54,050 bases of DNA from Nitrosomonas sp. (GTDB taxonomy: Bacteria; Pseudomonadota; Gammaproteobacteria; Burkholderiales; Nitrosomonadaceae): contig JAUXRH010000214.1 in the NCBI GenBank assembly GCA_030682075.1, positions 1 through 54,050 on the forward strand, written 5' to 3'. The notes below the pieces were generated by a model. The model saw only the letters and a program-made list of their open reading frames with translations. It had not been told where the DNA came from and ran no database searches. Below, piece after piece: positions 1 through 54,050 of the stretch; position 1 is the stretch's first letter, and each line of letters begins with the position of its first letter. The position numbers and the translations under genes were made by a program.

Positions 1-137
1 TAGCGAAAATCGACCCCGCCGAGGTCGTTTTTTGCCGATTTCGCCGCCGCATGGTTGTTCCATGGGGCAAGAAATCGGCAAAAAAGGAGCCGACGCGGTC
101 GATTTGCAGCCGACGATTCCAAAGTCCGACAGGCTCC
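1..137. mobile_element. Right part of a MITE/IS-derived repeat (family 2), truncated by the window edge
   Basis: GC-rich stretch ending AAGTCCGACAGGCTCC followed by TAG. It has a 15-bp internal inverted repeat (28-42/71-85) and an outer 9-bp one (7-15/97-105). The same terminus recurs in degenerate form at 31271-31287 and 31609-31625. Confidence 0.6.
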
Positions 138-184
138 TAGATCAGCTTATAACCCATCTGATATGGCAAATAGTTCCCATCATA

Positions 185-574
185 TCATTCCTCTGTCTCA
201 GAATTCTGATCAGTACTGGGTGTTATTAACTCAGGTTCAGAAGCAGGAGAAGTCACTGGCAGCGAATGACTCTCAATATGTGTTAACCTGTCGTCTTCAA
301 AAAATATAGTGACCGTTTGCTTATCAATTAATCTACCTTTTTCTTGAAGAAGGTAAACATAATCCCATCGATTTTCACGAAAAGTATCGACAATCAACGG
401 GGAACCAAGAACAAAACGTACTTGTGCTTTGCTCATACCAGGTTTGAGCGTGTCCACCATCTCCTGAGTAACCACATTACCCTGCTGGACATCAATTCGA
501 TAAATTATCGACGGAAAAAGCGAACAACCTGGAAGTAGTAACGAAGCAAGCAACGTGAGTATGATGACGCGCAT
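185..574 (-). CDS. bamE: Outer membrane protein assembly factor BamE (SmpA/OmlA) lipoprotein
   Basis: Lipobox LLLPGC; YRIDVQQGN, GMSKAQVRFVLGSP and RWDYVY motifs; divergent from fur as is usual. Start moved to ATG 574. Confidence 0.95.
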   Translation of the reverse strand: MRVIILTLLASLLLPGCSLFPSIIYRIDVQQGNVVTQEMVDTLKPGMSKAQVRFVLGSPLIVDTFRENRWDYVYLLQEKGRLIDKQTVTIFFEDDRLTHIESHSLPVTSPASEPELITPSTDQNSETEE

Positions 575-666
575 ATATATATAATTGACAGCAAGTGTTT
601 CCAAAGCAGATCCAGCACTATATGATACAGCAAGATACTGTAAAAATTTACCAGACAGACAAAACT

Positions 667-1107
667 ATGAGCAACTCAGATAACTTGAAAAATATAAATC
701 TTAAAACCACCGGCCTTAAGACCACCTTGCCGCGACTCAAGATACTGAATCTGTTTGAAAATAGTAAAGTACGACATCTATCAGCGGAAGATGTTTACAA
801 GATCCTCATCAATGAAGGCGAAGATATTGGCTTAGCCACAGTTTACCGTGTTCTGACGCAATTTGAACAAGCCGGACTGCTGGAACGTCAACACTTTGAA
901 GGTGGTAAAGCAGTTTTTGAATTGAATAGCGATGGTCATCATGACCATCTGGTCTGTTTGCAATGTGGGCGCGTTGAAGAATTCTACGATGCGGAAATTG
1001 AAAAACGTCAGATTAAAATTGCCAAGGATCGTGGCTTTTTACTGCATGAACACTCGCTCTCACTCTATGCGGACTGTGTTAAATCCGATTGCCCGTATCG
1101 GAAATAA
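667..1107 (+). CDS. fur: Ferric uptake regulator Fur
   Basis: [33 protein letters not shown] and [11 protein letters not shown] motifs. Start at ATG 667. Confidence 0.97.
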
Positions 1108-2116
1108 TTTGAACAAAGCCATCCTGACTATTTGCTCCCTGGGTATTCCAGTTATTTTTAATCTCAATTAATTCCGGCAGAATTTTCAGGAATATCTGGA
1201 CTAAGCGTGGCTCAAAGTGATTCCCCGATTTTCTTTCAATTTCGGCAATTGCATCTTCTATCGGCCAGGCTTCCTTATAAGGTCTTTTCATCGTTAATGC
1301 ATCAAACACATCGGCAATCGCTACGATTCTGGCAGCCTCTGAAATAGCTTCGCCAGCCAACGCTTCTGGATAGCCTTTACCGTTCCATTTTTCATGATGA
1401 TGAAGCGCAATATCCGCCGCAAGTTTAAAAAGTGGCGTATCCGATTTTGAAAGAATGCCGAAACCAATCAGTGTATGGTTCTTCATTATTATCCATTCAT
1501 CGGCATCCAGATTCGTGGGTTTCTTTAAGATTGCATCGGGAATGCCGATCTTGCCCGTATCATGCATCGGGGCTGCCAGCTCAAGCAGATCACACTTACT
1601 TACCGCCCACCCGGCTTCTTTAGCGATAGCGCGGGAATAAGCGGCCATACGCCAGATGTGCAGACCCGTATCCGTGTCATTGTAATGACCTGCCTCACCC
1701 AGCATATAAACAGCTGCCCGCTGACTTTTTTCCAGTTCATCGATGCGTACCAGTGATAAATGTGTTTTGACCCGGGACAAAACGATTGGCGCTGAAACAG
1801 GTTTCGTGATGTAGTCGACCGCGCCTACATCAAATCCATGGGATTCATCAACCACGGCACTCATCGCGGTGACAAAGATAACCGGAATTGATCGGGTCTG
1901 CGGATTATTTTTCAAATGTTGACACGCATCATAACCATCCATCTCCGGCATCATCACGTCTAGTAAGATAAGATCAGGTCGATGTTTATTTACCGCCTCT
2001 ATCGCTTCCTTACCATTTCTGGCAAAGACCAGAGAATATTCATGCTTTAAAATCTGGCGGAGGATCTGTAGATTACTCGGTTCATCGTCAACGATGAGAA
2101 TTTTTTTATCGACCAT
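1079..2116 (-). CDS. Response regulator with HD-GYP c-di-GMP phosphodiesterase domain (RpfG-like)
   Basis: N-terminal receiver domain (ILIVDD, LLDVMMP), [17 protein letters not shown] and ADVFDAL..RPYK motifs. Confidence 0.92.
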
Positions 2117-5100
2117 TTCCCTTTCCCAAATCGATATTCAGTTCTTTAGCCAGACACCTGGCTGTTTCCTTTGCCTCACGAAAATCAAATCTCTCAACCT
2201 TATCAACGATTGTCATCAGACGATCTGCGGCAAGATAATCTTTAAGCTGATCCAGAACCGGTTCGACCTTGTCTGGATCATCGCTCTCAAGGGCAACCAA
2301 CAAATCAATAAATATTCGACGGACTGCTTCGGGATCAAATGCTTTCCTGGATATACCCGCTATTGCGCCTGTTCCCTTATTAAAGTATTCAATTGATTTA
2401 ATCGCGATTGCGAGTGCTTCACTAAGCTTCTGGAGGGTACTTTTATAGTCACCGAGTTTCTTCTTTAGTGCATCATCGAGTTGGGTAGCAATTTTTGCAA
2501 CATTCACTAGCGCCAGATTACCCGCCACACCTTTCAGCCCATGTGTGATTTGTCCCGCCGTATCAAAATCGCCGATCTCAAGCGCTTGCCTGATCTGCAT
2601 TACATCCTGTTGACGATTATGGGCAAAAGTAAGCAAACTTCGGCGGTATCGACTCAGATCCTGCCAGTTTACAAGACCTAGCTTCACATCAATGCCCTCC
2701 AATTCAGGGAAATCCTCAGTGCGATTTTGCGGTGTAATTTTCAGCTTTGTAATCAATTCCCCGCTGTCTTTAGAAACAATCCGGAAAATCTCAGCAAAAA
2801 GTACATTAAAATCTATTGGCTTGCTGACAAACCCATCCATACCCGCCGCAGTACAATCGACGATATCTTCGGCCAGGACACTGGCACTCAAGGCAATGAT
2901 CGGAATATGCCCGTCACCACGCTCAGACTCAAGTTTTCTAATCTGCCGGGTTGCTTCCAGTCCATCCATTTCAGGCATATGGATATCCATTAAAATTAGA
3001 TCATAAGTACCGTTACCAAACATTCGTACCGCTTCCAAACCATTCTCAGCGATAGCAACCTGGTGACCAATACCTTCAAGCCTGATAGCAGCCAACTCCG
3101 CATTTTCAGGAACATCTTCCCCCAAAAGAATATTCAGTGCTCGTGTGACACGGAATTCAGCCTGAGTTTTTTTTGCACCAGCCTCACTTTCCACAATACA
3201 TTCAGACTTGGGAAGATAAGCCGTAAAATGAAAGATTGAACCTTTTCCTTCCTGGCTTTCTATCCAGATCTTTCCTTTCATACGACCTACGATTTGTCGG
3301 CTAATGGTAATACCAAGTCCAGTACCCCCATATTTTCTGGTAGTCGAGGTATCGGCCTGAGTAAATGGTGTAAATATAGCATCCAGACGGTTAGCCGGGA
3401 TACCAATGCCAGTATCTTCTACCGAAAAATGCAAAAAGTCCTTTTCTTTATCAGGCTGCACACGAAGCGTAACGCTACCCGCATCTGTAAACTTAATCGC
3501 ATTACCAAAAAGGTTGATAAGCACCTGCCTGAGTCGTGTTGGGTCACCAACAAAACAATACGGCAATTCCTGATCGTATTGCAGGTGGATAGCCAAACCT
3601 TTCTCTTGCGCTTTGATACTCAATGTTGCCAATACTTCTTCGATGACATGTGGCAGGTTAAAATCGATTTCTTCGATTTTCATCCGACCCTCTTCCAGCT
3701 TGGCCAGATCAAGAATATCGTTGAGCAGCGCAAGAAGCGATTTGGCTGAAAAATTAATGGTATTTAGATGCCTTCTCTGCATCTTGTCCAATTCAGTTTG
3801 AAGCAAAATTTCCGTGAAACCGATAATTGCATTCATGGGTGTTCTGATCTCATGACTCATGTTGGACAAGAAGGATGATTTAGCTTGTGATGCCGCTTTG
3901 GCAGCTTCCAAAGCTTTACCGAGTTCCTTTTCACTTTCACGTAAGGCGACCGTCCGTTGCAAAACTTTCTCTTCCAGATCCTTCTGCGCATTTTTTAGAA
4001 CACGGTTGGCACGTTCACCAAGAATCAGCGTAAAAGCGAATCCTGCAGTAGAAAAAATGAGAACAACGTAAAGTACACCCAGCACAGTCCGGGACAAAAA
4101 CTGATAAGGGATTAATGCTTCTGCAACATCGATTTCAGTTGTGAGGCCTATGCCAAGCACATCATCCCAGAGCCATACGCCAACGACTGGCACTCCGCGA
4201 TAATCACGATAACCCGACATATTGATGCCCGCCTCACCCCGTGTAGCACTTTGAGCCATGAAGGTGAGCGGCTGCTGACTGTGAGGAACATCTGGCCGGT
4301 AGCCCGTCACCATATTTCCACCTGGATCACGGATATCAATTTCAAGAATTCCTTTCTCATCAGGCGCTATCAGGCCAATTTTTCGCAGGTCTTCATCAAA
4401 ACGGCTTTCTGAAAGAAGCTGTCCCAGATGATTGAAAGCGTAGGTTTCACCCGTGTTTCCTATCCGCCCAAGTTGAATAACTCTGGAAAAATCCTTGGCA
4501 GGTTCCAGTCGCCGGGCTAAAGCAGCAATAATACGGCCATCATCGTCTCGTATTGGCGCTACGATAAACATCGTTGGAAAATATGGCCTTTTGGTATCGG
4601 TATCGGTATCGGTATCGACTTCGACTCCATTTTCATCCAAAAAAACATCGGAACGAATAGGGGGAACAAATACAGTTTCACCCTCGAATACACGTTTAAG
4701 CAAATCCGGTCGTTGCTTAGCAATGAGATTAAGCTTACCAATCACGCTATCTTGCATCGAAGCGATACTAATAAAGTCAGGATTGATGATAATAAATCCA
4801 GTCTCTCCAAAGTGGTTTTGCGTCTGCTTAAAAAACCGACGGACATCCGCCAATTCTTTTGAATCAATGAGGCTTTCTGAGTCAGACTCGACCTTCAATA
4901 ATTGCTTGATATCATGTGCCAGTGATGTATTCACGGCTATCTGCGTCACATATATTTTTTTATCTGTGATCCAGATTCTGAGCCCTTCAGTCGTCGTTTG
5001 CAGGATTGAATACAAAGAATGGCTGACTTCCCCCAATATCGCACGCTTGTTGTAGTCAAGCACTACTCTAGTGAGAGAACCAATCAAAATAAAGAAAATA

Positions 5101-5174
5101 ATGAGAAAACCTATTGTTAGATTTCGAAAATGGCGGGTTCCAAAGGTAAGTGAATCGCTTATTATCTTTTTCAT
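2106..5174 (-). CDS. Membrane-bound hybrid sensor histidine kinase (periplasmic Cache-like sensor, HisKA, HATPase, REC, Hpt)
   Basis: Two TM segments, [16 protein letters not shown] boxes, receiver [10 protein letters not shown] and Hpt HGLKG. Its end overlaps the start of the HD-GYP gene. Start chosen at ATG 5174. Confidence 0.92.
4593..4616. repeat. (GGTATC)x4 in-frame hexamer repeat encoding DTDTDTDT
   Basis: Read directly in the sequence, inside the kinase sensor domain. Confidence 0.85.
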
Positions 5175-5350
5175 ATTCAATTTTCCTGTTAACCGGAAGT
5201 TGCCATCATTGGTTTTACCATGCCATGACCTGCCAGATGCCAATATTCTGGCTCAGAATATTGGCTGAATTAGTAGATCAATTGGAACAGCGTGCTGTTT
5301 ACTATCAATTCGCCAGGTCAAGCCTTTACGGTTTTTATTAATAAGCTTTA

Positions 5351-5649
5351 GGGCACCTCTTTCAAGAAACAATTATAAGTTACTGATTATAAGAAATATA
5401 AAAAAAGAAAAAAGATCTATGTTACTAACTTCATCATGTTTCTTCCTGACGCCTTGCGGTCGAAGGCCGATTACTACGCTAAAAATCCAATTTTGCGAGC
5501 AGCCGCTTTGTGGCTTGCCTGCTTACCCTGTTTCGTCGCAATACGGCGTTGCCAATAAAAATTTTCTCTTATATATCAATCATATGCTACGCTCAAATTT
5601 TTTTCTCGCGCCTTGTCTTGCCTGGAAATTTGAATTTTTAGAGATGCCC
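5351..5649 (+). mobile_element. MITE family 1, copy 1 (diverged, interrupted by a ~118-120 bp insert)
   Basis: GGGCACCTCT...[insert]...AAAAATCC through TTTTTAGAGATGCCC; flanks TTTA/TATA; homologous to copies 2-5. Confidence 0.85.
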
Positions 5650-5897
5650 TATAGAGAGTAAAAGGAATAATGGAAGTCCGAATACGCAGAATTTGCACCG
5701 ACTGGTAATGTAACGTTTAATCTGTATTGAGTAGCTTGTCGATAGTTAATCTATTTTCTACTTTTGTTTGCTAACATTAAAAATATTCAAGGTATTTTTC
5801 TTTATGTCGTAGTAAAATCCGGGTTTTTATATGCCCCTTTTTAAAATATCAATATTAGCAAAAACCAAGTATCATATTCAATTTAAACACCCTGCGT

Positions 5898-6311
5898 ATG
5901 ATGTTGAATAATACTTTTTTACTTCCTGTTCGTGTCTATTATCAGGATACAGATGCCGGCGGGGTCGTTTATCATTCAACCCACCTTAATTTTATGGAGA
6001 GAGCCCGTTATGAATGGCTGAGGGAAATGGGGTTTGATGTGAATTCATTAATTAAGATACACAAGACATTATTCATGGTTCGTTCACTTGAGATTGAATA
6101 TTTTAAACCAGCAGTTTTGGATGATTTGCTGCATATATCAGTGCACGTAACTGAGTTAGGCAGGAGTCGTATTACACTAACTCAGGAAATATTGTGTAGT
6201 CATATTCGGCTGGTTTGCGCCAAAATTCATGTTGTGTGCGTGGGAACAGATACCCTTAAACCCATGAGTATACCGGTACCCTTACGAGAAAAAATTGGGA
6301 AACCTGCATGA
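5898..6311 (+). CDS. ybgC: Tol-pal-associated acyl-CoA thioesterase
   Basis: VRVYYQDTDAGGVVYH motif; first gene of the tol-pal operon. Confidence 0.95.
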   Translation: MMLNNTFLLPVRVYYQDTDAGGVVYHSTHLNFMERARYEWLREMGFDVNSLIKIHKTLFMVRSLEIEYFKPAVLDDLLHISVHVTELGRSRITLTQEILCSHIRLVCAKIHVVCVGTDTLKPMSIPVPLREKIGKPA

Positions 6312-6988
6312 ATACAACAGTGACACAAGATTTATCGCTTCTTTATTTGATTAGTAGCGCCAGCCTACCTGTTCAACTGGTGATGGGGCTTTTACTTTTC
6401 ATTTCATTTATATCGTGGTGGTTTATTTTTCGCAAGCTATTTGTTATCCGACGTGCGATCAAACAATGCGATGAATTTGAAGAAATTTTCTGGAGAGGCG
6501 CTGACCTTAATACACTTTATCAGCGTGCGGCTAATGCGCGTCACTCAACAGGCAGTATGGAGCGTATTTTTGAGGCGGGTTTTCGAGAATTTGCAAAGCA
6601 TCAATCGGATGCGGATATTAGTGCGGTGATGGATGGTACCCGTAGAGCAATGCGTGCCACTTATCAGCGAGAAATGGATAAACTCGAATCACATTTATCC
6701 TTCCTGGCAACGGTGGGTTCTGTCAGTCCTTATATTGGTTTGTTTGGAACGGTATGGGGCATTATGAATTCTTTTCGTAGTTTAGCCAATGTTACCCAGG
6801 CTACGATTTCTCATGTTGCGCCGGGAATCGCTGAGGCATTGATTGCAACCGCAATGGGGCTATTTGCAGCAATTCCTGCGGTAATCGCATATAACCGATA
6901 TGCCAGTGATGTCGATCAGTTGGCAACGCGATTTGAAAGTTTTATGGATGAGCTGTCCAATGTATTGCAACGGCGTGCAGCGGAATGA
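6308..6988 (+). CDS. tolQ: TolQ
   Basis: SPYIGLFGTVWGIM and APGIAEALIATAMGLFAAIPA motifs. Confidence 0.97.
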   Translation: MNTTVTQDLSLLYLISSASLPVQLVMGLLLFISFISWWFIFRKLFVIRRAIKQCDEFEEIFWRGADLNTLYQRAANARHSTGSMERIFEAGFREFAKHQSDADISAVMDGTRRAMRATYQREMDKLESHLSFLATVGSVSPYIGLFGTVWGIMNSFRSLANVTQATISHVAPGIAEALIATAMGLFAAIPAVIAYNRYASDVDQLATRFESFMDELSNVLQRRAAE

Positions 6989-7009
6989 AACAGGCCGTAA
7001 GAGAATCGC

Positions 7010-7426
7010 ATGGCTAGGCACCGAAACAAACGTCGTTTGATGAATGAGATCAATGTAGTGCCATACATTGATGTGATGTTGGTGCTGTTGATCATTTTTA
7101 TGATTACGGCGCCGCTGATTAGCCCCGGCCAGATTGAGTTGCCCCAGGTCGGCAAGTCGTTAACACCACCAGTTGCGCCACTGGAAATAATGATCGAACC
7201 GGATGGTAGTCTGACACTACATGACCGCTCCATAACGGGTGCTGCACAGAAAATAAACCTTAACGAATTGATTGGCATCGTTAAGCAAAAGCAGATGAAT
7301 AATATCGAACAACCTGTTGTGATAGCAGCGGATAAAAATGTGCGGTATGAAGAAGTAATGAATGTGATGGATATCCTGCAACAACAGCAAGTAAAAAAAA
7401 TCGGCTTACTTGCCAGACAGAAATGA
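7010..7426 (+). CDS. tolR: TolR
   Basis: EINVVPYIDVMLVLLIIFMITAP motif. Confidence 0.97.
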   Translation: MARHRNKRRLMNEINVVPYIDVMLVLLIIFMITAPLISPGQIELPQVGKSLTPPVAPLEIMIEPDGSLTLHDRSITGAAQKINLNELIGIVKQKQMNNIEQPVVIAADKNVRYEEVMNVMDILQQQQVKKIGLLARQK

Positions 7427-7442
7427 GGAAATACAGCTCAAG

Positions 7443-8312
7443 ATGAGTGCAATGGTGCTGCGGAACTCATCGTATGATGAGCCAGGATATTTTCTGGCAG
7501 GAGTCCTGGCAATATTGATACATGTGTTTTTTGTTGCTTTTATGGTTTTCGGCCTTGACTGGAAAACGCAACCACCAGAAGGCATGATCGTTGATTTGTG
7601 GAGTGATTTGCCACAGCAGGCCGAGCCATCACCGCCAATACCGCAAAAAATGGAACCTTCAAAGCCAACGCCAACGCCAACGCCGCGACCCATTCAGGCA
7701 GAACCATTACCTCCAAGGATTAAACCATCATCACCACCTCCGCCCACTAAACCAGAAATTGCACGCGAAGCGGAAACTGAGAAATTAAAGCCGGTGAAAG
7801 AAGAATTGCCAATACAGGAAGTAAAAAAAGAAAGAGAAAAAGAAAGAGAAAAAGAAAAAGAAAGAGAAAAAGAACGGGAAAAAGAAAAAGAGAAGGAAAG
7901 AGAGAAGGAAAGAGAGAAGGTGGAGGCAGAACGGCTTCAACGTGAGCAGGCACTGCAACAAAAGCGTGAACAAGAAGCATTGACGCAACAGCGTGAGGCA
8001 CGGCAAGCAGCTGCACAAGCACGCATGGCGAATGAAGTCGATAAATATAAGGCGATGATACTGGCCAAGATCAGGAGCCGTATTATTATGCCGCCAGATC
8101 TGCCAGGTAATCCGACGGTTGAATATCGGGTTACATTGCTTCCTGGGGGTGATATTTTAGAGGTAAGTTTACGCAAAAGCAGTGGTTTTGCAGTTTTTGA
8201 TAGTGCGGTAGAACGCGCCATTTTTCTATCAAAACCGTTGCCTTTACCACCTGACCCCGCACTTTTTAGTCAGTTTCGTAACTTAAGTATTACCGTTCAT
8301 TATCGCGAATGA
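7443..8312 (+). CDS. tolA: TolA with Pro-rich and Glu/Lys-rich linker
   Basis: N-terminal TM containing His, low-complexity linker, TonB_2-type C-terminus (SSG...FDSAVERAI), positioned between tolR and tolB. Start uncertain. Confidence 0.9.
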   Translation: MSAMVLRNSSYDEPGYFLAGVLAILIHVFFVAFMVFGLDWKTQPPEGMIVDLWSDLPQQAEPSPPIPQKMEPSKPTPTPTPRPIQAEPLPPRIKPSSPPPPTKPEIAREAETEKLKPVKEELPIQEVKKEREKEREKEKEREKEREKEKEKEREKEREKVEAERLQREQALQQKREQEALTQQREARQAAAQARMANEVDKYKAMILAKIRSRIIMPPDLPGNPTVEYRVTLLPGGDILEVSLRKSSGFAVFDSAVERAIFLSKPLPLPPDPALFSQFRNLSITVHYRE

Positions 8313-8343
8313 TTGTTATAATTAGCGACAAAATTATGAATTT

Positions 8344-9657
8344 ATGAGAGCTACTATTATGCCGTTCCATTTATGCCAATTTTCTCGTTGGCTACTTATT
8401 TGTTTACTGTGCTTAGTGAATGCACCGCTACATGCAGCACTTGATATTGAAATTTTTGGCGGTGGTACGGCACGAATTCCTATTGCAATTCTTCCTTTCT
8501 CTGAAGAGGGACGGCTGCCGCAAAGTGTCACCTCAGTTATCTCGGCTGATTTGCAACGTAGTGGATTATTCAGATTGGTTGATCCAGCAGGTCGGGCGCT
8601 ATATGAGCCAAAGGAAATTGATTATGTTGATTGGACTAATCGAGGAGCCAGTGCACTGGTTATTGGTCAGACAGTACTACTGCCTAATGGTCAAGCCGAA
8701 ATAAGTTTTCGTCTGATGGATGTGGCAAAACAGGTGCAATTGACCCGTTTGGCTACAACAGTACCTGTGACCCAATTGCGCGCCGCTGCACATCGAATTG
8801 CCGATATCATTTATGAGGCATTAACGGGTGATGTTGGTGTGTTCAGTACACGTATTGCATACGTGTTGAAGCAAGGAAATAAATATGCCTTGCAAGTAGC
8901 AGATGCAGACGGATTCAATGCCCAATCAGTGATCGAGTTTGTCGAGCCAATTATCTCACCTGTCTGGTCACCCGATGGTGGTGAACTTGCTTATGTGTCA
9001 TTTGAAAATAAAAAACCGGTTGTCTATATACAGACACTGGCGACAGGAACGCGTAGAGTTGTTGCCAGCTTTAAAGGCAGTAACAGTGCGCCGGCATGGT
9101 CCCCGGATGGTAAGAAACTTGCGGTTGTTCTAACGATGCAAGGTAGTTCGCAAATATTTCTGATTAATGTCGATGGCAGTGGCGTGCAAAGACTCAGTAG
9201 AAGTTCTGGTATTGATACTGAACCCGGCTTTTCTCCCGATGGTCGATCGATTATTTTTACTTCTGATCGAGGGGGTAGCCCGCAGATATATCGTATGGCA
9301 ATAGCAGGCACTGCATCTGGCGTAGCCGAGCGACTTACTTATGAGGGAAATTACAATGTCAGTCCAGATTTTAGTCGGGATGGAAAATATTTTACTTTCA
9401 TCCATCGCAACAATAATAGATTTAATGTGGCAATACAGGATATTGCGACAGGTCAAATGCAATTGTTGACAAATTCTCAGGTTGATGAGTCACCCAGTTT
9501 TGCACCGAACAATAAAATGATCTTGTATGCCACTGAAATTAGGGGACGTGGTATATTATCTGCTGTCACTAGCGATGGGCAGACCAGGCAGCAACTCTCA
9601 TCTCAAGAGGGTGATATAAGAGAGCCAGCATGGGGGCCTCTACAAGGAGTGCGTTAA
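8344..9657 (+). CDS. tolB: TolB
   Basis: Signal peptide, TolB_N domain and PD40 repeats (PVWSPDG, PAWSPDG, PGFSPDG). Confidence 0.97.
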   Translation: MRATIMPFHLCQFSRWLLICLLCLVNAPLHAALDIEIFGGGTARIPIAILPFSEEGRLPQSVTSVISADLQRSGLFRLVDPAGRALYEPKEIDYVDWTNRGASALVIGQTVLLPNGQAEISFRLMDVAKQVQLTRLATTVPVTQLRAAAHRIADIIYEALTGDVGVFSTRIAYVLKQGNKYALQVADADGFNAQSVIEFVEPIISPVWSPDGGELAYVSFENKKPVVYIQTLATGTRRVVASFKGSNSAPAWSPDGKKLAVVLTMQGSSQIFLINVDGSGVQRLSRSSGIDTEPGFSPDGRSIIFTSDRGGSPQIYRMAIAGTASGVAERLTYEGNYNVSPDFSRDGKYFTFIHRNNNRFNVAIQDIATGQMQLLTNSQVDESPSFAPNNKMILYATEIRGRGILSAVTSDGQTRQQLSSQEGDIREPAWGPLQGVR

Positions 9658-9693
9658 GCTAAACTCAATATTTTATTTTTATAAGGAAGCAGC

Positions 9694-10209
9694 ATGAAGA
9701 AAGTATTTAGTATATTATTAATCATTATGTTATCTGCATGTGCCAGCCAGACTACACAGCCTGAAACTGATGTGGAAGATCGTTCTATCGGTGCGGGTGG
9801 TGCAGGAGCAGAAGGGAGTGCTCTAGGTTCAGGTGGCGCTAATTTTCATCCGTTACAAGACCCAAATAACATTTTGTCAAAACGTAGCGTGTATTATGAC
9901 TACGACAGTTATACGGTAAAAAACGAATATAGAGGGTTAGTATTGTCCCATGCCCAGTATTTGCGCGATAACTCAAACGCGGGTGTGCTGCTACAGGGAA
10001 ATACTGATGAACGTGGTAGCCGTGAATATAATTTGGCACTTGGACAGCGTCGTGCCGATAGTGTAAAAAATATGATGCTTTTATCAGGGGCAAGAGACAA
10101 TCAGATTGAATCCGTCAGTTTAGGTGAAGAGAAACCTCGTTCTGCAGGTCAAGGCGAGTCTTCATGGGCACAAAATCGTCGTACGGACATTATTTACCGG
10201 GGAGAATAA
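9694..10209 (+). CDS. pal: Peptidoglycan-associated lipoprotein Pal
   Basis: Lipobox LSAC; GNTDERGSREYNLALGQRRA motif. Confidence 0.97.
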   Translation: MKKVFSILLIIMLSACASQTTQPETDVEDRSIGAGGAGAEGSALGSGGANFHPLQDPNNILSKRSVYYDYDSYTVKNEYRGLVLSHAQYLRDNSNAGVLLQGNTDERGSREYNLALGQRRADSVKNMMLLSGARDNQIESVSLGEEKPRSAGQGESSWAQNRRTDIIYRGE

Positions 10210-10213
10210 TATT

Positions 10214-11059
10214 ATGTTTATACGCGTTTCCATTTTATTATTTCTAATTGGCTGCAACGTAAGCGTAAGCCAAGCTGGGTTGTTTGGCGACAGTAAGGCA
10301 CGTGAGCAGGTTGGCACTTTACGAAGCCAGGTAGATGAGATGGAAGCGCGTATTGAAAAAATGGAGGAAACGCTTAAAAATCAAGCGTTGCTTGAACTCT
10401 ATACCCAGGTTGAGACACTTGGTTCTGAATTTGGAGAACTGCGTGGACAAATAGAAATACTGAATAATCAAAATGAGTTGTTACAAAAACGACAAAGAGA
10501 TTTCTATATTGATCTGGATAACCGATTGCGACGGATTGAAGATCCAAATGCGCCCCCGGTATTAGAATCCTCTGACTTATCCACTGGATCGGAAACTTCA
10601 TCAGCATCAATAGATTCGCGCTCACCGCCGCAGCAGAAATTAGTGCAGGAACCAATGCCCATTACAAATGTTGAACCGGCAGGTGCGGCAGAAAAGAGCG
10701 CTTACGAGGCGGCATTTAAGTTATTCAAAAATGGTGACTATTTAGGTAGCATCTCACAGTTCGAAACTTTTTTGTCTAATTATCCTGCGTCGAGTCTTGC
10801 TCCAGGTGCTGCTTATTGGGTAGGGAATGCGCATTATGCGTTGCGTGATTTCCTTGGCGCCATTACGGCTCAGAATAAACTGATCAGCATTTATCCTAAT
10901 AGCGCCAAAGTTCCAGATGCACTGCTCAATATTGCCAGCAGCCAGCACGAAATGGCTGACAGCGCAGCTGCCAAAGCGACACTGGAAGATTTGATTGCCC
11001 GATATCCTCATAGTGATGTTGCTGAGAAAGCAAAGCATCGTTTGGCTAATCTTCGATAA
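10214..11059 (+). CDS. cpoB: Tol-pal protein CpoB/YbgF (coiled coil plus TPR)
   Basis: LRGQIE..QRDFYIDLDNRL and TPR repeats; directly after pal. Start at ATG 10214. Confidence 0.93.
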   Translation: MFIRVSILLFLIGCNVSVSQAGLFGDSKAREQVGTLRSQVDEMEARIEKMEETLKNQALLELYTQVETLGSEFGELRGQIEILNNQNELLQKRQRDFYIDLDNRLRRIEDPNAPPVLESSDLSTGSETSSASIDSRSPPQQKLVQEPMPITNVEPAGAAEKSAYEAAFKLFKNGDYLGSISQFETFLSNYPASSLAPGAAYWVGNAHYALRDFLGAITAQNKLISIYPNSAKVPDALLNIASSQHEMADSAAAKATLEDLIARYPHSDVAEKAKHRLANLR

Positions 11060-11148
11060 ATAAATTAGGACCTTTGTTATAACCACGTTGCACACGAATT
11101 ATTGTCTTGTTTGCCCTACCTAAAGAATATTTCCAGATTTTTACTTTA

Positions 11149-11289
11149 GGGCACCTTTAAAAATCCATATTTCGTCACAATACTTCGTTGCTCATAAAAA
11201 ATGTTTCCTTACCTATCCATCATATGCTGCGTCAATATTTTTTATTTGCGCCTGGTCTTGTTTAGAACTCTGAATTTTTAGAGGTGCCC
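11149..11289 (+). mobile_element. MITE family 1, copy 2 (~40-bp internal deletion)
   Basis: Terminal IRs GGGCACCTTTAAAAAT/ATTTTTAGAGGTGCCC, with TTTA on both flanks. Confidence 0.9.
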
Positions 11290-11308
11290 TTTATAGCAAT
11301 AGGTAACT

Positions 11309-11965
11309 GTGCAGGATCTAGATATAAAAATCTTGCGTATTAACGAAATTTTCTTTTCGTTACAGGGAGAATCCAGTCGAGTAGGTCTGCCGACCGTATT
11401 TATACGCTTGACGGGTTGTCCATTGCGCTGTGGCTATTGCGATACAGCATATGCTTTCACCGCTGGTGAAAATATGTCAATTGCCACTATTCTGAATAAA
11501 ACCTCCGAATATAAATCACATTATGTCACCGTGACTGGCGGTGAGCCGCTAGCTCAGAAAGCATGTTTGAGTTTACTTTCAGCCTTATGTGATGCGGGAT
11601 ACTCGGTTTCAATAGAAACCAGCGGTGCTTTGGATATATCCAAAGTTGATCCACGTGTCATCAAAGTGATGGACATTAAAACACCTGGGTCTGGCGAGAT
11701 GGAGAAAACACTTTGGGCAAACCTTGATCAACTTAATGGTCAGGACGAGTTAAAGTTTGTGCTCTGTGATGAGAAGGATTACCACTGGGCGGTTGAAATA
11801 ATCCAAGTGAGACGTTTAAATCAAACTTGTTCCATCTTGTTTTCGCCGGTATATGGCGAGCTTGATCCAGCGTTATTGGCTAAATGGATACTACGTGACC
11901 ATTTACCCGTGCGAATGCAGATTCAGATGCATAAAATACTATGGGGAGAAGGACCGGGGCGATGA
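11309..11965 (+). CDS. queE: 7-carboxy-7-deazaguanine synthase QueE (radical SAM)
   Basis: EIFFSLQGE, CPLRCGYCDT and TGGEPL motifs. Confidence 0.95.
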   Translation: MQDLDIKILRINEIFFSLQGESSRVGLPTVFIRLTGCPLRCGYCDTAYAFTAGENMSIATILNKTSEYKSHYVTVTGGEPLAQKACLSLLSALCDAGYSVSIETSGALDISKVDPRVIKVMDIKTPGSGEMEKTLWANLDQLNGQDELKFVLCDEKDYHWAVEIIQVRRLNQTCSILFSPVYGELDPALLAKWILRDHLPVRMQIQMHKILWGEGPGR

Positions 11966-12043
11966 GTAATTCTGGTAGGTCGGTTGATTAGGTTAGGTAG
12001 GTGCACAATTGAAGTGTCATCAGTTAGCTGACTTAGAAATAAT

Positions 12044-12080
12044 CACAGAGGACACAGAGAATGCTTTCGTGTCCTCTGTG
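12044..12080. repeat. REP-like hairpin CACAGAGGACAC-N13-GTGTCCTCTGTG between queE and queC
   Basis: Perfect 12-bp inverted repeat with no U-tract, in an intra-operon spacer. Confidence 0.6.
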
Positions 12081-12137
12081 GTAAAAATTACAGGTAACCA
12101 ACTATTTTTCATTCTCATTCCTGGTTCTTATGATCAT

Positions 12138-12815
12138 ATGGTAAAAGCCGTTGTTCTTTTGTCGGGCGGACTGGATTCAGCTACTGCACTTGCTATTGCA
12201 CGTAATCGGAAATTTGAATGCTACGCTTTGAGTGTCGACTATGGTCAGCGTCATGAATCCGAACTCGTTGCCGCAAAAAATGTTACCCAAGCTTTGGGTG
12301 CATATGAGCACAAAGTTATTAAAATTGACTTGGCAGCTTTTGGTGGGTCAGCGCTTACGGACCAATCAATTAATGTGCCGATAGCCGGTGAGAAAGAGGA
12401 TATTCCAATTACCTATGTGCCCGCTCGAAATACTGTCATGTTGTCACTTGCATTGGCATGGGCTGAAACGCTTGGTTGCCATGATATCTTTATTGGTGTG
12501 AATGCTGTGGATTATTCGGGTTATCCAGACTGTCGTCCAGAATACATCAAAGCATTTGAGTGTATGGCTAATTTGGCAACTAGAGCAGCAATAGAAGGTA
12601 ATAAAGTGAAGATTCATGCGCCACTCATGAATCTGTCAAAAAATAAAATTATCCAGGAAGGACTGTCGCTCGGGATAGATTACAGACTCACGGTCTCCTG
12701 TTATCAGGCAGATGAGGCAGGGTTGGCTTGTGGTGTATGTGATTCTTGCCGCATTCGTCGAGTGGGATTTAATGCAGCGGGCGTGGCGGATCCGACGCGT
12801 TACCAACTTGCCTAA
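12138..12815 (+). CDS. queC: 7-cyano-7-deazaguanine synthase QueC
   Basis: SGGLDS, TYVPARN, GYPDCR and CGVCDSC motifs. Start at ATG 12138. Confidence 0.96.
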
Positions 12816-12981
12816 TTTGATTTCGGTATGCGACACATGATCTGAAGAAATATAACCTGGTCGTCGTGAATGCGCTGATTGGCAAGAGACCCTTTTGCAT
12901 GCATGGCAGGTTCATGCAACATTGTTTGAAACAACAATGTTGTTACACCTTATTTGAAGCCTCCAGCATTACATATAAGTC

Positions 12982-13749
12982 TTAGAAAAAGCCGGTAATA
13001 GAGCGTATTAATCCATTTGTCAGTTCATAAGCTGCTTCTTCATACAGTAAATTTGCCTTGTTAGCCGTACTGACAACCCGTGTGCGGTATCTGTTCATCT
13101 CTGTCACTCTAGTCGAAGTTTGCCTTCTTGCCCCCCCGACACCTTGTTGGGCATCCTGTTGACTATCTTCTCGAACAATAACGCCTTCCTCAACTCGCTC
13201 AGCAATTTCAACGTCGGTAATAACCATAAAGGTTACATCCTGGACAGCCGCATTTGCGACTGTATCAGCAATACCGAGAGCTGCAGCGCCAACCAATCCA
13301 CCAATGGCCGCACCAGGCCAACCATCAATAGCTGCCCCTGTCGCAGCTCCAACTGCAGTGCCTAGAGCCGCACCTCCGCCATAGCCCGATCGTAAAGCAT
13401 GTTCTGCTGCGGTGGGACTTGCTTTGTCTATACTTAGAACATTAACTTGGAGCCAATAGTGGGCTACATGTGGATCACTGATAATCAGATAACCCTTTTC
13501 TTTAAGCATTGTGGCAACAATTTCCGCAATATCAAAATTAGATTTGCCTGATGTATTCCGGAAATTCAGATAAATAGTCCTTTGATCCGGCGTAATTGGG
13601 TCCAGAAAAATGGTATCGCTCATTTTGGTTTGAACTTCCAGATTCTTCTTGGCAATTGATGTATGGAGAGCCGCACAACTGCTGAGAATTAAGGAAAATG
13701 CCAGAATTCCTGTCAATAACATGGTGTTTTTATTTATGAGGTTCCCCAT
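12982..13749 (-). CDS. traT: TraT-family complement-resistance/surface-exclusion lipoprotein
   Basis: Lipobox LSSC, LEVQTKMSDTIFLDP, glycine zipper, ITDVEIAER and YRTRVVSTANKANL, all typical of TraT. Confidence 0.88.
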   Translation of the reverse strand: MGNLINKNTMLLTGILAFSLILSSCAALHTSIAKKNLEVQTKMSDTIFLDPITPDQRTIYLNFRNTSGKSNFDIAEIVATMLKEKGYLIISDPHVAHYWLQVNVLSIDKASPTAAEHALRSGYGGGAALGTAVGAATGAAIDGWPGAAIGGLVGAAALGIADTVANAAVQDVTFMVITDVEIAERVEEGVIVREDSQQDAQQGVGGARRQTSTRVTEMNRYRTRVVSTANKANLLYEEAAYELTNGLIRSITGFF

Positions 13750-13873
13750 TCTATTCTCGTTTAAGTTATTAAATGACTGAGCATTCGTTTGTAAGTGAAA
13801 AAATAATCTGTCATGAGTTTATTTCAAGATCTTTGTAACTGGAAGCGCGTTGAGCTAGATAATCTTCAGGTAA

Positions 13874-14227
13874 TCACCTGCCGTAAAAGTATGGACGGTA
13901 ATTATTTGCTCCATAATAGCCACTAAAATATGGGCGAGCATAGCTCCCGGAATAACTGCCATAACCGTAACTTTGACCTAAGATACAACCTAAACCAACA
14001 CAGCCAGTAGAGTAGCCTGCTGAGTTAGTGGGTGTTACTTTCTCTGTTGCCGCCTTGAGGGAGGCGGTCAAGGAAACACTATCCGGAACACTGAAAGATT
14101 TTGAGATTGTTCTCAAATTAAATTGTTTCTGGATTTCATGTAGATTCTGATCCGCCCATACCGTGCAATTTAAGGAAGAAACAAATAGAACACTGTAGAA
14201 AATAAATTTATATCGAGCTGTTATCAT
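13874..14227 (-). CDS. Hypothetical secreted protein with Gly/Tyr-rich C-terminus
   Basis: Signal-peptide-like N-terminus (VWA-D), AGAAGG RBS, YGYGSYSGSY tail. Confidence 0.6.
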   Translation of the reverse strand: MITARYKFIFYSVLFVSSLNCTVWADQNLHEIQKQFNLRTISKSFSVPDSVSLTASLKAATEKVTPTNSAGYSTGCVGLGCILGQSYGYGSYSGSYARPYFSGYYGANNYRPYFYGR

Positions 14228-14376
14228 TTAACACCTTCTGATTTCAGAATAATATAGCGATACTGTACTGTAAAAAAATCCCCATTAATAAAAAACACTT
14301 GCTTTTTAGATAATTGTTGGTCAAGAGTGGTTCCGTTTAGAAGATTAATTTTATTAAAATGTATCGAAAATATTCA

Positions 14377-14736
14377 TTATGTGATTCTTGACCCTCTCTC
14401 AATGCTCACGCCCAGTTTTTTTACGCCACGGATAATTCCAAGTTTTGCAACACTGATTTTTACCCAGGGTGAGTTAAATTCTGTCAGAATTGTTTGTGCA
14501 ATATGCTCAGCCAAGGCTTCTAGAAGTGAGAAATGCTTTTCTGCCAGAATCTCATTAATACGTTTTACGATTAGTGCATAATCCAGCGCATCTTTAAAAT
14601 TATCTGTCTGACAGGCGCGACTGGAGGGTAATGCGATTTCCAAATCAAGCTGGATGGTTTGAGCAACTTTGCGTTCCCACGGATAGATGCCGATCAGGGT
14701 TTTGGCTTTGAGTTCGTGCAGAAAAATGATATCCAT
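14377..14736 (-). CDS. folB: Dihydroneopterin aldolase
   Basis: IGIYPWER, ALDY and LLEALAE motifs; next to plsY. Confidence 0.95.
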   Translation of the reverse strand: MDIIFLHELKAKTLIGIYPWERKVAQTIQLDLEIALPSSRACQTDNFKDALDYALIVKRINEILAEKHFSLLEALAEHIAQTILTEFNSPWVKISVAKLGIIRGVKKLGVSIERGSRIT

Positions 14737-14851
14737 TATTAGGGGTTAAATTTTTAAAGTTCTTCTGGAGCGCGCTGTTTTAGGGTGTGTCTATGTCTAT
14801 GATCAGATCAATAGCGATTCTATTCTATTTGTATAGGTGGTGCTAATCCTA

Positions 14852-15460
14852 ATGACAATATTGTTTTTTATTTTGTTGGCCTATTTGCTGGGATCTATTT
14901 CCTTCGCGGTAGTATCCAGTTGGCTTTTCAAGCTACCTGATCCACGGACTTATGGTTCAAGGAATCCAGGTGCAACCAATGTGTTGCGCAGCGGTAAGAA
15001 AGCAGCAGCTGTATTAACGCTGCTGGGTGATGCTGGGAAAGGTTGGTTGGCGGTATTTTTGGTACAGTATTTTGTTTCTGCCTGGGGTATGGCAGATGAG
15101 GTGATCGCGGTTGTGGCACTGGCAGTTTTTCTTGGTCATGTCTTTCCGGTATTTTTGCGTTTCCAGGGCGGTAAGGGGGTGGCAACTGCTGTGGGTGTGT
15201 TGCTAGGATTAAATCCATGGGTAGGTTTTCTGGCAATGGCAACTTGGGTGCTGGTTGTAACGCTTTGGCGCATTTCTTCGCTGTCTGCGTTAGTTGCCGC
15301 AGCACTTGCCCCAGTTTATGCATTTATTTTCCTCGGTTATGGTATTAATACACTGGCTGTTCTAATTATGTCGCTTATACTTATTTGGCGACATAAATCA
15401 AATATAGTGAATCTAATCTCGGGTAAGGAGGGGCGTATTGGTGAAAAAAGAGCTTCGTAG
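14852..15460 (+). CDS. plsY: Glycerol-3-phosphate acyltransferase PlsY
   Basis: AYLLGS, GSRNPGATNVLR, GGKGVAT and RHKSNI motifs. Confidence 0.96.
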   Translation: MTILFFILLAYLLGSISFAVVSSWLFKLPDPRTYGSRNPGATNVLRSGKKAAAVLTLLGDAGKGWLAVFLVQYFVSAWGMADEVIAVVALAVFLGHVFPVFLRFQGGKGVATAVGVLLGLNPWVGFLAMATWVLVVTLWRISSLSALVAAALAPVYAFIFLGYGINTLAVLIMSLILIWRHKSNIVNLISGKEGRIGEKRAS

Positions 15461-15466
15461 CATGGG

Positions 15467-16489
15467 CTAACAGGCATCAAGTAGACCCAGATCCCATCGG
15501 GCTTTTACAGTGAAACTGTATCCCTGTTGCTCTCGGGTTCCTGATGATTGCAACCGCATGGCGCCAGCAAATGCGATCATGGCACCATTATCAGTGCAAA
15601 ATTCAATGGCCGGATAAAAAACAGTAGCCCCTATTAATTCTGCCTGACGTGAGAGGTTTTCACGCAATTGACAATTAGCGCCAACACCGCCGGCAACAAC
15701 TAATTGCGTGAAACCAGCGTGCATTAGGGCGGCCAAGGATTTTTTTGTCAGGACTTCAACCACGGCTTCTTGAAAGGCGGAGGCGATATCTGCCCGTGTT
15801 TGTGGTGTAATTTCATGTTTCTTTGTTAATGTCAGTACGGCTGTTTTTAGACCACTAAAACTGAAATTGAGATCACCGCTATGAAGCATAGGACGAGGCA
15901 GTTTAAAACGACCGGGATTTCCTTGCTTGGCAAGTTTTGATAGCGCAGGTCCCCCAGGATAGCCCAGCCCAAGTAATTTCGCAGTTTTATCAAAGGCTTC
16001 CCCTGCTGCATCGTCAACGGTTTCACCCAATAGTTTATAGTGCCCGACACCACATACCTCCATTAATTGAGTGTGACCACCAGATACAAGCAGTGCGACA
16101 AACGGAAAAATCGGTGAGGGTGTTGATAGGAGCGGAGAAAGCAAGTGCCCTTCAAGGTGATGTATGCCAATCGAAGGTATTTTTAATGCAAAACTGAGCG
16201 CACTGCCAATGCTTGCACCAACTAACAGCGCGCCGGCCAATCCGGGGCCTTGTGTGTAGGCAATTGCGCTGACATCTCGCAGGTTAAGGTTAGCTGTTGT
16301 CAAGGTTTGTTTGATAAGCGGAAGGACTCGCCGAATATGGTCGCGTGACGCGAGCTCTGGCACCACGCCACCATATTCACCGTGCATTTCAATCTGAGAA
16401 AAGAGTGCGTGACTAAGTAAGCCACTGTCAGTGTCATAAAGTGCGATGCCTGTTTCGTCGCAAGAAGTTTCGATGCCTAGGACTATCAT
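15467..16489 (-). CDS. tsaD: tRNA t6A37 threonylcarbamoyltransferase TsaD
   Basis: [21 protein letters not shown] and CTDNGAMIA motifs. Confidence 0.97.
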
Positions 16490-16649
16490 TGGAAGTAGTG
16501 AAAAGTTGTTCTTTTATAACAAATTTTATGGTGCTATAATAACCGGTTTTGTGCGCTCTGTTATCAGAGAGTGGGGATGAGTTGTAATTATATTAAAACC
16601 AGTAATTTTTAATTGTAATATTTTATCTTTCAGAGGAAACATAATTTTT

Positions 16650-16862
16650 ATGACTACTATCAAAGTCAAGGAAAATGAGCCATTTGAAGTTGCTATGCGT
16701 CGTTTCAAACGTACTATAGAAAAAACTGGGTTACTTACAGATTTGCGTGCGCGTGAATTTTATGAGAAGCCGACTGCCGAGCGTAAGCGTAAGCTGGCAG
16801 CAGCGGTTAAACGCACTTATAAGCGTTTACGTAGTCAATTGCTTCCACCAAAACTTTACTAA
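16650..16862 (+). CDS. rpsU: 30S ribosomal protein S21
   Basis: [15 protein letters not shown]...REFYEKP sequence. Confidence 0.98.
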
Positions 16863-16921
16863 AATTTGTTGAAATACTTAATTATTTCATTGAGTTGTTG
16901 TGTTGAGTAAGTGTGTCTATT

Positions 16922-17362
16922 ATGAATCTGAGACAGAAAATTACTGAAGATATGAAAGCCGCAATGCGTGCCGGAGATACTCGGCTGCGTGACGCCATTC
17001 GATTACTGCAGGCTAATATGAAGCAACGTGAAGTGGATGAGCGAGCTGAGTTAGATGATGGTGCAGTTATTGCTGTCATTGAGAAAATGCTTAAGCAGCG
17101 CAGAGACTCTATTGGTCAATATGAAGCTGCGCAACGTCATGATTTGGCTGAAATTGAAAAGTATGAAGTCAATGTGTTGACTACTTATATGCCAAAGGCA
17201 ATGACTGAAGCAGAAGTGGAAGCTATAGTGGCTGAGGTTATATCATCCACTGGAGCCAAGGGACAGCAGGATATGGGAAAGGTAATGGCTGTACTGAAAG
17301 CTAAACTCGCCGGGCGTACGGATATGGCAAAAGTATCTGCACTCGTTAAAGGTAAATTTTAA
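16922..17362 (+). CDS. yqeY: GatB/YqeY domain protein
   Basis: DMKAAMRA, KQRRDSI..Y and DMGKVM motifs; between rpsU and dnaG. Confidence 0.93.
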   Translation: MNLRQKITEDMKAAMRAGDTRLRDAIRLLQANMKQREVDERAELDDGAVIAVIEKMLKQRRDSIGQYEAAQRHDLAEIEKYEVNVLTTYMPKAMTEAEVEAIVAEVISSTGAKGQQDMGKVMAVLKAKLAGRTDMAKVSALVKGKF

Positions 17363-17496
17363 GCTAATTTCAGTTTGAACGTTGACTCAGTATCTGGGCT
17401 AATGGTTTTTTTCTGTTCCTCGCATTTATTAAAAATAAGCTACGATTAATCTGGTTTATTTATACTTGGTCGAATATTTTGAATTGCTTACGATAA

Positions 17497-19296
17497 ATGA
17501 TTCCCCCGTCGTTTATTCATGATTTGCTCAACCGTGTGGACATTGTCAATGTAGTTGATCGTCATGTCCCGCTCAAGAAAGCCGGTGCGAATTATAGCGC
17601 CTGTTGCCCATTCCATAACGAAAAGTCACCTTCATTCACAGTGAGTCCAACGAAGCAATTTTTTCACTGCTTCGGTTGTGGTGCGCATGGAAGCGCAATC
17701 AATTTTTTGATGGAATATAGTGGGATGAGTTTTGTCGATGCGGTAGCTGATCTAGCTACGAGCATGGGTATGCAAGTGCCTACTCAAACGATAGATCTTC
17801 ATTCTGGTGATACGGTGTCTGGATCTCGGTCTACAACACGAGGCCAAGAGCGTGCAGGAAAGAATAAGGATGAATCTCGCCAGAATTTAAATGAGGTAAT
17901 GAGAGCCGCAACTCAGTTTTATCGGGCGCAACTCAAAAACGCTGATCATGCAGTTAAGTATCTAAAGAAACGGGGTTTGACCGGCGAGACTGCCGCACAT
18001 TTTGCCATTGGTTATGCACCCGCTGGATGGCAGAATCTAGAAGCCGTATTTCCAGAATACCAAATGGAATCATCAAGGAATTTGTTAATTAAAGCGGGGT
18101 TGATAATTGAGACCGATGACGGTAAACGTTATGATCGTTTTCGCGATAGAATAATATTTCCGATCCTCGGTCAGAAAGGAATGATTGTTGGTTTTGGTGG
18201 GCGTGTATTAGAACAAGGGGACCCAAAATATCTCAATTCACCTGAAACTCCCTTGTTTGCGAAGGGACATGAACTCTATAATTTGTTTTCTGCACGTAGA
18301 GCCATTCGTGAGGCAGGCCGTGTTTTAGTCGTTGAAGGGTATATGGATGTAGTTGCGCTCTACCAACATGGCATTAAGTATTCAGTCGCCGCATTGGGAA
18401 CTGCCACGACATCTTTTCACATTCAGAAACTGCTGCGCCAGACGGATGATATAATTTTTTGTTTTGATGGCGATCGTGCCGGTAAAAAAGCGGCATGGCG
18501 TGCTATGGAAAATAGTCTGCCCTATCTTACTGATGGTAAGAATCTCAGTTTTCTCTTTTTGCCAGAGGGAGAGGACCCTGATAGTTACATTGGTAAATTT
18601 GGTAAAGAAACTTTTGAAGGACTCTTTAAACAGGCATTGCCTTTGTCTGCTTTTCTGTTCAAAGAACTTTTAGAGCACGTGGATTTGCAAACAAGCGAAG
18701 GACGTACAAAATTAGTGCACGATGCAAAGCCGCTATTAAAACAAGTAACCGCGCCGATTATGACATTAATGCTATTGAAGCGTTTAGCTGAACTGAGCGG
18801 TATTAACCAGAATGAGTTGGAAAGTTTATTGCAGATCAAGCGTGTTTCATCTTCTCGAAGTCGTGAAAGAGCGCCAAGGCCACAACCAGTATCTCCTTAT
18901 TATTGGTTGATACAAATACTATTGTACCAACCTGCTTATATTAATAAGTTAGATAGAGACTTGGTGGCAGCACGTGGGGAATTTTATGAGGAGATAAAAG
19001 TTCTGAAGGCACTAATTGAATTTTTAGATGTCCATCCCCATGTTGCGAATGAAGCGTTGACATCATCTGTTGTGACCTATTTTCATGATAGCCCCCATCG
19101 GGAATTACTTGAAAAAATAGAGACCGAAACACTTGAGTGGGACAGCAGTATTAATTTGGAGGCCGAGTTTTCTGGTGCGCTAGAGCGGCTTCAGGAAATA
19201 CAACGAAAGCAACGAATGACTGAATTGCATAATAAATCTCTAAACATGCTTACAGATGAAGAAAAGCAGGAGCTGAAGAAATTAGCGATATCCTGA
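17497..19296 (+). CDS. dnaG: DNA primase
   Basis: CHC2 zinc finger CPFHNEKSPSF..CFGC, KYLNSPET, Toprim EGYMDV and FDGD. Confidence 0.98.
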   Translation: MIPPSFIHDLLNRVDIVNVVDRHVPLKKAGANYSACCPFHNEKSPSFTVSPTKQFFHCFGCGAHGSAINFLMEYSGMSFVDAVADLATSMGMQVPTQTIDLHSGDTVSGSRSTTRGQERAGKNKDESRQNLNEVMRAATQFYRAQLKNADHAVKYLKKRGLTGETAAHFAIGYAPAGWQNLEAVFPEYQMESSRNLLIKAGLIIETDDGKRYDRFRDRIIFPILGQKGMIVGFGGRVLEQGDPKYLNSPETPLFAKGHELYNLFSARRAIREAGRVLVVEGYMDVVALYQHGIKYSVAALGTATTSFHIQKLLRQTDDIIFCFDGDRAGKKAAWRAMENSLPYLTDGKNLSFLFLPEGEDPDSYIGKFGKETFEGLFKQALPLSAFLFKELLEHVDLQTSEGRTKLVHDAKPLLKQVTAPIMTLMLLKRLAELSGINQNELESLLQIKRVSSSRSRERAPRPQPVSPYYWLIQILLYQPAYINKLDRDLVAARGEFYEEIKVLKALIEFLDVHPHVANEALTSSVVTYFHDSPHRELLEKIETETLEWDSSINLEAEFSGALERLQEIQRKQRMTELHNKSLNMLTDEEKQELKKLAIS

Positions 19297-19446
19297 CAAA
19301 TTATGTAACATAAATTCAATTGGTTGGAATTGGTTTTCTGAAACATCCCGGTTGAAAACAGTAGCCGGATGTCAGTAATATCGAATTTTGATATAATTGA
19401 GCCGAGCGTTTCAGCTTTTAATTATCCATATTATTTGGAACTAAAA

Positions 19447-21690
19447 ATGTCAAAGGAAAAAGTGGCAAAAACAGAAGCAGCAGATGCAACTAAAGTAACG
19501 AATACCAAAAAGAATTCTCTAACAGCAAAAAAAGAGAAAGATAGATTTGATAACGTTGAAATGGCCGCTAAAAAAACAACAAAGCCAGTTGATAAAATGA
19601 AAATAAAAACCTTAACTGAAAAAGTTAAGGCAACAAAAGAAATCTCAAAAAATGAGTCTAGTCGTGTTGCGGAGATTGCTAAAGTAGTGATTGCTGCCAA
19701 GGAAAATGAGACACTCTCCGAAACAAAAGCTAAAACATCCAAGAAGGTTAAAACTAAAGCGAAATCGAAATCATCAAAAGAACAAGGAAATGATACTGAA
19801 GTAGCTTCTCTTGCGCCGCAGGATATTGAGGCACGACGGATGCGTCTGAAAAAACTAATTATGCAAGGTAAGGAGCGTGGTTATTTAACTTATGCTGAAA
19901 TTAACGATCATCTTCCAGATGATATGTTGGATGCCGAGCAGATAGAAGGCATCATCAGTATGATTAATGACATGGGCATCTCTGTATATGATGAAGCGCC
20001 CGATGCAGAGGCACTGTTAATGTCTGATGCGACTACAACAGTAGCCGATGAAGATGTCGCAGAAGAAGCGGAAGCAGCCCTTTCAACGGTTGATTCTGAG
20101 TTTGGGCGTACTACTGACCCAGTGCGTATGTACATGCGTGAAATGGGGTCGGTCGGTTTGCTGACACGTGAGAGTGAAATTGAGATTGCAAAGCGGATAG
20201 AAGGCGGCTTGCGGCATATGATACAAGCTATTTCAGCGTGTCCGACTATTATTGTTGGGATTCTTGATTTGGCGGCTGAGGTTGAAAGAGATGCCTTGCG
20301 AATTGATGAATTGGTGGATGGACTGCTTGACTCTAACCTGGAAGATGAGATTAACGAACAAGTTATTAATGAATCGTTGGGATCAGATCTGGAAGTTGAT
20401 GATTTGGAAGGTGACGATGACGATGATGAAAATGAAAGTGAGAATGGCCTTGCTATTGCAAACGCAAATTTACTGAAATTAAAAAATGATGCATTGGAGC
20501 GTTTTGCAGTCATTCGTCAAATCCATAATGAAATGCAAGAAATCCTGGATAAGGAAGGATCATCCGGAAAAAGATACAAAGAATTACAGGAAAATATTTC
20601 AGCAGAACTCATGGTTATTCGATTCTCTGCTAAAATGGTTGAGAAGTTGTGTAATACTCAGCGTGGATTAGTACATAATGTTCGCGAGTATGAACGTAAG
20701 ATACTTCACTTGTGTGTATCTAAGGTAGGGATGCCGAAGAATCATTTCATCAAGACATTTCCAGGTAATGAAACGAATTTAGACTGGGTGACACTGGAAA
20801 ATGAATCTAATAAACCTTATAGTCAAGCACTGCAACATTATCGACCTGCAATAATGGAGCAACAGCAAAATCTGTTGTCGCTGAAAGCGAAAATTGGAAT
20901 TCCGATCAAGGATCTGAAGGAAATTAATCGCAGAATGACAACTGGTGAAGCAAAGACACGTCGAGCAAAACGTGAAATGACGGAAGCCAATTTGCGACTG
21001 GTCATTTCAATTGCTAAGAAATATACTAATCGTGGCCTGCAGTTCCTTGACTTGATCCAGGAAGGTAATATTGGTTTGATGAAAGCTGTAGATAAGTTTG
21101 AATATCGGCGTGGTTACAAGTTTTCTACTTATGCCACTTGGTGGATCCGCCAGGCAATCACGCGGTCTATTGCGGATCAGGCGCGTACCATACGTATTCC
21201 AGTGCATATGATCGAAACGATTAATAAAATGAATCGTATCTCGCGTCAGATCCTTCAGGAAACAGGGCAAGAGCCGGAACCGGCAGTATTGGCAGAAAGA
21301 ATGGAAATGCCAGAAGAGAAGATACGGAAAATTCTCAAAATCTCCAAAGAACCCATTTCAATGGAAACCCCAATTGGAGATGATGAGGATTCGCATCTTG
21401 GAGATTTTATAGAAGATTCAGCGACCATGGCCCCTGCAGATGCAGCCGTGTACGCTAGCTTGAGAGGTGTTACCAAGGATATACTTGACTCACTAACGCC
21501 ACGTGAAGCAAAAGTGCTACGTATGCGTTTTGGTATAGAAATGAACACCGATCATACCTTGGAAGAAGTTGGAAAGCAGTTTGATGTCACACGTGAGCGT
21601 ATCCGTCAGATTGAAGCAAAAGCGTTACGTAAATTGCGTCATCCAGCACGATCAGAGCGATTACGCAGTTTTCTGGATACGGGGAACTAA
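19447..21690 (+). CDS. rpoD: RNA polymerase sigma factor RpoD
   Basis: Regions 1.1-4 present ([49 protein letters not shown]). Start at ATG 19447. Confidence 0.98.
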
Positions 21691-21789
21691 TAAAACAGAC
21701 AGTTGGATTTTAATACGCGGCATAAGTGGTTAGTATGTAGCTAATAAAATCGTGTTGAGATTTATAGCCAGAATTTGGCTGTTTAAATA

Positions 21790-21870
<81 letters not shown>

Positions 21871-21874
21871 AATC

Positions 21875-21909
21875 AAGCACTTAATCAGATTCTGGTTAGG
21901 TGCTTTTTT
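21875..21909 (+). terminator. Island-supplied intrinsic terminator after the tRNA
   Basis: AAGCACTTAATCAG..TGGTTAGGTGCTT stem followed by a T-run. Confidence 0.65.
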
Positions 21910-21973
21910 CATTTAAGCCGCCGTGTAGGCGTGGTGTAGGAAAATTTACTAAATTTACAACGGAGATTTTGAA

Positions 21974-22315
21974 ATGGAAAAAATTACAGTTAAAAACACG
22001 GAAGGAAGAAGTCTCAGATTCACCGGCGAACTAATCGCCAATGTGGAAAGCAGCAGCAACAATGCACATCCAGACTATTCAGGAAGTGTTGGCCATTGGC
22101 AGGAGTTGTACTTGTGGCGCACAGCTAGAGGCAAATTCGTTGGGCAGACCATCAATTTCACCCAATGGCAGGGTTCGCGTGATAGTTACACAGCCAAGGT
22201 TTGTGGCACCGTGGAAGAAGTCGTAGAGTTTTTTGGAAGCGGCTGGCTAGCTACTGAACTTTACGAAGCGGCCGATATTGATACTTCAATTAATTTGGAT
22301 GAGGCGGCGGCTTAA
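21974..22315 (+). CDS. Hypothetical island protein (113 aa)
   Basis: GGAG RBS and a clean ORF; the only clear plus-strand gene in the island. Confidence 0.75.
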   Translation: MEKITVKNTEGRSLRFTGELIANVESSSNNAHPDYSGSVGHWQELYLWRTARGKFVGQTINFTQWQGSRDSYTAKVCGTVEEVVEFFGSGWLATELYEAADIDTSINLDEAAA

Positions 22316-22474
22316 TTAGCCGGGCTTGTTTTTGTTCTAAAGCCGCCGGTTATACGAGACGTCGAAGGTGGCCGTGCTTGGTTCGAGGTGGTGGCACGCT
22401 AATAATTGACCTTGAAAACCACCCGCCAAAGTGGGGGGAATTTGTCTTGTTTTGGCGGATTTTATTATATTGCC

Positions 22475-22483
22475 TGTGGATAA
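22475..22483 (-). promoter_or_regulatory. Perfect DnaA box (TTATCCACA) inside the island
   Basis: TGTGGATAA on the + strand; single copy. Confidence 0.45.
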
Positions 22484-22525
22484 CTTTTTTTCACTTTCTA
22501 TAGCTGGCGCGGGTTTCGGGCTGGG

Positions 22526-22644
22526 GGTTATAACGGTTATAACCTCTTTCCGTCTTCACGCGCACGGGCAGAATTGTCGTTAACCGGTACTTCGTGAGTA
22601 CCGGTTATTTCCATCTTCACGCGCACGGGCAAGTTTTTTGTCGT
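22526..22644. repeat. Two 24-bp direct repeats, each preceded by a different palindrome
   Basis: TTTCCRTCTTCACGCGCACGGGCA at 22547-22570 and 22608-22631; palindromes at 22526-22544 and 22581-22607. Confidence 0.85.
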
Positions 22645-23052
22645 GGAACCCCTTCGCCATAAGTGGATTTCTTCGGGCGGCCTGTTCATCCATAACAAAA
22701 GCTAATGATTTAGAAGCGAACCATAAAACTTTTTTTAGGGATGTTTATGAAAATAATTGCCAAGTGCGGTACTTTGGCAGCCAATCCCCAGAGAATTTGA
22801 CCGCCCCACTCCTCACCAGCAAACGCTAGCCATTGCGGTAACGTCACCGGGTTGGTACCAACCCATCACCGCCAAAAGACATATCTCCGATTTTCGATAT
22901 CTAGCGTTTTTGCGCGGTCTGCATTGCCCGCCCGGTCAATCATCACCAGGAGTACCTTTGGGCACCAACCGATAAATTTATTTTTTTCCTTCAGGTTTTT
23001 AAATCGCACGACATTTTCATGTTAAAAACCTTTCACCAGAAAAGATACCCGT

Positions 23053-23256
23053 TCAATCGTCGCTCAAGTAAGCCACATCGGTTTCAAGTATCTGCACTCT
23101 TCGTTCTAACTCGTAATCGTCATCAGCCGCATAATCATTGGCGTCCTCAAGAGCAATAACGCGCTTTCTTAGCTCGGCGATTTCGACACATAGTCGCGTA
23201 ACTTCTGCATTCGGATATTTGGCTTTTTCGTTTTTTCGAGTGGTTTCTTCCTTCAT
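23053..23256 (-). CDS. Small hypothetical coiled-coil protein
   Basis: AAAGGA RBS; heptad-like LCVEIAELRKRVIALE and LERRVQILE. Confidence 0.55.
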   Translation of the reverse strand: MKEETTRKNEKAKYPNAEVTRLCVEIAELRKRVIALEDANDYAADDDYELERRVQILETDVAYLSDD

Positions 23257-23561
23257 TTTCAATCCTTTTAAGTTAGCTAAATTTTTCAGTGGTGCTGACC
23301 CTTCGCCAAGAAAAGATAATCGCTTAGGCGCGATTCTGGTGGGTCATTTTAAATTAAATTTCCAGCTCAATTAATCTTGCCCGTCTTTTTAGCCCATGGT
23401 TATCGTTATCCGGTTTCTCGATTCGGTACCCAATAAAATTAACGCGTTTTTTTAAATCGGCAATTTCGGCTGGCTGATAAAAAAGCATTCGTTCCAGAAA
23501 AAAACTTCATCGTTCCAGATGCGATTTTCTTTTAACGATATTGCGTTTTTGAAGTTATTTT

Positions 23562-23846
23562 TTTCCCGTTTTTTCTTCTAAAAATTTTCCCGCTTTATTC
23601 CCGCTCCCCTCTTATAGGGGGAGCGGGAATCGCGGGAAGACCCTGCAAGTTCCCGTTTCGGGACATTTCGGGACATTTCGGGAAATGGGGGAAAATGGCT
23701 GTAACCCACGTGTTTAATAGCTTTAACGGCGTTAGAAGCAATAACCTTGTTCATTGTGTGGTTTCCCGTTTTCTTGTCCCGTTTTGTCCCGTTTGGGTTT
23801 TTCCCGTTTCGGGACAAAACGGGACATTTCGGGACATTTCGGGAAA
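23562..23846. repeat. Iteron cluster, the putative replication origin of the island
   Basis: Tandem 10-bp TTTCGGGACA units (23656-23685, ~23807-23845), inverted TGTCCCGTTT units, and a TTCCCGCTCCCC..GGGGAGCGGGAA hairpin, directly downstream of the primase-helicase. Confidence 0.8.
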
Positions 23847-23848
23847 GG

Positions 23849-25858
23849 TCATTTGCACCACAAAAAACCATCTTCATGGCACAATAAACCTCGGTCGATT
23901 AGCCCACGAATTGCAGCCTGAGAGCGTTCGGTTTGTCTCCTGGGGTCACATATCAACTTGGTGCGGGTTTGGTCAATTGCAGCCTCCAACGTGATGCACG
24001 GCTTCCCTTCGGGCAGGGTGTCGGGCGCGCCTTCTGGGCGGGTAATCCCGGCCTTGCGGAATATTTCCCCCAGTACGTCCCAGACCACCCGTTGATTCCC
24101 GGACTTCGGCGGCATCACTTTTTTGATACCGTCCGCAATGACTTCCAGCGGATGCAGTACGCAAGAGGTAACCGGTTCGCCGTCTGTGTCTGTGCCAATC
24201 TCCACTACATCCAGCTTGAACGGATGCGCTTCCCCGTCTTCGCCATCTTTCGATTTCGCAATAAGCCACTCCCGGCGGTCACCATCACGGCGTACCTCAA
24301 CAGCGGCATCAAGCGCGGCATGGAGGCTACTATGTCCGCGTAGACCTTTGGTGGCGTCTTTGCCAGTGTGATGCACCAGCAAAACCAGCCCACCTGTCAA
24401 CGTTTGCAGTTGCTTGGCGGCGGCAATTATCAGGCCCATGCTTTTGGAATCATTTTCATCCGTACCCGGCGCGGCCCGGTTCAGGGTATCCAGCACCACC
24501 ACTTCAGTATCTTGACCGCTCACTCGAATTGCTTTGAACAAGTCGTTAACGTCCGCTTCATCCAACAGGTTAAACGGCTGCACCAAATAACGAATATTGG
24601 ACGAGCTAACTCCCCATCTACGGGCGGCGGTGTGGTAGGCAGTCACCCGGCCAGCCAACCCGGATTCACCCTCAAGACAGCAATAAACGATGTTGCAAGG
24701 CTTTGTTTTACATCCAAACCAATCGCGCCCTTCAGCCACCGCCTGCAAAGCATCCAGCACCAGAAAACTTTTACCGGAACCGCTAGGCCCATACAGCGCG
24801 GCCAGACCCGTTGTTGGCAGAACTCCTTTGATACGCCATTGCAGCGGGGGCAGTTTGCCAAGGTCGTCGTCAGACAGAAGTTTGTAACGCACAGGCGGGC
24901 TCAGGGGGTGTTCCAGCAAGGCAGTCAATACACCAGCACCGTGTTCCAATAGATAATCGCTCACGTCGTAGTTTTGAGGCTTGTCAGCAGGCAGCTCAAC
25001 CCACGGGGCTGCAACATCAGCAGCAATTTTGGCGGCCTTCGCTTCCAAGCCTTTGTCTGGAACAATCACTAACCGGGCGGCAGGGCACTTGTCACGCAGC
25101 ACCTTGGTAACAGTTGCCATGCGCCCGCTGCCAAAACAAACTACGGCGGCGGCTCCCGTTGCTTTGTTCGCTGCCCATGCTTGGCCAATACCTTCCACAA
25201 TATAAACTTTTTGCGCGGATGCGACGTTGCCCACGGTAAAAAATCCATCATTGAACGACGCACCCGGTAAGTTCTTTTTTTGCCCCACCAGCGGAATAAA
25301 TTGAAGCGTCAAAAGTGTTTCGCCATCGGGCGCAAAACAAGGAATCACCAGCGCGTCGGTCATATCAACGCCGTCGATTCGCAGCGTTTCAGCGGTTTTT
25401 GGGTAAGTTCGCAAGCCGTCTGGACTGCCTTGCTTGCGGTCGATGTACGGATGACTTTGCGTTGCTGGAACGCAGTTTCCCCAAATGGCGGCGGCGGTGG
25501 AATTTTTGACCTGTTTAACGGGCGTTTGCGGCGCTTGTTTTGTACGGGGAATAGGACAGTCAGGCTGTAATCTTTCTTTGGTGCGTAACTTAGCGGCAGG
25601 GTCTTGCCAACCTTGCTCAAAAGCCAGGCCAAATAATGTTGCGGGAGTCACCGGCCCGGACGCGCTAAACGATTTCCAAACCGTGCGGCACTCACTTTCA
25701 CTAGCATAATTCCCGCCGCTTGCGCTCCAGCGATGGAACTCGTCAAACGCCACCCCGGCAGACTTTGCGCCCATCCCAGCCCGCACCCATTCTTCACGCG
25801 AACACCCGGCATCAAGATAAAGAAGCGCACTTGTGGCGCGCTCAATCTCATTGCTCAT
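23849..25858 (-). CDS. Primase-helicase fusion (PriCT-2, Toprim, AAA_25/RepA-type helicase)
   Basis: REEWVRAGM..FHRWS, YIVEGIG..VPDKG..DVSD, Walker A GPSGSGKS, VVLDTLNR and LVHHTGK. Start at ATG 25858, overlapping the upstream gene's stop. Confidence 0.9.
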   Translation of the reverse strand: MSNEIERATSALLYLDAGCSREEWVRAGMGAKSAGVAFDEFHRWSASGGNYASESECRTVWKSFSASGPVTPATLFGLAFEQGWQDPAAKLRTKERLQPDCPIPRTKQAPQTPVKQVKNSTAAAIWGNCVPATQSHPYIDRKQGSPDGLRTYPKTAETLRIDGVDMTDALVIPCFAPDGETLLTLQFIPLVGQKKNLPGASFNDGFFTVGNVASAQKVYIVEGIGQAWAANKATGAAAVVCFGSGRMATVTKVLRDKCPAARLVIVPDKGLEAKAAKIAADVAAPWVELPADKPQNYDVSDYLLEHGAGVLTALLEHPLSPPVRYKLLSDDDLGKLPPLQWRIKGVLPTTGLAALYGPSGSGKSFLVLDALQAVAEGRDWFGCKTKPCNIVYCCLEGESGLAGRVTAYHTAARRWGVSSSNIRYLVQPFNLLDEADVNDLFKAIRVSGQDTEVVVLDTLNRAAPGTDENDSKSMGLIIAAAKQLQTLTGGLVLLVHHTGKDATKGLRGHSSLHAALDAAVEVRRDGDRREWLIAKSKDGEDGEAHPFKLDVVEIGTDTDGEPVTSCVLHPLEVIADGIKKVMPPKSGNQRVVWDVLGEIFRKAGITRPEGAPDTLPEGKPCITLEAAIDQTRTKLICDPRRQTERSQAAIRGLIDRGLLCHEDGFLWCK

Positions 25859-26216
25859 GGTTCGACCTCGCAGCCTCGCGCAACGCCAGCCAGCGATTAA
25901 TCTTGGCGCGGTCGGTGGTCGAAAAATAATAAACCCCTCGGCGGATAGGCAGACCGTCCCTATCAAAGTCTGGCACGCGGCGGCAAGGAACCTCCAAGCC
26001 TTTGCGACGCAGCTCAGCAACTAGCTCCGGCCCGTTCGATGCGCCCGCAATGCGGTCAATTGCCTCCCGCTTCCGTGGGCCAGTAAGTAGTGAATGAATA
26101 ACTCGAAAGTGTCGCGGGTTATCTGTACCAGCGAATTTACTGGCTGGGTTTGCTGTATAATCCAGGGTGTCGGCAAAGGTCGATTCTGCGAGTATCGGGA
26201 GTTGGCCTTTTCTCAT
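25848..26216 (-). CDS. Hypothetical HTH-like satellite protein
   Basis: REAIDRIAGASNGPELVAELRRKG helix-turn-helix-like segment; closely coupled between the alpA-like and primase genes. Confidence 0.7.
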   Translation of the reverse strand: MRKGQLPILAESTFADTLDYTANPASKFAGTDNPRHFRVIHSLLTGPRKREAIDRIAGASNGPELVAELRRKGLEVPCRRVPDFDRDGLPIRRGVYYFSTTDRAKINRWLALREAARSNHEQ

Positions 26217-26217
26217 T

Positions 26218-26418
26218 TCAGGCGCCCCCTGCCAGCAACTTGCGAATTTCGGCTACACTCCATGCCAACCGGCCAGATATACGCACCGGGCGCATAGCTC
26301 CACAATCACGAAACGCCCACATACGCAAGGTTTGAGATTTTCTGTTGAGGTAGAAAGCGGCTTCCCCTGTGGGGACTGTTGGGCGGGTTACCTCTTCAAG
26401 CGGTAGGTATTTAGACAT
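26218..26418 (-). CDS. AlpA/excisionase-like HTH DNA-binding protein
   Basis: 66 aa; EAAFYLNRKSQTLRMWA...RPVRISGRLAW..AEIR. Confidence 0.85.
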   Translation of the reverse strand: MSKYLPLEEVTRPTVPTGEAAFYLNRKSQTLRMWAFRDCGAMRPVRISGRLAWSVAEIRKLLAGGA

Positions 26419-26552
26419 TTCTGATATTCTCCAGCGCCTCGCGGCGTTAATGTTGAAAGATAGTTCACCGTAATTATCAGTAGATTAAGCTGGTGATTTT
26501 TGTAGAATATCTTAACCATTTCACGGTTTGTCGGGAACCGTGAAAATTAATA

Positions 26553-27083
26553 TCAGATGTTTTTGCGAAGACTTGTTAACCGGTTTTCAAAACTTCGTAG
26601 AGTCGTCTGTTTATCAACGCCTTTATTGGATAGCCAAAAAATCACACCTTTACCATCTACTTCCTGAATTATTGCGTTAGGCGATGAAGCCCCCGTCATT
26701 TTCCGCAATTCTTTTAAAACAGTTTTGCTGGGCGCGTTTTTACCTATCCGTTTCAAAATATCAGAAAGCACGTGACCCAGCTCGTCAGTTCCGCGTGGTG
26801 GTTTTTTGGTGAATAGCTCGCCTTTGACAGCGAGGTCATAAAGTAAAAAGTCCTTTCTGAAAGCCTCAGCTTCCACTAGAAAAATTAAGCCCTTTTCCGT
26901 GAAACCAAATTCGCGGGCTTTCTTGCAATACTCCAAAGCTTTTTTGGAACTTTGATGCTTACTTTCAGGCGGTAAGCTGCGTTCAATCTCTGTAATCATT
27001 ACATGGAAAAAACTTGTGTCTTCAGGCGGCCATTCTCTCGCAAGCCTGCGGATAGATTCTTTTGATTTTTCTTGTTCAGACAT
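26553..27083 (-). CDS. Hypothetical protein, possibly a regulator, upstream of the alpA-like gene
   Basis: 176-aa ORF with RBS and a basic C-terminus; no family recognised. Confidence 0.7.
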   Translation of the reverse strand: MSEQEKSKESIRRLAREWPPEDTSFFHVMITEIERSLPPESKHQSSKKALEYCKKAREFGFTEKGLIFLVEAEAFRKDFLLYDLAVKGELFTKKPPRGTDELGHVLSDILKRIGKNAPSKTVLKELRKMTGASSPNAIIQEVDGKGVIFWLSNKGVDKQTTLRSFENRLTSLRKNI

Positions 27084-27100
27084 ACACGCCCCTTTTCAGC

Positions 27101-27184
27101 GCCCTTTGAAAGAAGTCACTGTCAGGCCAGCAAAGGTTTCTGGCTTTTCCCCTTTGGTAATTACTCGCAGGGTAGGCAGTGACT
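27101..27184 (-). ncRNA. Putative structured cis RNA resembling motifs found between integrase and alpA genes
   Basis: Closing stem AGTCACTG/CAGTGACT, inner GCCAG/CTGGC hairpin and GAAAA linker; CCTTTG is complementary to the downstream CAAAGG. Confidence 0.5.
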
Positions 27185-27194
27185 AACTCGTTAA

Positions 27195-27476
27195 TCAGTG
27201 ATGCTTCACCCATTCCCGTAGTGCATCATTGATGCGTGTCTGCCAGCCGTTGCCTGTGGCCTTGAATTGCTCCAGTATCTCTACATCCAAGCGAAGTGTT
27301 ACTTGCTCTTTTGTACCGCTCCCCGGTGGCCTTCCACGCCCTCGCTTGAACTGGCTTAACTCTGCACCAGTCAGCGGCAAGTTATCCGGGTCGGTTAGTG
27401 CAGCAGCGGTAATTTGCGCATCCTCTTCCGGGGTCGGTAATATCAGCGTCCGGCCTGATTTAGTTTTGATTTGCAT
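27195..27476 (-). CDS. brnA: BrnA-family antitoxin (orphan)
   Basis: RGRP..KEQVTLRLD.EILEQFKATG.GWQTRINDALR motif. Confidence 0.9.
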   Translation of the reverse strand: MQIKTKSGRTLILPTPEEDAQITAAALTDPDNLPLTGAELSQFKRGRGRPPGSGTKEQVTLRLDVEILEQFKATGNGWQTRINDALREWVKHH

Positions 27477-27492
27477 AATCCATAACCTCTCT
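27460..27492 (-). pseudogene. 3' remnant of a brnT toxin gene
   Basis: A frame reading REVMDYANQN* overlaps the brnA start, resembling the RE..Y C-terminus and overlap typical of BrnT. Confidence 0.5.
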
Positions 27493-27500
27493 ACAAACGG

Positions 27501-27812
27501 TCAGGCGGCTATTGGCGCAGGTTGAACGTGCATCGGCTCGGCTTTGAATCGCTGCTCAACTTGCCACATATCATAGGCGCATTGCTCGGCCAGCCACGCG
27601 TCAGCATGACCACCCCGTTCTTTACCTAGCCATGCTTCGAGGCGTAACGCCATTTCTGGTGATATAGCAGCGCGTCCATTCAGCACGCGGGATAGCGTCA
27701 CACGGGCAACGCCAAGTTGCTTTGCGGCTTCGGTCACAGACAGGCCCAGCGCGGGCAACACGTCATCACGCAAGGTTAAACCGGGGTGCGGCGGATTGAA
27801 CATGCAGGTCAT
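27501..27812 (-). CDS. higA: HigA-family antitoxin (XRE HTH)
   Basis: MFNPPHPG, LSVTEAAKQLGVARVTLSRVLNG, ISPEMALRL and W..Q.AYD motifs. Confidence 0.93.
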   Translation of the reverse strand: MTCMFNPPHPGLTLRDDVLPALGLSVTEAAKQLGVARVTLSRVLNGRAAISPEMALRLEAWLGKERGGHADAWLAEQCAYDMWQVEQRFKAEPMHVQPAPIAA

Positions 27813-27826
27813 AGTTGAGTCTCCTT

Positions 27827-28105
27827 TTAGTGATAATTCTGATAGTCCACCAGCACGGCATCAGTGCCCTTAAACGTGAACGTCATGCGCCAATTGCCGC
27901 TAACCCATATCGAAAAATGCCCAGCAAGTCCGCCAGATAATGGATGCAGATTCCACCCCGGTATGTTCATGTAGCTAGGGTCTCTAGCCACATTGAGGCG
28001 CAGCAACTGCCGCTTTAGTCGTGGAGCATGAGCGGCTTGAATGCCCGCCGTGCTTCCCTTCCTGAAAAAGGCTTTCAACCCCTTGTGGCGGAATGTCTTA
28101 ATCAT
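27827..28105 (-). CDS. higB: HigB-family (RelE/ParE superfamily) toxin
   Basis: MIKTFRHKGL, PGWNLHPL.G, SIWVSGNWRMTF and VDYQNYH; toxin-first order. Confidence 0.93.
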   Translation of the reverse strand: MIKTFRHKGLKAFFRKGSTAGIQAAHAPRLKRQLLRLNVARDPSYMNIPGWNLHPLSGGLAGHFSIWVSGNWRMTFTFKGTDAVLVDYQNYH

Positions 28106-28141
28106 GACGTACTGTATCGTATAGAGATATAAATATCAATA

Positions 28142-29455
28142 TCAACTTTCCACTACACGCAGCACACCCGGCTTTTCCGCTGGCACAAACTCAATCCCAG
28201 CTTGTTCCAATATCCATGCTTCTATTTTGACGTGCCACATCCGCAACAGGTCAAGCGGGCGGCGGATATAGTGTTGCTCCCTCACCCCTTGCGGCTTATG
28301 GCCTTGTATTTGTGCAGCGATACCGACGGGAACCTCTATCCACTCACACAGGCTGGCAAAGCTACGGCGCAGACCGTGCAGGGTCACGGCAAGACCGGCA
28401 ACGGCACAGGCCTTATCATGAGCAATACGCGGCTCCACCAAGTGCCCACTGGCAGCGGTAGGGCTTGAGAATACCCATTCATTGCGGCGTGGTAATCCGG
28501 CCAGCAGGTGCGCCACATAAGGCGTTAACGGGATGACGCGCAAACCTTCCACCTTGTCTTTAATTGTCATGCTGTTCCACTGAAAATCTACATCAGCCCA
28601 ACGAACGGTTATCAATTCGTTAGGTCTTGCACCAGTCAATAACATGGCTTGCAGGTAGGCGGAAATAACCGGGTTACCGATTTGTTTTACGGCGGCGAAC
28701 CATGCAGGCAACTGTTCACGTTGGATGGCGTCATTTTTCTTTTTTGGAACGCCTAAATGTTTTTTGACCTCCTTATGTTGCGCGGCATTGTCAGTAACGA
28801 TTGTTTTGTAGATGGGATGCGCGACGCACCAGTTCAGGAACGTACTTAGCAGGGTTCGGGCATTGCGGGCGCGGGCTGGTCGTTTCGACCCTTCCACCTT
28901 GGCCCATGCTGCCATTAGTTCAGTGGTCAGGTCGACAAGGCGTACTGTTGCCAATGAGGTAAGCGTTCCGGGTTCAGTTAACTTGTGGCTTCGAGTTCTT
29001 CTCTCGCCACCCGCCTGCATGGCGCGGGTATGGTCGTGTAGATGAAGGGCGCCCCATGCGGGCTTCATGGCTGAAACATACTCATGCCATGCCATGCCTA
29101 CCGTCATCGTCTCCCGTGCTCGCTGTGCCACCATTGCGGCTAATTCGGATACCTTGGCGGCTTCCTGTTCAGCTTCCACTTGGCGCGGGTCTGTGCCCTG
29201 GTCAACCATCATTTTGAGGCGTGTTGCTTCTTCCTGTGCTTTTTTAATTGTCCAGGTAAAAGTGTCGCCAATCGTTATACGCAGGGTCTTTCCGTGCAGT
29301 CTCGTTTCAAAGATATAGCTTTTTGCACCCGCGTTTGTTACCCGTAAGCCTAAGCCGGGTGTTTTTGCATCAAAAAAAAGGGCTTGTTTTTTTTCTGGGT
29401 CGCAACGTGCTCCAGCAATAACGCCGCTTGTGAAGTTTTTTTTGTTCATTTTCAT
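28142..29455 (-). CDS. int: Tyrosine integrase with N-terminal arm-binding domain
   Basis: PGLGLRV...KSYIF N-domain; catalytic TGAR, K, HGLRRS, QGH and HY residues. Confidence 0.95.
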   Translation of the reverse strand: MKMNKKNFTSGVIAGARCDPEKKQALFFDAKTPGLGLRVTNAGAKSYIFETRLHGKTLRITIGDTFTWTIKKAQEEATRLKMMVDQGTDPRQVEAEQEAAKVSELAAMVAQRARETMTVGMAWHEYVSAMKPAWGALHLHDHTRAMQAGGERRTRSHKLTEPGTLTSLATVRLVDLTTELMAAWAKVEGSKRPARARNARTLLSTFLNWCVAHPIYKTIVTDNAAQHKEVKKHLGVPKKKNDAIQREQLPAWFAAVKQIGNPVISAYLQAMLLTGARPNELITVRWADVDFQWNSMTIKDKVEGLRVIPLTPYVAHLLAGLPRRNEWVFSSPTAASGHLVEPRIAHDKACAVAGLAVTLHGLRRSFASLCEWIEVPVGIAAQIQGHKPQGVREQHYIRRPLDLLRMWHVKIEAWILEQAGIEFVPAEKPGVLRVVES

Positions 29456-29598
29456 GTAGGCACCATGTAGGCAAATTCAATCAATTATGATATATTCTAA
29501 TCAACACGGATAATAACACGGTTTTGGTTAGTGCGTTGTTTTTGCTTGTTTAGTGTGCTTTATTAAACGGCTATCAACATTGATAAATGGTGTTTCAC

Positions 29599-29652
29599 GG
29601 GGACTCATAATCCCTTGGTCACTGGTTCGAGTCCAGTCAGACCCACCAAAAA
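29599..29652 (+). repeat. att core, duplicated 3' part of tRNA-Ile
   Basis: Identical to 21817-21870; lacks the tRNA 5' acceptor strand and D arm. Confidence 0.95.
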
Positions 29653-29655
29653 GTC

Positions 29656-29690
29656 AAGAGGTTGGAGAATTTCTCTGGCCTCTTTTTCTT
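29656..29690 (+). terminator. Displaced original tRNA terminator
   Basis: AAGAGGTTGGAGA..TCTCTGGCCTCTT stem followed by a T-tract. Confidence 0.6.
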
Positions 29691-29805
29691 TTCAATTCTT
29701 TGTGTAGCCACTGTGCAGAAAATTGCAGAGTACAAAAAGCAAACAATATTACGTACTCCCAAACTACTTAATAAAAAACTTTTTTCCATTAAATGAGGTT
29801 GTGTA

Positions 29806-30132
29806 ATGAAAATAACCCTTATTGCTGTTTGTGGTGGTTTAATACTGTCTTCCTGTACATGGGTTAAGGTTACTTCGAATGGCGAAGGCGTGCGCTTGGT
29901 GCAATCAGCAAGAGCAGTCGAGTCCTGCAAAAATCTAGGAAAAATTAATACTAAAGTTGTAAGTAAAGTAGTGTTTAGTCGTGATATGGAAAAAATTGCA
30001 GGTGAGCTTGCGGACCTTGCACGTAATGAGGCAGCTTTGATGGGTGGCGATACGATTGTTCCCATTTCGGAAATTAATGAGGGAAGACGCAGCTTCAGTG
30101 TCTATCAATGTTTTACAACCGGAAGGCAATGA
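29806..30132 (+). CDS. DUF4156-like small lipoprotein
   Basis: Lipobox LSSC, CTWVK, C..LG, LARNEAA.MGGDTIV and YQC. Confidence 0.75.
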   Translation: MKITLIAVCGGLILSSCTWVKVTSNGEGVRLVQSARAVESCKNLGKINTKVVSKVVFSRDMEKIAGELADLARNEAALMGGDTIVPISEINEGRRSFSVYQCFTTGRQ

Positions 30133-30523
30133 TTGGAATATCCATATTCACTGGTTCTGACCAGGTAAGATAAGCGGACAAATCAATAGGTTAGTTTGTT
30201 TCTCTGGCCTGTTTTTTATTTTTATGTGAAAAAATGGGCTATCAAGCGCATTAAAAACATACTCGGCGTGCTGTATAAGCTGCGGTTTTGATTGTGGAGA
30301 GCATATCGACTGGCCATCTCTCCCGACTTCCAGCCTCAGAGTTCCGGCAGTACATTTATGCATTTATGAGCCTGCCCTGTTAAGCTAACCGGCTTGTCCA
30401 GGTATGGCGCAGGTTGTGCCATTTAAAATTCTCAATTCCCGCTCGAATTAATCTCTGCTTTCAGGCACGCATACTTTCCTGAAGTACGTATGCGTCCAGC
30501 ACCACCACCTGCTATTCATTTAA

Positions 30524-30706
30524 GCGCACCTCTAAAAATCCATATTTTGCGAGCAGCCGCTTTGCGGCTTGCCTGCTTACCCCGTTTCGTCACAATAATA
30601 CTTCGTTGCCCGAAAAAATATTTCCTTACCTATCAATCATATGCCGCGTCAATATTTTTTATTCGCGCCTGGTCTTGTTTAGAACTCTGAATTTTTAGAA
30701 GTGCCC
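30524..30706 (+). mobile_element. MITE family 1, copy 3
   Basis: 183 bp, near-perfect terminal IRs, TTAA on both flanks. Confidence 0.92.
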
Positions 30707-30739
30707 TTAAGGCAACCCCGTGATCCAGGATGGGAATTA

Positions 30740-31108
30740 TCAGCTGATATCAGTGGGTTTGTATTTATTCAAGGGAACAACATTGTTGGCGGTACACTCT
30801 TCACTGAGTGACTGTAGTACCATTTCCGGCTCCTGCAATGCTTTCAATAACCCTCTTTCTCCATACACTTTGTCCCACATTTGCTGCGAGATGTGCAGAC
30901 AGGCGGTCATGGGGTTATTTGCCTGTTTGCGTATTTGATCGATCTGCCATTGCAGGCCTTCCATGCGCTGTTTGAGGTGAACCGGTGCCCGTTCCATCAG
31001 TTCGTTGATTAACTGTTGTCGCATCCGCTCAAATTGCTCAGGGTCCTGGTTGGCCATCTTGGCCCATTGATCAAAGTCAAAATCAGGTGTTTGTTTATTA
31101 TTTTTCAA
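30740..31108 (-). CDS. DUF3135-like protein
   Basis: FDFDQWAKMANQDPEQFERMRQQLI..LQWQID..R...NP pattern. Start uncertain (TTG 31108). Confidence 0.7.
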   Translation of the reverse strand: MKNNKQTPDFDFDQWAKMANQDPEQFERMRQQLINELMERAPVHLKQRMEGLQWQIDQIRKQANNPMTACLHISQQMWDKVYGERGLLKALQEPEMVLQSLSEECTANNVVPLNKYKPTDIS

Positions 31109-31271
31109 TTTTAATTGGAATCTTAATCTGAGTTTTTTACCAAATGATGATAATGCTGCAAATCCAATTTTTCCACAACTGTTTGATGAGTTAACGACAG
31201 TCCGTAGCAACTCTTTGATTTAATCAGACAATATAACATTATTAAGATATGGAATGCGAACCTGATTTTCA

Positions 31272-31624
31272 GGCGTCTATCGGACTTAAGTAATCTTGGC
31301 GAGCAAGGTGGTAAAGCGTGAACAGATTGACCGGATTTTGAAGTGCATAGTAATTTTATGCAACGAAGAATCGGGGTAATATGAACCGCTTGCCCTATTT
31401 GCGTAGTAGACCAGCTTTAAGGGCACCTCTAAAAATCCATATTTGCGAGCAGCCTCTTTGCGGCTTGCCTGCTTACCCCGTTTCGTCACCATACTTCGTT
31501 GCTCACAAAAAATATTTCCTTACCTATCAAGCATATGCTGCGTCAATATTTTTTATTCGCGACTGGTCTTGTTTAGAACTCTGGATTTTTAGAGGTGCCC
31601 TTAAGTTTAAGTCCGACAGATTTC
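31272..31624. mobile_element. Degenerate MITE family 2 copy hosting a nested family 1 copy
   Basis: Ends AGGCGTCTATCGGACTT and AAGTCCGACAGATTTCT each match the family 2 terminus at 14/17 positions; the interior resembles 35-80. Confidence 0.6.
31421..31600 (+). mobile_element. MITE family 1, copy 4
   Basis: 180 bp, perfect GGGCACCTCTAAAAATCCA/TGGATTTTTAGAGGTGCCC IRs, TTAA on both flanks. Confidence 0.95.
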
Positions 31625-31666
31625 TGAGAGTTCGAGTTCTGTCAATGACTGTACGCAAACCCGTTG

Positions 31667-33424
31667 CTAAAACTCACCCCACTCTTCATTGCTACCGTTG
31701 ACAACCTTTCTATTCATGTGGCTATGTTTACTTCTCACGACAGATGGCAATGTATTTTGCTTTAAAATTCCTCTTCTGGTGGCAGGTCGAATCGCTGAAG
31801 TATTTGTAATGGTCTGGCCCATAAGTGTGCTGGATTGGCCTCCTACTTTAAAAATTGAAATAGCGCCTGTCAGACTCTTTGCTTGATCTTCCAGAGATCC
31901 TGCGGCGGCAGCGGCTTCTTCTACCAGCGCTGCATTTTGTTGTGTCACTTCATCCATTTGAGTTATCGCCTGATTAATTTGCTCAATGCCTACGCTCTGT
32001 TCTTGCGAAGCGGCAGTAATTTCCGACATAATCTCAGCGACATGTGTAATTGAAGTAACAATCTCCGCTATGGTTGCACCAGCTTCATCCACCAGTTTGG
32101 CGCCGTTATCGATAGTTTCTACCGAATCATCGATAAGGTGTTTTATTTCTTTGGCTGCAGCGGCACTTCGTTGCGCAAGATTTCTCACTTCCGTCGCAAC
32201 AACGGCAAACCCCCGGCCTTGTTCTCCCGCACGAGCGGCCTCCACTGCGGCGTTTAATGCCAGAATATTGGTTTGAAATGCAATGCCATCGATGACGCTG
32301 ATGATGCTTGCAATTTTACTTGAACTGGCACTGATTGTAGACATGGTGCTAATGACATTCGTCATCATTTGACCACCCTTGACGGCAATATTGCTGGCAC
32401 TTGCAGAAAGTTGACTGGCCTGTCTGGAATTATCAGCATTTTGTGCGACGGTTGAAGTCAGTTGTTCCATACTGGATGCGGTTTCTTCAAGCGATGCCGC
32501 TTGTTCTTCAGTGCGTTGCGATAAATTCATATTACCCGATGCTATTTCACTGGACCCCACATTTACCGACTCGGCACTACTGCGAACATCAAGAACCGTT
32601 GCTCTTAGATTAATACCCATTTGAGCAATTGATTTAAATAATTCCCCAAATTCACCAGAATGCTCATCTGAAATTTTGATTCTTAAATCCCCTGCGGCCA
32701 ATGTATTGGATGCATCAATGGCTTTGCGTAAAGGCCGGACAGTACTTTGCACGATACAATAACCGCATATGCCCATTAATAAGGCGCCACTTAGGGTCGC
32801 TAGCGGAACAAAACTGTTCAGCCAGGGTGCGGCTGACATCTGCGTTTGTCCCCACCAGCCGGCGCCAGCAGCACCCATTAATAGTAGCGTTGGCAAAGAT
32901 AAATACATGGCGATACGTTTTCCAAAAGTCATGTGGAATAATGCAGCGACCTTACCTATAAAATCGGTACGAACGACCCCCCCATTCTTTATCGCAAGAT
33001 TTTTCGCCTTGCCTTCAATAAATCGACGGTAGATTGGCGCTACCTGCTCGATTAATTGACGTGATGGCTTCGTGCGGACAGACAAATAGCCAACGATATT
33101 TCCATTATCAATCAGCGGTGTGGCGTTACCAAGAACCCAGTAGTAATCGCCATTTTTACGACGGTTTTTAACCAGACCGGTCCACGGTTTGCCAGTCTGA
33201 AGCGTTTTCCATAGGTCTATAAATGCCTCCGGTGGCATATCTGGATGACGTACGATGTTGTGTGCCTTACCTAACAGCTCGTCTTCCGTGAATCCACTGA
33301 CCTCAATAAAAGTTTGGTTTACATAGGTAATGCGCCCCTTTGTATCGGTAGTCGATACAATCAAGGTGTCATCTCCGATAGGATATTCTATGTTGGAAAC
33401 AGGTAAATTAACTCTCATGCTCAT
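31667..33424 (-). CDS. aer: Aer-type PAS-containing methyl-accepting chemotaxis protein
   Basis: PAS domain [28 protein letters not shown] and MCP signature [30 protein letters not shown]; C-terminal pentapeptide EWGEF. Confidence 0.92.
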
Positions 33425-33623
33425 CTCCCTTTATGATTAGAAATCAGGTTGTTTTAAAACGGTTAACCGGGGCTGGCCTATGTTTCCAGGTCACTGATCT
33501 GATATTGCGGCACGGTTACTATAAAATTTTGTCCAGAATATTCTGGAAATCCATAAGGAAATATCCTGTAAGCAAAGTAGGGAAAATCCTGCGACGTTGA
33601 AACTTTTTATGGTATGGCTTGTT

Positions 33624-35942
33624 TTAAATCAACGTTTGTTTATTGCCAGTCGATTTTTTCATGTATATTTCAAACTGTTCTTTCGGCAAGGGTCGAGCGT
33701 AATAGTAACCTTGGACTAAATTGACGTGATTCTCAATCAAAAATTGTTGCTGTTCAATGTTTTCTATACCCTCAGCGATCAACTCCAAACCAAGCGCTTG
33801 TCCCATCGCAATAATGGCTTTAACGATGGTGGCATCATTCTTTTTGGTAGAAACATTCAGCATGAATGATTTATCAATTTTCAGACAATCCAGAGGAAAC
33901 GCCTTTAAATAACCCAGGTTCGAATACCCGGTACCAAAGTCATCAACTGCAATTCGTACCCCGATTTTCTTGAGTTGATCCAGAACGTTATTGGCATTAA
34001 TCAATGGCGCATCGGTATTGCGGCAAACGCAGTCATAACTTCCCGAGCAATTTAAACTGAATGGCATCAAACAGCTTTCAGTAATCTCTATTTCCAGCGC
34101 CTCTGCTTTAAGGCCAGTTTCTGCTAATGTTGACTTTATATGATGAATCAGGTTGGGGTTTGAGATCTGTTGAGTAGAGAAATTAACGGCTATTCGCTCA
34201 ACAGGAATCGAGGTGTCTTGCCAGTGTTTCATGGTGGCGCAGGCTTCATGCAATATCCATTCGCCAAGCGAAATAATCAGATCGGATTGTTCCGCCAGCG
34301 GGATGAATTGGTCTGGAGCAATCAGTCCATGCCTGGGGTGTTGCCATCGCACCAGAGCTTCTACGCCAATAACCTGGCCACTGTTCAGATCTAATTGTGG
34401 CTGGTAGTGCAGCACCAATTCGTTTCGTTGCAACGCAAATCTCAGCTCTGTTTCCAGTGCCAACTGTGTAGATAAATAGTGACTCATGGATGCGGTGTAT
34501 AACCGGGAACATTTCTTTCCTTGTTCTTTTGCACGATACATTGCGGTGTCGGCATTCATTAACAGATCTTCATAAGTATTCCCGTTCTCAGGATAGAGAC
34601 TGATGCCGATAGAAGCTGAGATGAACACTTCCCGGGCGCCGATCAGTATGGGTTCTTCCAATAGCCGATTAATTTTTCCTGCTGCCGTTGTAGGGTCTTC
34701 AATCGAGTTTATGGGTTGCAGAATCAAGGCAAATTCATCACCCCCAAGTCGGGCCAGCACATCATTTTCCCGGATGTTCAGCCCTATTTTCCTGGCAACC
34801 ACCTGGAGCAATTCATCGCCGGCTGAATGGCCCATGGTATCGTTGATAATTTTGAACCCATCAAGATCGATATATAGGATCGCTATAGACTGCCGGTTGC
34901 GTTTGGCGCTGGCAACGGCCGAATTAAATAGTTCCTTGAACAGCGCCCGGTTCGGTAAACTGGTTAAACTGTCATAGAAGGCCATCTGTTGCAGTTGGGT
35001 TTCCATCGCTTTTTGCGTGCTGATGTCGGTAAGTATGGCAACATAGCCTATTGATTCTTGTTCAGTGTCCGTCGTCTTAATGGCGGAAATATTCAATATC
35101 TCGGGATAAATAGTGCCATCCTTGTGTCTGTTCCAGACTTCACCTTTCCAGTGTCCCGTTTGTTTTAATTTTTTCCATAGGGCGATGTAAAAAGCTTTGC
35201 TTTGCTTTCCTGACTGTAAAATCCGGGGGTTTTCCCCGATTAACTCTTGCTCGCTGTAACCCGTGATTTGAGTTATCGCGGGATTGATGGCAGTTATGGC
35301 GCCTTGCGGATCAGTGACCACAATACCTTCATGAGTGGAATTGAATATCTTCTCAGTTATTCTAATTTCTTTAAGTGATTGAGAGAGTTTTCGTGAACTG
35401 GCTCGGGCATCCAGAATATAGCTGATATATTGTCCAAGCAGTGTGAGTAAGCAGCTTTCCATAGAGTTAAAGGAAGCGTCTGGTAGTTCAGTGCCTATAT
35501 ACAGTGCCCCTGTACATTGATTATCAATCATCAGCGGTACTGCGATGATAGCTGAGGCTTTTATTCTAACCATGAAATCCCGCCAGACATCACCACCTGC
35601 TTCACTGGTTGTTTTTTCAATATACTGGATCGGTGTTTTTTCGTGCATACATTGGGTGATCAGATTATCCTTGACGGATAGGCCATTCCAGTATGTATGC
35701 AATAATGAAGTCATTGCTCCTTCTGCGGCCACTATCTTGCTGCTGCTTCTATCTGGCTGGATGTCACCTATCCATACAATCAGGTAAGTTTCGTGTAATA
35801 ACAGTTTGTTGCAGACTGTTCGCAGAAGGTCTTCGTCACTGGCGTATTTCAATAACATGCTGTTGTAGATTTCCAGAATGAGACTCATCAGCAAAGAACT
35901 GTTATTGCATTTGACGGGCATATCCATTTTTTTGTAGACCAT
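33624..35942 (-). CDS. GAF-PAS-GGDEF-EAL diguanylate cyclase/phosphodiesterase
   Basis: GAF-like N-terminus, PAS, ARLGGDEF, VEALVRW and DDFGTGYS. Start uncertain (35942 or 35927). Confidence 0.92.
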   Translation of the reverse strand: MVYKKMDMPVKCNNSSLLMSLILEIYNSMLLKYASDEDLLRTVCNKLLLHETYLIVWIGDIQPDRSSSKIVAAEGAMTSLLHTYWNGLSVKDNLITQCMHEKTPIQYIEKTTSEAGGDVWRDFMVRIKASAIIAVPLMIDNQCTGALYIGTELPDASFNSMESCLLTLLGQYISYILDARASSRKLSQSLKEIRITEKIFNSTHEGIVVTDPQGAITAINPAITQITGYSEQELIGENPRILQSGKQSKAFYIALWKKLKQTGHWKGEVWNRHKDGTIYPEILNISAIKTTDTEQESIGYVAILTDISTQKAMETQLQQMAFYDSLTSLPNRALFKELFNSAVASAKRNRQSIAILYIDLDGFKIINDTMGHSAGDELLQVVARKIGLNIRENDVLARLGGDEFALILQPINSIEDPTTAAGKINRLLEEPILIGAREVFISASIGISLYPENGNTYEDLLMNADTAMYRAKEQGKKCSRLYTASMSHYLSTQLALETELRFALQRNELVLHYQPQLDLNSGQVIGVEALVRWQHPRHGLIAPDQFIPLAEQSDLIISLGEWILHEACATMKHWQDTSIPVERIAVNFSTQQISNPNLIHHIKSTLAETGLKAEALEIEITESCLMPFSLNCSGSYDCVCRNTDAPLINANNVLDQLKKIGVRIAVDDFGTGYSNLGYLKAFPLDCLKIDKSFMLNVSTKKNDATIVKAIIAMGQALGLELIAEGIENIEQQQFLIENHVNLVQGYYYARPLPKEQFEIYMKKSTGNKQTLI

Positions 35943-36072
35943 TAATTTTAACTGAATGATAATACGGCATATAACTTGGGTATATTTGTCGGATATATCA
36001 GAAAATGCGCGTAGGATAATTCTCATAATAGGGTTCTCTGATGACCGGATACACGACTGATTTTTGATAACC

Positions 36073-37683
36073 ATGGATAAATTCAAGAAACTGGAATCTG
36101 ATGAGTTGCTGCAATATGCCGAAGAAAGAGTAAATAGTTTGACTGGGCAAGCCAAATCAGTGACCGAGATAGCGCAACGCCTGCGACATTCGCTGGTGCG
36201 GCAAATTCAGCTGGATAGGCAACTCGAGTGGCAATTGAAAGAGAGATTAAAGGAATTATCCTGTCTTTATGCGATTCGCCTCGACATGGATCTGGATCTG
36301 TCAGTAGATGAATTTCTGCAACGATTATTCAAGCACCTGATAACGGCAATGCAGTTCCCGGAGATGGCGGTTGCCATGGTCGAGTTTGAAGGGGAGCAGT
36401 TTGTTTCTGACAATTACAGTCAAGCGCTTAGGCATGGATTGCATGCGCCGATCATGATCGGCCATAAAATGCGCGGTCAGTTGCGGCTCTTTTATACTGA
36501 AGATAAACCTTTTCTCCTGCCAGAAGAGCAGAATCTGATCGAGGCCATTGCAACTGATTTGCAGCGATGGTTTGAGCGCAGGAAAATAATCAATGACCTC
36601 CAGTCCTCATTAAAAGAAGTCAAGATGATTCAATTAGCACTGGATGCGCACGCCATCGTCGCGATTACCGACAGGCAGGGAAGAATTACTTACGCTAATG
36701 ATAAATTCTGCGATATTTCCAAGTATTCACGCGAGGAGCTGCTGGGTCAGGATCACCGCATCATTAACGCTCATTTTCACCCAAAAGAATTTATGCACAA
36801 TCTATGGCGAACGATCGCAACAGGCGATGTCTGGAGAGGTGAGATCAAGAATCGCGCCAGGGATGGCGCTTTTTACTGGGTAGATACCACGATCGTGCCA
36901 TTTCTTGATGCGGCGAAAAAACCGTACCAATATATCGCCATTCGCACCGAGATTACCCAGTGTAAGGAGATGGCGCGATTGATGGAAATGCAAATTACGG
37001 AACTGGCGCGCTCCAATAGTGAATTGGCGCAGTTTACCTATGTTGCCACGCATGACTTGCAGGAGCCACTTAGATCGGTGTCCAGTTGTGTTCTGCTGCT
37101 CAAAAAACGTTACGAGAAACAGCTCGATGCATGTGCTGATGAATTCATCTCACATGCGGTGAGTGGTGTTGAGCGGATGCAGGCGCTGATTAATGATCTT
37201 TCGGTCTATTCGCGGGTTGATGCAAGCCGAAGCGCCATACCAACGGATTGTTCGAAATTACTGGATAATGTGCTGGCAAATCTCACGCTGAGCCTTGCGG
37301 AAAGTGGCGCGGCAATCACTCATGAAGCGCTGCCTATGATCAATGGAAACCCAAACCAGTTGGCCCAAGTCTTCCAGAACCTCATCAGCAATGCTATCAA
37401 GTTTTGTGGAGGACATCCACCGAAAATTCATATCGGCGCGGTACGCAAAGACGGCGCATGGATATTCTCTGTTGCTGACCAGGGTATCGGTATTGAAGCA
37501 CAATATTTTGAGCGTATATTTCGTATATTTCAGCGCCTGCATACACGCAAGGATTATCCTGGCACAGGTATTGGACTCGCAATTTGCAAGAAAGCAGTCG
37601 AATATCACGATGGCCGCATCTGGGTCGAATCCAGTCCCGGGAAAGGCGCTACTTTTTATTTTTCTATTCCAGATAGGAGATAA
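36073..37683 (+). CDS. Cytoplasmic PAS sensor histidine kinase (Cph1-like kinase core)
   Basis: PAS (KNRARDGAFYWV), YVATHDLQEPLR, FQRLH and GTGIGLAIC motifs. Confidence 0.92.
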   Translation: MDKFKKLESDELLQYAEERVNSLTGQAKSVTEIAQRLRHSLVRQIQLDRQLEWQLKERLKELSCLYAIRLDMDLDLSVDEFLQRLFKHLITAMQFPEMAVAMVEFEGEQFVSDNYSQALRHGLHAPIMIGHKMRGQLRLFYTEDKPFLLPEEQNLIEAIATDLQRWFERRKIINDLQSSLKEVKMIQLALDAHAIVAITDRQGRITYANDKFCDISKYSREELLGQDHRIINAHFHPKEFMHNLWRTIATGDVWRGEIKNRARDGAFYWVDTTIVPFLDAAKKPYQYIAIRTEITQCKEMARLMEMQITELARSNSELAQFTYVATHDLQEPLRSVSSCVLLLKKRYEKQLDACADEFISHAVSGVERMQALINDLSVYSRVDASRSAIPTDCSKLLDNVLANLTLSLAESGAAITHEALPMINGNPNQLAQVFQNLISNAIKFCGGHPPKIHIGAVRKDGAWIFSVADQGIGIEAQYFERIFRIFQRLHTRKDYPGTGIGLAICKKAVEYHDGRIWVESSPGKGATFYFSIPDRR

Positions 37684-37689
37684 CATGCT

Positions 37690-38145
37690 ATGAATGATCA
37701 TAAACAATTTCGTCCAATCAATATCTTAATGGCTGAGGACAATCCAACGGATGTCATGTTGACCAAGGAAGCGCTGGCCAGCTCAAAAATCATCTCCGAA
37801 CTGCACATAGTCGATGATGGGGTAGAGGCGATCGCGTTTCTGTATCAGCAAGGCAAATATATTCACGTGCCGCGTCCAGATTTAATTCTGCTGGATTTGA
37901 ACATGCCACGGAAGAGTGGCCTGGAAGTATTGGCTGAACTCAAACAGAACATGAGCCTGAAAAGTATTCCCGTCATCATTCTCACGACTTCAAATTCTGA
38001 TGAAGACATTGCCGAAGCCTATGGACATTACACTAATTGCTATATCAGAAAGCCAATGGATTTTGACAGTTTCATTCAAATAATACAGTCAGTACAGCAT
38101 TTCTGGTTCCAGATCGTGACGTTACCAACGAAATCAATATTCTGA
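37690..38145 (+). CDS. Single-domain response regulator (Rcp1-like)
   Basis: ILMAEDNPTD, PDLILLDLNMP, ILTTS and NCYIRKP..FW motifs. Confidence 0.92.
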   Translation: MNDHKQFRPINILMAEDNPTDVMLTKEALASSKIISELHIVDDGVEAIAFLYQQGKYIHVPRPDLILLDLNMPRKSGLEVLAELKQNMSLKSIPVIILTTSNSDEDIAEAYGHYTNCYIRKPMDFDSFIQIIQSVQHFWFQIVTLPTKSIF

Positions 38146-38150
38146 AAAAA

Positions 38151-39596
38151 ATGATTAAAAACGTGATTCGAGTTCTTCTGATAGAAGACAATCCAACCGA
38201 CGCATTGTTGGTAAAAGACGAATTACTTCATGTGATGACAGGACAATTTGCCGTGACACATGTCGAGCGCTTGAGTGAAGCGCTTGAGTATGTGCGACAA
38301 CATGACGCTGATGTGATATTACTGGATCTCAATTTGCCGGACAGCAACGGTTTCGAAACATTCAATCGAGTTCATGAAGCAGCTGCAAGCATTCCCATTG
38401 CATTATTATCCTATCGAGCCGATGAACCGCTCGCTCTCCAAATGATTCAGGCGGGCGCCCAGGACTATCTGGTTAAAGGGCGTATGGCTGAGGGTGTGTT
38501 GTCACGTGTTATTCGCTATTCCATTGAACGTAAACGGGCGGAAGAATCCATCAAGTATGCCGAGCTGAGATTTCAGACTATTTTTGAGAAAGCTCCCGTG
38601 GGGATTGCATTGATCAATTCATTGACCGAAGCGTTCGTTCACGTTAATGCAAAGTATGCGGAAATTTCCGGATATGATTTGAAAGAATTCAAGAATATTA
38701 ACCGAATGCAGATCATCTATCCTGATGATGTACCGGCGTACCAGGATAAAATAGCATTGCTGAATGCCCAGCAGATTCATGATTTCAGAATATCCAGCAG
38801 ATTGGTTCGTCCTGATGAGTCTGTCATATGGATTGATATGTCGGTTGCGTCCATCAACTATAAGGACAATCTTTTATACCACTTGTGCATGATCGAAGAT
38901 ACCACCGCGAAAAAACAGGCGATGGAGAAATTGCATGCCTTGACCAAGCATTTGCAGAACATACGGGAAGATGAGCGAGCAAAAATTTCCAGGGAAATTC
39001 ATGATGTGCTGGGGGGCATCATGTCAGTAATCAGAATGGATCTTGATTGGCTTTGCAGAAAGGCTAAATCCGAATTTGAATCCTTTTATCCAAGGATTCA
39101 TTCCATGCACCAATTAACTGGAGAGGCCATAGAGCTCATACGCAAGATATCGAAGGACTTGCGCCCCAGTGTCCTGGATAATCTTGGACTCAAAGAGGCG
39201 ATCAAGGGGTTGGTGCGAGAATTTGAGCAGCATCATGACATAAAATGTCATCTGACGATAAACAAGGCAGGTTTTTCCAGCCTGGGAAAACGGCATGAAA
39301 CAGAGATTTTTAGAATTATCCAGGAAGCATTTACCAATATCGCACAGCACGCGCAGGCGACGGTTATAGAAGTTAACCTTACCAAAATTGGAAAAAATAT
39401 GGTGATAGAAATCAGGGATAATGGTATTGGAATCACCGAACAGCAATTACTGGATCAGAATTCTTTTGGATTTCTCGGGATGTTTGAACGTGCCGAACAA
39501 TTGAATGGCAAGCTAAAAATAAGTGGCAATCCATCTCAGGGCAGCATAGTGCAATTGAGTATACCGCTTACCATAGTGTCTCGGAGAAAGAAATAA
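38151..39596 (+). CDS. REC-PAS-HisKA_3 sensor kinase
   Basis: N-terminal receiver, PAS, ERAKISREIHD, FRIIQEAFTNI and GFLGMFER. Confidence 0.9.
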   Translation: MIKNVIRVLLIEDNPTDALLVKDELLHVMTGQFAVTHVERLSEALEYVRQHDADVILLDLNLPDSNGFETFNRVHEAAASIPIALLSYRADEPLALQMIQAGAQDYLVKGRMAEGVLSRVIRYSIERKRAEESIKYAELRFQTIFEKAPVGIALINSLTEAFVHVNAKYAEISGYDLKEFKNINRMQIIYPDDVPAYQDKIALLNAQQIHDFRISSRLVRPDESVIWIDMSVASINYKDNLLYHLCMIEDTTAKKQAMEKLHALTKHLQNIREDERAKISREIHDVLGGIMSVIRMDLDWLCRKAKSEFESFYPRIHSMHQLTGEAIELIRKISKDLRPSVLDNLGLKEAIKGLVREFEQHHDIKCHLTINKAGFSSLGKRHETEIFRIIQEAFTNIAQHAQATVIEVNLTKIGKNMVIEIRDNGIGITEQQLLDQNSFGFLGMFERAEQLNGKLKISGNPSQGSIVQLSIPLTIVSRRKK

Positions 39597-39601
39597 GTGA
39601 T

Positions 39602-40237
39602 ATGGTAATCAGAGTTCTAATAGTTGATGATCACACCCTTTTCCGGGATGGAATAAAACGAATTTTTGAAGAAACATCGGATATTGTCATTGCCGCTGAA
39701 GCCAGGAATGCACGCGCGGCTTTGAAAGCGGGACGTGATTGTGAATGGGATGTGATGATTCTGGATATCAATCTGCCAGATATGAATGGACTGGAAGTGC
39801 TTAAGCGATTGAAGGCTTATAAACTTAGCTTTCAAATTCTGGTTCTAAGCATGTATCCTGAGGATGAGTATGCCATTAGAGCGTTACGTACAGGCGCAAG
39901 CGCTTATCTCACCAAAGATTGCTCAATCGACCTTCTCCTCAGCGTGATTCGTCGACTGGCAGCTGGCGGAAGATATGTGAGTCAGGAGCTGGCCGAGAAA
40001 TTGCTCTTTGATGATGATTGTGAATCGAGAGTACAGCCGCATTTAAGTTTTTCTGACAGAGAACTGCATATTTTTAAATTAATCTGCGCTGGGGAACCCT
40101 TGACTTCAATTGGACTAAAATTATCAATTAGTATAAAAACGGTGAGTACATACCGGACACGCATCCTGAAAAAGATGGGTATGAAAAATAACTTGCAGTT
40201 GTTCCAGTATGCGACAGAACACAAGTTATTAGAATAA
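39602..40237 (+). CDS. NarL/UvrY-family response regulator (REC plus LuxR HTH)
   Basis: VLIVDDH, LDINLPD, SDRE and SIKTVSTYRTRILKKM motifs. Confidence 0.93.
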   Translation: MVIRVLIVDDHTLFRDGIKRIFEETSDIVIAAEARNARAALKAGRDCEWDVMILDINLPDMNGLEVLKRLKAYKLSFQILVLSMYPEDEYAIRALRTGASAYLTKDCSIDLLLSVIRRLAAGGRYVSQELAEKLLFDDDCESRVQPHLSFSDRELHIFKLICAGEPLTSIGLKLSISIKTVSTYRTRILKKMGMKNNLQLFQYATEHKLLE

Positions 40238-40248
40238 AAGGACAATAA

Positions 40249-40429
40249 GGGCACTTCTAAAAATCCATATTTTGCGAGCAGCCGCTTTGCGGCTTGCCTG
40301 CTTACCCCGTTTCGTCACCATACTTCGTTGCCCGCAAAAAATGTTTCCTTACCTATCCATCATCTGCTGCGGCAATATTTTTTATTCGCGCCGGGTCTTG
40401 TTTAGAACCCAGAATTTTTAGAGGTGCCC
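40249..40429 (+). mobile_element. MITE family 1, copy 5
   Basis: 181 bp, terminal IRs, ATAA on both flanks. Confidence 0.92.
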
Positions 40430-40500
40430 ATAAGATATTGAAGGTTGTTGCCACGAGCCTGAATTGGATTCCATCTTCAGCTGACTCGTGATAAATAAAA

Positions 40501-40534
40501 TTACCCGGAATTAACTGGCATTAATTCCGGGTAA
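40501..40534. terminator. 14-bp inverted repeat between convergent genes, probable terminator
   Basis: TTACCCGGAATTAA-CTGGCA-TTAATTCCGGGTAA, followed by a T-rich run on the minus strand. Confidence 0.65.
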
Positions 40535-40548
40535 ATATACGAAGCTTT

Positions 40549-42078
40549 TTAGCTGGCTTCTTGTTTGAATTCATCAGCTAAGCTAGCGAGATGGCTGACT
40601 TTCTGACTCATTGCGCTACTCGCTGCGGCAGCTTGTTCAACCAAGGTCGCATTTTGTTGGGTTGTTTCATCAATTTGCGTGATGGCCTGATTAATCTGTT
40701 CAATACCATTTGCCTGTTCCTGACAGGAGTCGGAAATTTCCGCCACGATATCAGAAATCTTCTTCATACTTTCATTTATCATTCTTAATGATTTTCCAGA
40801 CTCATTAGCCAGCTCAGTTCCAGTCTCTACTTTGGAAACACTGTCACTAATCAGATCTTTGATCTGCTTTGCTGATTCGGCACTGCGACCCGCGAGATTA
40901 CGCACCTCATTGGCAACGACTGCAAAACCGCGACCTTGTTCCCCGGCGCGTGCTGCTTCTACGGCCGCATTGAGTGCCAGCAAGTTGGTTTGAAAGGCAA
41001 TTTCATCGATTACATTGGTAATATCTGCAATCTTCTTACTGCTGCTGTTAATTTCAGACATTGCTTTAATAGTACTGGCAACAACATCCGTGCTTTTTTC
41101 CGCTTGCTGTTGTGTTTCCAGGACAAGCTTATCCGCTTCTCTTGCATTGTCTGCATTCTGCCGCACGGCAGCGGTCATTTCTTCCATGCTGGATGCCGTT
41201 TCTTCCAGGCTGGATGCCTGGCTCTCAGTACGGCTGGAGAGATCCATGTTACCCGTCTCTATTTCATGTGAAGCGGTCTCCAGTACTGAAGACGACTCTT
41301 TTAGTCGGCCAATTGCGGCACGTAGTTTTGCATTCAAAAATATCTGGGCATGTTCAATTTGTCCCAGATCATCATTTCTCCCTGTATAAACAAATCGAGC
41401 CAGTGGATCATTGGCGATGCGAGTTGATCTCTTTGCCATATCACGGAGCGCACTGAACATTTTGAATATAACAGCATAAGCTAACAGGCTGCCGACACCA
41501 AATCCAATCAGCGCCAAAAATACTGAAATTTGCCCGGCAATCGCAAAACCGCCAAAAGTAATTGCAAAGATACTGGTGATAGCGAGTGATACTTTTGTGG
41601 TGAAACTGAGTGGAAAATGTGTAAGCTTGACTTCATGTAACGTCGAGCGTTTTTTATCCTCGGGTGATTTTTTCGACATGATCCTGGCATACAAAGAATC
41701 AGCGCGATCAATCCAGGCTTTTTGCGGCTTTACCCTGACAGACTGATAGCCAGCAATCTTGCCGTTTTCATATTGTGGGCTGGCAAGAGCGTCGACCCAG
41801 TAGTGATCCCCGTTTTTATTGCGGTTTTTAACTATTCCCATCCAGGGATTGCCGGATTTGAGTGCATCCCATAGCATCGCATAGGCTTCAGGTGGCACAT
41901 CGGGATGGCGAATAATATTGTGATTCTTATTTTCCAGCTCTTCCCAGGTGAAGCCACTCATTCTGACAAAATCTTCATTTGCCGACGTGAGCGCTCCTTT
42001 GAGGTTGGTGGTTGAAATGATCGTAGTATCATTACCCATACCCATATCATTTTGTGTGACCGGTTCATTAATTCTCAT
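40549..42078 (-). CDS. aer: Second Aer-type PAS-containing MCP
   Basis: [32 protein letters not shown] and MCP signature. Confidence 0.92.
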
Positions 42079-42143
42079 TCTTAGCCGCCTTTATGGATAT
42101 TGAAAATAAATGGTTCAAGCACTGTTTGTTATGCCCATGCATG

Positions 42144-42170
42144 GCTTCGGCATAATAAATTATTTATTTA
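42144..42170 (-). promoter_or_regulatory. Sigma28 (FliA)-type promoter of the second aer
   Basis: TAAA-N15-GCCGAAGC on the minus strand, against consensus TAAA-N15-GCCGATAA. Confidence 0.65.
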
Positions 42171-42327
42171 GGACGCTATAAAAAGATTAACCACCTGATC
42201 ACAGGGCATTTCTGGCCGCAGAGAATTTTTTTGTATTAGGAATTATCCTACAACTTATTGAATGCGGTGGAATATTTAGTGCAGGCGTGTTCCTGAAAAT
42301 GATGGGTGACTGATTTGTGATTTTTGA

Positions 42328-43491
<1,164 letters not shown>

Positions 43492-43910
43492 CTAAATTGG
43501 ATGAATAATAAGAAAAGATACTGAAACAGACGGTTTCTCAATCCATCGGGTGTAAGAGTTTTATAATAATATGTCAATAAGCTTTATTATTAGGGTAGGG
43601 GTTTACGTGATAATCATGTAAATTTACCAGTTATCTCCGGGTTTTCAGCAGATGTTTGATTTTACACGCCTGATTCATGTCTTGCACTGAAGTCTTAACC
43701 TGGATATTGCATGAATTCGCACGATGATCACGCATGGTATTGGTTTCACAAGGGATTTTTCGAAGAAGCGGTGTAGTTATTCATACACCTGACTGAGACA
43801 ATTCCTTGTGGAATCAAGAGACAAGTGAGGGCGTGTGCAATTCATGCAATATCCGGGTCAAGTTATAGGTGGTGACTTAATTGGGTTCAATCTACAAAGG
43901 GTAAATTATT

Positions 43911-46541
43911 ATGCTCCTGTTTCTTTGTTATATTCTTTTATTAGTGATTGCGGTTATTGGAGTGATACTTGCAGTTCCTACTTTACGTCGCCTGATAATT
44001 TCTGACCAGATACTTAATCTCTTCCGCAAAATGCTCCCGCAGATTTCACAAACCGAGCAGGAAGCGCTGGATGCGGGTACGGTATGGTGGGATGGCGACT
44101 TGTTCAGCGGCAAACCCGACTGGAACAAGTTATTGGCCTGTCCCAAACCAAAATTGAGTGCGGAGGAAGTCGCTTTTCTTGATGGTCCCGTCGAACAATT
44201 GTGCGCAATGCTGGATGAATGGAAGATTACCCACGAGTTGCAGGATTTACCGCCGGAAGTCTGGCAATTCATCAAGGATAAAGGTTTTTTTGGTCTGATT
44301 ATTCCCCGGCAATATGGTGGCTATGGCTTCTCGGCGTTGGCGCATTCCCAGGTGGTAATGAAGATCGGCTCGCGCAGCGGTACCGCAGCCGTAACCGTGA
44401 TGGTGCCAAATTCACTGGGGCCCGCAGAGTTGCTATTGCATTACGGCACGGAAGAGCAGAAAAATTATTATTTACCGCGTCTTGCCAAGGGCGTCGAGGT
44501 GCCTTGTCTTGCTTTGACTTCACCCGATGCAGGATCAGATGCGGGTGCAATGCCTGATTTTGGTGTTGTGTGCCGGGGTGAACATGAGGGTAAGCAAGAT
44601 GTGCTGGGTATGCGTGTCACCTGGGAGAAACGCTATATTACGTTAGGTCCTGTCGCTACATTGCTGGGGCTTGCATTCAGGCTGCGTGACCCGGATCGCA
44701 TCCTGGGCGGTGCAGAGGATCTTGGCATTACATTGGCATTGATTCCCACTAATACACCGGGTGTCAATATCGGGCGCCGCCATTTTCCACTCAACGCCGC
44801 ATTCCAGAATGGCCCCAATTCCGGTGATGCGGTATTTATCCCGATGGCGTGGATAATCGGTGGACAAGAAGGCGTGGGGCATGGTTGGCGCATGTTGATG
44901 AACAGCCTTGCTGCAGGACGCTCCATATCACTACCGGCCACCAGTGTTGGCGCCGCCAAGCTGGCCGCACGTACCAGTGGCGCATATAGCAGAGTGCGGA
45001 TACAATTTAAAACCCCGATTGGCTATTTTGAGGGGATTGAAGAAGCGCTGGCGCGTATCGGCGGCAATACTTATATGATGGATGCGGCGCGTGTGATGAC
45101 GGCGGGTGCAGTAGATTCAGGCGAAAAGCCTGCGGTGATTTCAGCCATCGTCAAATATCATCTGACAGAACGTGCGCGACAGGCGATTAACGACGCCATG
45201 GATATCCATGGCGGCAAGGGAATTTGCATTGGACCGAGAAATTATCTGGGACGTGCTTACCAGCAGATTCCCGTTGGTATCACGGTTGAAGGCGCCAATA
45301 TCCTGACGCGTAACATGATTATTTTTGGTCAGGGTGCGATTCGTTGCCATCCTTACATCTTGAAAGAAATTAATGCGGCTCATGAAAAGAATAAAGCACG
45401 CGCGTCCCATGATTTTGATCAGGCACTGATTGGGCATGCTGTGTTTAGCGTTCGCAACGGTGTATTCAGCCCACTATATGGATTAGTTGGTAAATACATG
45501 AAAGCGTGTATTCCAGCTGGCACTCTGCCAGAAACTGCCACTTATTATCAACAATTGACTCGGTTTTCGGCCAATTTTGCATTAATGGCTGATATTGCCT
45601 TGCTGATATTAGGTGGATCACTGAAACGTAAGGAGCGGCTTTCTGCCAGACTGGGTGATATTCTCAGTATGCTCTATATGTGTTCAGCGGCGCTAAAACG
45701 TTTTGAAGATGATGGTCGCCCTGCAGCAGATTTGCCGTTGTTGCATTGGTCAATGCAGGATGCAGTTTATCGACTGCAGCAATCCTTTGATGAACTCCTG
45801 AATAACTTTCCAGGTAACGTTGTCATGGTTTGGTTATTACGCATGCTGGTGTTTCCATTGGGCAAACGCTATTCACCACCATCCGATGTATTGGGTCATG
45901 AAGTCGCGCAATTGATGCTGGAGCCGGGCGCAGCACGAGATCGCCTGACCGCAGGCATCTATGTCCCGACAGCCGCCGACGAACCACTGGCTGATCTGGA
46001 AGCGGCATTGCGGTGCGCTGTTGAGAGTGTGGCAATAGAAGCCAAATTGCGCAGTGCAGTTAAGACAGGCCAAATTACCGCGCAAAGTGATGAGAAAATT
46101 TCCAAGGCACTGCAACAGAATATTATTACGGCTTCTGAGGCGGAGTTGCTCAATAAAATGAAAGACCTGCGACGACGGGTGATCATGGTCGATGACTTTC
46201 CCCCGGATTTTGGTAAAGAGTCAGATGTCACCTTACCCACCTTACCTGAGGCAGGCAAATCAAGTCTGTTTCACGCTGAGCAAATGAATGCAATCGCGGC
46301 TTCAGATTTGTTCGCCGACAAGGATGCCAGTAAAGATGAGATAGATGGTAATCCCGAGAAAGACTCAGAAGAAAATCCTGAGGGGGCGGTAGAAAGTGGC
46401 CATGAAGTTGGTTTTAATGATAATCAGGAAGAAATTGCAGGAAGTAATCATGAAAAAGTTACGGAAAATAATCCTGAAGAAGACTTAAAGGAAAATCCAG
46501 AAAACCAGGAAAACCCCAGCAAATCTGGCAAAGTAATATGA
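43911..46541 (+). CDS. fadE: Acyl-CoA dehydrogenase FadE (membrane-anchored type) with acidic C-terminal tail
   Basis: EALDAGTVWW, VMVPNSLGPAELL, WEKRYITLGP and ITVEGANILTR motifs. Confidence 0.93.
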   Translation: MLLFLCYILLLVIAVIGVILAVPTLRRLIISDQILNLFRKMLPQISQTEQEALDAGTVWWDGDLFSGKPDWNKLLACPKPKLSAEEVAFLDGPVEQLCAMLDEWKITHELQDLPPEVWQFIKDKGFFGLIIPRQYGGYGFSALAHSQVVMKIGSRSGTAAVTVMVPNSLGPAELLLHYGTEEQKNYYLPRLAKGVEVPCLALTSPDAGSDAGAMPDFGVVCRGEHEGKQDVLGMRVTWEKRYITLGPVATLLGLAFRLRDPDRILGGAEDLGITLALIPTNTPGVNIGRRHFPLNAAFQNGPNSGDAVFIPMAWIIGGQEGVGHGWRMLMNSLAAGRSISLPATSVGAAKLAARTSGAYSRVRIQFKTPIGYFEGIEEALARIGGNTYMMDAARVMTAGAVDSGEKPAVISAIVKYHLTERARQAINDAMDIHGGKGICIGPRNYLGRAYQQIPVGITVEGANILTRNMIIFGQGAIRCHPYILKEINAAHEKNKARASHDFDQALIGHAVFSVRNGVFSPLYGLVGKYMKACIPAGTLPETATYYQQLTRFSANFALMADIALLILGGSLKRKERLSARLGDILSMLYMCSAALKRFEDDGRPAADLPLLHWSMQDAVYRLQQSFDELLNNFPGNVVMVWLLRMLVFPLGKRYSPPSDVLGHEVAQLMLEPGAARDRLTAGIYVPTAADEPLADLEAALRCAVESVAIEAKLRSAVKTGQITAQSDEKISKALQQNIITASEAELLNKMKDLRRRVIMVDDFPPDFGKESDVTLPTLPEAGKSSLFHAEQMNAIAASDLFADKDASKDEIDGNPEKDSEENPEGAVESGHEVGFNDNQEEIAGSNHEKVTENNPEEDLKENPENQENPSKSGKVI

Positions 46542-48361
46542 CCTCTATTATTTCAGTAGAACAAGCGAAAACACTGGATGGTTTATTTGGCGAACGGGTG
46601 ATCCGTTCGCCGCAAAATATAGCTTATCGGTATTTTGATCAACTGAATGAACAATGGTGTGACCATACCTGGACACAGATGGGGCAAGCAGTGGCACGCT
46701 GGCAGGTTGCGTTGAGCAAGGAAACGCTGGTTCCTGGTGACCGGGTAGCGGTGATGTTAAGAAACTGCCCGGAATGGGTCATGTTTGAGCAGGCAGCATT
46801 AGGCTTGGGACTGGTCATCGTACCATTTTACACAGAAGATCGCGCTGACAATGTTGCCTATATGCTGTCTGATGCGGGCGTCAAGTTATTGCTGCTGGAG
46901 AAAACCGCGCAGTGGCAAGAAGTCTGTGATGCATGTCATCAGATTGTCGGGTTACAGCGGGTAGTGATCGTTAACACGCTGGATCAAAATAACAATTATT
47001 CGTGCGCGGAAAGCTTGCTGGTCTCACATAATGATTGGTTGCCAGCAGAAACGAAGGAACATCAGATAGATAGCGTTCAGCATGTGAGCAGTGACCCGCA
47101 GCGCCTGGCTACGATTATCTATACCTCCGGCACTACGGGTCGGCCAAAAGGGGTGATGCTCAGTCATTACAATATTCTGACCAATGCCCACAGCTGCTTG
47201 CAGATTGTGCCGGTTTTGCAAGAAGATCTGTTGCTCTCTTTTTTGCCCCTGTCACATACATTTGAGCGCACAGTCGGTTACTATATCCCTATGATGTGCG
47301 GTGCTTTAATCGCCTATGCGCGTTCGACTCAGCAATTGCAGGAAGACTTGCTGACGATCCGTCCGACTATTCTTGTTTCAGTGCCGCGAATCTATGAAAG
47401 GGTTTACGCAGGTATTCGTGCCAAACTTGCGCAAGGGTCGGAACTGAGCAGGCAATTATTTAATTTTGCCGTCGATGTAGGCTACAGTCGATTTGAACAT
47501 CAGCAGGGGCGAGGTCCCTGGAAATTATCACATTTATTGTGGCCACTACTGGATAAATTGGTGGCAAATAAGTTAATGAACAGGCTCGGTGGCCGATTGC
47601 GGCAAGCAATGAGTGGCGGCGCACCGTTATCAGCCGAGATGTCACGCGTATTTATTGGCTTGGGTTTGCCCATTTTGCAAGGTTTTGGCATGACTGAAAC
47701 CAGTCCCGTTGTCTGTACCAATCGGCTTGAGGATAATGTGCCTACCAGTGTTGGCCGACCCATTCCAAAGGTGGAAATTAAATTGGGTGAAAATAATGCG
47801 CTGCTGATTCGTGGCCCCAATGTGATGCTGGGTTACTGGAATAATCCAGAAGCAACCAAGGCGGCCATATCTGCTGATGGATGGCTTAATTCTGGCGATG
47901 TGGCTGCCGTTGACGCGCAAGATCATGTAATCATTACCGGACGAATCAAAGAGATTATCGTGATGTCCACGGGGGAGAAGATTCCCCCTGCCGACATAGA
48001 GGCCGCCATCCTTCGTGATTCATTATTTGAACAAGTGATATTAGTGGGTGAAGGACGTTCCTATTTAAGTGTGTTGGTAGTCCTTGACCCGAAAAAATGG
48101 CAATCAGTCTGCGCACAGCATCAGCTTGATGCTGATCTCCATAACCCCGCCCAGCGACAGCAGATAGAAGAACTATTGCTACCGAGAATTACGCACCAAA
48201 TACATGACTTTCCGGGTTATGCCAAAATATACCGGGTTGCACTGATACCTGAGCCGTGGACAGTTGAGAATGAAATGCTGACACCCACGTTGAAACTACG
48301 GCGAGTAAAGATTATGGAACACTACAAGTCTGAAGTGGAAAGACTCTACGAAGGGCATTAA
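46538..48361 (+). CDS. Long-chain fatty acid-CoA ligase
   Basis: YTSGTTGRPKG, GFGMTET, GWLNSGD and LTPTLK motifs; ATGA overlap with fadE. Confidence 0.92.
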   Translation: MTSIISVEQAKTLDGLFGERVIRSPQNIAYRYFDQLNEQWCDHTWTQMGQAVARWQVALSKETLVPGDRVAVMLRNCPEWVMFEQAALGLGLVIVPFYTEDRADNVAYMLSDAGVKLLLLEKTAQWQEVCDACHQIVGLQRVVIVNTLDQNNNYSCAESLLVSHNDWLPAETKEHQIDSVQHVSSDPQRLATIIYTSGTTGRPKGVMLSHYNILTNAHSCLQIVPVLQEDLLLSFLPLSHTFERTVGYYIPMMCGALIAYARSTQQLQEDLLTIRPTILVSVPRIYERVYAGIRAKLAQGSELSRQLFNFAVDVGYSRFEHQQGRGPWKLSHLLWPLLDKLVANKLMNRLGGRLRQAMSGGAPLSAEMSRVFIGLGLPILQGFGMTETSPVVCTNRLEDNVPTSVGRPIPKVEIKLGENNALLIRGPNVMLGYWNNPEATKAAISADGWLNSGDVAAVDAQDHVIITGRIKEIIVMSTGEKIPPADIEAAILRDSLFEQVILVGEGRSYLSVLVVLDPKKWQSVCAQHQLDADLHNPAQRQQIEELLLPRITHQIHDFPGYAKIYRVALIPEPWTVENEMLTPTLKLRRVKIMEHYKSEVERLYEGH

Positions 48362-48441
48362 AATTTACTCACGGCACTACAAGACGGCTGGACTGAGTTT
48401 GGATGAAGTGCTATGTTGATATCTTTCCAAGAGGGACGTTG

Positions 48442-48801
48442 ATGGCAAAAGAAACCGGCAAACTGGATAAGTTAATACTTGAGGCACGGCAAAACGCAGA
48501 CAAACGCGCCAAGGGATATCGGGAACAAGCGCTCAAATTGTACCCGTGGGTGTGTGGCCGCTGTGCACGTGGCTTCGACCACAGTACGCTTCAGTTGTTA
48601 GAAGTCCATCACAAGAATAATAATCACGACGATAATCCGCCCGATGGCAGCAATTGGGAACTGCTATGCACGTATTGTCATGAAAACGAACATGCCAGGA
48701 TTAAGGACTCAATGGGGCGTACTGATGGTGGAAATATTGAAACGGCGGCTACTTTTAATCCTTTTGCCAATCTTAAGGATTTGATGAAGGGCAAGCCGTG
48801 A
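48442..48801 (+). CDS. yajD: YajD-family HNH nuclease
   Basis: YREQALKLYPWVCGRC..VHH....DGSNWELLC.YCHENEH..ATFNPFA.L. Confidence 0.9.
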   Translation: MAKETGKLDKLILEARQNADKRAKGYREQALKLYPWVCGRCARGFDHSTLQLLEVHHKNNNHDDNPPDGSNWELLCTYCHENEHARIKDSMGRTDGGNIETAATFNPFANLKDLMKGKP

Positions 48802-48826
48802 TTGATCGTAAAACCAACTCTGGTTT

Positions 48827-48878
48827 GAAACCCCGCCCTTCAGGGCGGTACGAAGGTCGAAACCCCGGCCTGAAGGCC
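48827..48878. mobile_element. IS200/IS605-type end-hairpin remnant
   Basis: GAAACCCCGCCCTTCAGGGCGG and GAAACCCCGGCCTGAAGGCC, 10 bp apart, with no transposase. Confidence 0.5.
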
Positions 48879-49009
48879 TGTATTAGTTGCTGAACAATGG
48901 CGTGATTCGAACGGTAATGATCCGTTTGACGGATTAAGCGGATAAAAAAACAGACATTCGCTATCGCAACATCAACCTGCTCCTCAAAGCCCTTCTTGAG
49001 CATGGCTGA

Positions 49010-50122
49010 TTACAGCCATCCTTTCTTCTTGAAATAGATCAACAGGCCAATGCTGATGGATATAAACAATACCCATAGCGCAGGGTAAGCCCAGCGCCAT
49101 TTCAATTCCGGCATATATTCAAAATTCATCCCGTAGACACCGGCGATAAAGGTCAGCGGTATGAAGATAGAAGCGAAAATAGTCAGAATTTTCATGGTTT
49201 CGTTCATTCTGTTGCTGAGACTGGAGAGGTAAATATCATGCATGGCGGCGATTCTTTCCCGGAAAGACTCCAGCGAGTCGGTGACACGCAACACATGGTC
49301 ATAGACATCACCGTAATAACGTGAAGTTTTTTCCTGCAACAGGGCCGTGTCGGTACGCTGGATAGTCGCCAGCAATTCACGCAATGGAGAAATGCTGCGT
49401 TTCATGGTAATCAGTTCGCGACGAACCTGCTGGATGAGCTGCAAGCTTTCTTTGCCTGGATTGAATACCAGGTTGTCTTCCAATAAATCGAAAATTTCAT
49501 CCAGGTTGTCTTCCACGACAAAATATTCATCAACAATCGTATCCAGTATCACGTAAGCCAGATAATCGCTGCCAGATTGGCGCAGGCGGTTTTTTTCGTT
49601 GTGCAGATGGTTGTGGATCGGATTGAACGTATTATCGGCTTTCTCTTTAAAGGTAACCACGTAATTTGCCAGGAGCAGAATACTGATTTGTTCGTAGCGC
49701 AGGCTAAAATCATTTGTCTGGTCCACGCTGATGCCTTTGACGACCAGATAAAGATAATTCTCGTATTCTTCCAGCTTGGGCCGTTGATGCGTGCTTAAAA
49801 TGTCTTCCAGCACCAGGGGGTGAATGTTCAATTCCTGGCCAATGCTTTCCACGATGCGGGTATCGCTTAATCCATCAATATTGACCCAGGTAATCAGCCC
49901 GCTGTTTTGCAACTGTTTCAGTTCATCAATCGAAGCAATATCCTGTTGCAGTAACGTATCAAGGTTGTACTGGGTGACTGAGATTTTGCTTCCGGCCTCA
50001 TGTTTCTCACCGATATGTACCAGTGAACCTGGGGGCAGCCCCGATTTGTCGGCGGAACTGTGCAAGACGGTTTTATCCGTCTGTTGATGCAGGCGATGCC
50101 ATGTCGGGAATTTGAAGCTCAT
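49010..50122 (-). CDS. corA: Magnesium/cobalt transporter CorA
   Basis: GLPPGSL, IHPLVLEDI..QRPK and YGMNF.YMPEL motifs. Confidence 0.96.
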   Translation of the reverse strand: MSFKFPTWHRLHQQTDKTVLHSSADKSGLPPGSLVHIGEKHEAGSKISVTQYNLDTLLQQDIASIDELKQLQNSGLITWVNIDGLSDTRIVESIGQELNIHPLVLEDILSTHQRPKLEEYENYLYLVVKGISVDQTNDFSLRYEQISILLLANYVVTFKEKADNTFNPIHNHLHNEKNRLRQSGSDYLAYVILDTIVDEYFVVEDNLDEIFDLLEDNLVFNPGKESLQLIQQVRRELITMKRSISPLRELLATIQRTDTALLQEKTSRYYGDVYDHVLRVTDSLESFRERIAAMHDIYLSSLSNRMNETMKILTIFASIFIPLTFIAGVYGMNFEYMPELKWRWAYPALWVLFISISIGLLIYFKKKGWL

Positions 50123-50232
50123 CGTGAATAACCTGTAATTTTCTTATAAGATATTTATTCTAAAGATTTTATTCGCCAGCTGGAAGACTAATTAAGTATT
50201 ATCAGCTATTCTGTTGGATTTAGTTTATTTGA

Positions 50233-53200
50233 ATGATCGATATGAACGTAGTAACACGCTGGGTCACATTTTCTCTGTTATTTTTTTTCTTGATGACTTC
50301 CTCATTGCTTGCGGAAGTTACAGAAGTTGTAGAAGTTGCAAAGTCGGCAAATGAAACGGAAATAATGCTGGCGACAATTCGGAAAAAGATTGAGGTAACA
50401 AAAAATAAAGCCAATCTTGAAGAAGCGTTAAAGCAACGTATTCTGAATGCTTATATCGCAGCTGAAGATAATCTGGAAGAACGGTTGTTGTTGCAGCAAC
50501 AGACTGAGGAGATTCAAAATCAGATTAAAGACCTACCGAATGAAATCAAGCGCCTGGAGAAAAGTATCAAGAAAGCGGAACATCAGCTTAAAGATCAGCA
50601 GCAGGAAGCGTTATCACGTTTCCAGGTTAATGAATTGGAACAACGCCTGATTATCGAAAAATCAAATCTTAATCAGCTGAAAGCTTCTATCAATCGATTA
50701 GAAACGCAAATTGCTGATCAACTTAAGCGACCGCAACAAATCAGGGAACAGTCAGCTGAGGTGAAAAATTCACAGGCCAATGCCCAGCAAGAGCAAGCTG
50801 CGTTGAGCGGCCTGGTAAAAAATAAACAGGAACTCAATGCACGCAAGATACAACTGGATAGCCACCTGAGCAGGCTGAATGCAACGCTGACCAAGTTGGA
50901 TCTGGAAAACATTGTATATCCCTTGAGTATGGAGGAGCAGAAACTCGAATTACAATTGTTGAATCTACAAGCTGAACAGTTATCCGCCTTGATTAAAGAG
51001 ATCGATGATTTTCTGGCTGTACAGCGCCAGCAGGAAATTGAAAGCGCACAGGCCAGGCTTATTCAGGCGCAAAAAGAAGCCATCGACAAACACCCGTTCA
51101 TACAAGCCATTACTCGGGAGAATATTCGTTACAACCAGTTACTGCAAAACACTAACCGAAAGATTAAACGGTATATTGATCAGAAGAATAAACTGGAGGA
51201 CCGCTATAAACAGTTAGAGAAGGACTCTCAGAGCGCCGAGCAGAAAATAAATCTGGCAGGGCTCAGTCCAGCTTTGGGTAATCTGTTACGTGAACAACGC
51301 CGTCATTTGCCACTGACTAAAGGCTTTGCGAGTGAGTTTGAAGAAATCCGCCAGGAAACTGCATTAACCAGCCTGGCGCAGTTTCAGCTGGATGAAGAGA
51401 AAAAATTTCTGACCAATATAGACCAGGCTTTGCAGTTGAGAATGTCAGCCTATGCCTTGCGTGATGTTGATGAAGCGGAGCAGCTGAAGATCCAGGCAGA
51501 GTTACGCGTGTTGCTGAGTAATCAAAAAGAGTTTGTATTAAAGCTCGCTTCCGTTTACTCGGAATATTTAAGAACTCTCGCTGATGTCGATTATTCCCTG
51601 CATCATCTGGTTACGCTGGGTGAGAAATTCAATCGCTATTTGAATGAGCGTCTGTTATGGGTGCCCAGCGCCCCCGTGATTGATAAAAACTATGTACAGG
51701 AAATTCTAAAATCCATTGATTGGCTTGGCAACGTATCACACTGGCAGCAGCTTGCCGTCGATATTGAAGACAGCCTGCAGGCCAGCCTATCACTGGCATT
51801 GTTGGGATTTTTCATGATTTCTCTGCAACTAGGGTACCGGCGGGCAATCAAGGCTCGCCTGGATGACACACTGATAAAAGCCAGCAAACCATATACCGAT
51901 CGCTTCGGGTTGACCTTCCATGGTTTGGGTTATGTCTTTCTGCTGGCGCTACCTTTCCCCATGCTGCTGGCCTTACTGGGCTGGCTATTGTTCATCAATG
52001 AACAGGTTGCGATTTTCAGCCATTTGTTTGCCGATGGTCTGCTGGCTGCAGCAATTCCGTTACTGATCATCCAGTTCTTTTACCTGTTATTTAAACCCGC
52101 AGGATTGGCACAGTCACTATTTGGCTGGCAGGGGCATAGCATCCTTCTGTTGCATGGGCAGTTAAAATGGGTTCGTCTGGTGGTGGTTCCTGCGCTGTTT
52201 TTAATTGGCATGTTTGCCGATGAAAGAGATGCTGAACACAGCTACACGTTGGGCAGAATGGCATTGATTATTGCCATGCTGACCTTATGCTACCTGCTTC
52301 ACCGTTTTGCCCACCCAGTGAATGGTTTGGGCAAAGATTTTTACCAGGAAAATCCAGGCCGCTGGATCTGTCGTTTACGTTATATCTGGTATGGTATTCT
52401 GGTATTAGTCCCGTTGATGATTATTGGGTTTGCCATTGCCGGGTATTATCAAAGTGCATTGGAGTTACAGCTTAAGTTAGTCATCTTGCTGCGATTGATA
52501 TTTTTCACCGTTTTATTGCATGAAATTGTCATGCGTTGGCTGGTGCTGGCCAATCGGCAATTGGCACTGCAAAATGCGCGACAAAAACGCAAGCTGCAGG
52601 AGAAGGCAGAGGTCAAGGAAAGAACGGGTGCCGCGACAATTAATCCAGAAGAAGAGCTGTTGCTGGATATCCCCAAAATCAATGAACAAAGCGAAAAATT
52701 ACTCGACACCGTCATTATGGTAATTTTACTAATTGGTTTCTGGCTGACCCTGCGTGATATTTTTCCTGCGCTATCAATTTTTGATCAGGTGGTTCTATGG
52801 CATCAAATGGCCCTGATAGACGGACAGGAGCTATTGCAACCGATAACCCTGGTCAATGTGTTTGTCTGTTTTCTGTATCTGGTACTGATGCTGGTTTTTG
52901 TTAAGAATTTTCCTGGTCTGATCGATTTATTCCTGGTTGGCAGATACAGTATGTCTTCCGGCAGTCGTTATGCATTCATTCATCTGGCCAGCTATGCCGT
53001 CATTACGATTACTTTTATTGCCATAGCCAACAAACTGGGTGGCAACTGGTCACAGGTGCAATGGCTGGTGGCAGCAATCAGTGTCGGCTTGGGTTTTGGC
53101 TTGCAGGAGATTTTTGCCAATATGGTGTCAGGGATTATTCTGTTGTTCGAACGTCCCATCCGAGTCGGCGATACCATCACCGTCGGCGATATCCATGGCA

Positions 53201-53640
53201 AAGTCAGCCGGATTCAAATACGCGCAACCACCATTGTCGACTGGGATCAGAAAGAGCTGATCGTGCCAAATAAAACATTCATCACCGACAAGCTCATCAA
53301 CTGGACTTTAACCGATACCGTCACGCGAGTGGTCATTCCCGTCGGCGTTGCTTATGATAGTGACGAGGAACTGGCGCTCAATCTTCTCAAACAGATCACC
53401 GAAGAAACGCCGCTGGTGCTGAAAGATCCTAAGCCATCCGTATTTTTTATCGGTTTTGGTGAGAGTTCGCTGGATTTCAGCCTGCGGGTGTTTGTGCGTG
53501 ACATGGAAGATCGACTCATCGTCACTGACGCGATACACCGCAGAATCAGGCGCGTTTTTAAGGAACACCATATCGAGATTCCATTTCCACAACGTGATTT
53601 GCATATTCGTTCATCGGTACTTTCCGCCGGGAAAATTTGA
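50233..53640 (+). CDS. MscK/KefA-like large mechanosensitive channel (MscS family)
   Basis: Signal peptide, periplasmic coiled coil, multiple TMs, GLGFGLQEIFANMVSG, ERPIRVGD and IPFPQRDLH. Confidence 0.93.
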   Translation: MIDMNVVTRWVTFSLLFFFLMTSSLLAEVTEVVEVAKSANETEIMLATIRKKIEVTKNKANLEEALKQRILNAYIAAEDNLEERLLLQQQTEEIQNQIKDLPNEIKRLEKSIKKAEHQLKDQQQEALSRFQVNELEQRLIIEKSNLNQLKASINRLETQIADQLKRPQQIREQSAEVKNSQANAQQEQAALSGLVKNKQELNARKIQLDSHLSRLNATLTKLDLENIVYPLSMEEQKLELQLLNLQAEQLSALIKEIDDFLAVQRQQEIESAQARLIQAQKEAIDKHPFIQAITRENIRYNQLLQNTNRKIKRYIDQKNKLEDRYKQLEKDSQSAEQKINLAGLSPALGNLLREQRRHLPLTKGFASEFEEIRQETALTSLAQFQLDEEKKFLTNIDQALQLRMSAYALRDVDEAEQLKIQAELRVLLSNQKEFVLKLASVYSEYLRTLADVDYSLHHLVTLGEKFNRYLNERLLWVPSAPVIDKNYVQEILKSIDWLGNVSHWQQLAVDIEDSLQASLSLALLGFFMISLQLGYRRAIKARLDDTLIKASKPYTDRFGLTFHGLGYVFLLALPFPMLLALLGWLLFINEQVAIFSHLFADGLLAAAIPLLIIQFFYLLFKPAGLAQSLFGWQGHSILLLHGQLKWVRLVVVPALFLIGMFADERDAEHSYTLGRMALIIAMLTLCYLLHRFAHPVNGLGKDFYQENPGRWICRLRYIWYGILVLVPLMIIGFAIAGYYQSALELQLKLVILLRLIFFTVLLHEIVMRWLVLANRQLALQNARQKRKLQEKAEVKERTGAATINPEEELLLDIPKINEQSEKLLDTVIMVILLIGFWLTLRDIFPALSIFDQVVLWHQMALIDGQELLQPITLVNVFVCFLYLVLMLVFVKNFPGLIDLFLVGRYSMSSGSRYAFIHLASYAVITITFIAIANKLGGNWSQVQWLVAAISVGLGFGLQEIFANMVSGIILLFERPIRVGDTITVGDIHGKVSRIQIRATTIVDWDQKELIVPNKTFITDKLINWTLTDTVTRVVIPVGVAYDSDEELALNLLKQITEETPLVLKDPKPSVFFIGFGESSLDFSLRVFVRDMEDRLIVTDAIHRRIRRVFKEHHIEIPFPQRDLHIRSSVLSAGKI

Positions 53641-53660
53641 TAGCCACGTGAAAAGGCGGA

Positions 53661-53679
53661 AAAGGGGACGCTACCCTTT
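53661..53679. repeat. Short REP-like hairpin upstream of the RAYT gene
   Basis: AAAGGG-GACGCTA-CCCTTT, ending 27 bp before the ATG. Confidence 0.45.
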
Positions 53680-53706
53680 ATTATTGGATTCAATTACAAT
53701 CCATGA

Positions 53707-54050
53707 ATGCCAAGACTAAGCAGAACTGTATTTGCCGGGATGCCGCATCACATCACTCAGCGAGGAAATCGACGAGAAAATGTATTTTTCTCCGATGAAG
53801 ATCGAAAAATCTATCTCGATTGGTTAAAAGAGTATTGCGGCAAACACGGTGTGGACATTTTGGCTTACTGCCTGATGACAAATCACATACACCTTGTTGC
53901 AGTTCCTGAAACGGAAGCAGGATTGCAGAAGGTTTTAAAACCATTGCATATGCGCTATGCACAGAAGATAAACCGGGATCAAGGATGGAAAGGTCACTTA
54001 TGGCAAGGGCGATTTTTCTCATCCCCTTTGGGGGATGCCTATTTATGGGC
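53707..54050 (+). CDS. REP-associated tyrosine transposase (Y1 HUH, RAYT), truncated by the window end
   Basis: Manual translation gives MPRLSR...HHITQRGNRR..VF..AYCLMTNHIHL...GHLWQGRF. It is absent from the ORF track because no stop falls inside the window. Confidence 0.9.
   Translation, partial: MPRLSRTVFAGMPHHITQRGNRRENVFFSDEDRKIYLDWLKEYCGKHGVDILAYCLMTNHIHLVAVPETEAGLQKVLKPLHMRYAQKINRDQGWKGHLWQGRFFSSPLGDAYLW

Follow-up and report, generated by a model that had tools for sequence, protein, structure and literature searches.

The window analyzed here, the whole stretch of 54,050 nucleotides from the Nitrosomonas contig JAUXRH010000214.1, contains a 7.8-kb island at tRNA-Met that is bounded by att repeats and carries PICI-like genes. 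The island is likely a small DNA element that parasitizes phages, and a 731-bp stretch free of genes lies toward its attL end. Its features, in window coordinates, are the following.

21817-21870, plus strand: attL, a 54-bp direct repeat that is the 3′ part of tRNA-Met (gene 21790-21866)
21974-22315, plus strand: orf113, function unassigned, with look-alikes that are mostly phage proteins
22442-22552, minus strand: captured piece of a phage parB-like gene (last HTH codons, palindrome A, linker, DnaA box)
22475-22483, minus strand: presumed DnaA box within the captured flank, also present in L153, L024, L030 (1 mismatch), and the intact phage genes L224 and L225
22526-22544, no strand: palindrome A, to which ParB-like proteins whose recognition helix reads Q-P-F are predicted to bind
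22547-22570, plus strand: 24-bp repeat, copy 1, core of a likely tandem duplication of ~65 bp
22581-22607, no strand: palindrome B, no source gene found
22608-22631, plus strand: 24-bp repeat, copy 2, with no palindrome after it
22720-22800, minus strand: likely packaging signal, a motif found near P27-type small-terminase genes of related elements
22836-22849, no strand: near-perfect palindrome, probable second ParB-type site, one base from a site in L153 and with its core in phage gene L296
22849-22864, no strand: palindrome C, ~35 bp behind the presumed lambda-type motif, no source gene found
22890-22960, minus strand: likely cos site; in L172 and L030 this motif precedes the Nu1-type small-terminase genes by 100-110 bp
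23585-23846, no strand: likely own origin, 10-bp iterons in both orientations plus a palindromic core, directly 3′ of the primase gene
23849-25855, minus strand: primase-helicase (PriCT_2, Toprim_3, AAA_25)
26218-26418, minus strand: AlpA/excisionase-like small protein (weak match to phrog_66, E = 0.007)
27195-28105, minus strand: cargo, comprising a BrnA-type antitoxin, a HigA-like antitoxin, and a HigB-like toxin
28142-29455, minus strand: tyrosine integrase with arm-binding domain
29599-29652, plus strand: attR, a 54-bp repeat identical to attL

All annotated island genes lie on the minus strand except orf113, which has six homologs, matches Atlas clusters of hypothetical proteins, and gave no Pfam, PHROG, or PADLOC match and no relative among viral contigs. 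The island ORFs include no terS match and no phage structural or lysis genes, and the 10 island proteins had no PADLOC match. In the cargo region (27195-28105), the BrnA-type antitoxin gene follows the HigBA pair without a BrnT partner. The iterons and palindromic core of the likely origin are conserved in L022, L023, and L026. Depth was read from contigs, in which a circular form or packaging ends are invisible; in run X1 the island stood at 393 against 381 and 361 for its flanks, corresponding to about one integrated copy, and in the second run that holds it the values were 95-103 against 92 and 87. These two runs belong to the only sequencing study that contains the island, which may be its source. 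Outside the island, the rpoD frame (19369-21690) has ~155 residues before region 1.1.

According to the available portions of PMC6092414 and PMC6739421, Gram-negative PICIs such as EcCICFT073 have in common with this island att repeats, an integrase, an AlpA-like gene, one-way transcription, a primase with an iteron origin just 3′ of it, the lack of structural genes and of terS, and more than one cos-like site. Here, att repeats are found with an integrase, the primase is followed by a likely origin with two sets of iterons, and the one-way genes fit into 7.8 kb, below about 15 kb. The comparison covers sequence features, and in these the primase, of AAA_25 type, differs from that of the PICIs compared.

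In the gene-free stretch the earlier note had described a noncoding mini-array, with a fixed repeat alternating with different palindromes. Every feature it named is present: palindromes A (22526-22544; arms and spacer 9-1-9), B (22581-22607; 11-5-11), and C (22849-22864; 8-0-8), two repeat copies that differ by one mismatch (23/24 identical), TTGTCGT after both copies, and at 22475-22483 what we take, from the general consensus, to be a DnaA box. Three palindromes with arms of at least 8 in 731 bp were reached by none of 300 dinucleotide shuffles and none of 1169 host windows, and the longest repeat in 60 shuffles was 16 bp, compared to 24 bp observed. Palindrome C lies 220 bp from the repeat/palindrome cluster, beside a different motif. 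The stretch folds better than its shuffles (z about −2.3), a signal due to hairpin B; the 24-bp repeat alone folds worse than most shuffles, and the cassette has no Rfam match. One weak promoter-like match, directed into the array, lies at 22442-22471; this is no more than chance would give (2.1 expected).

The repeat is likely a by-product of local tandem duplication and not the scaffold of an array, because the likeness between its units continues beyond 24 bp: in a local alignment of 22531-22594 with 22599-22656, 48 of 68 columns are identical, with indels, and the extended likeness takes in bases of palindromes A and B. There are two copies only, and the second is followed by no palindrome. 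The notion of a fixed repeat framing variable palindromes is not supported. Within the collections searched, the repeat is private to this island. Its 22-mer had no match in viral contigs; the 41 matches of a 16-mer and the 10 metagenome matches of a 21-mer fell mostly in coding sequence, none with flanking palindromes. When 2-3 mismatches were allowed, 20 of 189 family genomes contained it, at 22 places altogether and never in a cassette (control matches, 14 genomes), and 401 order genomes, phages, and plasmids gave no meaningful match. The expectation that related islands would keep the repeat failed as well: among 69 loci around related integrases, primases, or motifs, searched with up to 5 mismatches, the sole match was a chance one inside an integrase gene. 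What would mark a CRISPR-like array was likewise missing from these searches, namely a conserved repeat common to related loci with variable spacers, and associated effector genes or a known RNA family. Two further candidates were rejected. A pattern scan for the repeat as an HK97-type cosB or origin core gave one coding match, and as a decayed run of recognition-helix codons the repeat scored −4, not significant, against at least 10 for all 247 true helices.

Palindrome A, judged from its flanking sequence, is a site that was captured along with part of a phage ParB-like gene, and it is the only palindrome firmly traced in this island. We ran the HTH-plus-linker peptides of the 150 best homologs against the whole 2.73-Mb assembly; the best match of all 150 queries was 22552-22442, which shares 21 of 37 residues with P0026. 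Its E value was 1e-5, for one query, compared to 0.005 for the runner-up. The flank of palindrome A is identical to the L112 gene at 27 of 29 nt, and codons of the parB-like gene lie on both sides of the palindrome. No in-frame start codon lies ahead of the captured piece and an in-frame stop codon precedes it, so that the piece is kept as DNA. Palindrome A itself has seven exact viral matches: in L112 it lies in frame directly behind the HTH of the ParB-like gene, and the other six are intergenic or clustered repeats, not parB genes; the ancestry of the window's copy is therefore fixed by the flank match. In one 49.8-kb phage record (L109:2500-2750), palindrome A forms a tandem-repeat cluster around a palindromic core, which looks like origin use. 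The L112 protein belongs to phrog_1033 (ParB-like; E = 1e-21), its predicted structure (pLDDT 84.6) is similar to those of Noc, ParB, and KorB (E = 6e-8 to 2e-5), and three records in the phage collection match it. An intact helper parB-like gene was absent from this assembly, and the 121 genus genomes held two partial matches only.

The earlier note had taken the cassette for a set of collected protein-binding sites whose palindromes would recur near DNA-binding genes. Palindrome A bears this out through the parB-like gene of L112, and related islands collect sites of the same family (see below), but B and C could not be traced in this way. Palindrome B has four viral matches, of which the annotated ones are not parB genes, and its phage matches are at chance level; it occurs in 1 of 400 class genomes, inside coding sequence (versus 4 control matches), and a 53-aa frame over it has no homolog. 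In phage contig L113, its inner arms recur as an origin-like core located behind an AAA_25 primase. Palindrome C gave chance-level matches only. The two cos-like motifs are, from their sequence neighborhoods, likely packaging signals. The one at 22720-22800, presumably HK97-type, has counterparts close to the P27-type terS genes of L006, L007, and L153, and the one at 22890-22960, which we assume to be lambda-type, aligns more closely with gene-free copies in L029, L008, and L012 than with the copies ahead of the Nu1-type genes. Two cos sites on one PICI (EcCICFT073) are already known, as the available text of PMC6092414 and PMC6739421 describes. Gene-free clusters of several cos-like motifs and short repeats were also seen at L008:1500-1800 and L012:1100-1530 (G032); they include an 8-2-8 palindrome with outer arms similar to those of B. 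At L030:6490-6980 (G070), scattered CTATAAC repeats, possible terminase binding elements, lie between the Nu1-type terS gene and the captured flank.

We compared palindrome A with the sites of the phage family from which it derives. The family counts 16,655 cluster representatives at E up to 0.001; 158 loci were fetched, yielding 138 distinct scorable genes, and a phrog_1033 family search, which listed mainly apparent chromosomal parB genes, was left out. Of the 138 genes, 71 show a perfect palindrome with arms of at least 8 in the 110 bp that follow the recognition helix, versus 0/138, 0/138, and 2/137 in control windows, and 57 of 138 genes have no palindrome of arms ≥7 within 200 bp. There are at least a dozen site classes. 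The palindrome-A class occurs four times in 903 kb of family loci, always 37-43 bp behind the helix start and in three of the four cases with a QPF helix. The site is single copy in 77 of 79 loci, as judged from the surrounding 3-4 kb, and each of five gene-carrying phage records, including the 40.9-kb L112 record, holds one exact copy; a dispersed operator array of KorB type, with many copies on the element that encodes the protein, was not seen among them. Two or three palindromes are already present in 11 of the 138 intact phage genes, with a maximum of 3 per 200 bp. The intact genes L226, L228, L298, and P0088 carry two or three tandem palindromes of different classes, as if older sites persist after a switch of specificity.

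Co-variation was assessed in 79 genes with a site (arms ≥7), giving 2235 pairs that are <60% identical in the N-terminal domain. With 0 matches in the helix triplet, half-sites agree at 1.7 of 6 bases, and with 3 matches at 4.4; this likeness tracks HTH positions 124 and 133-136 (partial r, 0.17-0.31; 79 genes, alignment-based). Positions 138-143, equally variable and nearer to the site, reach an r of at most 0.09. Because the signal is nearly absent at these nearer positions, the pattern, in pairs that are not independent, favors direct readout over mere linkage, and both fold and co-variation fit the predicted binding of the palindrome by a ParB-fold HTH protein. A helicase lies behind the parB-like gene in 89 of 126 loci with enough flank, usually with a primase next, and the 29 neighbor proteins chosen from 20 loci match helicase, primase, methylase, nucleases, or terminase, with no ParA among them. 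The presence of a site is unrelated to that of the helicase (Fisher P = 0.44), and across the family the sequence behind the site shows no enrichment of DnaA boxes (4/137 after versus 16/138 before). The missing palindromes in 57 of 138 genes, together with these two null results, count against reading the site as a simple origin. Since the source gene heads a helicase-primase module, the borrowing of partition proteins proposed by the earlier note is unlikely.

Capture recurs in related islands. L157 carries the whole HTH-coding piece with a site of the palindrome-A class (33/58 residues identical to L112), and L153 has ten palindromes (arms ≥6) of several classes in 450 bp, the first accompanied by helix codons and one identical to palindrome A. 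The observed captures are all centered on the site and lack the ParB N-terminal part. L024 and L030 share the flank and DnaA box of this window but have different palindromes, and their flank aligns with the intact phage gene L224. A constant part with varied palindromes does therefore exist in related islands, as the earlier note expected, but the constant scaffold is the linker of a phage gene and not the repeat. We found 62 loci with an integrase match, 29 of them closed by att repeats (L024 and L030 are outside the 29). With a vocabulary of 65 site cores, the closed islands hold 10 known-type sites in 252 kb, compared to 1 in 158 kb of flank; these sites fall in only 5 of the 29 islands, and in two or more of those the match looks fortuitous. 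The window is a modest example, with one traced site and one at 22836-22849 that, on its likeness to known sites, is probably a second ParB-type site, and L153 is the stronger test case for the idea of a key ring of palindromes.

Three further arrangements in these islands deserve mention. The L153 array (L153:3929-4379; G132), in which several of the palindromes are of ParB type, is contained in an open frame of 173 codons with an HTH gene on one side and an O-like initiator on the other, on an island with capsid-protein and terS genes. In L157:6998-7402 (G047), an ATG-started 134-codon frame fuses the complete phage HTH, together with its site, to a coiled-coil tail that belongs to the island; it could encode an HTH-only mimic protein and has two partial homologs only. 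Finally, L129:2094, L144:4608, L149:98, and L157:3825 carry two classes of ParB-type palindromes at one homologous spot, in an apparent island primase gene.

A predicted ParB-like site among likely packaging signals means that the island would catch replication proteins of its helper phage. We give a probability of roughly 0.5 to the reading that the island docks or titrates its helper's predicted ParB-like replication protein. Each phage protein, acting as a dimer, would bind the one palindrome that its gene contains, like ParB on parS. The phage may load its helicase-primase at that site, or the site may be an operator for autoregulation. The helper's single site heads its replication module, and an induced island would hold many copies, so that the island's sites could draw the protein off the helper and slow helper replication; an island site might also lend the helper's enzymes a second entry point. 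Changes of specificity among helpers would explain why islands keep several palindrome types. Against this reading, the island need not borrow from the helper, as it encodes a primase and likely has an origin of its own. Also against it are that palindrome A alone is firmly traced here and occurs outside parB genes too, that few closed related islands carry known-type sites, that many phage genes have no clear palindrome, that sites do not go together with the helicase and DnaA boxes are not enriched behind them, and that the assembly yielded no intact helper gene. More tentatively, and with the balance somewhat against it, a large and unstudied phage family may start replication with a ParB-like clamp at one in-gene palindrome through a code of four to five residues; satellites would then collect such palindromes on a key ring, next to multiple cos sites, so as to hijack helpers of many specificities or starve them, and the spread of classes would be the record of an arms race.

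Rather unlikely, though the most serious rival, is that the sites are neutral scraps: helper DNA picked up by recombination at the packaging end, with palindromes that survive because inverted repeats self-correct and a repeat made by slipped duplication. Such an origin is compatible with the 24 of 29 related closed islands that have no known-type sites, with a duplication unique to this island, and with the 11 of 138 intact genes that hold two or three palindromes, since one capture can then bring several; P0026, the closest protein, also has odd ends and may itself be a relic. It is harder to reconcile with captures that are all site centered and without the ParB N-terminal part, and with the roughly 10 sites in 450 bp of L153 against at most 3 per 200 bp in 138 intact genes. 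We consider it improbable that the site is a sensor through which the helper's ParB-like protein switches island transcription or excision on or off, as KorB does on its operators. The fold matches KorB, activators of Gram-negative PICIs are given as unknown in the available part of PMC6092414, and the weak promoter-like match points into the array; that match is nevertheless at chance level, and the integrase starts >6.9 kb away from the site, which is located at the opposite end of the island.

About as improbable, or slightly more so, is that palindromes B and C and the repeat are packaging or origin hardware independent of ParB-like proteins, that is, small-terminase binding elements or a decayed iteron origin. 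For B and C on their own this may well hold, given the position of C ~35 bp behind the lambda-type motif and the origin-like inner arms of B in L113, and palindrome A does form iteron-like clusters in L109. As an account of the whole cassette, it leaves the parB-like codons on both sides of A unexplained, and the origin pattern built on the repeat gave only one chance match in coding sequence. Very improbable is a cassette that borrows a ParAB system or is transcribed as repeat-spacer RNA, despite the parS-like size and symmetry of palindrome A and the folding of the stretch. Against it stand the helicase-primase module behind the source gene, the integrated state of the island at about one copy, and a folding signal that is due to hairpin B and not to the repeat; Rfam gave no match in the cassette and PADLOC none among the 10 island proteins.

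KorB-OB pairs a ParB-fold HTH protein with a palindromic site, a few residues setting the specificity. In ParB-parS and Noc-NBS, too, a few residues of the HTH region set specificity, as the available text of PMC7383237 reports, and these systems share with the phage family the ParB fold with its HTH, the palindromic site, and the small number of specificity residues. Unlike them, the phage family has one site inside its own gene, a helicase and primase behind it, and at least a dozen classes, and here the site sits on a different element from the protein gene. The closest known logic, by analogy and as far as the accessible part of PMC8136818 describes it, is oriT mimicry in staphylococcal mobilizable plasmids (pWBG749 family, SmpO), in which the parasite likewise carries its helper's cis site; there, helper subtypes are set by a small DNA-binding protein whose specificity is switched by single substitutions. 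The mimicked element in that case is a conjugative origin of demonstrated function, whereas in our case a palindrome within the gene of a phage ParB-like protein is copied, with a function that we infer. Captured phage ParB-type sites, of which this island has one traced example, are not mentioned for PICIs in the portions of PMC6092414 and PMC6739421 available. Orphan ParB-CTPase-fold proteins have been surveyed on prophages and phages as repurposed away from segregation (PMC12704722, PMC13229309); the string "palindrom" is absent from the main texts of these surveys, which in their accessible parts mention no in-gene site, helicase-primase link, or satellite capture. In the open literature, covered by titles and abstract openings and with subscription journals largely absent, we found no description of in-gene palindromes of phage ParB-like genes or of their capture by satellites.

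These results provide a predicted, readable protein-DNA code for a very large family of orphan ParB-like proteins and link that family to a helicase-primase module, a question left open in the available text of PMC12704722. If captured sites serve as docks or decoys, they would be a protein-free way to parasitize or block phages, and the sites that a satellite carries would predict its helper.
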